Below, piece after piece: positions 1 through 64,000 of a DNA stretch of 64,000 nucleotides; the first letter of the stretch is position 1, and every line of letters starts with the position of its first letter. The notes under the pieces are model-generated. The model was not told the origin of the DNA. It was given only the letters and a program-made list of their open reading frames with translations, and searched no databases. A program made the translations under genes and the position numbers. This DNA comes from Gekko japonicus. Its lineage: Eukaryota. The DNA lies in NCBI RefSeq assembly GCF_001447785.1, contig NW_015160215.1, positions 20,201 to 84,200 on the forward strand. The letters are read 5' to 3'.

Positions 1-654
1 CAGTTCTGGTCACCACACCTCAAAAAGGATATTATAGCATTGGAAAAAGTGCAGAAAAGGGCAACTGGAATGAGAAAAGGGTTGGAACACTTTCCCTATG
101 AAGAAAGGTTAAAACACTTGGGGCTCTTTAGCTTGGAGAAATGATGGCTGAAGGGTGACATGATCGAGGTTTATAAGATTATGCATGGGATAGAGCAGGT
201 AGAGAAAGGAGTACTTTTCTCCCTTTCTAACAATACAAGAACTCATGGGCACTCAATGAAATTGCTGAGCAGTCAGGTTAGAACAGATAAAAGGAAGTAC
301 TTCTTCAATGAAAGAGTGATTAACACATGGAATTCACTGCCACAGGAGGTGGTGGCGGTTACAAGCATGGACAGCTTCAAGAGGGAATTAGATAAGCATA
401 TGGAGCAAAAGTCCATCAGTGGCTATTAGCCACAAGGTATAGATAGGAACTCTCTATCTGGGGCAAGTGATACAAGCCTCTATCTGGGGCAAGTGATTCT
501 TGGTACTTGGGGGGCAATAGTGGGAGGGCTTCTAGTGTCCTGGCCTCACTGCTGGACCTCCTGATGGCACCTGGTATTTTTGGCCACTGTGGGACAGAGT
601 GTTGGACTAGATGGGCCATTGGCCTGATCCAGCATTGGCTCCTCTTATGTTCTT
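1..654 (+). mobile_element. CR1 LINE 3' end (ORF2 C-terminus plus 3' UTR), truncated by the window edge
   Basis: ORF 160-429 (MIEVYKIMHG...RTHGHSMKL...RKYFFNERVINTWNSLPQEVV...SFKRELDKHME) is the typical CR1 ORF2 C-terminus; ends in the CR1-type tail CTTATGTTCTT. Confidence 0.93.
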
Positions 655-1593
655 AAAAATGGGGAAGATAACTGGACACCATTTTATGACTGGGTGGAAA
701 GAAACTTTGAAGATAAGAATAATGAATATAAATAATTAAAATTGTAGAGAAACTCTAGTTTGAACTGTGGAAAGCTTAATTTTCTTTTTTCAGGATACAT
801 AAGAGAAACTCCTAGTGAATGAAATAATTATAACAATTTTAGTAACTATATAAAAGAAAGGGAATTGTAAATAGAAGTAAAACTTGTAACAGCTATAAAA
901 CAAACTTGAACGATTTATTTTCCTGTATGTCTTTACCTTTTACCATTCCTACCCTATACTGTTATGTGAAAATTTAATTAACAATTTATTTTAAAAACCT
1001 AAATAAAATCTTCCATTTCCAAATTAAATCTCAGAGAAGGTGGTCAGCAGCATTCGGCTCCATGTTTTTGGATAAGACTGATTACTTTGAGCCCTTTTAG
1101 CCTGGCATTCATTCAAGTCATAGCAAAGAACAGTTTTGGTCATCCTTGCAGATGATCTATGCTGGTCTGCTTATGAGGGGCCTCTCAGCAGTTTTTGATA
1201 TCATGAACAATAGTAGTCTTCTGAACTGCCAGAGAAGATAGGTCTGACTGTTGTATTAGACAGGTTTTGGGGTAGCTTTCAGAAAGTGGTACTTGGAGAC
1301 TGTTTGGCCATTAGCCTAGGGGTCCTACAAGATTCTGTAATATCCCATGTAGGCTTTCCAATTGCCCAGGCCTGATGGGGAATTCCCAGCCCCAGTCTCT
1401 CGACCTTGAGAAACTGAGGAGTGGGAAGAAAAAATGGCTTCCATATTCTCTCTACCCTAAAGAATGGAGGAAATTCCTGTGGCATCACCTGGAAGTGACA
1501 TAAAATTCTCCTCAAGCTCCACTCTCTTGAGATGCCGCCCCCAAAATGCCTCGGTAAAAGCCAGGAGAGTTCCCATACTACTTATCATTGACA

Positions 1594-1790
1594 TAGGGTT
1601 GCCAGCTCTGGGTTGGGAAATTCCTGGAGATTTGGGGAGTGGAGCCTGGGGAGGGACCTCAGCCAGGTATAATGCCATAGAGTCCACCCTCCAAAGCAAC
1701 CATTTTCTCCAGGGGAACTGATCTCTGTTGTATGGAAATTAGTTGTAATACTGGGAGATCTCCAGCCTCACCTAGAGGCTGGCATCCCTA
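1594..1790. mobile_element. hAT-type MITE (TAGGGTTGCCA...TGGCAACCCTA family)
   Basis: Ends TAGGGTTGCCA / TGGCATCCCTA; degenerate 8-bp TSD CATTGACA/CATCTACA; same family as 55656-55868. Confidence 0.75.
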
Positions 1791-2029
1791 CATCTACATG
1801 AAATTAAGTCCATACAAATTGAAGATGCAGCGGGCTGGAGTAAATCTTACCCAGGAATAAGTGTTTACCTGCATTAGGCAGTATTCTCCCTGAAGGAAAA
1901 TGCTTTGCAGTATAGGTATGCTCATGAATGCTTCAATTACTATTACCATAACCATGGATGCCTAGGTGATAGAGGAAGATACAAGAATGTGTTTTGCCAG
2001 TGTAGGTCTTTTGCCAGATGGGACCTTTT

Positions 2030-2665
2030 CTGGAAAAAAGCAGATCTCAGAGGCCACTATCACTCAGGCTTTAGACTATAGTAACACATGCTACATATGA
2101 CTGCCTTTGAAGGTGATTTGGAAGGTTCAAATGATTTGAAATGTGGCTGAGGTCTACTAGTGGGTTGGTTGCAAGGAACATATTACTTCCATCTTGTGCC
2201 AATTAAACTGGCTGCCGGTGACCTTCTAGTCCCAATACAAAATGCTGGTGATAACGTTTAATGCCCTAAGTGGCATGGATCCAAGGTATCTGGTGGTCAA
2301 ATACCCTCCTTATGTGTCCTGAGCTTGTGCTCTAAGGTTGACCAAGGAAGCTCTATTGCAGGAATCCCTGAATGAAACAATCTGATCAGTGGGAATCTGC
2401 ATGAGGACACTGTCAGCTATTTTTCTTGCTCTGTGAAACTTGCTTTTCCCTGAAGTGTTGGTGATTTTTTTTATTTGAGATTTTCCAGCTACAATTAAAG
2501 CTTTGTTTAAAATCTCAGAATCCATTTTTGGGGTAAACTTTTCCTGGTGTGTTACTTATTACTGATGATTTTTCATTTTATGGCACATTTAAAAACTTTT
2601 ATACTTAAAATTGAGTACTTATTTAAAATAGAAATGAAGGATATAAATATTCTAAATAAATAAAT
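2030..2665 (+). mobile_element. Decayed L2-like LINE 3' fragment
   Basis: Degenerate LDY..-like and HITSILCQLNWLP-like coding remnants; AATAAATAAA tail; resembles 27457-28292. Confidence 0.5.
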
Positions 2666-5208
2666 GTCTCAAAATGTGAAAATATGACATTTGCTGAATG
2701 CTGATATAGTCCAGCTTGAGGTCTTCAGAGCCTCAAAATTCATTTTATGAACTAACATTTTGTTTTGTGTGTTTCTCTGCTTTGTGCCACTTGCTCAAGT
2801 GTTCCTAATTTCACCGTGGACTCTATCCTGTTCCTGGCCTTTTAACATTGACTGGTCCATGACAACTAGCATTTCTGCCAAATCTTAGCTCTCAATACTG
2901 GTCCATCTGGCATTTTCACAATGCAAAGTATTGTGTTTTCTAACAATTTAGTAATATAGCATCTATTGTTAACCCACCCTACAGCACATAAAATAAATAC
3001 ATGGTGGGAAAGATCAAAACACTGGCATGAAGAAAGCAATAAATGTATGCCAATGTAAGATTTTGTCATGCTTAATAAACTTAGCTTAATGAAATACTGT
3101 GGCTCACATTCACAGGTGCATTAAAGTTAATTGATTACAGAATTATTGTATGACCTCCAGCAATTTATTTAAAAAATATACTACATATGAAATAATAATT
3201 AGTACTTCTTGTTGCACTTGGATTGTAACATGGGATTTTTATTCTTATGTGCTTGGGAACAAAAGGGGTTGATCCTGTATTGGTTAACATAAAGTCAGAA
3301 TTTAGGGGGAAACAGCAATAAATAATCTCAATATGCTATAGGAACTGCCATAGTTTTAAAACACAGAGAACATAATTCAGTTTTTACCACATTCTCCCCA
3401 CTCTTTCAGTCTGCAATACTCCAACATGGGAATTTCCTGTGACTCACCTTCCCTCTGCCACAAATGAAGACCCATACTTGTGGAAGAACTGCATGCATTT
3501 TGTGATGCCAGTTGATTCAGACTGTAATTGTTCAAGCTCCATATGTCCCTATAAAACAGTACAAATATGCAGTGGGTTTAAAAAAATATTTCCTTAAGAG
3601 TCTGTGAAGATTATCACAAGCTGATTTTGTTGAATTGTCCCAGTTCAACAAAAGAAATGAGATACGTACCTGGTTCTCAACTTGAATTTCTCTAGACCAC
3701 AGCCACTTACTAGGATATAAATACCATTGACCAATAGAATTTACTTCCCTGTGAATATGCTTAGAATTGCCTCATAAACTAGCGTAAGCCAGATTCTTTG
3801 ATTTAACTAGGAGTGCTGTGGAAGTAAATCCTATTGAACAAAATAAAATTTACTTCTGTGTAAAAATGCATAGGCTCAGGGTGTAAGCCTCTTTTTAACA
3901 TTTATCTGATCCTTGTTTTCTAAATTTTGATTCAATGCAATATGAATGCAAATTCATTAATAGCAATCTGTAGTTGCTCAAAAGCTAATTTCTTTTGGCA
4001 CCAAACGTCTAAAATCTTAAAATGAAATATTCTCTAGTTTTTTGTTGATATGTGTATATTTTAAAAGGTGCCTTTACATTTTCTAATTTCACCATCTTTA
4101 TTATCTTAAAACCTGCTATTTTGTAATGTCATAAATATTTAATTCAAGGAAAAGTGCAGTGAACATCTTTCTGTAAGGGTTAACCCATTAAAAGAAAAAG
4201 GATTGCAGATAAATTGAAGACATGGCATATAGCCAAGAATGATCAGTATATGTGAGAATTAATTTCTTTGTGAGTAGTCACTCATATTGCCCATATTAGA
4301 TACAATGTATTGTATAAGAGATTTCTCTGTACCCACATTTGCTCATGGAATAAAGTAATTTAATAGTCATAACATCCATATACTTTCTAGCCCTCTTTAA
4401 TTTATTCAGCATAGACATGCCAGCATTTCCCTTGTAGCAATGCCACTTTTACCCTATGCAACTAACTGGAAAACTGATTATTTTCAAAGCAGAATATAAT
4501 ATAGTACCAGTTATTAACAGAAATATATTTGCTGAAAGGTACTCCCCGCCCCTTACCAGGAACATGGAGTAAGCTAGCTTTGGTAGTCTCTCCATTTATA
4601 TATAGAATCAGACCTTGCAGTATTTCTTTAATCTGTCCATAATATTGTCACCAGTATTTTCTTATTTCTTCTTTTCTTGTTGTAGCAAGCTGTTTTTAAA
4701 AGCTAGCAATACTTGTATGTATGGTATAGTTGATATGTTACTTGGAAATAAGTACCACCAGTGAAATCAATGGGACTCCTTTCTGACTAAAGTTTAGGAT
4801 TGTGTAGACAGACTGTGATCTTCACTTACTTGGAAATGAGTTGTAATGGCTTCTGTTAGCCTTGCTGCAGTGACTTTCCAGAAAATTGCAGGTACATCTG
4901 ATTTTCATTCCCATAGGTTTTAAAAGTATGCACGCACTCTTATGGAGATCAGCAAACCTGTCAGTCTAAAAGACCACAACAACACCTTCAGTTCTTTATG
5001 ATTACTGCAATATGCAATAAAGGAATCACCACTTCCATGAAGAAATTGTGACTTACTGGAAGTTCAAGCCTACTGTTCAAGCTATTATTTACATTAGAAA
5101 AAAGTATCATTACACATTTTAAAAATTATATATAATTCAAAAAATGTAATAACCGGAAGCACTTTTTAAAAAATGATCCTACCATTGCCTAATATTACAC
5201 CATACTAT

Positions 5209-5596
5209 GGCCTCGGTCACATGTGCCAGATAACGCAGAGGAGAGGAGAGGCTATTTGTGCCGTCACAATCTGACCCGCCACTACGTGATCAGATGTGAT
5301 GGTGGTGAATCGGTGTTTTTTCCATTGCTGCGTGTTTCCGGCGTGCTTCAACGAGGGAACATGGACGCAATAGGAGCGCACTGGAGTGATCACATGGGAA
5401 CCTTCATCTGCGGGCCGTCGCAAACCCCTTTGATAGTGGACTTTTACTGGTAGTTTTTAACTGCGCTTCTTCAGTGGGAAGAAACAGGTTGGCTACGGGT
5501 GCAGGACGCTTGCCAGAGGTTTCCCTGTGATCGCACCCGTAAAATCCGCCCGGCATTCATCCCTATCATGCGGCTAATTCTGCGTGTGACTGGACC
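5209..5596. mobile_element. PIF/Harbinger-like MITE
   Basis: Imperfect TIRs GGCCTCGGTCACA / TGTGACTGGACC; 3-bp TSD TAT (5206-5208, 5597-5599); internal similarity to 54159-54537. Confidence 0.75.
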
Positions 5597-6273
5597 TATG
5601 GAATACTATTAGATGGATCAAGAAATCTAAGGCCCAATAATTTATTACAAATTTCCTTTTAATTAATCTCATGCTTATTTCTCATTGTTTGAATTAGCCC
5701 CATGCAGAAATTACAATATTTGATAATCTTACATGTAGGGATTTGTGGCATGCACAAATTCTAAGAAGGCATGCATATATGTACTACAGATATACATATG
5801 AGTTTCATACTAATTTTGTAACCTACAAAATGGTCCTCAGTATATAAGATTAATGTGACGCTTTTACTTGACATTTAGACTACATCATACAGAAAGGGCA
5901 GATCAGTAAACCAAAAAAGTCCATCTGAGTCTAAAATCCCGTTTGCAATATTAGGCTTCAAAATAATAAATACTTAGCAAACAACAAAAGACCATGTAAA
6001 AACATATAAATTTACTGTCTTGTATTCATCTAATACTTTCTCTAAGCACTCCAGTCACTTCAGCTATATCCATAATTCTTAAAATAACCTATCGTTGTTA
6101 TCATCCGTGTGCTAAAGATCGAGCAACTGGGGCAGAGTGTAGCTTAAGCTATTATTGAATTATAGCTCATGATCTTAACTGCTACATTTGCAAACAGAAT
6201 AAATCTAAATAGATATTAATTCTTTTTGTTCTCCAGAATAAAAGTTGAACATTTCTGTTACCCCGATATGAAT

Positions 6274-6322
6274 NNNNNNNNNNNNNNNNNNNNNNNNNNN
6301 NNNNNNNNNNNNNNNNNNNNNN
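6274..6322. other. Assembly gap (N run)
   Basis: Run of N. Confidence 1.
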
Positions 6323-9173
6323 TATTGAATTTTTAAAGCACCTTTATCATCCTCTTCCCTCAAATCTATTTCTGTTAATAATCTAATTAGAGCTATAATT
6401 CAGCCTCTGCATACAACAAGAAGCAAATAGTTTGGACTGCACATTTTCTCATAACATGATGTTTTCATTAACTGGGTTATTCCACATATTGTTAAATGAT
6501 TTAAATAATTAATTTCCTATAATAGAAGAACTGTTAGAGTGACAAGTTGGGTTATTTTATTTTAATTATGTATCAAAGCCAAAGTTTTCAATATGCGTAT
6601 CTCAAAAAATATTAAAGGGCTTAGAGGCTGAATATATTTGCTGTGATGCTAAAGGCCATACTATAAGCGATGTGGGAGATCCAGGGTAACAGCTAAATGG
6701 CAAGGCCAGCTGCAGAACCCTCAGTTTGGATAAAGGGCTGTGTGCAGGAAGTGGTTTTGCCCTATCCCCTTGTTGTTTTCATAATCTGAATTTCACCCAA
6801 GCTGCTATTTGCCCCATGGGGCTTTTATATTAAAATGAACCGCAGGAGATCCTGATCACAGATCCTCCATGGTATATCTAGTTTGGCCCCAAAGGCAGAA
6901 TGTCAGGCATAAAGAAAGGGTCTTGGTACCAACAAGGATCTTATAGACAGTGGTCAGCAGCCTTTAGAATTAAAGAACTAAACAATATCAACATTAAGAG
7001 CAAGAGATCAACAAAGAGCCATTATAAGAAAGCCCATTTACATAACAAGAAATATCCTAGTTCGACATAACATAACAATATTGACAGGTTGATTAATAAT
7101 CCATAATTTTTGGCAACCCAAACACTGGTTGTTGCCAGTTCTTTATTCAAAATGGGCATATATGAAGCCTCATAATAAGTAATAAAAATTCTCAGGAGCA
7201 TCCTGCGTGTCTAAATCTGAACATGATTCACACTTGTATTACTGGCAACTGTTCACCTCTGTCTTTCTCTGCAAAGCCTCTCTAAGAAGCCCTTTGGTCC
7301 AAAAAACAAAAATGTTTGCTTGTGATTCACTTGTGCTGGTCATTCTAAGCACCTACTCCAGGGAAAGTCTTGATTATTCTGGGGTCCTGGGCAAAAGTCA
7401 AGGATCAGGCTGCAGGCATGTCCACAAAACCCACCTGAAGGGATCGCATTCTGGGGCACAGGGGTATCCCAGCCACACATATTGTGACTGCAGTAGTGCA
7501 AGTGAGTGAGTCTTGGATGAGCAACTGTCTGTGAGAAATTAAGGGCTAGACAAGAGGGCATTAACCCTTCCCTGGGACTCACCTCAGTGTTGTTTTCCAA
7601 AGAAGCTATCACCAAGGGAATGCTTAATTCTGTACTCATCTGTGTGAAGTGAACAGAGGTGAGGTAAGAACCCCAGAATTCCTGCAGAACTCCATGGGGA
7701 ATACCTAAGGCACTTGCATGTCTCTTTCACACCCCAGCTTGGCTGGAGTATGGATGAGAGGCAGGAATATTGATCAACAGAAGAACATTTTGCCCATCCC
7801 TGCCATGCCCCAACCCTCGATGCCCAGAGCCTGTTTACCGACACAGAAGCTGAAGCAAGTGAGGGTTTCTGTGGAGTGCCTGTTCCCACTAGTGAGGGTC
7901 ATGTTGGAAATGGCCTTGTAGCTGGCCTGGTACTGGAGTCAGACAAGCAGCTGCTATGGTGTTGGCCAGGGGCACATGATAGATTTGCTGCTTTCCCAGT
8001 GCACAGGTGCAGCAGCAGTCTGCTTGACATATAAGAGAAGGCCAGCTGGGTGGCTGACTTCTGCACAGGTGTAGCAGTGGAAGTGATAGAGGCTGGGGGC
8101 AACCCTCTGACTGCCCTTTTCAGTACAGCAGCTGATTGCTGGGCCAGCTTCTGCCGCTGAGGGGCAGGTGGTGTGGCAGCTGTGAGGAACAGAGGCTAAA
8201 GTGGCATGATCACCAATCAGCTATAAGATGGGAGGCCTCCCCCAGCCTCCATCCCTCACACCAGACAGGCAACCAACGATGGTGGTCTGGGGACCCCAGT
8301 GCCCCTGCATGTGATACCCTGTGGCTAAGACCTACCCCTCAATATATCATAAAGATTTCATTTTATTTTTTAAAGAGTCATATTTGGTTCCATGTTGAAC
8401 CACATTTAGCTCTGAAGCCATGCAGACCCCAGTGCCCAGCTTGGATAACAAAGGCTTTGTCGTAATAGCAGTTCCATTGTTCAAAATGGCACCACTGCAT
8501 TCTGTTTTTATGACTGCTCTGGCTTTCTATTAACTGAACATTCCATGGTCCAGTAGTAGTACCAATGAACACAGTACTAATAGATAAAATATCACTGTAC
8601 TAATAGATAAAATATCACAGAAGCTAAACAAGGATTGCCTTTACACTGACTCCCCCTGCTCCTAGATTGTTCAAAACTCTTAACATTTTTCATATTCTAT
8701 ATTTTATTTAATACTTTAGATATTCTACACAATGCTGGGGCAAAACAGGTAAAAGCAAAATAATCTAATAGGCACTTTGTTAATAGTTGGGGAGAGAACA
8801 GGAAAAAAGACAGAAGTAGTCTCAGGTAATTACTTCTGATGTTTCTCTTTCCGGAACACAAAGGAATAATCCTTGACTAAGATCCCCAAATTAGAGTAGG
8901 CACTGTCTGATGGCAGAATCTGTTGAAAGTAGAGATATCGTAACTGAAAAGATTCTACCTCTAGTCACAGCCACATCTTCTGAAAAAGGATCTCAGATGA
9001 AGGTCTACAAGAAAAAGATTAATTTTATATTCTAGTAGCAAAATTGGCCAGTCTCTGGATACTTAATCCAGTGATTGGAGCTGTGAATGGGCAAGACAGA
9101 TCTTTCTAAAAAAACCCTGAAAAGAGCCCTAGGTTTGCAGAAAAACCTGAAATTGGGGGGGGGGGGAAAACAT

Positions 9174-9184
9174 NNNNNNNNNNN
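9174..9184. other. Assembly gap (N run) between G homopolymers
   Basis: Run of N. Confidence 1.
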
Positions 9185-9244
9185 NGGGGGGGGGGGAATA
9201 CATTGGGGGCTTTAAAAGAATCAGAAAATTATAAAAGAAGCACC

Positions 9245-10039
9245 TGTAGCTTTAAGCAACAGAGAGACCAGGCCCTATGATGAAAGGCTGAGAAATTTGG
9301 GAATGTTTAGTCTTGAGAAGAGGGAACTGAGGGGGGACATGATTGTTCTCTTTAAGTACATCCAGCTCAAAATATACTGTTAAGTGCCCTTCACTCACCC
9401 TTCACACCTGAGAGGAGATAATTAAGATTCTGTTACTTCCCATGATTAGAAAAAAGACCTTTAGACATTTATCTGCTATTTTGACATATTTATTGCTTTA
9501 CAACTGTTGACCTTATAACCTTAACTTGTTATTTAGTTTTTTCACTTTGCATAACTTAAACATCATCATGATACATGTTAATTTGCTGTTAAATCCCTGT
9601 CTATAAGTCTAGAACCTTCTCTACCATTCTAGTGTATTTGAAAAAGTGTGCCTTGTACACAAAAGCTCATTCCTTGAATAAACCTTTGTTGGTCTTAAAG
9701 GTGCCACCGGACTCTAAATTTGTTCTGTTTGAAGGGCTGTCACTTAGAGGAGGGCACGGAGCTGTTCCAGTTGGCAGCAGAGGATAGGACTCGTAATAAT
9801 GGGTTTAACTTAAGGGTGGGAAGGTAACAGCTGGATATTAGGAAAAACTTTTTTACAGTAAGAGTTGAGCAACAGTGGAATCAGCTGTCTAGGGAGGTGG
9901 TGAGCTCCCCTCACTGGCAGTCTTTAAGCAGCATCTGGACAAACACTTGTCAGGGATACTGTAGGCTGATCCTGCATCGAGCAGGGCTTTGGACTAGATG
10001 GCTTCTATGGCCCCTTCCAACTCTGTGATTCTATGATTC
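9245..10039 (+). mobile_element. CR1 LINE 3' fragment (second subfamily) interrupted by a Penelope-type fragment
   Basis: CR1 ORF2 end (..[20 protein letters not shown] | LKGCHLEEG..) split at ~9359-9727; ends in the CR1 tail TGATTCTATGATTC. Confidence 0.85.
9359..9727 (+). mobile_element. Penelope-like 3'/pLTR fragment nested in CR1
   Basis: Contains TTTGAAAAAGTGTG..CACAAAAGCTCAT..AATAAA..TTGGTCTTAAAGGTG, matching the reverse complement of 21351-21470 and 48740-48830. Confidence 0.65.
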
Positions 10040-10174
10040 CCTTAGTGGCTGTTGCTAGGCAACCAGCATATTCCAAGCTGGGTTTCTCTGAATAAAAGGT
10101 AGAGGGAGGAGGCAGGGCCCTTTCCAAGCCTATTTTGCCCTTTGAGGGAGGACTCATTAGGGCCAGACCTGATT

Positions 10175-10390
10175 AGGCTTGTCAGCTCCAGGTTGGGAAA
10201 TTTGTGGAGATTTTGAGATGGAGTTTGAGGAGAGCAGTACTTGGGGAGGGGAGAGGCCTCAGCCAGATATGATACCAGAGGCTCCACCTTCCAAACCAGC
10301 CATTTTCTCCAGGGGGACAGATATATGTTGTCTGGAGTTCAGTTGTAATTCTGGGAGATCTCCAGGTCTTACCTGGAGGTTGGCAACCCT
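10175..10390. mobile_element. hAT-type MITE (TAGGGTTGCCA family)
   Basis: Similar to 55656-55868; ends TGGCAACCCTA. Confidence 0.75.
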
Positions 10391-10488
10391 ATGCCTGGCA
10401 ACATCTGTGTTACTTGATACCCCCTATCTTGCATGACTCAACTAGACCTGGCTGCTTACTACTGTTCAACAGCAGCCACCCTACAAAA

Positions 10489-10685
10489 ACCAGTGTGGTG
10501 TAGCAGTTAAGAGTTTCAGAGCAGGGTCTCGGATATCCAGGTTTGGATCCCCATCTTGCTGTGGAAGCTGACTGGGTGATTTTGGACCAGCCACATACTT
10601 TCAGTCTAACTTACCTCACATGGTTGTTGTGCAGATAAAAAGGAGGAGCGAATAATGTATACTGCTTTGGTCCCCATTGTGGAGA
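10489..10685 (+). mobile_element. Decayed tRNA-derived SINE
   Basis: tRNA-like head CCAGTGTGGTGTAGCAGTTAAGAG...GGTTTGGATCCCC with A-box/B-box-like motifs; body resembles the Squam3-like copies. Confidence 0.6.
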
Positions 10686-10760
10686 AAGACTGTAGATTGC
10701 CTAGGTGCAGGCTACAGGCGGGAGGAGAGAAAGCCGAATACAGAGGGGCAGATAAAAGTA

Positions 10761-11201
10761 GGCCCCGGTCACACTGAGGGAAAAGGTGCGGCTGAAGTGC
10801 AGCTTTTTTGAGCTGCATCAAAAGAGAAGCGCGGCGGCGGGATCAGACAGATCCCCTGAGCCGCAGCGCAGTCGCTCCCCGGCATGATCAGATGCCAGGG
10901 GGAAGCCACAGATTGGTGAGCAAGGTGAGCCTGCTGCGCATGCACACGCATGCGCAGTTCTACAGGGCCTCTGTATGCTGCAGGGAGATGGGTGTGTCAG
11001 CGATCAGCCGGCCTGTGCTGCGCATCAACAGGTAGGTAGTACTCTTTTGGTGCTACCTTTTTGCGGCGGGTTTTCTGCTGGAAGGGACGGATTAGGGACG
11101 GATGCGTGCCACTTCCCAGATGTTGTGGTATGATCGCGCCTGCTTGATGCACCCCCAATCCGTCCCTCCCACGGGGCAAATCCTCCCGTGTGACCGGGGC
11201 C
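10761..11201. mobile_element. PIF/Harbinger-like MITE, CpG-rich
   Basis: Perfect 14-bp TIR GGCCCCGGTCACAC / GTGTGACCGGGGCC; flanks GTA/ATA (imperfect 3-bp TSD); TIR related to the elements at 5209 and 54159. Confidence 0.75.
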
Positions 11202-13934
11202 ATAGATTGGCTGTTGGGAGGGAAGGAGATAAGGTTGTCATTTACTGGAGATTTGAGGGATGGAGCCTGGGAAGGGTGGCATTTGTGGAAGGGAGGGATC
11301 TCAAACAGGTATAATGCCATAGACTCCATTCTCTAAAGCAGCCATTTTTTCCAGGGGAACTAGCATTACCAACCTCCAGGTGAAGCCTGGAGGTCACCCA
11401 GAATTACACCTGATTTCTACATGACATTTTGGTCCACAATACTTAACCTTCCGAAGAAATATGACAAAATACAAACCCATTTTAGAGCAACCAATTCACA
11501 ATGAAACATAGTCCTCAATTTGGATTGGCCTTACTGCACAATCTAAGTGTTAACTGAAAAGAAATCTTCCAAAAGTGCTGGATGTAGTAAACAGAATTTT
11601 ATACCCGGTGAAAGGAATTTATTTTAATGTTGTTCAGAATTTGGGGACCCAAGGTCACCAAATAACAAAGAATTTAACTATATTCCCTGTTGGAATATAT
11701 AATGTCTTATAATGTAGTTGGATTGCTATAGGAGAAAAGAAAACCTTATTGTCCAGTCGTAAGAAAATGATTCATCTTTTCTGCTTATATGTTGATTACT
11801 CAGACCTTATAAACCCATTATTATAGGGAAATGGGTAAGCTAACTTGAGAAACTTTTCTGGACATGCTGTCACAGCAAATTGTGAGTCATGCAAGGTTGG
11901 TAACCAATAATAACATATTGAAATAATACACAATCTACCTGTGTTCAATCAAACGTGTATGAAAAATATATACTTTTTAAAAGAAATCTGTAACTTGTTA
12001 TGGATAACTACACGTAGATATTTATAAAGATAAGCAGTGGTCTCAGAAGAGGAGCTGGGGGGTTGGTTTATTCTATTTCTTGATATTTAAACCCAATTTT
12101 CTTAAAACGTGTAAAACAAACCTGAAATTTATGGCATGGTGCCGGAGAGGTGAAAAATGTGTCTCTGCTATAATTAGCAGTGCATTGCATTGTTTCCTTT
12201 TGTCCCATGATCATGCTTTTCAGCTCATACATTTTATTGTTCAACTTACTTTCCAAATCATAGTAGTGATGTAGTAAACAGGATTTTAGCCACATGATGG
12301 AGCAATCAGAAAAATACAGTTCAATCTGTATTCCCTAACTGGTATCTTTTCACCTACATGTGGTAGTCTGACATGGCCGTAACTGCTGCATACTGGGATT
12401 TGTCAAACTGATATCAGTTGTTAGTCATTAGCCAACAAAAGCTTAGCTTCAGTTAATGTTAGTCTATTGAGGTGTTACAAGGTTCCTTTTTGCTTATGAG
12501 TATCAAGAGAAACCTAAACGTAGTTTCTAATCTATTGGCTTCAGCTATGAAACTCTGTAACTGAGACATACTATAATCAGGTAAATCAACTAATTTATTT
12601 TAAAAGATTTCTCCTGTAGTAATACAGAATGCCAGATCACCAGCATCAGGTGTTTAGCATTCAAGGTGCAGATTTATGAAAACGTTGGCTCGTGTTTGAA
12701 AGTAATTACTGACATTTTTTTAAATAGCTCTGGAGTAAATTCAGAAGAACAGCTGGGATTTTATAGGTCTTGTGGGACCTTGCAGTGTCCTGAACAGACT
12801 CCTAGAATTTTGTGTATGTGTGTATTTATGTATGTATCTGTAATATAGGACTGTTATTTGGGTACAGCAAGATGGCAACTGCGTAACGAAAAGACAAAGA
12901 TACTAATATGGCTCCTCAGTATGGCAATTATGGCTTCATAATGAATATCATGTATAAGAATGGGCAGGGAGCTGGATCAATAGGTGGAAAAAAAACAGAA
13001 GTATAATGGCTGTCTTGGAATGAACTTGGTTGTCCTGGGATAAATACTATATGAACAAAGCCAAATGATCACATGATCACAGCAAGACATTGTTCTGCAG
13101 CATTATGATATTTGTATACAAATATTGACAATGGTTCAAATAATGATGGGGGGAGGCATCTTTAAATAGGCCTTTTCCTTGACACCCGGAGTATTATCAT
13201 ATGCTATAACAGTTTTTCCTTTCAATAATAACTGCGACTTGGTTTTGAGGTAAGGATTCTGTTAGATGAAACTAAAGAGCAAAAAGTATTTTGGAGAGGT
13301 ACGTAATGTCACACAAAGATGGAACTTTCATCATTGAGTGTGGCAGGTGAGAAGATTACATTGTATAAAAACCAAAGGCATTACTGAATGTTTCTGCAAG
13401 GCTTTATTTTTATGACTGTGGTATTATGTTTTCAAAATTTTGTACTGTAATTTTTCTTCAGTGTTTTTAAAAAGTACTCTTTTCCACGGAATCCAGATGC
13501 CCTTATCTTCATCTTGACATTTAACAACAAAAATATGTAAGCCTATGCCTCTAGATACATTGTGACTAATTTTTAGTGTACAAACAAAAGGGGGAGGGGA
13601 ACCTATTAAAAACCATGAATCTTCATTTGAGTGGTTTTTTTGTATGTGTGTTTTGCTGTATTTATATCCTTTCTGCAAAAGGCCAAAATATGCAGGAGGG
13701 CAATTTGGGAAAAGAGCAAGTCTGACCTGAGGCCTTTAAATCCTGCTGCCTTTCAATAGATTATCTTCCAGGGTTTAACAGTGGGAAACCTTTGATCCAA
13801 CTAGACAGCAGCAGCTCTATTAAACCCTGATCCCATGCATCAGTTACTTTGGAGTTCTCAAAGAGGCCTGGATGTGGCTTACTCCCCAACATGCATGTAG
13901 AGAACATTGAACTGCAAGCACAGTTCATTAGGAG

Positions 13935-14143
13935 CAGGGAGGGCCCCAGCTTATTTTGCACCCTAGGCGAGGATCCCTTCTGGCGCCCCGCCCCCCTGCG
14001 CCCACCATTTCCCAAAAATAAATGCATTTTAGGAAGAATGAAAAACACAAATAATTAAGAAACTCCCAGAGTACGGGCTGGGTGCAGTTTGGCGCCCCTA
14101 AGGGCCAGCCCGCTCTGATCGCCTAGTGAGTGAGCCGGCCCTG
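13935..14143. mobile_element. hAT MITE just upstream of the CpG island
   Basis: CAGGG...CCCTG termini; perfect 8-bp TSD ATTAGGAG (13927-13934, 14144-14151). Confidence 0.85.
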
Positions 14144-14773
14144 ATTAGGAGAAAGAAGACTGAAGTCACACATGCCATTTGACATGCAATTTCAGCCCTT
14201 CTCCCTTCGCTGGGAAGCACATGTCAAAAAGCAGTTTTTAAATACGTTTTTATCCTGTTTCTGAATCGATTGCTGGCTTTGCAGGGAAAGTTGATTTACA
14301 ACCGCCTTTCAACCTTCCAACGCTTTACAACACGCTGGTGATTTCGGCGGAAGTTTTATTGAAACCAGCCGCGAGATTGATGGTTATCATCGACGCGGAT
14401 CTCTCAATAACCGGGTCCGAGTGGGACACAAGTTGAGAGCGGGGCTCCCGGAGTCGGGGGGATGAGTACACACCTAGAGCCAGGGCGGTGGGCAAGGCAC
14501 GTGGTCCCCCCCCCCCGTGGTGTGAGCGACTTGGGTGAAGCTGTGTGGGTGGAAAGGGAGTCAGCGGCGCCGAGCCCCACATTTCTCCTCAAGGGGGGGG
14601 GGGAGAATGCTGCCCGCCTGCCTTCCCCTCTTCCCTCTCTTGGGGGACCCCAGGGAAAGGAGCCCCGCGCGGCGGCGCCGGTCCGCTCCCTCGCCTCCTT
14701 TCCCTCCCTCCATTGTGCAGCTGGCTACTTCAGCACTCCCACCTGCTGGCGGCGGCGAGGCGAAGCGAGCGAG

Positions 14774-14799
14774 CCCCCCCCCCCCCCCCCCCCCCCCCC
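14774..14799. repeat. C26 homopolymer
   Basis: 26 consecutive C. Confidence 0.95.
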
Positions 14800-14930
14800 A
14801 TTCACCCCTCTCAGCAGCACGCGTGTGTCCCCAGCTGAACCGGAGAGAGCCCCCTCCTCCTCCCTCCGGACTGGAGCCACCACCTCTCCCGTCCCTTCCC
14901 CGAACTAAGGCGGCTGTTGGCCGTATAAAG

Positions 14931-14963
14931 CGGCGGCGGCGGCGGCAGCAGCAGGAGCAGCAA
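14931..14963 (+). repeat. (CGG)5 followed by CAG-rich triplets
   Basis: CGGCGGCGGCGGCGGCAGCAGCAGGAGCAGCAA directly after the TATA-like box. Confidence 0.9.
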
Positions 14964-15100
14964 GCGACACCCGCGCCGCCAACGCCTCAGCCCCTTTCCC
15001 GTCGCGGCTGCCCTGAAGAGCCGCCACCGCCTTTCCCCAGGCGAGCGTGAGGCTTGGGGAATAGGAGGCGCCGCCGCCGTTGCCGCCGCCGCGGACTGCA

Positions 15101-15148
15101 ATGTGCCCCTCGCTGCTGTTAGTCCTGCCGCAGCAGCCGCAGCCCTGA
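15101..15148 (+). other. Candidate upstream ORF (MCPSLLLVLPQQPQP*) in the GRIP1b 5' UTR
   Basis: ATG at 15101, TGA at 15146-15148, 7 nt before the main ATG; translation not demonstrated. Confidence 0.5.
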
Positions 15149-15155
15149 AGGAGCC

Positions 15156-15210
15156 ATGCCGGGCTGGAAGAAGAACATCCCCGTCTGCCTGCAAGCGGAG
15201 CAGGAGCGAG
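15156..15210 (+). CDS. GRIP1: First coding exon of glutamate receptor-interacting protein 1, palmitoylated isoform GRIP1b (18 codons + 1 nt; phase-1 intron)
   Basis: GAGCCATG start; encodes MPGWKKNIPVCLQAEQER, matching my recollection of mammalian GRIP1b N-terminus MPGWKKNIPICLQAEEQER with the palmitoylated Cys11; GAG|GTGAGG donor at 15211; inside a CpG island. Confidence 0.88.
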
Positions 15211-18200
15211 GTGAGGGAGAGCGCGCGAGCCGGCGCCACCGGCTTTCCTGCTGCCCTCCTCCCGCGCCCTTCCCCCTCTCCCTCTCAGGTGCTCTCTGCT
15301 TCGCAAGGGAGCCCGCCCAGCCTGCCTCCCGCTCCCGGAGGCGGGAGGGGGTGCCTGGCAAAGGAAAGGGGGGAGTGTTTGCCGGGGAGAGGCACCTGAG
15401 GGAGGGGGAGGGGCGGCACGTCCTCCTGCCGCAAGTTAACTTTTCTTTGCCTGGGCGCCTTGCTTGGCTGCCTGGCTGCCTTCCCCTCCCTCTCTCCCTC
15501 CCTCCCTCCGGCCTGGCTTCTGTTTGCACTGCTGGTCGCCTCGGGATACAAAGAGACTCAGCGAAGTTTCATTCCATGCTCGTTTTTTTCTTTGAGGGGG
15601 GGCACGCTGGCTTGTTCCTTACAGGGGGAGGAATTCGCTTTGTAGAGGGACTCTGGGCGAGGAGAAAGTGTGGGTTTGGAGGAGGGAGAGGGCAGCTGGA
15701 GGTGGCGGCTTGGCTGATCTGCCCTTTGGCTGAGGGGAACCGGCAGCAACAGCGATGGTTGAGGATGTTCAGGCGATCAGGCATGTCCCACTCAGGGGCG
15801 AAGAGGATGGGGGGTTCGCGGGTGCTGTAGCGGCGCAGGACATCCCCTTCCTGCCATGCACATTCCTCTGGAGCGCAGCCCACGATCTCCGTATTCCCCC
15901 CCCCCCGCCAATTTACAGGGCGTCGTGTCAGGGCAGATCACACAGGAGGCAGGCAGCGTGCAGTGTTATCCCTCTTGGCATCCTGAGCATCTGGCTGTGG
16001 AAGAAGATGACAGTGGCACCCAACTAGGAAGGCTGTGAACTCCTGGGCTTGCTGGGTTTTCTGCATTCTTAGAGGATTTTCTCTCTTAAACTAAGTAAAT
16101 CATTGTAAAAACCGCAGACCAAGAAATCAGATAACCTAATTGTAGCTTTTGGAAGTTTCATCAGACATCTTGGTGAAACCATACAGTCTAGGGGAGTTCT
16201 AGGGGTAGAATATGTGATTGTCTGATATGAGGGACAGTTTTGTTGTTCGCTTTTAAAGAACAAGAATGTGTGGCACCTGTTTTGTAGCACTGCACAAAAC
16301 CCTTGTTGTCAAGCTCTCAGTCTTCCTGAACTTAGCTTGTTGCTCACTGTTTGTTGGACTCTTCAAAGGGTTTTGTTCTATGATTGCTAATACTTACAGT
16401 TGTACTTTGTATTGTGTTTGCCTTAAGTATTGTCAGAAATGGCAAAGGGCGCACACTTTTTCTCCCAAAGCCCTGACATGGTGGCCATTAATCCCTATTG
16501 ATGGCCAAAAAGTTCCTAGATTGTGTTTTATCACAACTGTTATTAATGAGAGTTTTCAAGTGCTAGACACAGCATTGAAAGCTCATCCTCAAGAGATCAG
16601 AATGATAAACAGCCTTGAATTTAAAAAATAGTCCCATAGTTTGTAAGGGCAATGATATCTTGAAATACTTTTGTAATTTTAGTGACATTGGAGAGGGGTG
16701 GAAAGAGGAACAACTTTTTTCAAATCCCACTTTTAAAAACAGCTTTCAAGAGGCATATGGGATTGGTATTTGGTAGCAATAAAAGAAGGTTTATATGTCA
16801 ACGTGGGATTGTTTGGTTTCCATTAAATCCTGTTACACTGGAGCTGATGTTTTCTTGTCTCATTTCAAAATCAACAAAGCTTTGGATGCATTGTGAATTC
16901 AGATTATAGCTGTGTAATGAATATAGAAGTGAGCTTTGACTGTCATTGGATTTTCTCTATCCTGATAGAGGCTGAACTGAGTGTAGGATGAGTTATGCCC
17001 AGGTTTTTAATACAGTACTGCCTAAAATTGCCTAAAGTTGCACACATTCCTCTAGGTAGGGATGATCTTTGGTTTGCTTGTCTTGTCTAATTGATTGTCA
17101 TGTTGGATATAGATGGGAGTATTAGAAACACTGACCACTTAGAAAATATTTAAATGAGGGGCTAGTTTCTCACATGTTCAAAGAAATAAATGTTTAGTTT
17201 TGATCACAAATAGACATGTTCCTAGCGACATTTTTTTCACTGATAAAGTTTATTGTAAATGGCAAAGACACCTAGGTACAAAAATTTTCTTTGGCTTTTT
17301 AAAGGTTAATTGAAATGTATGCAGCAGATATTTTGCATGAATTATCTCTCTCTTAGCACAGTAGTATAATAAACCATATCTAAAGGCAACATGCTCCTTT
17401 CTGACTTGAATACACCTTCATATTCTGGAAAAACAAAAATGGATAGATGGCTGTATTGTTACAAAGTAAGGTAACTCACTATTTGAATGCAGGAAAGATT
17501 CAGAATTATCTAATCACTGTATAGCAGAGACAGTGAAATCAGAATCATTTTTGTGCGTGAAAATCAGAGTCAAGAATGGTTATTGTGCTTTCTGCTTTAT
17601 CTTCTCTCTCTCTCACTCTCAGTCTGTGTCTCTTTGGTATGCCATGGAACAATTGCCTTTTCTTTGATGTTTTCTGCACCAGTAGAGATGCTGCTTTGTA
17701 AACAGTTCTCATGCTTATTTTATTTAATATGCATTTTCTGTTTATTTTCATAACAGTTCAACACAATTCATTTTTATAAATTATTATAACATTTTCCTTG
17801 TGCAAATAAAAAGCATTATGCATTTCTGAGGTAGAGTTCATTTTCTGTTACTCAAGCTCAGCTAATCAATTTAGCAAAATTTCAGTGCTTCAGATTCAAT
17901 TATCTCTCTTCCCTTTTGGTTATAAAAAAATATGAAGCAATCAAAATAAATAATAGGTATTGAATTGGAATATGAAGACTAGTCCAGATAAATCTTTTAA
18001 ACAAGCCAGGCCAGTCTTGTAATTAAATGAAGATGCATCTTTAGTGTTTAATATTGTGTTGACTTGGAAGGTGATTGCAAATATAGTTAAATTCTGATTC
18101 AAAGCCAGTTTGCTTATATCTCCCTCTGCTGTTAGAAGACAATATTTCCATCTTGAAGTTTATGTATAGAAATCAGGGCAATGTATTTTTTTTTTCTGTT

Positions 18201-18544
18201 ACTGCAGTCATCTTTTCTTCCAAAATATTAATTTCCTATGTAAAAGTATGCTGTAGAAACTCTGGTTTTTAAATTGTGGTGGTCCTGTGGCATGCATGTC
18301 TGAGCGACATATTTTTTTTAATGGGGGTGATGGTGGTTGCTGCCTACATCTACTTCAATACATCAAGCTTAGTCAACTTTGGTGACTAAATTGCATTTTC
18401 CTTCAGAATTTTTTAGAAAGAACACTACATAATTCAACAACCACCCTGAACTTCATAGCTTTTCTACCTTAGTCACTTCTTTTCATCATTCACAACTACA
18501 TCCACTTTAAAAAATTGTCATATAGTTTTATACATTTTAACTAT

Positions 18545-18633
18545 CAGTGCAATCCTATGAAGATTTTAGTCCAATCTAAATTCATGGATTTCAGTAGGCT
18601 TAGATGGAAGTAACTCTGCATAAAACCACAGTG
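18545..18633. repeat. Short (~70-90 bp) palindromic interspersed repeat; related copies at ~18822-18909, ~32996-33066, ~4735-4805
   Basis: CAGTGCAATCCTA...TCTAA..CATGGATTT..TTAGA..GTAACTCT...CAGTG imperfect fold-back shared between copies. Confidence 0.55.
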
Positions 18634-21350
18634 TAAACATCTTACAAAACAGAAAATGGAACGTTTTCTATGATCAGCAGAGTAAAGTAGATCAGCTCAA
18701 CAGGGGAAAGCTGATTGGCTCATCTCCAGAAACATTTCCTGGTCACTATAGTTTCAATCTCATAGAAAATTTTTGTACCTACTCATCTTTTACTGTCTTC
18801 CGTATCACCTGTCCTTTTATAGGGCCTTTCAGAGCAGAATTACAGTCTTCTAAGGCCATTCACTTCTGTGGATTTAGGAGGGTGTAACTTTCCGTCAGAT
18901 GGCACTGTCAATCCCCTAGTTGTAGATTAACTACTTTCCTTTGCCCCATTTTCACTACATAGCTCACAACTCTCATTACCCCACTTTTCATCTACCTTTA
19001 GCTCTTGTCCATCTCCTTCATTTCCCATTTTCTTACTCTTTAATAACTTCTTCCTACTAGCACCAATGTTACATGAAAAATCACTATTATCTGTTATTCC
19101 AACCCCCTGCACCTGTTTGCTTTGGTCAGAGAAAAATATGTACACTCTTATAATGGAAAGCATGGTTTCCCCAGGCAAGGAAAATGGTAGCCCCAGAGTG
19201 GTAACTGAGGTAACAAAGATGGCTTAATCTCATCCCCGACCCTAATCTGGAGGGTTCAACAACTGCTATTTACTGGTAAAAATGATGAGGGAAACCCATT
19301 CACGTATCTCTCAATGTCTGATCCAATGTAACCTTTAGTCTGTGTGCAGCTGTATTAGGCTTTAGCTTTGTTGACCTCAGAGCGACTCACCTCAGAATAA
19401 GACTTACTTAGAAGATCAGACTAGACTAGGCTTTCTAGTTAACATAATTTGAGATATAGTTCAGAATGGAAAATTGCTATTTCCATAACTTCTGTATTCT
19501 GTAAAAAAAATTGGGGTCTTTTTCATTTTGTGCAGTCAAATTACTACAAGTGGACTTCATTTTCTTAAATAAAAGATCTGAATTGTGGAAATTGTAGTGT
19601 AGCTGTTAAAGTAAACCCCATCACTTTAGCAATGGCATATAAAAATCCATAATATGATGTATCATTAAAATTCAGGGCATATTTTCCTCCAGATTTTCTG
19701 CCTAAACCTCTAATCTAAATCCAGTTATAAAAACACTTTTGAGGTGACATGCGGAAAACAGAAAAAAGGAAAGAAAGTATTTTCTAATTTGACAGTCTTC
19801 AGTATTCTTTCCGATCAAATTAAATGAAGTCATTTTATGAGTCTCATATGTCAGCTTTACAGTAGATCAGTTTTGGCAGGAGTATAGTGAACAATGACTG
19901 CTGTTTGGAATTAAGGCAGCGTCATAATGCAGAATTGCTTGCTTTTAAAAAGTTTAAATTACTTTTATATTTTTATGATTAAGTGGACTTTTTTATTTAA
20001 CTGGAACTATTGCTAATAATAAGCCATGTACAGCCTGATTACTAGGTAGAGTTAGGTGCTTTTATGATTTCAGCTTCTTAGCAGATATAATTTTGAGAGT
20101 TGTTACTCAACCCTGTATTGTGAAATGACACATCAATTATCTGGGAACAGCTGAATGTTGACCATTAGCACTTTACATTCTACAGTACTGAAAGGATGAA
20201 GAACCATCAATGTGTTTGTTACAATTTTTAAAACCTCTGTTAAGGACATTATACTATACACACAGTTATTAAAATGAACTTTTAAAAATGTGATACTGTT
20301 TTCTCAAACATTTGCACAAAACAAAAGCCCTTGCACATGCATTAGCAGACTCCCATGGACCCTTTCATTGTCCAGCTGGATGACAGCACTTGATGTGAGG
20401 GGAATTTCCCACAGGGACGATAAGAGAACAAAACAAAAATAAGAGAAAGAGAAGAAGATAGGGAGTGATCACCAATGACAGCTGTCTGTGCTGAGCCAAA
20501 CTGACACTCTGTCACTTTGAGACAAGTTCTTGAAATGCTACATCCTAGTTGGTGTCAATACCACAAAAACCAAAAAGACCCCAAAACCCTATAAAGCAAA
20601 AGACCAAAGTTTGATTCATAAGTTATTACTGTAACATGGTGGCAGTTCAGTGTGGCTGGGTGCCATGTTATATCAGCTGTGGTTGGATGAAAACCTGTAA
20701 AAGGGTGGAACTGGAGTAGAAGCAATTATGTCAATAGTAAATTGCTGTATTTGTTTTCCTATTAGAAGACTCTTGGCCTGCTTCAGTATGTGTTTGACAT
20801 AGAATATAAAAACAGTAAATGTGTACATGTGAGTTAAAACTCAAATTAATCAGACAATAACCAAGGATAACTTTGGAGCACAAGCCATATTGTGAGTGCT
20901 CAGTATGAAACCAAATGGGAAACACTTTATTTTCAACAGTGAGAGTGTTGTCCCTAATTTTGAGAAATGCTATCAAATTTGTTAGTACACCGCAGTTTCT
21001 TAGTCTCTTGTGGTTTGGAATCAAAGAGGTATCATGATGCAGAGCTGCTTGGTAGCTTGTCATCTTAAAATCTGTCTCTTAACGTTGTATAGTCCTAAAG
21101 ATTTGCAACCCTGTGTACAGAGTTCTAGGATCTGCAAATGTCTACCTGTTACTGTTGAGACATCATTGTTTTGGTTTGGAAATTGTCTGTAAGCAAAAAC
21201 AGGCCTTCATAATATAGCCTGAGAGAATAATCAAGCAAATCATTGGAGAAAAGCCTATGCTTGATTATACCATGCCCCAACTAAAAACAGCTGCTCTGTC
21301 AAAGTATTTGTGATAAGAATATATACTTGTGTAACTCTATGATTTAACTT

Positions 21351-23560
21351 CAGGTGTGTAGCCATGTTGCTCTGAAACAGTAGAACACTGTTGGCATCCA
21401 GTTGTACCTTTAAGACCAACAACATTTTATTTAAGGCGTGAACTTTTGTGTGCATACACCCTTGCTCAGACACATTGAAATGGAAGTTATCAGTCCATAC
21501 ATATAGGTAAAGGGTGAACAGCTAATTAGCATACAACATAATAAAGATGTTTTAACAGATGTGAGAACTAAACAGTTCATGACACCACAGACTTTCTGAG
21601 GAAAATACAATCTTTGAACAGCCTTCCAGAGAATACTATTTTAACCACCATGGATTTGGAAGCTCTGTATACCAACATCCCACACAAAGATGGATTACAA
21701 CCCATGAGGAATACGATTTCTGACAACAGCACAGCTGACTTTGCCCCCAAGCTATGCCATTTTGTTCTCACCCATAACCACTACAGATTTGATGGCAACT
21801 TGTTCCTCCAGGTCAATGGTACAACCATGGGCACCCGCATGGCCCCACAGTATGCTAACATCTTTATGGCTGACTTGGAGCAACACTTCCTAAACTCCTA
21901 CCCACTTCTTCCTCTCCTATACCTGCATTACACTGATGACATTTTTATTGTCTGGACACGTGATAAAGAAGCCCTGGACATATTCCATCAGTCATTTAAT
22001 GACTTTCACCCCACCATCAACCTGACAATGACCAGGCTATGGAAGGAACACATTTTCTGGATACCACTGTAACAATACACAATGGACGCATAGGCACTAC
22101 TTTAAACCTATTGACCAACAAACATACCCACATGCCTCCATCTACCATCCTAAACATACCAAATTATCCATTGTATACAGCCACGCTCTACACTATAGCT
22201 GCATCTGCTCCAATCCTACAGAAAGAGATTCTCACCTTAGGGATCTACAACAAACCTTTTTGGAACTAAAGTATCCACCTGATGAAGTCAGGAAAGAGAT
22301 TGACAAAGCCAGATTGGTACCCAAAGAAAACCTGTTGCAAGACAGGTCCTATCATGGGTCAGCTTGACCAGTCGGAACTCAGCCTGGAGGAAGACTCCTC
22401 AAGTGTTGCAGAACCTGGGCCCAGCTCACAAGAAACAGCTGAGGAAAGACAGGAACAGCTGAGGAAAGACAGGAGCTCTGGGATTCAATGCTGACAGCTG
22501 ACCCTGACTACTCCAGGCAGACTATGGGAGGGAATGATGAAGACCAGCTGGGGCAAGACGACTCCTCTGATTCCCCCTCAGCAGCAGATTTTGCTGGCAA
22601 CTTACAGAAAGAAGGCATAATGCATATCTCTTGGCTCAATGCTGGCATTTGACTGACAGCAGCCCTGATTGCAGGCATGGAAACAACAAGTCACATATCT
22701 GTGAACCCAGCGACCACAACTCCTGCCTTGTCTTGCACCCTGTGACTTTCAGTCTGACCTTGGACTTTGCTATCTGGATTACCTTTGGATTCTGTTCCTT
22801 GGACCTGTCTGCATCTAATGAATTACGGACTCTTGGACTGGCTTTGACTTCGCTTTTCCGACTGTTCTGGCACTGTCTGTCTACTCAGGTGCCTGTTGTG
22901 CCTGCTAGCCAGGACAGGCCCAAAAGAGACAAAAGCAGAACACTGCTAGTGGTCACATACAGCTCTCTACTCAAAATGGTTCAACGCATCAACGGTGACT
23001 TACAACCTTTACTGGATAATAACAGTTCTCTTTCACAAGTACTGGGGGTAAATCTTTTGTTGCGCACAGACAGCCCCCAAATCTCAAACAACTCCTCACC
23101 CACAATGATACAACATCTAATCTGAACATAAACACTGGTACCAGATCTTGCAATAAACCCAGATGCCAACTTTGCTGCCACATACACCCAGACAGCACAA
23201 TCACTGGACCTAACAACACCAACTACACCATCTCAGGTTTATTCACATGCTCATCTTCTAACATTGTATATGCAATTAAATGCCAACAATACCCTTCCGT
23301 TCTCTACATAGGACAAACAGGTCAAACCCTACGCCAAAGGATAAATGGACACAAATCTGACATCAACAATCACAAGACTGAGAAACCTCTAGGAGAACAG
23401 TTCAAACTTCCAGGACATTCAATGGGTGACCTCAAAGTAGCTGTTTGATTCCAAAGGAACTTCAGGAACCGACTGGAAAGGGAAATAGCTTAATTACAAG
23501 TTATTTTAACACTTGGAACAATAGGGATGTTGGTTTCTTATATTACCACATATGCTAAAC
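21351..23560 (+). mobile_element. Penelope-like retroelement, 5'-truncated and degenerate, with an inverted pLTR-like segment at its 5' side
   Basis: RT motifs MDLEALYTNIPH, GTTMGTRMAPQYANIFM, YTDDIF (21614-22072); GIY-YIG domain FTCSSSNIVYAIKC...LYIGQTGQTLRQRINGHKSDI (~23242-23364); frameshifts and stops; 21351-21577 is a minus-strand 3'/pLTR-type sequence. Confidence 0.9.
22347..22912. mobile_element. 566-bp insertion inside the Penelope ORF (solo-LTR-like, unclassified)
   Basis: Penelope ..LLQDR|PK.. frame is interrupted; GACAGG direct repeat at 22341-22346 and 22913-22918; GACCTTGGACTTTG / GGACTCTTGGACTGG motifs reminiscent of Gypsy-type LTRs. Confidence 0.7.
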
Positions 23561-24481
23561 TCTATCAGTCCTTACATCTGTATTCTCACCAAGAACGGCT
23601 ATACATCCTCTTTAGTTTAGTGTATTTCTTATTTGGAATAGTAGATTGGAATCACGATTGTAATGGGAGTTGGCTAATATGAAACAGGGAGGGAGACAGT
23701 TGGAGAGACACCAGTGGGCAACGAGTACCAATTCAGATCAGGACTATAAAGTGGCATTTATGGCACCAAATTCTTTTTTTCCTCTCTGCTTTCATTATAT
23801 CAGCAGACTCTCAACCAACAGAATTCTTCAAGATGACTTGTGCTCTTTTAGCCCTTAGACCTGATCCTTTGCAAGAAGATACATCCATCACCTGCTCTGA
23901 CTCATTATTATTATTATTGCTGATAAAGTTGCTACTATACAGCTCAGTTTAGATACCAGTTTAAATTCAGATCCTGTAACGCCTGCATTGGAACCATCAC
24001 TGGTAGAAGTTGCTTGGAACATTATGCATTGCTGTCCCAGATGAATGGAGAGAAGTTGCCCAAGACGTGTGAGGGCAGCTATCTGAAAATTGGATCCTTT
24101 CCCATCTTGGCTGATTAAATTAAGAGTACTTATTTCAAGAATAATTAACAAGTATTTTTTTTCAGGCCCTCAAGGAGGTGGTAGCATAGCCACAGCTGAA
24201 AAAATGCTTATCACCAAACAATTTCCTATCCTTCTTTCCTGATCAAGGTGATTCATTGTGTGGGACAGAACAGCTTCAAGTATTCTTGAATGACACATCT
24301 TTACTTGACCCATTTCAGTCTGGCTTCAGACCTGGCTAGGGAACAGGGACAGTTTAATCACACTGGTAGATGATCTCCAGCCACAGATCGACATAGGTAA
24401 TTTAGTTCTGTTAAATCTTTCTGCAGTCGTTCCTATGGTTGACCATTTCTTCTTGTTAGAATGTATGACCAGGGTCTCAGG

Positions 24482-24685
24482 CAATGCTCCCTCTAAACTG
24501 TGGAGTCTTGTGAGCAAAGATTCTACTTTGTGAGCTACTGGCATTAAAGTTGTGAGCAACTGATTTGGCTACTGCATAAATTAGTTTGCTCTGGAGCCAT
24601 CCTTCCTGAGCTAAAACAAAAACCTGTGAGCCGGAGGCTAAAAAACTGAGCTAGTTCACACTAACTCAGCTTAGAGGGAACACTG
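24482..24685. mobile_element. hAT (Tip100-like) MITE
   Basis: TIRs CAATGCTCCCTCTAAACTG / CAGCTTAGAGGGAACACTG; 8-bp TSD GTCTCAGG / GTTTCAGG. Confidence 0.85.
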
Positions 24686-25809
24686 GTTTCAGGTAATACA
24701 TTCTCCTGGCTTTGGGGAGGTCAAATCATCTTCCTGGGACCTAACTTGTGGAGATGGAATCATTTTCCTGGGACCTAATTTGTTGACTCCCTCAAGGCTT
24801 ACTGTTATCATGTATGCTTTTTAACATCTATATTAAGCCACTAAATGAGATCATCTGGAGCTTTGGGGTTGGGTGTCTTCAGTATGTTTGATGATGCCAA
24901 GTTATAAATCTCTTTAACTAAGCACCCAGATGGGACTGTCTCCCTGCTGAATCTTTGCCTGGATGCCATGGCCAAGTGGATGAGAGAGAAAATTGGATCC
25001 AGTCTTGCTTTCAGAGAAGCAGCTTGGCATTCTTGCTAGGATTGCATTCGTGCATTTACATCTAATTGGTAAATTGTCTTCCCCCTTAACTGATTTAGCC
25101 GTTGATGATCCACACTTCTACTGTTCTGCATTTTACAAGGATGCATTCTGCAAGGACAGAATTACTGTTCTATTACAGGGACCTATTACAGTTCTACAGG
25201 GCCTGTAAAACAGAGCTGTTCCACCAGACTTTTGGTTTAGGCCGTGGAGATTCAGTCATTATGGCCTCCCCTGTTCATGGCCCCTACCCAGTGCCCTGCT
25301 TTGTTGATTTTATCGCTTTTATTATTTTATGAATCTTACGTTGTAAGCTGCCCTGAGCCCACTCGAGGGATACGGCCTCCTCGCTGCTTAGATGAAACAG
25401 TCCTTCCCTTAACTCTAAGAACTATAGTTTATTCTTTCCTGTGGTCAATAAGTAAAAAGAAGTAAGAATAATAATTTATTTTTATTTATTTTATTTATTT
25501 ATTTTTGGGATTTATATCCCGCCCTATCCAACAGCTCAGGGCGGCTAACAGACGGCCATGCCTCAAAGCCTTATCAAGGGGTGCACTTTAAAAAAAAAAA
25601 AAAAAAAAAGATGTGCCAGTACTTTCAAGAGGGAAATGAAATTTTCAGTCTGTATACTGAAAACTGGTGAACTTTTAAACATTTTTAAAAGAATTTTGTT
25701 GAAGAGGTTCTAGAGTTCCATTCCAGTGCATTACCCCAGAAAAAAGCCCTGATTATTATTATTATTATTAATCTTTATCATCATTACTTGGAACATCACA
25801 CCCTTAAAT

Positions 25810-26180
25810 GAGAAATAGGGTTTGGATCATTGACACTGCAATCCCAAGAGACAGCAGAATACAAAAGAAAGAACAAGAGAAGACCACAAAATACCAAATA
25901 TGAATAGACTGCCTCTGGGAGAAGAAGGTGACCATTATGCCAGTTTTCACTGGAGTCCTTGGAGCAGTGCCTAGAAGTCTCAAGAAACACCTGGACATTC
26001 TGGGCATTGAGCAAATAACACCAGCTCAGCTCCAGATGACAGTGTTGCTTGGAACAGCAAGAATCCTGAGAAGATACCTCTGTAATTCCTAACAGCTTGG
26101 CTAGATCTTGAATTACAGAACACCATCTACCAGTCAAATATTTGACTGTGACAATTCATAATAATAGTAATAATAATAAG
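25810..26180 (+). mobile_element. R4/Dong-clade non-LTR retrotransposon 3' end (restriction-like endonuclease tail)
   Basis: Translates to VWIIDTAIPRDSRIQKKEQEKTTKYQ...KKVTIMPVFTGVLGAVPRSLKKHLDILGI...LLGTARILRRYL; ends in (TAA)n. Confidence 0.8.
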
Positions 26181-26726
26181 CCTGCAGTTCCCACATTTGA
26201 TTCTTGTTGGAACAAATGAGAACAGTCCGGCTGGTGTTTTCCCTGTTCCCCCTCCCCTGCAGGTTGGTATTTTTTTAAAACACGGGAATGTAAAATGGCA
26301 GATGATTGGGTTACTGTTGATCATCATAAGCTATGGGTAATTCAGAAAAGATTGAGATCAGATCATAAGGCCTAAAAGAATATGTTTTCTTCCAACTTCA
26401 TCAAGTCTAATAGATGGCTTCCCACTTTGACTCAACTGATCTAGCCACCTGGATCCATTCCACAGTAAGATCAAGACTACTGTAATGCACTCTTCATGAG
26501 TCTGCCCTTGAAGTCAGCCTGGAGACTCCAGTCCAGGGTTGCTGTGCAGAAGCAGGCCATGGCAAACCACCTCTGTTCATCTGTTGCCTTGAAAACCATA
26601 TAGGGTTGCCATAGGTTGGCTGTGACTATCCACCACATACCACTTGGAACTGTAATAAACACATTTCTTTTTCTAGGTCTATAATCTTTTGGATGTAGGT
26701 GCTAGCCTTTCATGGGGAAATATTTT

Positions 26727-27455
26727 AAATCTTGCTGAGGGTGAAAGAGGAGAACTCAAAAGTTGGCTTGAAACTCAACATCAAAAAAACCAAGATCGTG
26801 GCATTCAGGCCCATCACTCCTTGGCAAATAGAAGGGGAAGTGGTGGAAGCAGTGACAGACTTCACGTTCCTGGGATCCAAGATCACTGCAGACAGTGACT
26901 GCAGCCATGAAATTAAAAGACGCCTGCTCCTTGGGAGGAAAGCGATGGCAAACCTAGACAGCATAATAAAAAGTAGAGACATCACCCTGCCAACCAAAGT
27001 CTGTATGGTCAAAGCAATGGTATTCCCAGTAGTAATGTACGGCTGCGAGAGTTGGACCATAAGGAAGGCTGAGCGCTGAAGAATAGATGTTTTTGAATTA
27101 TGGTGCTGGAGAAGACTCTTGAGAGTCCCTTGGACTGCAAGGAGATTGAATCAGTCAATCCTAAAAGAAATCAACCCTGACTGTTCCCTGGAAGGCCACA
27201 TACTGAAGCTGAAGCTCAAATACTTTGGCCACCAAATGAGAAGGGAGCATTCAGTGGAGAAGAGCCTGATGCTGGAAAAGACTGAAGGTAAAAGAAGGGG
27301 ACAGCAAGGGATGAGATGGTTACACAGTGTTATCGATGCACTGAACATGAAGTTGGGCAAACTCCGGAGGACGACGGAGGACAGAAGGGCCTGGTGTGAT
27401 GTGGTCCATGGGGTTGCGAAGAGTCGGACTCAACTGTGTGACTGAACAACAACAA
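26727..27455 (+). mobile_element. BovB (RTE clade) LINE, 5'-truncated
   Basis: ORFs 26732-27079 and 27119-27445 (GLKLNIKKTKI, SKITADSDCSHEIKRRLLLGRKAM, YGCESWTI, VHGVAKSRTQL); tail CTGAACAACAACAA. Confidence 0.95.
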
Positions 27456-27456
27456 A

Positions 27457-28292
27457 TTTCCTGGTCTGACCAGGAAATGGGTTATCCCCTATTCTGGATG
27501 GGGTTGCAATCACCCTAAAGGAGCATGTTTACATCATGGGAGTACTCCTGGACCTGGGCCTCCTGTTGAATAAACAGGTGGCAACAGTGGCCAGGGGTGC
27601 CTTTCACCAGTTTTAGCTGGTGAGCCAACCGCAGCCCTTCCTGGGCAGAAAAGATCTTGCCACAGTAGTGTATGCCTTGGTGACATCTAGAATAGATTAC
27701 TGCACTAAACTGTATATGGGTCTGCCCTTGAAGACTGTCTGGAAGTTGCTGTTGGTATAGAATACTGTAGCCAAAGTGTTGACTGGAGTGGGTCATAGGG
27801 ACCATATCTCTCCAGGCTTGTTCCATCTGTACTGGCTTCCAATTTGCTTCCTTTAAAACCCTGCATGGCCTGGGATGAACATACCTTATGGATTGCCTTC
27901 TCCCATATGACCCTACCTGTTCACTGTGGTCATCTTCAGAGACACTGCTTGGTTGCCCCTGCCATCTGAGGCTTGATGGGTGTCAACCTAAGAAAGGGCT
28001 TTCGTGGTTGTGGCGCCAAAACTTTAGAACTGCTTCCCCAGGGAAATTCTCTGTTTCCCTCTATTGGTGTCTTCCACTAGCAGGTGAAGACTTTTCTGTT
28101 TCTTTTGGCATACCCCAATAACTGACTCTGGCCCTCCTCAATAGTTCTGATATTGTTTGTTTATGTTTTTAGTGAATTATTTTTTTATCATTTTAAATGT
28201 TAATTGTTCAAATGTTTTAATGTTTTTATGTGTGATGCCTTGGGGACCCTGATCAGGTGGAAAGTGGCATAAACATGTTTTACATAAATAAA
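27457..28292 (+). mobile_element. L2-clade LINE 3' portion, decayed
   Basis: GVLLD, ALVTSRIDYC, HISPGLFHLYWLP-like remnants; T-rich 3' UTR ending AAATAAATAAA. Confidence 0.75.
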
Positions 28293-30905
28293 TGTTTGAA
28301 CAATGTTTTAAATGTTCACTTATGAAACTGAACTACACTTTCAGATGTATGCTGTATTGCAAGCTTTCCTGAGTGTACCACTTCAGGTGGGTAATCTTAA
28401 ATTTTTATTCCTTCCTTGTGTTAAAAAATAAATCTCCATGGCATACACAGTACATGAAGGATAAGGCTAGGTAAGAAGTCTTCTTCCTGAGCTCTCCATT
28501 GGCAGGGAGTTCCCACATATGACATTACTATATGTCCACCTCCAGCTGCCATTTGAAGCCCTAAAGTCTACAAAGGGCTGTATGTGATATTTCTGAACTG
28601 GTAGTTTAGCTCCAGTGTGGACCATACTCTGTTCTCCCCTTTGATACCCTTTTATCTTAACTTTGATTTGAGTGATGCCCTCCCTCTATGCTCCGAAGGA
28701 ATTTGTCTCTGAACTCTGCCAGACTAATTTCTCAGGGTTCTCACTTTCTGAGACATACATCACAGGGAAAACTCTTGCCACTTTGATTGAGAGCAATGTA
28801 GCTCCTCCCAAACTAATAGTTCGAGTTAAAAAAAAGCCACCCGACCACAAGTCTGCAAAAGACACAATGTGTTCCCAGGGCACAGACTTTCCAATTTCCC
28901 AGGGGGTGGGGCTGGGACAGAGGCATTGCTATGCTAGGTCCTTTCAAAAACCGAGGCCCAGTGACATCATAGGGAGAAGCCAGTGACATCACAGGCCATT
29001 GTCACTATCTACAGAGGAAGAGCCATGTGGGGTTTAGGAAGGGGCTCCCCAGACATTTAGGGGGGCCTAGGAACCCCTGGGAACCCCCCTAGCCATGCCA
29101 CTGGGCTGGGCTAAACCCAGGATAAGGTGGGAGTTGGCCAGTGGTTATAGTGGTATCTCAGCAGTCTCCTGCTGTGTCCTTTCTTTAAATTCACTTTTAG
29201 AATAGTCACTTTAAGATCTGCAAATATACATACTATGTGCATAAGACAAAGAAATGGTCACAAATTTGTTTTTGACTGTCAGTTACAGAATACTTTTCCT
29301 TCCACCAGATTCAAATCAATTGATTGTTGTTACATCAGGCCTTTTAATTTAAACTTTATGCCTTGAGTCAAAATATAGTAAAGATATTAAAATATTGTAA
29401 TAGTTGTCAAGATTGTTCTATGACATCCATTACACATATCTAAAATATAGAGAACACTAGGTTCAAAAACCAGAATAAGGGATATGCCAGAGTTGAAGCA
29501 GCATGGGTTCCCCTGATGCAAACATTAGCAGTTGACGGGAAGGAGTATCGGGAAAGACGTCTGTAAGCTTTATCTTGATAGCACACAGAGTTGAATGTAT
29601 GCTACAAACAGGCCTGGAAAATGGTGTACCATATACAATAATAAAGTACTGTACTAAAGTACTTGTGCTAAAACTTGTAACAGGACTAGCATCTATATAC
29701 TCTGAAGTTAATGTCCAGTACAATTTTGAAATCTTACTTTCTTATAAAGCTTATTCTTTCAGAAAGAAACTGAACAAGCAAACACACCACTCTTCTCACT
29801 CTGCATTAGAGTCAGCATGAACAGTTTGCTGCTAATGCCTCTGCTCCTAAAGCAGCTAAGAATATTTCAAGCTTTTAGGTAGATCAAGGTGGGTAGCTTT
29901 TAGGGGCAATGTTATTTTGGCACACTCATTCACAAAACAAAAATGAGATCAGGTTTGGCAAATATGAAAACCAGTGGGAAAAAAGATGAATATTTTAAAT
30001 ATTCCCTGAATTTGCAGCTCTCAGAGATTTTAAAGAAGAAAATGACTATCATACATTTTTAAATACTTAAATACTTTTGTGTGGTCCTAAAGGTGGTCTT
30101 AAAGGTGCCACTGGAATGAAACTTTGTTCTGCTGCCTCAGACCAACACAGCTACCCACCTGAATGCATTTTTAAAAGCCCTTTTCCCGCTAGAGAAGAAA
30201 CTTTCACTCAGGTGCAAAGCTGGCTACCTTGGATGTTGACCTCTTGCTTCTTGCTTTTGAGAATGAAGAATCCACACTTCTGTAACTACATCTACTAGAA
30301 ACTGTCTAGTTCAGAAAAGAGAAGGTGACAGGAAACAAATATTAAGTATGTAGTACCTTCTGCTAAATTGTTGGCACTGAGCATTTGCTTGCACAGTTGT
30401 TTTTCAGACATAAGATGCTTTTATTTAGCCAGGTGTTTGGTGTTTGAAAATAAGCAGGAGATAATTTTCATAGTACTTTGATTTCATACCTTTATTAAAA
30501 AAAAAAATCTGTAAGCCTTTCTGAGTCTCTGGCACAGGCTGTCAGTTATTCTTTATTTGATCAGTAGTCAAATCATGAGGCTCCAGGTTTTATCATGTCA
30601 TGAGACTCAGTTCATATCACTTCAAACCAGGACCTTACAAGGGTATTTGCAGGAGTAATTTTGTGGGGAGGGGGTAGAACCTATCTTCCCTGCTTTCCAG
30701 TGAGGCTGTAATGCAAAGTTATTCTGGAGATCACTGGGGGCTTTTTGGGAAAGGGGAAAATACCCTCCTGATGGGGCCATGAGGAGTTTTTAGATTGATT
30801 TTGTGAAATTGATTTTACTATTCTTTTTATATTATTATCTGCCTTGATGCTTGGAAAAGGGGCATCTTTCTGTGCGTGAAATCTATAAACATCGTGTGCA
30901 ATTTA

Positions 30906-30908
<3 letters not shown>

Positions 30909-30962
<54 letters not shown>
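30909..30962. repeat. (TC)n microsatellite
   Basis: About 27 TC units. Confidence 0.98.
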
Positions 30963-30969
<7 letters not shown>

Positions 30970-31357
30970 ATATAACTGGAAGCTAAATTGTGGACTATGC
31001 TTAAGGATATGTATGCAGACATTTCCCTGAATCAGTGGGGTGACCAGTTCTTGTGAAATTTTCTGGAAGAACTTAGAGGCAGAATTAGAGGCTTCAGAAG
31101 AAGCACTATTCAGTATTCCCCAAGTGTCATTATATACCAGGGACAGTTTCTATTTTCTGCTGCCTATCCTTATTAAATAATTGCTCCTGTGGTGTTCCTG
31201 TTTTTGGCACTGGAGGTAGCATATTAAAATTTTGGTAGTATTGTTTGCTAAAGTTGAGGGCTCAGCAGCTTCGTCTGTAGAACTTTCAGTGAGCCGTGAA
31301 TCTATCTAGTGCAAATTAATACAAATGCACACACGTAAGGTGGCATGTAGTGTAAAT

Positions 31358-31572
31358 AGGATTCACAACCTCCAGGTGGTGCCTGGAGACCTCCCAGAAT
31401 CACAGTTGATCTCCAGACTATAAAGATCATGGCTGGAGAAAAAGGCTGCTTTGGAGGGTGGACTTGATGGAATTGTACCCTCCTGAGGTCCGTCCTCTCT
31501 CCAAACCCCACTGTCCCTGGGCTCCACTCCCGAAATCTCCAGGTGTTTCCCAAACCGCAGCTGGCAACCCTA
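31358..31572. mobile_element. hAT-type MITE (TAGGGTTGCCA family), opposite orientation
   Basis: Reverse complement of the 55656-55868 family; ends GGCAACCCTA. Confidence 0.75.
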
Positions 31573-33356
31573 GTCCCAATTGGGGAGAAAGGTGGAGTAT
31601 AAATGAAGTAAATAAATACATAATTTATTTTAATTTTAGTTTTGCTTCTGTAGTGACAAGAAAGTTTTAATTCAATACTGTCACATATATACATTCCGTT
31701 CAATGAAATTATTCATAGCTTTCACAGAAGTTTTTACTACCTGTCTAAATCAGTGTTTTATCCTTTGCTATTTCTTTCAGAGTAGATTCCTGAATCCCAC
31801 ACTAATTCTTGCTTATATAGATTTGCAGTTGGTGCATACTGAGTCTAAATTTATTTTCAAATCTTTGTACATTGCTTTACTTTCTCTCTAGTTGTCTCAC
31901 TGACCCAAATGCTTCTTCCCCTTTTGCTCTTTCCTTCCTTTCTCACCATACACTTATTCTCCCATGTCAGATCACTTTCTGCTTTTATTTCCTTGGTATG
32001 CTGGTGCTTTCCTGCACTTTCTAAACAGCCTTTGGTATGTTTTATTTAGTATAGCAATATACACACATCTCCATCCATTCTTTGTATTATTTCCAATAGG
32101 TATTTTCCATTTTTTAAAAACCTACGTCTGGTGTACTTTGGAAAGAAATTTCAACAAGCATACCTGATTATTTACATCTTCTTGTTTAATATATAAATAT
32201 TTAGTTATAAATAGAGCCTAGAATTGGCATCTCTAGTACTAAAGAACCAGAGGACTGGAGAACATACACGTTTGCTGTCAGTTTCCTAGTTGGCACAGGG
32301 AAGAAAATGCCTGACAGTTCTGTTATTCAGCTGTTACAGTAATCGGGGGGAAACAGCTATATCTCACATGAGAAAATGCTGAAATGGATATTTTAAATTT
32401 GACCAGCAGAAATCTAAGACTAGTATAGAATAGCAGTTTCAGATGCATATATTTAAACATTCTGTTTTGACTGTGGCTTTTTTATTTGCTATTCTTCTTG
32501 TAGAGAAACTAAGGAAATAAGAAATATCAGTTTTGCTTGGCATATGTCAGTTTGTTGTTGCCTTTTACTACATATCAGAGAAATGACATAGGCAATGCAT
32601 TTCCATTTATTTGTGTGTCTGCATAATCTTCCTACAAACCGTTGAAATTTCAGAGGTCAAATAGTTTTGCACAGTCATTTTATGAGTCAATATCTGTGGG
32701 TTTCTTTTTCCTTTCTTTCTGGTCTTTGATTCTCCCACTTGAACATTCAGATGCATATCACAGTATCCAGTAACTGACCCCATGTTTCTTTTTGCTGGTA
32801 TGGTATCTGTAAACAATTAACTGTAAATTACTACAGTGGACATCATCATATATGTGCCTATATTTGTTGTGGGGTGCTCTGTTAAAAATCATAGGGGGAA
32901 AACTGGACTTTGGTTTTTAAAATGGACATTGAAATCTGTTCTTACATTTCTGAATATCAGTTAGAGGTTCTTCTTTAAACGTGGGGTTATATAATTGTGC
33001 AGTTCTAAAGAGTTATCCCTTCTAAGCCCATGGATTTAGAAGGGTAGAATTCTTAGGGCTGCACTGATTATAGTCTTGCTTGTAGGCTTTACAACTCTTA
33101 GTGCTCTATTTATTTTATTTATTATTTATTTTTCATATTTGTATCCCACGCATCCCGTGAACTGGCTCAGGGTGGGTCACATCTCAAATAATACAATAAG
33201 GTTTAAAAAACAATAAAACAGGTGTTTCCAGTTGGACATACTTTCTAGGCATTGTTATTGCCAAGATTTTGTTTTGTTTTTTAGGAAAGGGAAAGGGCTA
33301 GAAGATTTCTCAGAGAAATTGTGAGAGGCTAATATTTTCTGCTGGTAACATTGTAA

Positions 33357-33688
33357 GTAAAGGTAAAGGTTCCCTTGCTCGAAAGCCAGTCGATTCCGAC
33401 TCTAGGGTTGCGGTGCGCATCTCCGTTTCAAAGCCGAAGAGCCAGCGCTGTCTGAAGATGTTTCTGTGGTCATGTGGCCACCATGACTAAACACCAAGGC
33501 ACACAGAACGCTGTTACCTTCCCACCGAAGTGGTACCTATTTATCTACTTGCAATTTCTTGCTTTCGAACTGCTAGGTTGGCAGGAGCTGGAACTAGAGA
33601 CGGGAGCTCACTCTGTCATGCGGCACCCGGGTCTCGAACTGCTGAACTACTGACCTTCCATAGCCTGCAGTTCAGCGTCTTAACCACT
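33357..33688 (-). mobile_element. Sauria SINE
   Basis: (AAAGGT)n tail on + strand; diagnostic CATGTGGCCA..CATGACT, TACCTATTTATCTACTTGCA, TGCTTTCGAACTGCTAGGTTGGCAGGAGCTGG. Confidence 0.9.
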
Positions 33689-34525
33689 TGTGGCTTGCTA
33701 GTAAACAGTTCACTCCCCCCCCTTTCAAGATTGGTGACTAATTAAGATGGCATGGGTTCACCATCATGAAGCCTAGGCAGATTCATTAAAATTTAAATAG
33801 TATTCTTCAATAAAGGAAAAAAGTAGATTGTATCAAAGGTTTTGGAACTCAGAATGCTGATGTATGTATGTGTGTCTGGAAAGGAATGTTGATTCAGTAA
33901 AAAGAGTTAGAAGTAAAGCAGACAGGTTTAATTTTCTGATTATGTTCACTAATCTTAGCCAAGTCACTAACTTAGGTAGGTCTTGAAGCTAAAACTGATA
34001 TAAGGGTGTATAAAATAAGTGTGTATACAATGTTGAAATACTATCATCTCAACCAAGTCTACAGCAGGGTAGGAGCAAGCAACCCTGGCAGAAGACGATT
34101 CCTGTAGTTGAGCCCCCTCCTTTCTTTATGCCTGTGGGTCAGGATTCACTCTTTCATTCCTTCCTCCCTCCCCCTTAAGTGGCGCTGCTCTCATGTTGCT
34201 CATCCTCCTCACTGCTTCCAGTCAGCCCTTTCTCATCTGGGGCAGCCGCTGTGGTGATGGGGTGGCAGACTAACAGTGGATGGTACCCTGGGGCAGCCAA
34301 AAGATCAGGTGTAGCAGCCTCCTTTTCCCATCTCAGCTGCTCAGTAACACCAGAACCCTTTCTCAGGGCTGCAGAGAGGTAACTCAGAACCCAGGGCAAC
34401 ACATAATCTTGGGGCTCTCTCAGCCATCAATAGGAACATGTAGAAACAACAGAGAGAAAGAATTTGTTTCATTGCAGTGGGAAGAATGTTTGAGTGTTTA
34501 TTCACAGATTAGAATTGTTGACTTG

Positions 34526-34639
34526 GACTTCCGGGGCGGGACTAAGGGAAATGGCTGCCTAAACCCTTGGCTCCGCCGAACCCGAAGCCCGCCACCCCCC
34601 TGAAATCGAACTTAGCAGCAACGAAAAAATCTTACATAC
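34526..34639 (+). promoter_or_regulatory. L1 5' UTR / putative internal promoter
   Basis: GACTTCCGG (ETS-like), GGGGCGGGAC (GC box), AAATGGCTGCC (YY1-like) within the first ~35 nt; CpG-rich. Confidence 0.6.
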
Positions 34640-35608
34640 ATGGAGAAAGAAGCACCGAAAACCGCACTACCCCTGGTGAAGAAACAGAAAAAAGACAAGA
34701 GCAGGTCAGAATCTCTGAAACCGATCAACACTCTGGGCCCCGAAGATCAACCTGTACTCAAAATGGCGACCGCCATTTCAGAAGCCGATAAAATCGCGCC
34801 CATAACGGCCGCAGATCTAAAGGAGGCATTATTGTCTATGGAACAAAACTTTTTCACTCATGTGAATTCCATGTTTAAACCTTTATATGATCGTGTGGAG
34901 ACCACTGAAAAAAACCTGACTAAGACCAATCATACTGCAGAAATGGCGATCCAAAATAGTATAGCTAACCAAAATAACATTCAGCAAATGCAGCAAGCTG
35001 AAGAGATTTTAGCAGAAAAAACAATGAAATTAGATCTGTCTCTACGTCAAAATAATTTAAAATTGAGAGGACTGGAAGAGAACATTGAAAAAGAAGGTGA
35101 TTTAGCGTTCCATCTGTCGACCTGGCTGGCGCAAGTCGTGGGTACTGAAAGTGACCAGTCTCCACTGATTACTAAAGCATTCAGACTGGGTCCCACGTCC
35201 CTGCTGAAATCGAGACCATCAAGAGACGTAATGATTACACTCATGGACACCAGATTTCGTAAAAGAATTTTAACTCATGCACGAAAGGAAGGTCATTTGA
35301 AATATCTGAACCAACGCATTGAAGTGTACCCGGATCTCCCCAGAGAAGCTCTGCAGAAACGGCGGGAACTGAAGACGATCACCACCACTCTACGCGAGGC
35401 TGACATTAAGTACACATGGCACACCCCGCTCGTTCTACAGTTCACTTTTAAAGGCAAGACACACAGAATCTCCGACAAAGATGAAGGCTTACAACTTCTA
35501 TCCCATCTCAATGTCTGCCCGTCTATGGAGTACACGAATCAAACCAACAAGAGAAGGCACTCCTCATCGTCGCCCGGGCTTTCGGATGCCGAAGACTCGG
35601 AAAACTGA
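34640..35608 (+). CDS. L1 ORF1p (322 aa; coiled coil, RRM, CTD)
   Basis: Open ORF; heptad-rich region followed by RQNNLKLRGLEE, AFRLG, RPSRDVMI, IEVYPDLPREALQKRRE motifs typical of L1 ORF1p. Confidence 0.93.
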   Translation: MEKEAPKTALPLVKKQKKDKSRSESLKPINTLGPEDQPVLKMATAISEADKIAPITAADLKEALLSMEQNFFTHVNSMFKPLYDRVETTEKNLTKTNHTAEMAIQNSIANQNNIQQMQQAEEILAEKTMKLDLSLRQNNLKLRGLEENIEKEGDLAFHLSTWLAQVVGTESDQSPLITKAFRLGPTSLLKSRPSRDVMITLMDTRFRKRILTHARKEGHLKYLNQRIEVYPDLPREALQKRRELKTITTTLREADIKYTWHTPLVLQFTFKGKTHRISDKDEGLQLLSHLNVCPSMEYTNQTNKRRHSSSSPGLSDAEDSEN

Positions 35609-36732
35609 CCACCTACAACATAGACTTTATCGAGTTCCGCTGATGCCTAACTGCCCAGCACGCCATAGGATATGGAGATCTGGCTACTTGCTAAGCAACA
35701 TTGCTGTCTACCATCGATTTCAGATTAAGCCAGTAACTCTGAAGCGGCAAAAAGGCTGTCGTTCCTTCACAAGTGCCTCACTGAAAGACGTCCTTACTGA
35801 TGCCCCAAGACTCCTATTTTACCCATCTAAATGATTATATTCTCAACTTTCTAATGTTAATGAAATGTTCCAGTTACTCCATGAATTACCAGTTTTTTAG
35901 TATTTTTAAAAGTTGCTGTTTTTACTACCTTTGAAATTATTTGTTCTGAGGGGGTTGGGGGGGGAGGGGGTAACCGTTTCCAATTGTATTAATTGTTATT
36001 TTTGTAGTCTTATCTCTGGATGAACGGCTGGGGAGGTTTCTTAGAAACCAAGGGCAGGGCGTTCCCCAGTCTTCCACCTTTGGACTCTAGAAGGTGGAAG
36101 ATCAGAGATAGACTATAATTGTTGTTGTTTTAGCTGTAAATAAGCATACGCTGTTAAAATCTTATCACCAAGTATTGCAACAAAGCAATCTTCATCTTCA
36201 ATTATACATATTTTGAACTCTTCTATATTGTGATATATATATACGCATTCTGTTCAAACTTGCAGTAAAAATAACAATCTTTTCTCAATCTAAATCAACA
36301 GTCAGATAGACTAAGAATTGTTTTTCCTAACAAATACAGACTCCAATAACTTACAGTTAAAAGGGAAAAAAAAAAGCGTACATCTTAGAAGTATTTTTTC
36401 GAATAACTACAGACTCCAAATAATAATCTTAATCTGATTAACTTGTTTTTTATTATTTCTTTTTTAATTTAAATACATATATACCACTGTTTTTATAATA
36501 CTAATCAATTAATAAGTTGATCTGATCATTCTATCTCCAGCAATTAACTATATATATTTGATTTTCTCCATTACCAAACATACCCTGTTAGATAACAGAT
36601 CTTCTGAACACCCATCTCTACTCGTATTGGTGAAGTCTTCCCAAGAGTCCTAACATCATCATCTTCTACAACCTTATTCAAGATTTATACGCCAACAGGT
36701 AGGATACTTACTTTGCAATAACCATTAAGATC

Positions 36733-37755
36733 ATGGCTGACTGTATTAAAGTAATAACAAGTAATGTAAAGGGATTGAACCACCCCATTAAGAAGCGCAG
36801 AGTCCTTACTGACTTGATGAAACTGAATCCTGATGTCATCCTCTTGCAGGAAACACACCTCAAAAAATCAAATAATCTGGTTTTTAAAAACCCCAAATTC
36901 CCGACACAATTCTTAGCCCCAGGCACCTCAAATTCACGAGGGGTGGCAATACTCCTCTCCCGTAACATACACTTCACGTTGGAACAAAGTAAGTCAGATC
37001 CTAATGGTAGATACCTTTTCATAAAAGGCATGCTAAACAATAATAAGCTGACCATTGCCACATTGTATGCTCCTAATGAAGGACAGCTCCAATTCATCGA
37101 ATCCACTCTTACCCTCCTCCAGAATTTCGCTGAAGGCGATATTGTGCTGGGAGGAGACTTCAATTACATTATAGATAAGTTCTTAGACAAATCCCACCAC
37201 ACCTCTCATCATCCTACACCTAAAAACAGACTTACCAAGTTAGATTCCATATTGAAAGCGCACAACCTCACCGACATTTGGAGATTGAAACACCCAGGTG
37301 TACACGACTATACTTACTTTTCAACAAGCCACACAGTCCACTCCAGAATAGATCTTATCTTACTATCTTCCTCTCTTGTATCACAAGTGGACAGTGTCAA
37401 CATTACACCTCACAGATGGTCAGATCATGATCTACTCATATGCAATTTAAAAAACCCATCCAAAAGAACGACAAACACACAATGGTCTTTGAATGTAAAT
37501 TTATTGAACAACCAACTATTCACAGAACACCTGGAAAATGAAATCAAAAATTATTTACAGATTAATGACAATCAGGAGACTTCGCCCTGCTCGGTCTGGG
37601 ATGCCCTAAAACCGGTGATCCGGGGCTCGATAATATCAAAGGCCTCACACCTGAAAAGAGAAAAAGAACAATTAAAGTCGGAAGTCATACAAAACATTGA
37701 ACTATTAGATAAAAAACACAAAAAAAAGGATCACCAATCATTAGGACTAAACTAG
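36733..37755 (+). CDS. L1 ORF2p N-terminal part (APE endonuclease), frameshifted at the A8 run 37720-37727
   Basis: NVKGLN, LQETH, GVAIL, YAPN, GGDFN, SRIDLIL, SDHD motifs. Confidence 0.93.
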   Translation: MADCIKVITSNVKGLNHPIKKRRVLTDLMKLNPDVILLQETHLKKSNNLVFKNPKFPTQFLAPGTSNSRGVAILLSRNIHFTLEQSKSDPNGRYLFIKGMLNNNKLTIATLYAPNEGQLQFIESTLTLLQNFAEGDIVLGGDFNYIIDKFLDKSHHTSHHPTPKNRLTKLDSILKAHNLTDIWRLKHPGVHDYTYFSTSHTVHSRIDLILLSSSLVSQVDSVNITPHRWSDHDLLICNLKNPSKRTTNTQWSLNVNLLNNQLFTEHLENEIKNYLQINDNQETSPCSVWDALKPVIRGSIISKASHLKREKEQLKSEVIQNIELLDKKHKKKDHQSLGLN

Positions 37756-40565
37756 AAGCTGAACGAAAGAAACTGGAAATATTAGAAACCTCCATGATCC
37801 AAAAACAACTGCTTTATGTTAAGCAGAAATATTGGGTTAAATCACCACGCAATCTAAAACTTCTTGCTCATAAAGTAAAAGAACAGGCCAGAAACAGACA
37901 CATCTCCGCAATTGCAACCAAACTAGGGAACATAGAAACCCAAACTGACAAGATTTTACAAAGATTTCATGAATATTATACAGAATTGTATTCTCAGACC
38001 CCAATAGACCAACCTACCTTCCAATCGGAATCAAATAAATTCCCGATACACACAAAACTATCAGAAGTAGACAAAAATTTCATGGAAGCTCCCATTACAG
38101 AACAAGAAATAACAGACACCATTAGGCTACTTAAAAATGGGAAAACTCCTGGACCGGACGGATTCCCATCGGAATTCTATAAAAAATTCAAAAGTCTCCT
38201 GACCAAACAATTGGCTAAAACGTTTAACCATATCCTGGACACCGGAGATATACCTACCTCCTGGAAATTTGCAAACACAGTAGTGATCCCGAAACCAGAT
38301 AGAAATCCAATGTCCACAACTTCATATCGCCCAATCTCCCTCCTCAACCAGGACCAGAAAATCTTTTCCTCGATATTGGCCAAAAGGATTAACACTTTCA
38401 TACCAAACTACATCCATCACGATCAAGCAGGATTTATACCTAACAGGGATCTTTCCGATAATACATTAAGAACACTACAACTAGCACAACATTGTCTAGA
38501 CTCCAAAATTGCAGCAGCGTTCCTCTCCCTTGATATCGAAAAAGCGTTTGATACGGTCTCTTTCAAATATCTATTTCACACTCTCCAAGAGATGAATTTT
38601 GGCCCCAAATTTATCAAAACCATTCAAAGTTTATATAAAAACCCAAACATGAAAATAAAGATAAATGGCTCTTTATCCAACCCTATAAAGCTGGAAAAGG
38701 GAACGAGACAGGGCTGCCCTCTGTCTCCCCTCCTTTTCGCCATAGCAATCGAGCCCTTGGCCCAAGCGATCCGAACCAATGAACACATTAAAGGTATATC
38801 AACTAGGCAAGTGGAACATAAACTGTCCCTCTTTGCAGATGACATGTTGTTGTACATAACAGATCCTGTAAATTCAATACCCCCGCTGAAATCAATGCTA
38901 AAATCCTTCAAAACAATATCTGGTCTTACAGTTAATGACTCAAAAACGCAAATATTTCCAATCTTACTATCCTCAGAAGTCAAAAATGAACTAACACAGA
39001 CTCACAACTTTGCTTTAATTACTGACTCTTTCAGGTACTTAGGCATAGACATCCCAACGAATCTCAACAAACTGTTGCCAAACAACTATCATAAAACCCA
39101 CAAACGAATCTTACAAGATATACAAAGCTGGGAAAAGCTTCATCTGCCTTGGTTAGATAGATTCCATTTAATCAAATCCTTCATATTACCGAAATTCCTG
39201 TTTCTATTTAGAATGTTGCCCATTACTATCCCAACTAAAGACCTAAACTCATGGCAAGCAACACTAAAGAAGTTTTTGTGGAACAAGAAGAAACCCCGCA
39301 TAGGACATAAAATTCTACGCCGAGCCAAAAACAGAGGAGGGTTTGGACTTCCAGATCTCCACATATATTATAAAGCAACTCTAGTAACAAATATAATTAA
39401 AATGCAAAGGACTCAAAACATTCCACCTTGGGTAAATCTGACGGCGGATTTATCTGGTACACCTAACATTGACATTCCAATATGGGGTAATGACACCAAG
39501 ATAAATACTCATCTCAAACAAAACAAATTCATAAATCCTTCCATGCATTACTGGAAAAAAATCAAACACAAACTCCTTCCGACAATATCTAGATTTACCA
39601 CACTTACCTCTCAACCTTGGTTTCATAATTTAATACCACGAGACTTAGCCTCATCTTGGAAGAAAGCTCACCTCTATAGATTTAGTGATATCCTAACCAA
39701 AGAAGGTCTCTACCCTAAAACATTACTAGAAGCCAAAATTAAACACAAAATCCCATGGTATACTTACCTTCAAATTCAGCATGCAACGACACAAGGCAAA
39801 TTTAGACAATCAATGAACCAACCACTCACAAAACTAGAAGTCATCATCAAACAATTTAATGGACAAAACAGAGGATTGATCTCCCACACATACAAAACGC
39901 TAATGGACATTTTTGATTCCACCACTCTCCCATATCAACGAGCATGGCAGACAGAATGCCTGACAAAATTAGATGACCGGGTCTGGAGCAAAATATGGAA
40001 CTCTTCCAACTCAGACTCCAAGTCATACTCAATAGATCTCCACCGATTAAAAATACACACAAAATGGTATCTTACCCCTCAAACCATATCAAAAATAACC
40101 AAACAATACTCACCATTATGCTGGAAGGGCTGTGGTCAAATAGGCTCCTTTGCCCATTGCTGGTGGCTTTGCAACGAACTCCGCCCATTCTGGTTAGAAG
40201 TCCTGGAAAAAATAAAACAAATCACGGACATAGAACTTTCCTACACTCCGGAACATTTAATGTTAGAGGTCTGGCCGGAAAAAATTGATCAGCACCACCA
40301 TAAAAGTATCCTAAAAACGATGCTCTATGCGGCAAGATTATCAATAGCCTCAAAATGGAAAAACCCTAAATCACCTACAAGTCAGGATTGGTTCCAAAAG
40401 CTCTGGGATCAGTACATAATGGAGAGCATAACTGGGAGATGCAATACAGCGAAAACAGGCCAGCCTGATCTGAAGTTTAGTGCAAAGTGGTTTCCTATAC
40501 TTACCTTTTTGGAAAAAGAACGAATTGTGCCACCGTCTTGGGAAGACTACACCAAATGGCTATAA
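37728..40565 (+). CDS. L1 ORF2p C-terminal part (Z region, reverse transcriptase, Cys-rich CCHC domain)
   Basis: Frame open from 37728 (GSPIIRTKLEAERKKLEILETSMIQK...); PGPDGF, YRPISLLN, DIEKAFD, GTRQGCPLSP, LFADD, YLGI, CWKGC...HCWWLC. Confidence 0.95.
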   Translation, partial: GSPIIRTKLEAERKKLEILETSMIQKQLLYVKQKYWVKSPRNLKLLAHKVKEQARNRHISAIATKLGNIETQTDKILQRFHEYYTELYSQTPIDQPTFQSESNKFPIHTKLSEVDKNFMEAPITEQEITDTIRLLKNGKTPGPDGFPSEFYKKFKSLLTKQLAKTFNHILDTGDIPTSWKFANTVVIPKPDRNPMSTTSYRPISLLNQDQKIFSSILAKRINTFIPNYIHHDQAGFIPNRDLSDNTLRTLQLAQHCLDSKIAAAFLSLDIEKAFDTVSFKYLFHTLQEMNFGPKFIKTIQSLYKNPNMKIKINGSLSNPIKLEKGTRQGCPLSPLLFAIAIEPLAQAIRTNEHIKGISTRQVEHKLSLFADDMLLYITDPVNSIPPLKSMLKSFKTISGLTVNDSKTQIFPILLSSEVKNELTQTHNFALITDSFRYLGIDIPTNLNKLLPNNYHKTHKRILQDIQSWEKLHLPWLDRFHLIKSFILPKFLFLFRMLPITIPTKDLNSWQATLKKFLWNKKKPRIGHKILRRAKNRGGFGLPDLHIYYKATLVTNIIKMQRTQNIPPWVNLTADLSGTPNIDIPIWGNDTKINTHLKQNKFINPSMHYWKKIKHKLLPTISRFTTLTSQPWFHNLIPRDLASSWKKAHLYRFSDILTKEGLYPKTLLEAKIKHKIPWYTYLQIQHATTQGKFRQSMNQPLTKLEVIIKQFNGQNRGLISHTYKTLMDIFDSTTLPYQRAWQTECLTKLDDRVWSKIWNSSNSDSKSYSIDLHRLKIHTKWYLTPQTISKITKQYSPLCWKGCGQIGSFAHCWWLCNELRPFWLEVLEKIKQITDIELSYTPEHLMLEVWPEKIDQHHHKSILKTMLYAARLSIASKWKNPKSPTSQDWFQKLWDQYIMESITGRCNTAKTGQPDLKFSAKWFPILTFLEKERIVPPSWEDYTKWL

Positions 40566-41008
40566 AGGTGAAGAACAGTAATCATCATAGTCAAATTATA
40601 AGAATATGACATATCATAGGTAAAATTATAGCCTAACAGATCAATTACTCCTACAGGCAAGAATGCGCTCTAACATCTACAAAGTCTTATTACTCTTTAT
40701 CTTATCATCTGTAAAGCTATAACTTACAACTTTTACTTACAGATAGTCACATATTAGAAGTCATAGATATGAAATTGTATTGATGTAAAAATTACACTAC
40801 TGCTCTTACTCTATATCTCATGTTAAACTTGAAGTGTATTTACATGCTATTATTATTTGTATGCAATCTTAATACTTCAATAAAAAATATAAATTGAAAA
40901 AAGAATTGTTGACTTGTAAATTAATGGTATTTACGCAGCACACGGTGAAAAAGCTGTTATGTGAAACGGGAGTATATGCAATTTCCGTAGTGTATGCGTA
41001 CATCTTTA

Positions 41009-41083
41009 TTACTTGTTGAAGAAGAACACTACTCACTGCAAAACTTGTTACTTGTTGAAGAAGAACACTACTCACTGCAAAAC
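41009..41083. repeat. Tandem duplication of a 36-bp unit (39-bp period)
   Basis: TTACTTGTTGAAGAAGAACACTACTCACTGCAAAAC at 41009-41044 and 41048-41083. Confidence 0.9.
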
Positions 41084-41177
41084 AACAGTCTAAATATATT
41101 TTCATAATACTACATCACGGTTGTTTTCATCATTGTTTGCATCAATAGGAACATAGCATATTTAAGTGCATGGAGCA

Positions 41178-41461
41178 GAAGAAGAAGAAGAGATTGGATT
41201 TATACCCTGCCCTTCACTACCCAAAGGTGTCTCAGAGCGGCTTACAAACTCCTTCCCCTTCCCCTCCCCACAACAGACACCCTGTGAGGTAGGTGGGGCT
41301 GAGAGAACTCTTGACAGAAACTGTTCTTTTTCAAGAACAGCTGTGCCAGAGTTATGGCTTGCCCAAGGTCATCCAGTCAGGTGCAAGTGGAGGAGTGGAG
41401 AATCAAACCTGGTTCTCCCAGATTAGAGTCCGCGCACTTAACCACTACACCAAACTGGCTC
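41178..41461 (-). mobile_element. Squam3-like tRNA-derived SINE
   Basis: (GAA)n tail on + strand; head reads AGCCAGTTTGGTGTAGTGGTTAAGTGCGCGGACTCTAATCTGGGAGAACCAGGTTTGATTC on minus; close to 49401-49675. Confidence 0.88.
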
Positions 41462-43723
41462 TCGTGTTTGACATAAGCAGTGACATAAGTTATTATATAG
41501 TTTAGCATGTAGTGTTTAATGATGACATACTCATTAATAACGATAAATGCTGATTCAGAAAGGCAAATGAGTCTCTTGTCTGATTGGTAAGCCAGTGCCC
41601 TGACAGTCAAAAGTTAATGGTGGGACAGGCACAACCTTGTTTGTCCAGTAACTTTAGCCAATACATTGGGGGACTCCTTTGTCCCTCTCTGCAGCCCTGC
41701 CCTGCTTCTGGTCACTTCGGACACACATCTAATACTTGTTCAAACAACACATGGGATATCTGACATACTGTTCTTTACTGTTAAAAAGCACCTAGGCATG
41801 AGGGGAATCCCTGATTAAAAATCACCCCAAGCTGTTGTTGGGATCAGTAGCCTTTTGATATTAACGCTGGATCATCCAGTCACAACATGTAGTTTAACCG
41901 CTCATGAGACAACTGCACTAGACCTAGTGTCAGTGGTCTGCTTTAGGGACTCTGTTCAGTATGCCTGGGTTTTGCAGGTGCACCGTGATGCTTACCACTG
42001 ATGCTGAGCATAGGAACTATGTTCCTTACTTCCCCCTTCAATGAGGAAGAGCAGAACAAAGGTCTCAACTCACATATATGCCAACTTTATGCAAGGTGGG
42101 AACTAAGCTAAGCGTTTGCTTTTCTTGATCTTTCCCATAGAAGGGGGGAGAAAGAGGGTTTATTCTAAAAGGCTATCTATAAGACTTCATTTACCAAAAT
42201 AGTATCACTCCAATAAGCCAAAGAAAGCAAATCTTCCACATTGCCTACAGATGACAAAAGGAACAATTCTTCCATTCTTAGGTGTACCTTTTTGTATTCT
42301 TTTTGAGAAGGAGGGCCCATTTGTTTGGACAAAATGTATCAATCTGGCACTTTAGGTTTCATTTTCCATGAATCCGTCTAATTAATTTCTGAATTCAGCT
42401 GTATTTGAAGGACTGTAGCAGAAAATAAAGATGTAATGGTTCATTGATGCCCCTATTAATTAAGTATATGTTTTACTAAATCAATTAAAAACCCATGCAG
42501 CAGAATAATATAGAAGCATCACAGATGTGCAAAAACTTTTCCAAGCCACATGTTGAGGGATAGTTTTAACTCCTTCACAGTTTACTGAAGTGCAAACAGA
42601 CATGTCAGGCTCAAGAGGGGTCCCTGGAGGAGAGCATGGCTGTCTGTTTGACAACTTCTGTTCCTTCTCAACTCATGGAGGGCAGATAAATGTCAGTCAG
42701 AATACGTTGTGCTGCCTCCCATGTTGTTGCACCTTTGCCTTTACCTGACAGAGTGTAGCTTTACAAGACACTCAGATATGGTTTGTTCTGTTTTTGTTTG
42801 TTTCTTTAAAACAAAGAAATATTTTTGTAATGTAGTGTCTAAGTAATTGCATTAAACACTTGCTTTGTAACCAACAAAATTTCCAGGAAACTCTGTTAAA
42901 AAGAAATTTCTTATCAAATTCAGCTGAAGGTTCATTTGCCACCGAATTATTCATTCCTATGATTTTTCTCTCCTCTGCAAACAAAACTGAAAAAGGAATT
43001 TCCACCAATTTTATTTTGTTGGAATCTGACTATAGCTGGGATTCCGTACTCCAGTCTGCTTTCCACCAAACTGTTTCTTGAGTCTGGACAGAGAGCTTAT
43101 TGTTTCTCAGTGGTAATTATGAACATGCTATAAGTTATTGTTAGAACTGTTAATGTATGGACTGTGTAGCCTGGGGCAAGATACTTTTAATCTCAGTTCC
43201 TTCTTTCCAAAAGGGAAATAGTAAGTTTTTGAAAGGCAAATGAAGGAAAGTCTGTAAAGCACAGCAAAAGATTGTGTGCACAACCAATAGTATTCTTCAT
43301 CTGTTTTTGTACATAATGTATAGCTTGAGCCTTAGCAACTCCTGACAACATGAATTCTTCTCATCCTGAGATGTGACACTTTATAGAATATGGACTCTTG
43401 CATGGAAGAAATGACATGGAGGCAAAAAGTAAGGAACCAGTAAGTGAACATTAGAAGAATTGGGGGGGGGGGCACATTGCTCTTACATGGGGGACTTACT
43501 GCCTTCATTCTTTAGTAACAAATTTATTCTAATTTTGTTCCTGAGTTACCGTAGTTGCTTGTTCAAGACCACTACAGGAACAAAACAAAAATAGAGTAGC
43601 ATCTTGTTTTACTTATACATACTACAACAGACTCACAGCTCTTCTGTTCCTTAAAGATGCAAATATTTTACAGGAAACTTTTTAAAAAGGTATTTTCATA
43701 TTTTTTTAGTAGATGATAGTGAA

Positions 43724-44103
43724 AAAAATAGATGCTATTGAACTATGGTGCTGGAGAAGACTCTTGAGAGTCCCTTGGACTCAAGAAGATCAAATCAGTC
43801 AATCCTCAAAGATATCAACCCTCACTGTTCCCTGGAAGGCCAGATAATGAAACTGAAACTCAAATACTTTAGCCACCAAATGAGAAGGGAGCACTCACTG
43901 GAGAAGACCCTGATGCTGGGGAAGATTGAAGGTCAAAGAAGACGGGGACGGCAAAGGATGAGATGGTTAGACAGTGTCATAGATGCAACGAACATGAAAT
44001 TGAGCAAACTTCAGAGGATGACTGAAGACAGGAAGGCCTGGTGTGATCTGGTCCATGGGGTCGCGAAGAGTCGGACTCGACTGTGCGACTGAACAACAAC
44101 AAA
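43724..44103 (+). mobile_element. BovB LINE 3' fragment
   Basis: LEGQIMKLKLKYF..MRREHSLEKTLMLGKIEGQRRRGRQRMRWLD..VHGVAKSRTRL; tail CTGAACAACAAC. Confidence 0.95.
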
Positions 44104-45506
44104 AGTGGAAAAAGTGATGTTTACATGAAGGATCTTTGGAGGAAATTGCCAGAAGAGTATTTTTCAATAAAATAAGAGAAACTGCAGGCAATGAACAAAT
44201 CTTTACATATTTTAAAACAAAAAAGCTCTGTCCTGTTTCTTTGCTAAAGATGTCTGCAAAAACTCTGCTTCTGTCTTTCTTTCTCCCAGGAATGAATGGG
44301 AAAATATTGCATGATATGTACTCTGGTTCTATGGATCTGCTTTTCTCCATATATTAATGGCTTCTCTTTGTTTCAGCAATGTTGCTAAAATCAAGCAAGT
44401 CAAGAGAGTGTGTTTCTCAGGGGCCCTAACATACTTCATGAGCCAAAGTCTACATTGCCAACACAAATTGCTTTTTCAGAGAACACAAGTCTTTTGAGCT
44501 TCAACAACTACAGGAAAACTGTATTTAATGTGGCTCACCTAACCATAGGGCTCTTTTGACAAGAGTTTTCTCCTAGTATGACTTCACTCATCTGGCACTC
44601 TTTGTTGACAGTTTCAATTATTTGGAAACCGTGTGCCTTGAAACCAGCTTAATCGGTGAGCAATACAGTGAATGACACTTAGATGAAGGAAATTCTGCTG
44701 CATTTTCTGCATCAATCCATTTTCAACATTGACCATAATAGCTGTTCCATCTAATCCGATACCAAGATCAGCAGACAGCTGGTTTGAAAGATTTTGGAGT
44801 TAATTTTAATGGCTTCCAAATATCCTTCTGCAATGGCTTTTCAAGATAAGAAGACTTTATTTCTTTGTGTATCTTGGGTTTAATATCAGCTCCTCCACCC
44901 TTACTTTATCATTGGTTCCTTCCAGCTACAATTTAATGTAATTTTGGTCTTGCACTTCACACAGTGGTTCATTTGTATCACAGATGTAACACAGTACAAA
45001 TTCTTTGCACCTTTTATGCTGATTATAAATTTCTTTCTTGGACATCCAATTTATCTACAATACCAAGAGTCTTTCAGTATCACTGAAATTCTTGTTGTAC
45101 TTAGCAGTGTAGTATGCTACACTGAAAACAGTTCTCAAATAATACAACAGTTTTAATCAATTTTTTTCTACACACAAAAAAGGAAGAGGGGATGTTTGTG
45201 CCTTGTTTGCTGCAATGCGTTTTTAATGCTGAAATTAGTTTCTGCATTTCTTAAAGGTTTCCATCTTGAATGGGTCTGTAAAATCTGTTACTGGTTTTGA
45301 ATGATTGTTAGATATTCCCCAAAATAATGATCATACCATGCATTTTGTTATGCCTGTTGCTTTTTCCAATTGGACTTTGAACTAGGACTTTGGGGGGGGG
45401 GGAACTCTTGCAGTCTACTTTGGGTTTTTTTTAGTGAAATATGACAACCAGCATTACAGGTCAAGTATAACAAAGGAGGAACAATCGCTGTCAAAACCCT
45501 GCCTAA

Positions 45507-45641
45507 TAGGGTTGCCAGGTCTGGGTTGGAAAATATCTGGAGACTTTGGGGGTGGATCCAGGAGAGGGCAGGGTTTGGGGAGGGAGGGGCCTCAGCATGG
45601 TCCAATGCCATAGAGTCCACCCTTCAAAGCTGCCGTTTTCT
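45507..45641. mobile_element. Partial hAT-type MITE (TAGGGTTGCCA family); the matching other end lies at ~46215-46311
   Basis: Starts TAGGGTTGCCAGGTCTGGGTTGGAAAATA; 46215-46311 ends TGGCAACCCTA. Confidence 0.7.
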
Positions 45642-47713
45642 CGAGATACTCTCTTCAAGTCAGGCAGTGAAAAGCAAATTGGAACGACCCCTATGATTGA
45701 AGACGAGAATTTAAGTGGAACAATTCTGGAAAAAGGAGAAGGGACTTTGTTTTGAGATGGCCAGTTCCTGATACAGCAAGATGGTGCCACAGGGAAGAAG
45801 AAAGAGGAAAACAGCAATGGAAGAGAAAATGAGATTGTGTTATATCCACTGAGGGAGACTTATTGTTAATTTGCTTTTAATGGTGGAGGGAAAAATAATG
45901 GTTAAATGAGATGGCATTGTTCTCTGTAATTTGTGTCTAAGTTAAATAGTGATTCTCCTGGACTACTCTTCATATAGTCAGATTTGTTGGGATGTTTCTA
46001 CAAGCTATGATGATGATTGATCACTCTCAGTGTTAAAGAAAGCTTTTTACTATTGTTAAGCAAATTTTTTACAAGCTGTATGTGACTGCCAACCCTTGGG
46101 TTTTACTGGGTTTTCTTTTCTTTCTCCTATAGTGTGTAGATTCCCTCCTTAATTTCGTTGTAGTTTTTAGTAAATGCAAATTAAAAAATCCCCTATGGGG
46201 GGCCATTTTAAAAAAGCTGCCATTTTCTCCAGGGGAGCTGATCTTTGTCAGTTGGAAATTAGTTGTAAAAGCAGGGGATCCCCAGGCCCCACCTGGAGGC
46301 TGGCAACCCTACTGCCTAACCTAACAAACAGGAAGTTGCTTAAATGTTATCACCCTGCCCAAACTACTTATTTATTCAAATATTTATATCCCACTTTTCC
46401 CTGTGAGTCAAGGCAGTTTACAAATCATACTGAAAAGCACAATAGGGTGTGCAAAAAATAATCATTTTTTCCAGCTTCATTGTAGCCTGTGAGGACCATT
46501 ATAGTCAATAAGCCCCATAGCTATCAATCTAGAATCAGTCTAGGGGTATCTGGGGCGGCTGTTTTTTGAGGTAGAGAACCTGCCAAGTTTCAAAAAGACT
46601 GGATAAGCAGGTGGCAGCTGTGTCAGGAGGGCCTTTTACCAGCTTTTGATTATTTTAAAGAGGTGATTTTGTGGGTTTTAGTGATTTTAAAATGTGATTT
46701 TCGTATGTATATTGTAATTTGTTAGCTGCCTTGGAGGATTTTCTAAGGGCAAAAGGATGGAATAAATTTTGTAAAAATAAAAATAAAATTTTGCAGGCTC
46801 TGGGGAAATAGACAGTGGAATAACCCTTCCACCCAGTGTTATCACTCACCACTCAGTGACATGGGGAAATCTTTGCACCCACTCTCAAAGCAAGAAGGGC
46901 CCCCCCCCCGTTAATTCTACTCTTGGCTGCTGTGCAAACTTGTGTCGATGTCTGGCACAGTCACAGCACTGGGAGGAAAGGGCAGTGTGATGTGTGCTGC
47001 AAGTCTCTGCCATACCTTTCTTTATGTTTTCCAATTTTTCAGTAAGGAGGCTGATTTTAATGATAAATTCCCAACATCCTGTTTGAACAGATGGCTTTTT
47101 AGGTGAATGTAACGTAAGTATTTGTGTTCCTGTATTTATTATATGTTTATTTATGATATGCATATTTGTTAGGGTTTGTCAGTTTTTATAGAAAATTAAG
47201 TTGCAAATGATAGTTGGTTGGATCCAAAGTAAATTTTGGACCACTGGAACAGAACTTTCCTGCTTTTTCCCTCCAACTGCAGCCCACTGATCTCCACAAA
47301 ATGCTGTTCAAGATGATAGGAGAGTCTGAGGAACAGCATGAGTGGATCTGTAGCAGGATGTGGGAATCAGTAGAAATTGCCAATTTAGTCTGGCTCCAAC
47401 CGAGTGGTTTGTTACTTTGCAATTTTTAATTTTTTTTTAGCGTTTATATGAGCATGATGCAATTTTGTCTTACCACTGGGGTTTTGAGCTAATGCATTTT
47501 TCAAGCTTTGTGTTGCTACTCTTCTACTTTGGCTGAAGCTATGCACTCCATACAAACCCCCCCCCCCAAATTCCCTCCTTTTCTTTGAACAATACCAGAT
47601 TTTCCAAAGCTGAGTTCATTCCAGTCCTTCGGGCAGTGTCTGATATCCATACGAGCTCAGTTCTGTTAATGTATTTTGCCACTTTTTCTTCTCTGCTATG
47701 TACTGAAACATTA

Positions 47714-48607
47714 TCTATATATCTAATAGCCAACTTGCCCCCTCCGTGCGGATACTTAAATCAGCACGGAGGGGGCAGCTGGGGGGCCGGGGGAGGTTTG
47801 TGCACACGTGGGCCAGTCCCCACGTGTGCACAAAAATACAAAAAGTTTTTAAAAATTTCGGGGGGATGTTTAAATCCCCCCGAAAGTGCAAGAGCGTCTC
47901 CTGCGCATGCGCAGGAGACGCTCTGCAACGCCGCCGCCTCAGAGCCAGCCGGCGGGCTGGCAGGCGACGGGGGNNNNNNNNNNNNNNNNNNNNNNNNNNN
48001 NNNNNNNNNNNNNNNNNNNNNNNNNNNNNNNNNNNNNNNNNNNNNNNNNNNNNNNNNNNNNNNNNNNNNNNNNNNNNNNNNNNNNNNNNNNNNNNNNNNN
48101 NNNNNNNNNNNNNNNNNNNNNNNNNNNNNNNNNNNNNNNNNNNNNNNNNNNNNNNNNNNNNNNNNNNNNNNNNNNNNNNNNNNNNNNNNNNNNNNNNNNN
48201 NNNNNNNNNNNNNNNNNNNNNNNNNNNNNNNNNNNNNNNNNNNNNNNNNNNNNNNNNNNNNNNNNNNNNNNNNNNNNNNNNNNNNNNNNNNNNNNNNNNN
48301 NNNNNNNNNNNNNNNNNNNNNNNNNNNNNNNNNNNNNNNNNNNNNNNNNNNNNNNNNNNNNNNNNNNNNNNNNNNNNNNNNNNNNNNNNNNNNNNNNNNN
48401 NNNNNNNNNNNNNNNNNNNNNNNNNNNNNNNNNNNNNNNNNNNNNNNNNNNNNNNNNNNNNNNNNNNNNNNNNNNNNNNNNNNNNNNNNNNNNNNNNNNN
48501 NNNNNNNNNNNNNNNAGGGGGGAAACCAGCAGGATGGGGGGGTACTTTCCTCCTCCTGCTGCTTCCTCCTCTGCCTCCCCCCCGCGAGTATCGCGGGTCC
48601 CCCCTTG
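47714..48607 (+). mobile_element. Helitron-like non-autonomous element spanning an assembly gap
   Basis: A|TCTATATATCTAATAG 5' end; 3' hairpin CCCGCGA-GTA-TCGCGGG (48581-48597) ending 10 nt before CTTG|T; inserted between A and T with no TSD; continuity across the gap is assumed. Confidence 0.6.
47974..48515. other. Assembly gap (N run)
   Basis: 542 N. Confidence 1.
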
Positions 48608-48699
48608 TTCTTAATAAAGCCTTATTATAAACAAAAAACCCAAACAATTGCCCTTCAATTTTGGCATAAACCATGCACTAATCCAAGCAACCAAGATGA

Positions 48700-48907
48700 G
48701 TAGTCATGTTAGTTTACCTGTAGCAGTAAAAAAGAACAAGAGTCCAATAGCACCTTAAAGACTAACAAATTTGTTGCAGGGTATGAGCTTTTGTGAGACA
48801 CTGCTCACTTCAGATACAGCTAGAATGTGAGACATTCTATGTGAGATATTCACATTCTACCTGTATCTGAAGAATTGAACACTGTCTCACAAAAGCTCAT
48901 ACCCTGC
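48700..48907. mobile_element. Penelope-type inverted pLTR pair with decayed hammerhead-ribozyme motif
   Basis: Inverted arms 48776-48830 / 48850-48907; CTGAAGA..TGA..CTCACAAAAGCT resembles CUGANGA-stem-GAAA. Confidence 0.65.
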
Positions 48908-49072
48908 CAAGCAACCAAGTCAGCCATACCCTAAAATTTACCTCTTTAGCTCAGGCCATATGCTCTTCAAACCTTAAATGCTGCCAGACTTTTTTGGCTA
49001 AAGCCAAATTTATATGAACATCCTTTGTACAAAGCTAGGCCCATCTGTACTCTCTCTGTACTTCCTCTAAAA

Positions 49073-49166
49073 GAAGAAGAGTTGGTTTTTATACCCTGCC
49101 CTTCACTACCCGAAGGAGTCTCAGAACGGCTTACAATCATCTTCCTTTCCTCTTCACACAACAAAC
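49073..49166 (-). mobile_element. Squam3-like SINE 3' fragment
   Basis: GAAGAAGAGTTGGTTTTTATACCCTGCCCTTCACTACCCGAAGG, nearly the same as the tail at 41178. Confidence 0.75.
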
Positions 49167-49400
49167 GATCCTTTGGAAAAAGCCACACATATTGAGATCT
49201 AGTTAGGAGGATTATACTCATCTGTAATCAAGGGAGTTTGAGCAAGGTACATTGATCCAACAATTGTGTTGGTGTCACAGTATGCCCTTAGTTCAAAGCA
49301 ACAGAGTCACCCCTTATTGTATTAGGAAGTAGCAGATGTATCTGAACCAAATGTGGAATTAACATGATGACTCACTGAGTCCTCCAAAGCTACCTCTGTA

Positions 49401-49675
49401 CTTTGGTGTAGTGGTTAAGTGTGCGGACTCTAATCTGGGAGAACCGGGTTTGATTCCCCACTCCTCCACTTGCACCTGCTGATGTGACCTTGGGTCAGTC
49501 ACAAGCTCTGGCACAGCTGTCCTTGAAAAAGAGCAGTTTGTGTCAGAGTTCTCTCAGCCCCACCGACCTCACAGGGTGTCTGTTGTGGGGAGGGGAAGGG
49601 AAAAGGAGTTTGTAAGCTGCTCTGAGACTCCAAGTGAAGGGCGGGGTATAAATCCAATATCTTCTTCTTCTTCTT
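49401..49675 (+). mobile_element. Squam3-like tRNA-derived SINE
   Basis: TTTGGTGTAGTGGTTAAG (A box) ... GGTTTGATTCCC (B box); (CTT)n tail. Confidence 0.88.
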
Positions 49676-50024
49676 GGATGAGAGAAAATACCTGTTTGAT
49701 GCCATCATAGCCCAATTCATAAGCAATTCCAGAGTCCTTCCTATCCTCATATGCCACTCGATTTCTTTTGAACAAAGACAGATAACCATTCATGTTCCAA
49801 AAGACATCCCATTCATTTGGACAAAGATGACCCTTGTGAGCCCAGATGTCACCCCTCTCCTTTAGAGAAGGCCATACTGTTGTCAGTGGGTGACTCTACT
49901 GAATTTTTTCTATTGAGGGAGAAGGACAAGAAAGATACCAGTGGTGTTACCCAAAATAGGCATTAATTGAGGGAAATTAGCTTAAAGGAGACAAGCTAGA
50001 GGGAGTAACAGGGTTCTCCACCAA

Positions 50025-50500
50025 TGTATACCCGGGTTATTCCCGTACAGAACTCAGAATAAACCAGTCAGATGCTCAACTAGACGTTTTATTGAAAAAT
50101 AATAAAAGGTAAAAACATACAAAAACACGCTAGGTAAGAGAAAATAAAGGGAGGAGCCGGGAGATAGAGTTAGAAGATGTTATATTTATCAGTCTAGAAG
50201 CTTGAAGTCCATGGAGACTGTGAAATGACTAACATTTCACAGAAAGTGCCTACACACATGGGGGGTGTTGTAGGTGTCAAGAACACACACAACACACAAA
50301 TGAAGTAGAGTGCTTATATTTATAGGGGCTATGTTTATGTGACCACCTTATGATTGCCCCAAAACAATAGATTGATTGCTCTTTCTGGGGACGATCAAAG
50401 ATTGCCAGGGTTTGGCATGTTGATGTGAACATTTCTTGATGACCCTCAAAATACTTTCCCATTCTTAGCCCAGGCTGTGCCCTGCACATACAATTTTAGG
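50025..50500 (-). mobile_element. Possible LTR-like remnant
   Basis: Begins TGTA; TTTATT (minus-strand AATAAA) and TATATTTAT arranged like a minus-strand LTR; ends and TSD not resolved. Confidence 0.3.
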
Positions 50501-50960
50501 GCGATATTACGGAAAGGGGGTATCTCTCTCTCTCTAAGTGTAAATTACCCCTAACCAAGAGGGAGGGTCTGACTTATGGTTGCAAGGTCCCATCTTCTCC
50601 CTGGTGGGGGGATTTATGGGCATTCGGGAGGGGGAGGAGCCGACCCCAATGCAGTGACATCATGTAGAGTGACATCATTACATTTGGGATGTAGCATTGG
50701 GCTGTCCCCAATGCAGTGACATCATGTAGAGTGACATCATGATGTTGGGGATGTGCACGCCCCCCATTTTTTCCCCTCTCTGCCTTTCCTGTGAGAAATT
50801 TCCCCCTTCCAGGCAAAAAAAAATAATCACACACACACGTGCCCCTAGATGTCCCTCAGCCCAGCCTCAGGCAAGAGCCCCGCTGTGCCACAGTCACCAG
50901 CCAAACTCTGCCCAGGAGGCAAGGCGACCAGTCCCAGGCACTTCCTGTCCCTGTGGATTT

Positions 50961-51035
50961 TAGAATCATAGAATCATAGAGTGGGAAGGGGCCATACAGA
51001 CCATCTAGTCCAACCCCCTGCCAAATGCAGGATTG
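50961..51035 (-). mobile_element. CR1 3' terminal fragment
   Basis: TAGAATCATAGAATCATAGAGTGGGAAGGGGCCAT..CATCTAGTCCAACCC is the reverse of the CR1 tail at ~10000-10039; a similar piece lies at ~56948-57000. Confidence 0.8.
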
Positions 51036-53050
51036 AACAGTTGCCACCTGCCATCCTCTTGTACGCAGCAGCTCCAGGACATGGTGCTGATTTCAAGGAC
51101 CCCTCACTTCCGAGGAAAACTTACTTGTATAGATGGAGAAGATGGAGAGAAAGAACGAGCTGCACTTTCAGCCTTGCTTCACTGGAGCCTCCAGAGGTAC
51201 AATTGCTCACTCACTCCCAGCCTCGGCTGCCAGTTAGAGCACACACCCTCGCTCACACCAAGGAACCTCCCTTCCCTTCCTTTCTCTTTCCTGCCCTGTG
51301 AATGAGATTAGCCGGTGTGCATCCTAGGCTCAAGAGCTGCTGAGCCACATTCCGGCATGCTCAGTCAGCTGATCTTCTTGCTGTGGAAAGAACCATCATG
51401 AGAGGAAGACAGGGGGAGGGAAAGTGCCAGTGAAAGGAGACAAATGGATGCGGGCATGTGTGGGGCCTCAGATGACTGTTGGGGTGAGGCTTCCCCCCAC
51501 CAGCCAGTTGGCTGGCATCTGGGGGGAGCCACCAATACCAGGGGACCCCCCGCCCCCACCTGGGGGCTGGCACCCCTAGTCCGACTGCTAACAGGGGTGA
51601 ATCTGCATACACCAATAAGCCTTAATGAGAGAAGTTGTGCTTTTTTAAATTGAGGTAAAACATTTAAAAGAAACCTTGCTTCATCTTTGCTGGTATCTTT
51701 TTGAAATTGCTTGTATTTTTTAAGATATGTGGCATTGATTTTAATTGAGACTTTTATTTATAGTAATTTATTTTAGTTTAGTGGTATTAAAAAGCTGGTT
51801 AGCACAGGGGGAATATTCTCCTTTCCCCACTCATCTGTAAGTTTAATTAAAATGGTGAGTGGGTGGATAAATGTAATGAAAGTGGTTCTGTTTTGTTTAT
51901 GAAAATCATAACAAGGTTCTCCTGTGTTTATAGCCATTTTACAAACATATTCTGAAATACCTTATTCAGCATCATAGAGGCAGGATGGTATTTGAAAAGC
52001 CTCTTATTCAGAAATTCTTTTCCACTGCTTGCAAAATATTCATCTAAAGCAGTATTTAAGTACAGTATCTTATTAAACCATTGACTGGTGTTTCACAGTG
52101 ATAAGCTCCCATTTTACATCTATTGAGAGAAACCACATATCGCTTTCAAAGATTGATCTAATCTCAAGGACAAAATGGTTCATTAATTCGAAACAATCGC
52201 TGCTATTAAGACTTACTAACACCACAGTACAAATTTCCTTGAAGAAAATTAGAATATTTTATCAATGTAGTTGGTGAACTTTTACGGATTTTTAAGGCTC
52301 TCCAGTTATTTCAGCAAGTTTATTTATTTACATATTTATATACCAGTTTTCTCCCCAATGAGACCCTAAATGGCTTGCAACACAACACCCCCCTTTTATC
52401 AGAAATTTGGATTGGAGCCAGATTGAACTGGCAATTTCTGCTGGTTCCACTTCCTGCTGCAGACCCCCATCTTGTAATTTCTCAGAGTTCCCTATCCCTG
52501 TGAGTAGCATTTCATGGAGATCAGTGGTCCAATGGGAGGCAAGAATTTTTCCATTGGAAATTTCAGTCTGGATTCCAACTGTCTGTGAGATAGGTTAGAT
52601 TGAGAGTGATTGGTCTAAAACCACACAGTAAATTTCATAGCAGATTGGGATTCCGACACTCTAATCACCACACAATGCTTGCATTGGAAAACAGCTGTCT
52701 GATGACAATGCATATGGCCCAAAGACAACTATTTTGTTGAAAACATTTGTGGTTAATCTCCAACCTAATTTTCAGTTTTCTGTGCCAAAAATAAACTATC
52801 ACAGTCTTCAATGGAATTACAGTGAGGTTTCATTAAACTAGTTGAAGCATGCAGTAGTTTGTGGTGATTCAAGTGGTGCATCTTAGTATACTATAGGTTT
52901 CCTCCCATATTGTAGAAAGGTGGAGAAGAAGACAAATTGCATCTTGGCAGGAAAGCTATTAGAACAACTGGCTTCAGTAATCAATTCAATATGGAATAAC
53001 ACTGCTTGCTTTTCACTCCTGGGTCAATCTACATAGTTTCATGCTTGAGT

Positions 53051-53382
53051 TAAAGGTAAAGGTTTCCCTTGCTCGAAAGCTAGTTGAAGCCAACTCTAGG
53101 GGGCGGTGCTTATCTCCGTTTCCAAGCTGAAGAGCCAGTGCTGTCTGAAGACGTTTCCGTGGTCATGTGGCCAGCATGACTAAACGCTGAGGCGCACGGA
53201 ATGCTGTTACCTTCCCACCGAAGCGGTACCTATTTATCTACTTGCAATTTCTTGCTTTTGAACTGCTAGATTGGCAGGAGCTGGGGCCAGAGATGAGAGT
53301 TCACTCCATCATGTGGCACTAGGGTCTTGAACTGCCGAACTACAGACCTTCCAGTCTGCAGCTCAGCATCTTAACCTCTGAG
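53051..53382 (-). mobile_element. Sauria SINE
   Basis: (AAAGGT)n tail; close to 33357-33688. Confidence 0.9.
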
Positions 53383-53752
53383 TGTCAGCTAATGCTGCCA
53401 TGGGTTGGAATGTGTGGGTTGCTCTCTCTTTCTCTCTCTGCTTCTCTCTCCCATCCCCTGCGCCTTCTCGCCTCTGCTCTGTTATCTGTCTGTTGTCCTT
53501 GAAGGCTCGGCTCCGCTGGAACCTCTTTTTCCCGCTGGGAATGTAACTGCTGTCTTTTTGCCTGCATTTGCAGGTGCTTGCTCATTGGTTTCACTGTATC
53601 AGAGGGTCTTGTTTGAAGGGGGTATATCTATACATGCTAGCCTTTATCCCACCATTCCTGACACGAGAGTTCATGATGTTCTGAGTACTAACTCTCAATA
53701 AACTGGATCTTCTGAAGGAACGTTGTTGAGTGTTTGACTGGGAAGCCTGACA
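53383..53752 (+). mobile_element. Solo LTR (370 bp) inserted at the head of the Sauria SINE
   Basis: TGTCAG...CTGACA termini; AATAAA at ~53697; 5-bp TSD CTGAG / CTTAG. Confidence 0.75.
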
Positions 53753-54158
53753 CTTAGCACCGATTGTTTAAACCTGCTTGCATGCTGAAGAAAGGAATTG
53801 CTTTGTTGTCTCAGGGCATAGATTATTTTTTCACTTTAGGAACTAGTTTTTGGTGCTGTGCTTCATTCGAACCTAGTAAAAGACTTTATTTACTTTATTT
53901 ACATTATTTATCGTCCGCCTTTTTTACTTGAACTCAAAATGGATTACAACAGAGTGCGTCAATACAGTCAACAGGATGGGACATTCAATCCAATGGAATT
54001 AGAGTTGTAGAACCAACCAGAAGTCTAAAAAGTAAACTGAAGCAAAGCATTAAGTATTAACATGACACATTAAATGATGCAAAAATTACAGAGTAGGATC
54101 CTAGTTTCAGCAAGCTATACCCAGTAGTATATACAATAGTCCCTAATAATTTATCCAA

Positions 54159-54537
54159 GGTCCCAGTCACACGGGCCGGATGATGCGGGGGGGGAGGCGT
54201 GGCTATTTGCGCCGTCACAATTTGATGCGCCCCAACGTGATCAGACGCGACAGCATTGTTTCCATCGGCGGGTGTTTCCGGCGCACTCCAACCAGGACGC
54301 AGGGATGCGAGAGGAGCGCTCTGGAGCGATCACACAGAGAGCGTCTGTCTGCAGCCCGTCGCAAACGGTTGATAGTGGATTTTCCCAGGTACTTTTAAAC
54401 TCCGCATCTTCGTCCGGACGATACTGGTTGGCGACGGGTGCGCAACGCTTACCAGATGTTTCCGTGTGATTGCACCGATATAATCCGCCCAAGCAATTGT
54501 GGCTCTCCCGCAGCAACTTCTGCGTGTGACCGGGACC
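54159..54537. mobile_element. PIF/Harbinger-like MITE, CpG-rich (young)
   Basis: TIRs GGTCCCAGTCACACG / CGTGTGACCGGGACC; 3-bp TSD CAA (54156-54158, 54538-54540). Confidence 0.82.
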
Positions 54538-55655
54538 CAAGTAACTTTGCTCACCCTACACTTTGCCATGACAGCTTTGCTCATCAGAGCAGGATCTTCT
54601 GCAGGTGCCAACCTGCAAATGCACAAAATGCACAACTGCCCGTACACATGCCTTCTCTGTTATGGCCCCTGCCTTATGGAATGGCCTGCTTGAGGAGGTC
54701 AGGAAATCTCCTGGCTTTCTGCAAATTATGCAAAACAGAATTATTCGAGAAGGCTTTTCTACACAGGGAATAGAGGCATACTGTCCTAAATGTTTCATAA
54801 AGTTACTTGGATAAATTATTGGGGACTGTGGTCTGTACTACTGAATGAGGGCAAATGATTTACAATATATAAACTATGGCTGATACAAAATGAGTGTGGG
54901 AGCACAGTGAACGTTTTTTCTCCTTGGAAAATGTGTTCATTGTTGTGGGTTCTGTGCAGTCTCACATTTGGCCACTGTGCAGCCAGATGTGGAGAAAATA
55001 TGTGAACTTCACTTCCTGTATCAGAGAGGGACTTTAGTGCTTGACAATGTTGTGCATGGGTTCCCAGATGTCATATTGGGTGGTGTACATGCTTACTTAA
55101 AACTTACAGTGAATTTACTTGCCTTTTTTCTTTCAAAAATAACTCAAGCGGCTTACAATATTAATTAAAATGCAATTAAAATACAACAAAAACATACAAT
55201 TAAAAGTAAATGAGCAGGAAGTAACCAACTATATATTGGGCCAATTGCTTATTCAAAGCCACAGGGCATGAACAATGGGCTAAATGCCAAAAGCCACAAG
55301 CCCTTTGGGCTTGTGCCCCAGGGTTAGTGCCTCTGGCCTCCACTGTTTATGTCTGAAAACAGGAAGAACAGGGGGAAAGCACAGGTTGTTTGTTTCTTTA
55401 GAACATTTCTATGTCACCTTGTCACCCATTTCAGTGTTCTAGAATGGTGAATATTAAAACATTGGAACATTTGAGATACTAAACACACACACACACATAG
55501 AGTATTTAAACACAGAGTATTTAAAAACATAATATAAACTCATACACACAAACAAAACCCTGTGATTAACTATGACTTCCCTATCTGCCCTTGCTACTCA
55601 TAGAGTCTCTGGTCATGAGGTGATCTGGAAAGCAGATGACTGTGGGCAGTGGCAG

Positions 55656-55868
55656 TAGGGTTGCCAGGTCTGGGTTGGAAAATACTTGGAAACTTGGGGG
55701 TGGATCTGGGAGAGGGTGGGGTTTGGGGAGGGGCCTCAGCATGGCACAATGCCATAGAGTCCACCCTTCAAAGCAGCCATTTTCTCCAGCGGAGCTGATC
55801 TCTGTCAGCTGGAGATCAGTTGTAAAAGCGGGGGATCTCCAGGCCCCACCTGGAGGCTGGCAACCCTA
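55656..55868. mobile_element. hAT MITE (TAGGGTTGCCA family), complete copy
   Basis: TIRs TAGGGTTGCCAG / CTGGCAACCCTA; perfect 8-bp TSD AGTGGCAG (55648-55655, 55869-55876). Confidence 0.9.
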
Positions 55869-56842
55869 AGTGGCAGTGCTATGAGCCCCCACCCTTTGAA
55901 AGATGGGGAAGGCTATTCTGTCCCTGGCTCCTGAGGCACAGAGTCCCCACCTTCTTTCCTAGAAAACGGACAGGACTGTCGTTATGTTAGACCCATGGGT
56001 ACAAGAAGGGATTGCTCTTTGTACTTAGAAAGGAATCATGGACTCCCAGGGGTCTCCAAAACCTGGTTTGAGGAATGCTTATCTACTGCATACATTCATT
56101 TGGTGAACCCCAGAATTAGTGTTTCTGTCCCTGTAACCATTACAAGTTTTCAGTTCAATTTTCTTTCAATTCTGTTTCCAGCTGACATAACCTTTTATTG
56201 GAAATTATTTCCCCATAGTAATCTCAAAGGTTTAAATTTTTATTCACTACATAGTTGTTTCCATTCTAACTGATTTAGGTTAATATCAGCAATAACACTT
56301 ACCTATTCCCTGATGCCCCAGTGGTTTCCACAGCAGTTTGTACACTTATTCTTTTTTGTTTCCTCAGACACGATGCCTACATAGAATTTTTCTTCTGAGT
56401 GCTATCTCCACAGTTGTCCTGTCCTCATTATCTTTCAGACTTTGTTTTCTCTCTTCTTTTTGTTGCTCCTGATTATAGACTCTAGCAAAATGGTTGTGTT
56501 CTTACATGCACACATGAACTAACAGTATTGAATCATTATTTATTTTAAGACCGGAGTTTAAGGTATTTGTTTTATTTATTATTTCCTTATTTTTTTAATT
56601 TAAAAAAGAAAATGTACATATTTACATGTATGTGGCAAAGTTTGTCCTCTCAGTCTGGTTTAGTTGCTTGCTATTAAAAATATTAACTGCCTCAGGACCT
56701 GCAACCTGCTTGTCTTTTTAATCTTCACAGCCTGCTTTCTCTGTGTCTGTTACTACTTTGTCTGAGGCCGCATTAAAATAGCAAACTTAACTGCAGGTAA
56801 GTTAAGTTGTGTCTTGAACTCAGCTTATTGTTGGATTCACAT

Positions 56843-56947
56843 GTAGGGCTGTCAGCTCCAGGTTGGGAAATACCTGGAGATTTCAGGGGTGGAGTATGAA
56901 GATGGTGGGGGTGGGGGTTGGGGAGGAGAAGGGAGTTCAGTGGGGTA
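56843..56947. mobile_element. Partial hAT-type MITE (TAGGGTTGCCA family)
   Basis: TAGGGCTGTCAGCTCCAGGTTGGGAAATACCTGGAGATTT, truncated by a CR1 tail fragment. Confidence 0.65.
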
Positions 56948-58559
56948 TAATCATAGAGTTGGAAGGGACCTCCAGGGTAATCTAGTCCAACCCTCTGAAG
57001 CAATGAACATACATATGTGACTCGGCTCTGTATGATTTTGTAGTTACTGTATTGTATGAAAGGGAAAGAGAATCCTTGGGCTAGCAACAGGTCATAGTCC
57101 ACAACAAGGCTCAATCTAGGCTTGCTAGCCCCCAAGTCCAAGCGGGGATCCTCTGCTTTTGGGGGCTTCTCACTGCCACAGACCTGCTGGCTGGTGGAGG
57201 AAAACCTGCCCCTAAACAGCTATGTCGCCATGCGACACCCCCAGTGCAATGACATCACCCAAAAGTGACATCATTGTGCCAGGACATCACATGGGGATGC
57301 TCTGTTTTTGGGGGCAAAACTCTATGATTTGAGGGCGAATTTACCATAGACTTTCACCTAAAAACCAGAGCATCGCTGATGCAATGACACCACTTCTGGG
57401 TGATGTCATCACATCATGCGATGTCCCCACACACCCCCAGAATGCCCCCCAAATCCCCCCCCCCAGATTGACGAGGGGACCTAGGACAATCACAGAATCT
57501 GTTTTAAATACTCTGGCAAGAAAAACAAAAAAGTATGTGTTTTTCAGCATTCTCTTCATCACTAAGAATAAAAATTGATAGCTTTTCTTCAAACTTAGGA
57601 GAGAAAGGCATAGCTTCAAGGAAGCTTGAGCATCCTTTTTTTAAGAAATAAAACTTAGATCACTGACAAGGTCTTAAATGGGGAGGAAAAAGTGTTTCCA
57701 CTATAGATAATTTAGAAAGGATATAATACAGGTTTAGAAATCCCTGAATTAAAAATGTATGAATATCTTCTAATACCACTTTTCCCCTCCCTCTGTAAGC
57801 ATAAAAATCTAAGGACATAAGAAAGGGCCTGATAAATCAAGTTAAAGGTTTTCTTGTTTTTGACAGTGATCAGTCAGAAGCTTTCAGGAAACCTATGAGT
57901 TTCAGTGGATGGAACTAATATTTCTATACTGCTGATGGCTCCCAAAAAATAGGATTCATAGTATTACTGTCTTCGGGGAGGTTCCCTTTAGTTATCCTAG
58001 CTTTACCCATTAGTAGACCAAACTTCCACAAATTTGTCTGTTCTCCCTTTAAAGCTATTTGAGGCAGGGCCATCACTACACCTTTTAGCTGCAAAATCCA
58101 TAAACTAATTATGGCTATCTAACTTGGCTGGAATTCCGGCATACCTATATTTCTTCTTTGTCTTTGATGTGGGAAAATTACATGCAGCAATGCAGCAATT
58201 CTGATTTAAATTATTTGTTTAAAACATTTTGAAGCCATTTATGACTTTAGACTTATGAATACAGTGTTAAAATAATTTTTCTAGATGCATATTGAATGTT
58301 CTTTTGATTATGGCATAGTCTCTTCTGCGTATAGTGCATTCCTATAGTTGGAGTTATCACTTTCTCAATCAGTGCATTGATAACTTATCAGTTATTTGTC
58401 TTATAGATATGGCATCTGTCAATTCTGTTTATTGACATTATGCTTTCTGAACTCATATTTCTGTATTTCACTTTTTTATTGAACATTTACTTGCAGGTGT
58501 TTGAACTGTCTGAATTCATTGCTGTCCGTTAGTGAATTGCTGATTCAGTGTTAGACTGT

Positions 58560-59545
58560 CATAAGAACATAAGAGAAGCCAATGTTGGATCAGGCCCAGG
58601 GCTATTTTTGAGAACGCACAGGAACGGAGTTCCGGCTGGCTTCAGAGTTGGCCATGGCCACTACAGCCAAAACCTCTGCATGCGTGGCTATACAGGGAAG
58701 GCCTGGAGAGCAACACCCCCAGCGACTCCGAAGCGGGCGAGCAAGGCCCCCCCCTGGAAGGATCGGGGAGGCATTTAAATACCTCCCCGTGCCTTCCCCG
58801 GTCTGTCCAAGGGCCGACTTGCCCGGGCAAGCCAAGGGAAGGCATGGGGGTGTGGCCTAATCTGCTAATGAGCTGTGATATCAGGGGTGTGGCCTAATAT
58901 GCTAATTAGTTTCTGCTGTTGGGTGTGGCCTATTATGCTAATGAGTTCCTGCTGGGCTTTTTCTACAAAAAAAGCCCTGATCAGGCCAATGGCCCATCTA
59001 GTCCAACACTCTGTTACAAAATACCAGGTGCCATTAGGAGGTCCAGCAGTGGGGCCAAGACACTAGAAGTTCCTATCTATACCTCCATATGCTTATCTAA
59101 TTCCCTCTTGAAGCTGTCCATGCTTGTAGCCGCCGCCACCGCCTGTGGTAGTGAATTCCATGTTTTAATCACTCTTTGGGTGAAGAAGTACTTCCTTTTA
59201 TCTGTCCTAACCCAACTGGTCAGCAGTTTCATTGAGTGCCCACCACGAGTACTTGTATTGTGAGAAAGGTAGAAAAGTACTTCTTTCTCTACCTGCTCTA
59301 TCCCATGTATAATCTTATAAACCTCAATCATGTCACCCCTCAGCCGTTGTTTCTCCAAGCTAAAGAGTCCCAAGCGCTTTAATCTTTTTTCATAGGGAAA
59401 GTGTTCCAACCCTTTTCTCATTATAGTTGCCCTTTTCTACACTTTTTCCAATGCTATAATATCCTTTTTAAGGTGTGATGACCAGAACTGTACACAGTAC
59501 TGGCTGATTTGTTTTGAGTTCCCTTCCTAATAATCCCCAGCATAG
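58560..59545 (-). mobile_element. CR1 LINE 3' portion (same subfamily as 1-654), interrupted by a hAT MITE
   Basis: CATAAGAACATAAG tail on + strand; minus ORF 59077-59421 nearly matches the ORF at 160-429. Confidence 0.93.
58597..58979. mobile_element. hAT MITE nested in the CR1 3' UTR
   Basis: TIRs CAGGGCTATTTTTG / CAAAAAAAGCCCTG; perfect 8-bp TSD ATCAGGCC (58589-58596, 58980-58987). Confidence 0.9.
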
Positions 59546-61506
59546 CGTTATGTCCTTTCACATGAAAAGTTAAAATGTATTTTCATAGTAGGTAGATGGT
59601 ATATTATAAGCATCGTCTGTACTATTTGAAGAGAGTGTTTTGACTTGGGCTGACTTTTTATTTTATCATTATTACTATTATTAGCTTGAGGTGTTGACAT
59701 TGCTGACACACTTCAGAGAACTACTTGAAGTTTTATCTATTCTATTCCTTCATGCTGAGGCCCACTTAAAGCAAGTGCTGTTTTGTTAAACTAAAAGCCG
59801 TTTAACCACATGAATATTATAAAGTTAATGAGAAAAATTTCAAATGCTTGTGTTAAGAATATTTCTATCATGCTACTGTATTAAATTAACTTACTCATGA
59901 AAAATGAAGAGTAAGTTTACTATTGCTGGAACTAGAGTAGAAGTGTTCTGCTTAGCTAGGTCATATTTTTATAGAACATATGCTTATTATTTTCCTCTAG
60001 GATCAATACTTTCTCTGGTAACATAGACAATGTATAAACCTTTAGTGGACTTCTTCACATGGTCCAGAGGGAGGTGACAAAAATAGTAGCTACTAACTAG
60101 GATGCTATTGTTTAGTTACAGCTGTGGTAGGAAAGAGAGTTCCATGTATTTTACTGTGATTTTTCAGTATGGCTTACAAAATTGTCCTTCTCCTTATTGA
60201 GGTAATTGATGATAGATATTTGTTAGGATATAAAATGAAATTTAAAATTCATTTTTAGTTTTCTGTTGCCAGTCAATGGACTTTCATGGAAAATAATCAG
60301 CAGATGCTTGCTGTCATGAAATGTGGTATGTAGAATGGGGGAAATGGCAGGAATCCCAGGGCACAAGCAGGTTGGACAGTTACCTGTTGGTTCATGAGCA
60401 AATCATTCTTATGGACTATTACCCTGTGCTATCAGGCACATATATATGTATTTGGCTCTTCCTAGCCCATTTCCCTAAGGACGCGGGATGGGCGGGATGG
60501 GCGGGATACAAATGCGAAAAATAAAAATAAATAAATATAACCAGCAATTGAACCCAGGGCATCATATATGCTAATCATTTGTCATTCTGCTGTTATGTGA
60601 CTCTACATATTCCCATTCAGTACTGAAGTTCTTATGTTGGAATGTGCCTGGGATCCCTGGATTCCATTCATAATGCTAGCAACATAATGGAAAATCCCTG
60701 GGAAATATCGAAGGAGCATTATGGCTTATCCTTATATTTCTGTGGTTATTGGTTAGCTTACTTTTCTGCTCAAGAGTTGAGGGAGGCTTGCTATACTGGT
60801 GCCATTGCCTAGTTATATGAGCCCAAAACTGAGTTAGACATCATAGAGGCCATATTTATATCTTCCCAGGGTGTGATTCAAGCATAGTATGTTTCCCTCT
60901 TAATTGCATTACCCTTTTACACTAAGCTACATATAGCTCCACAGTATTGCCCTTTAGTCTTCCTTTTATAGCATACAGTCTTCCTTACTCTTATGGCTCC
61001 ATCCCCTTTCCTTAATAATGGGTTATTCCTTCCACAGACATCAATATTAAAATGCTGACTTTAGTCATATTCACATTGTCTGTGGGACTTCAGCCCTTGT
61101 CTTGAGAAAAGTGTGTTTCACATACAACTGATAGTAGATAGGATCATGACCACCTTACGGCAGCAATAGCACTAGAACAGCAGACACTCAGCATAGAATG
61201 ATTTTAGAATTAAGCTGTAAGTGTACTTAATTTGCATCTGCAGTAACAAAGGGCAGCCCATAGCCACAGGGGAACACTTGGGGGCAAATTCCCCCCCACA
61301 GATGAGCACTGTCCCCTCAGACAATTTTTTTTAATCAATTTTTTTTAAAAATGTAATATGTCCGTGGGGTTTCCAAAATTTTATTTTTTTCTGACCTGAA
61401 AAACAAATAGGTTTTTTTTAAAAAAAATAAATCCGAAAATAAAATAAAATAAAATTGCAAAATGCAAAAGAGAGAGAGTTGGAGATTCCCCCCCACGCCA
61501 AAAACA

Positions 61507-61517
61507 NNNNNNNNNNN
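61507..61517. other. Assembly gap (N run)
   Basis: Run of N. Confidence 1.
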
Positions 61518-61810
61518 AGACCGTGTGTGTGGCCATTTCACCACGCGGCCATGCGAAGCAACCGAGCTTCGCTCTCAGTAACAATGGGACAAGTGGATCC
61601 TAGCCAGCGCCTATCAGCAGGCTAGGCTCCCGGCCAAGAGCCTATGGAACTCTCGGCCACTGTAAATAGCCAATCACTTCTGTGTGGGTGTGTTTGGGGA
61701 GCGGGGTTTGTGCACATATAAACCATCCTGCGAGCTGGGTACTCTCGTCTTGTTCTGAGCTGAAATAAAGTATGAGAGCTGAAATCACTAGTAAGTCTCA
61801 GGTCTTTTCA
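61518..61810 (+). mobile_element. LTR-like fragment (3' part)
   Basis: CCAAT (~61670), TATAAA (~61717) and AATAAA (~61764) in order, ending ..TTTTCA; 5' end lost in the gap. Confidence 0.45.
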
Positions 61811-64000
61811 CCTGGCTAGTCCGGTCCTCCACTGTGGAGTTAGTCATCCAGCAAAGGATAGTGCTGCACATGCAGAAGGAAAAACCATGCTGTCTAAGCT
61901 GATGATTAATAACATAGGTGTGTCTTGGGGCTTTTTTTTTTTTATAATACCACTAGCAGACAATACCTGCACTGAAAAATAAGAGGAAAGGCAACTGAGC
62001 TTCCATGATGGGGATACATTTGCATCTGTATGTTCTTGCAGGCAGTGTTTCCACTGTAGGTCATTTGAATGATGCAGCTGACCATGCAGGTGCAATGAGG
62101 GGCCAAATTGCAGTGATTCTGCACTGAACAAGTATGCCATTTTAATGACCTTCCCATGATTTTGGGAGATGTGTGCCTTCACTGGTGATCAAGAATGTTC
62201 TGTAGGGCAACTGTGCATGTGCAAAAACACCAACAAGCTGTAATGCATAAGTTACAGATGCAGTAAGGCAAAATCCATCACAATGACTCCGTATCACAAG
62301 CGGTTCTTACACAGAGGCAAAGGCACCTGGCACAGCATTTGAGCTGAACACTGAGTGGCAGCGGCCAGGAGATTGGCTCATGTGCAAATAAGGAATTTAA
62401 TAACAACACATTTGATAGGGAGTCACATTCATATTGAAATCCACCGTGTTACCTGGCAAATCAGCCAGGCTTTTGGATGTCATCTCTATTGCTCCGCATA
62501 GAGGTGTGGAGCTACTTCATAAAAGCTGATGTGGGTTTCCCTCTGCTGCCTTGCCAGGCACACACCAATGCACCCAGACTGTTAATTCTTGAAGCTGTTC
62601 ACTTTGTTTCTCTCTATCAGCTCATTCTTTTCAGGTAACCAGCATGTAGGCCACTCTCAGGAGAAGCATGGGTAGGGCAGTCCCGTGGTCCCATAACACT
62701 GCATGGCTGCTAGTTTCTCCTCTGCATTCAACAAGCAGAAGACACAACCGTACTTGAAAGCTTCTTTCATAAACATGATTTCCTTCCTTTTATGTTCTAG
62801 TACTGAAAATCTTTTAGGGGTTGTTGTCCACTGCTGCATCCACAATTTTGGTAATAGTTCCCAGATTATGCTACCTGCTTCAATTTGCCAGATTCAGGAC
62901 TTTGGTCTTCTTAAACAAGCTCCAAATGTCCATCTGTTTGCACAGCATATCTGTAGCTAGTTTTACTTTTGTTGAAACTGTTTTTGGCTGTGAAACAATC
63001 ATGGATCATCTCTTTTCTGTTGTGAGTGTGCATGGATTGATTCTGTATTGCATTTCATATTGCATCTTTCCTCCCCCTGGAGAACTTTTTCTATTGAAAA
63101 GTGAGTCATAAATTTTCTAAATAACAAAATAAACTAAACAACACAAGTGTAGATACAGAAACAGATGCTAATGTAGAAAAACCAGAGATATTCCCACAGG
63201 GTCCCTAGTAATTCTGCTGCAACTCACCAGTCTTGATGGCATTCAGCAACAATGTCCCCCCATTACCCTGAAATGCATCACAATAATCGCCATGCAGCTA
63301 AATCTTTCCATGACATCATCCAGCTGAGTATATGCACAGACTCTACACATTGTATGCCACACTGTATGAAACGCCCCCCAGACTATTTCAGCACTTGAAA
63401 ACGGGGGGGGGGGGGGGACAAGAGCATGTCAGCCTGCCACACTTGTGAACACAATGAGGATCAGGTCCTCACAGGATTTTTAAATTGCCATCCATTCCAG
63501 TTTGGCCCAGAGATATAGCCAAAACAGAAATTAGAGAACAGCATCTGTTGTGGAGTAAGTTCTGACCAGAGGGATGTCCAGCTGCTTCTAGTTCTCTACA
63601 TATGGGCTTGGAGTGGCACAGTAGGTGCCTACTGCACATCTTGTGCCCGAGGGTGAGAAAATAATCTAGAGTTCTCCACTAAACCCAGTAGGGGTGTTTT
63701 AGCTTATGTCACCTCATTTGCAGGTAATGCAAAGGCAGTGTGGAATAGTTGTCAGATTAGGCCAGGGGTGAGGGGGGCTAGCCCCCTCTCAGATGTGCTC
63801 AGCCCCCTCCTGGTGGGGGCTTCGGTGTCAGTGCGGCTTTTCACATCCCCCAGATCTGGGCACATTGGGGCCTGATCTCTGCTTGTGGCTCGGCCAAGCC
63901 TGCTGGCCCAGGCTCTTTTCTCCTCTCTGGAAGTCACATACATGCCCCCTTGAAGCTCATTGACCTTCCCACTCTGGCAGCTCTGGAGGCAGAGAGAGGA

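What the first reader, a model, noticed from the sequence alone, without database searches (positions are those of the whole stretch)
34511..40916. Full-length, nearly intact L1 in sense orientation inside the GRIP1b intron
Seen: perfect 15-bp TSD, CpG-rich 5' UTR, intact 322-aa ORF1, and an ORF2 that becomes a single 1277-aa frame if one A is added to the A8 run at 37720-37727 (CAC AAA AAA AAA GGA TCA = HKKKGS). The catalytic APE, FADD and CCHC motifs are present. Inference: a very recent insertion, possibly polymorphic or even an active source copy if the indel is a consensus error. Being in sense orientation, its A-rich body and polyA signal could reduce or truncate GRIP1b transcripts.
Basis: partly seen in the sequence, partly recalled or inferred. 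Interest (0 to 1): 0.7.

Follow-up and report, generated by a model that had tools for sequence, protein, structure and literature searches.

The report
Young broken L1 in gecko GRIP1b
A recently inserted, full-length LINE-1 jumping gene sits in the huge first intron of a lizard (likely gecko) brain-scaffold gene and is missing from two other animals; as assembled, its reverse-transcriptase gene is broken by a one-base frameshift, so it is likely a dead copy of an active family, which is ordinary for lizards.

Summary
The anatomy is confirmed: 15-bp TSD, 6,376-bp L1, 322-aa ORF1, ORF2 split by a -1 frameshift at A8 (37720-37727), sense to GRIP1b. Three points change. (1) No A9 copy was found: 22 of 26 paralogues spanning the site read in frame, all with C or T in the codon after the lysine run (mostly HKKTGS; closest copy HKKNGS). 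(2) The -1 state is not only an assembly slip: an independent contig spans the site gap-free in the same frame, while one DNA run also holds contigs with one extra base. (3) The insertion looks polymorphic: in two DNA samples the only contig over the unique flank runs into the right flank without the L1. ORF2 was under purifying selection until recently (pN/pS 0.07 past the break), and no frameshift-stimulating structure follows the run. So it is most likely a recently disabled copy, not a source element. Caveat: young L1 interiors in this assembly are mosaics, so the break may belong to a sibling. The L1 lies 19 kb into a ~399-kb GRIP1b-specific intron and upstream of the GRIP1a first exon; any effect on transcripts is untested. 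Ordinary: a new member of the short-5'UTR, long-IGR vertebrate L1 type.

The parts
15156..15210 (+). GRIP1b-specific first coding exon (MPGWKKNIPVCLQAEQER, then GT donor); fixes host orientation
   Evidence: isoform name from a recalled motif. GRIP1a first exon at C505:318943 and PDZ1 exons at C505:434404 and 435566, all + strand
34425..34439 (+). Left copy of the 15-bp direct repeat flanking the older host repeat (likely its TSD)
34440..34510 (+). Left part of an older ~310-bp dispersed repeat into which the L1 inserted
34511..34525 (+). 5' target-site duplication (TT|AGAA-type target; the last G may belong to the element, as siblings start GGACTTCC)
34526..34639 (+). 114-bp CpG-rich 5' UTR (internal promoter inferred)
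   Evidence: same 5' start in sibling copies
34640..35608 (+). Intact ORF1, 322 aa; weak match to human L1 ORF1p RRM/CTD
   Evidence: E 0.0018; 6 homologues, all named Gekko kuhli, 41-52% identity
35609..36732 (+). 1,124-bp inter-ORF region with a G-rich run at 35950-35970
36733..37755 (+). ORF2 upstream frame: APE endonuclease and start of the following region, ending at a stop after 340 aa
37720..37727 (+). A8 run carrying the -1 frameshift (A AAA AAG in the upstream frame)
37713..40565 (+). ORF2 downstream frame, 950 aa stop to stop: RT (FADD) and C-terminal CCHC region
   Evidence: human L1 ORF2p E 2e-130
40566..40901 (+). 336-bp 3' UTR with AATAAA at 40879 and a 5-6-nt A tail
40902..40916 (+). 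3' target-site duplication
40917..41139 (+). Right part of the older host repeat (with a 39-bp tandem duplication)
41140..41154 (+). Right copy of the host repeat's 15-bp direct repeat

Best explanation
This is a full-length, very young L1 that is absent from two other individuals and lies in sense inside an older repeat in the GRIP1b-specific first intron; its assembled ORF2 carries a -1 frameshift at an A run, so it is likely a recently disabled, non-autonomous copy of an active family. Inferred mechanism: an in-frame sibling was copied by target-primed reverse transcription at a TT|AGAA site (15-bp TSD). One base was lost at the slippery A run during or shortly before that copying. The copy would make ORF1p and a 340-aa endonuclease-only product but no reverse transcriptase, so it would move only by rare help in trans. 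Any effect on the host would be limited to GRIP1b and is probably small.
For: TSD and single-copy 15-mer in 11 of 11 host-repeat paralogues. Empty allele: in X3 and X4 a single contig (depth 81.9 and 61.9) covers flank position 34409, and a contig of the same depth joins 34499 to 40902 with 63 and 47 letters on the short side; 34250-34437 matched only itself among 40 scored of 223 candidates. -1 frame in an independent sample: X1 record 4, 37608-38176, 569 of 569 letters, 0 gaps, 2 substitutions. Extra-base contigs exist: X3 shows one extra base at the run in 187.1 of 346.6 depth units. 22 of 26 paralogues read in frame; 2 others (L041, L053) carry a +1 shift at the same run, so the run is a slippage hotspot. 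Purifying selection on the window lineage past the break: 25 synonymous vs 6 non-synonymous changes, pN/pS 0.07, P 5e-12. No significant structure 3' of the run: z +0.46, -0.99, -1.57. Human L1s are poorly rescued in trans (PMC5605252, passages).
Against: The interior of this copy is not locus-anchored. L003 is identical to the window over 1,912 bp including the run but about 3% diverged on either side (P 6e-26), and L034 has three identical blocks of 411-507 bp. This points to shared assembly paths among young copies, so the break could come from a sibling (C2312 or C10612, whose interiors are not assembled). X1's allele ends the run in C while the window has A, so the two -1 alleles may be independent events or one may hold an error. 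X3 and X4 are two samples of one study and may be another population; the 11 bases 34500-34510 of the empty allele are not resolved by the tool. Raw reads (about 0.8x DNA by my arithmetic) listed no indel at the run and no junction either way. Cis preference is from mammals, not geckos.
Confidence: 0.62

Rival explanations
1. The true GRIP1 copy is intact and potentially active; the assembler borrowed the frameshifted interior from a near-identical sibling.
For: Mosaic blocks in sibling copies; gapped assembly of 191,500 contigs; window identical to C2312 over 3,097 bp and to C10612 over 1,229 bp; the run is about 3.2 kb from both unique flanks; extra-base alleles exist in X3; strong purifying selection.
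Against: X1 and X2 contigs match the window across the block boundaries, so the window haplotype is real at the 500-700-bp scale; the -1 frame also occurs in an unrelated sample; no in-frame copy above 95% identity spans the run among the 33 matches.
Confidence: 0.22
2. A frameshifted young lineage keeps spreading, either mobilised in trans by in-frame siblings or rescued by -1 slippage at A AAA AAG, which would give HKKKGS.
For: The -1 state appears in the assembly and in X1's contig. The heptamer is in the right frame for -1 slippage (sequence; slippery-site rule recalled). At least three full-length copies have identical 5' ends. X3 lacks this insertion yet has 159.5 depth units without a called extra base.
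Against: X1's allele ends the run in C and is not a slippery heptamer; no stimulatory structure; pN/pS shows no relaxed period; the X3 contigs may stop inside the run, so that figure is unresolved; the second assembly copy (L003) is probably the same assembly path, not an independent locus.
Confidence: 0.13
3. The whole insertion is an assembly artefact.
For: No L1-flank junction contig or read was listed (tables were cut); the C10612 copy looks mis-filled.
Against: A perfect TSD made from a 15-mer that is single in all 11 paralogues examined, an endonuclease-type target, exact family 5' and 3' ends and no N in the element.
Confidence: 0.03

Closest known systems
Vertebrate L1 with short 5' UTR and long IGR (lizard clade 2, frog and fish L1; Boissinot and Sookdeo 2016, PMC5381506, section 7 and passages seen)
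   Same: Short 5' UTR, ORF1 about 970 bp, IGR with a G-rich stretch, ORF2 about 3.8 kb, AATAAA plus A tail, A-rich sense strand (35.6% A).
   Different: IGR 1,124 bp is longer than Anolis clade 2 (270-384) and just above the frog maximum (1,032) in that table; 5' UTR 114 bp vs 216-238; 3' UTR 336 vs 96-154. No tree against Anolis families was built.
Human L1 ORF2p and ORF1p (PDB 9k6g, 8sxt, 2ykp)
   Same: Both ORF2 pieces are collinear with human ORF2p (residues 8-328 and 340-1232); ORF1 weakly matches the RRM/CTD.
   Different: Different 5' UTR and IGR architecture; short A tails across the family; frameshift between the two matched parts.
Polymorphic full-length L1 insertions of Anolis carolinensis (PMC5389967, passages seen)
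   Same: 1,089 of 2,508 polymorphic L1 insertions were full length and most LINE polymorphisms were rare, so a polymorphic full-length lizard L1 is expected.
   Different: Other lizard lineage; ORF integrity was not among the passages read.
Intronic L1 transcriptional interference in mammals (PMC3192792; search listing and start of abstract only)
   Same: Full-length intronic L1 with its own poly(A) signal.
   Different: No transcript evidence here; the host intron is about 399 kb and specific to one isoform.

Membership tests
L1 clade non-LTR retrotransposon | ORF2 with N-terminal APE endonuclease, RT and C-terminal cysteine-rich region, closest to L1 ORF2p | tested here: met
   human L1 ORF2p E 2e-130 and 6e-46; R2 proteins only E 5e-28
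L1 clade non-LTR retrotransposon | ORF1 of the L1 type (coiled coil, RRM, CTD) | tested here: inconclusive
   Top PDB hits are human L1 ORF1p but at E 0.0018; no Pfam family at E 0.001; Transposase_22 in 1 of 7 aligned members at E 0.97
L1 clade non-LTR retrotransposon | Variable TSD at a T|A-rich endonuclease site, poly(A) signal and tail, 5'-truncated siblings | tested here: met
Short-5'UTR, long-IGR vertebrate L1 (lizard clade 2 type) | Short 5' UTR and IGR of several hundred bp with G-rich stretch | tested here: met
   114 bp and 1,124 bp against table 2 of PMC5381506
Short-5'UTR, long-IGR vertebrate L1 (lizard clade 2 type) | Phylogenetic placement with Anolis clade 2 families | not tested
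   No Anolis consensus sequences were at hand
Retrotransposition-competent (source) L1 | Both ORFs intact | tested here: not met
   ORF2 -1 frameshift in the assembly and in X1 record 4; locus-level state not anchored
Retrotransposition-competent (source) L1 | Expression from this locus or daughter copies with 3' transductions | tested here: inconclusive
   Near-identical sequence in likely-RNA contigs, locus not assignable
Programmed -1 ribosomal frameshift site | In-frame X XXY YYZ heptamer | tested here: met
   A AAA AAG in the upstream frame of the window allele; not in X1's allele
Programmed -1 ribosomal frameshift site | Downstream stimulatory structure and conservation across the family | tested here: not met
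   z +0.46 to -1.57 (pseudoknots not modelled); 22 of 26 paralogues in frame without it

The most novel reading that the evidence does not exclude
The youngest gecko L1 lineage carries an ORF2 frameshift yet still makes new full-length insertions, by trans-mobilisation from in-frame siblings or by -1 slippage at A AAA AAG: a vertebrate L1 that escapes cis preference or uses recoding inside ORF2.
Probability: 0.13. Interest if true: 0.6.

Novelty: new member of a known kind. Interest (0 to 1): 0.27.

Why it matters
As it stands it is a good marker: a segregating 6.4-kb L1 in an intron used only by the palmitoylated GRIP1b isoform, which would allow an allele-specific test of L1 interference in a reptile, and a near-source sequence for a non-mammalian, long-IGR L1 whose ORF2 translation is unresolved (PMC5381506, passages). 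If the frameshifted allele were shared by several loci, it would test whether cis preference holds outside mammals. It also shows that ORF integrity of young L1s cannot be read from this assembly alone.

Tried and rejected
A9 as the family state: 0 of 26 paralogues; one X3 contig of depth about 37 may be A9 or A8C and cannot be told apart. L003 as an independent second frameshifted locus: rejected as likely shared assembly path. Joints 34510-40902 in X2 and X3 (only 12 letters fit both sides) as empty alleles: set aside, since host-repeat paralogues give the same join; only the contig covering 34409 was counted. Raw reads: swamped by a SINE at 41108-41600, no indel row at the run, no junction listed, no strand bias; uninformative. 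No RNA holder is on record; X1 and X2 are taken as likely RNA because of a canonical splice joint. Protein search for a full-length in-frame ORF2 with residues 1-140 of the downstream frame: no hit. Stimulatory RNA structure: none. A 20-mer repeated in C2312 is a repeat paralogue, not a TSD. Earlier findings: nothing returned. Literature searches listed no paper on this element or on a frameshifted amplifying lizard L1; they cover only the held library and, apart from four papers, were seen as listings. No supplements were read. X1 record 5 (9 differences in 607, clustered at one end) was left out of the 0.2% divergence figure; with it the figure is 0.39%.

Full report
Observation. The 15-mer AGAATTGTTGACTTG occurs only at 34511 and 40902. 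Between the copies lie 6,376 bp: a 114-bp 5' UTR, a 322-aa ORF1 (34640-35608), a 1,124-bp inter-ORF region, ORF2 from 36733 to 40565 (3,833 nt, one short of 1,277 codons), a 336-bp 3' UTR with AATAAA at 40879, and a 5-6-nt A tail. The upstream ORF2 frame (340 aa) matches human L1 ORF2p residues 8-328, the downstream frame residues 340-1232; Pfam finds the endonuclease and RT. ORF1 matches human ORF1p weakly (E 0.0018), and all 6 protein homologues found are named Gekko kuhli, so the host is probably a gecko. The layout fits the short-5'UTR, long-IGR type of lizard clade 2, frog and fish (PMC5381506 section 7).

Host gene. The GRIP1b first exon (motif recalled) starts at 15156 on the + strand. 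The GRIP1a first exon is at C505:318943 and the first PDZ exons at C505:434404 and 435566, with further PDZ exons at 445168 and 489735. The window is C505:20201-84200. So the L1 is in sense, 19.3 kb into an intron of about 399 kb, and about 258 kb upstream of the GRIP1a first coding exon; only GRIP1b, the palmitoylated form (PMC6365469 passages), would read through it. AATAAA is rarer in the L1 sense strand (0.63/kb) than in the intron flanks (0.93/kb). No data here show truncation.

The insertion is real and looks polymorphic. The target is an older repeat with its own 15-bp flanking repeat (34425 and 41140). In 11 of 11 paralogues examined the 15-mer or a close variant is single and continues into the right-flank sequence. 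The flank 34250-34437 matched only itself among 40 scored of 223 candidates. In DNA samples X3 and X4 one contig covers 34409, and a contig of the same depth (81.9 and 61.9) joins 34499 to 40902; I read these as one contig and an empty allele. Limits: one study, 11 bases unresolved, population unknown. Polymorphic full-length L1s are common in Anolis (1,089 of 2,508; PMC5389967 passages).

Age. Seven X1 contigs differ from the window at 7 of 3,496 bases (16 of 4,103 with an eighth, mosaic-looking record). The assembly holds three copies with an identical first 275 bp and three with an identical last 342 bp, the window included.

The frameshift. Of 30 loci taken from 33 matches, 26 span the run: 22 read in frame (mostly HKKTGS; the 94%-identical L040 reads HKKNGS), 2 carry an extra base that shifts the frame (L041, L053), and 2 are -1 (the window and L038 = L003). 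None has A9. Seven of the 22 are 67-73% identical and were judged by translation through the motif. X1 record 4 spans 37608-38176 with no gap and two substitutions, one turning the last A of the run into C: the same -1 frame in an unrelated sample. X3 has one extra base in 187.1 of 346.6 depth units; the rest may stop inside the run. X4 contigs across the site look like the older type. So the run is a slippage hotspot, the -1 state exists in nature, and extra-base (in-frame) siblings likely exist. Whether the window and X1 alleles share one origin cannot be told.

How long broken. Changes on the window lineage (against L034 and L005) are 25 synonymous to 6 non-synonymous downstream of the run (pN/pS 0.07) and 11 to 9 upstream (0.23). 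ORF2 was therefore selected until very recently. The window allele puts A AAA AAG in the -1 slippage frame, but no significant structure follows, X1's allele lacks the heptamer, and the family does not keep it. Human defective L1s are poorly rescued in trans (PMC5605252 passages).

Assembly caveat. L003 is identical to the window over 1,912 bp but about 3% diverged outside; L034 has several identical blocks. C2312 stops at an N gap just before the run. C10612 reads as L1 1-1229, about 4,020 bp of the unique C5009 flank, then L1 5504-end, with five clustered differences found in no other fetched locus, which looks like gap filling. X1 and X2 contigs cross these block boundaries matching the window, so the window is the likelier donor haplotype, but the base 3.2 kb from either flank is not tied to this locus. 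L034 is itself damaged (ORF1 frameshift, 43-bp duplication near the ORF2 end). Unbroken ORF2 frames of 1,278-1,284 codons occur in older relatives L006, L012 and L014.

Verdict. Shown: anatomy, orientation, real TSD, youth, -1 frame in assembly and in one independent contig, recent purifying selection. Inferred: polymorphism from two samples, non-autonomy of this locus, mechanism of the lesion. Untested: effect on GRIP1b. It is a new member of a known kind. Best explanation 0.62, intact copy hidden by assembly 0.22, spreading frameshifted lineage 0.13, artefact 0.03. Interest 0.27.

Noticed in passing
L031 (G000:C10612:82757-88878, - strand) and L033 (C5009:322235-327130): A TSD-flanked element made of L1 bases 1-1229, about 4,020 bp identical to the unique flank of a 5'-truncated L1 at C5009, and the L1 3' end; 3-bp microhomology at the join, no N. 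Total length is close to a full L1 and five clustered differences match no other fetched locus, so a gap-fill artefact is likelier than a template-switch chimera.
   Followed up: partly
window 37651-40113, - strand: Likely-RNA runs X1 and X2 (two studies) show a CT..AC joint, i.e. an antisense GT-AG splice removing 2,463 bases. The window has both sites (donor GTGAGT, acceptor TTTTCAG). Nearby variants suggest an older L005-like copy; locus unknown.
   Followed up: partly
window 34425-34525 and 40902-41154: The L1 is nested in a ~310-bp dispersed repeat with variable 5' starts, a shared 3' end and its own 15-bp flanking repeat; probably a 5'-truncated retroposon. Not named.
   Followed up: partly
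L002/L034 (C13966) and L003 (C1712): Sibling copies are patchworks of blocks identical to the window and blocks 3-5% diverged: assembly collapse or real recombination between subfamilies.
   Followed up: partly
L073 (C12321) and L074 (C5661): Two truncated L1 3' ends on different contigs share the same downstream flank: a duplicated segment, uncollapsed haplotype or 3' transduction.
   Followed up: no
window 41177-41463: Very high-copy SINE-like repeat (depth about 40,000 in X19 against 1-6 over the L1).
   Followed up: no
window 14001-16000: GC-rich island (60-65% GC, C26 run at 14774) around the GRIP1b first exon.
   Followed up: no
window 35373-35834: A 153-codon open frame overlaps the ORF1 end and runs into the IGR; a similar 173-codon frame is open in L034.
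   Followed up: no
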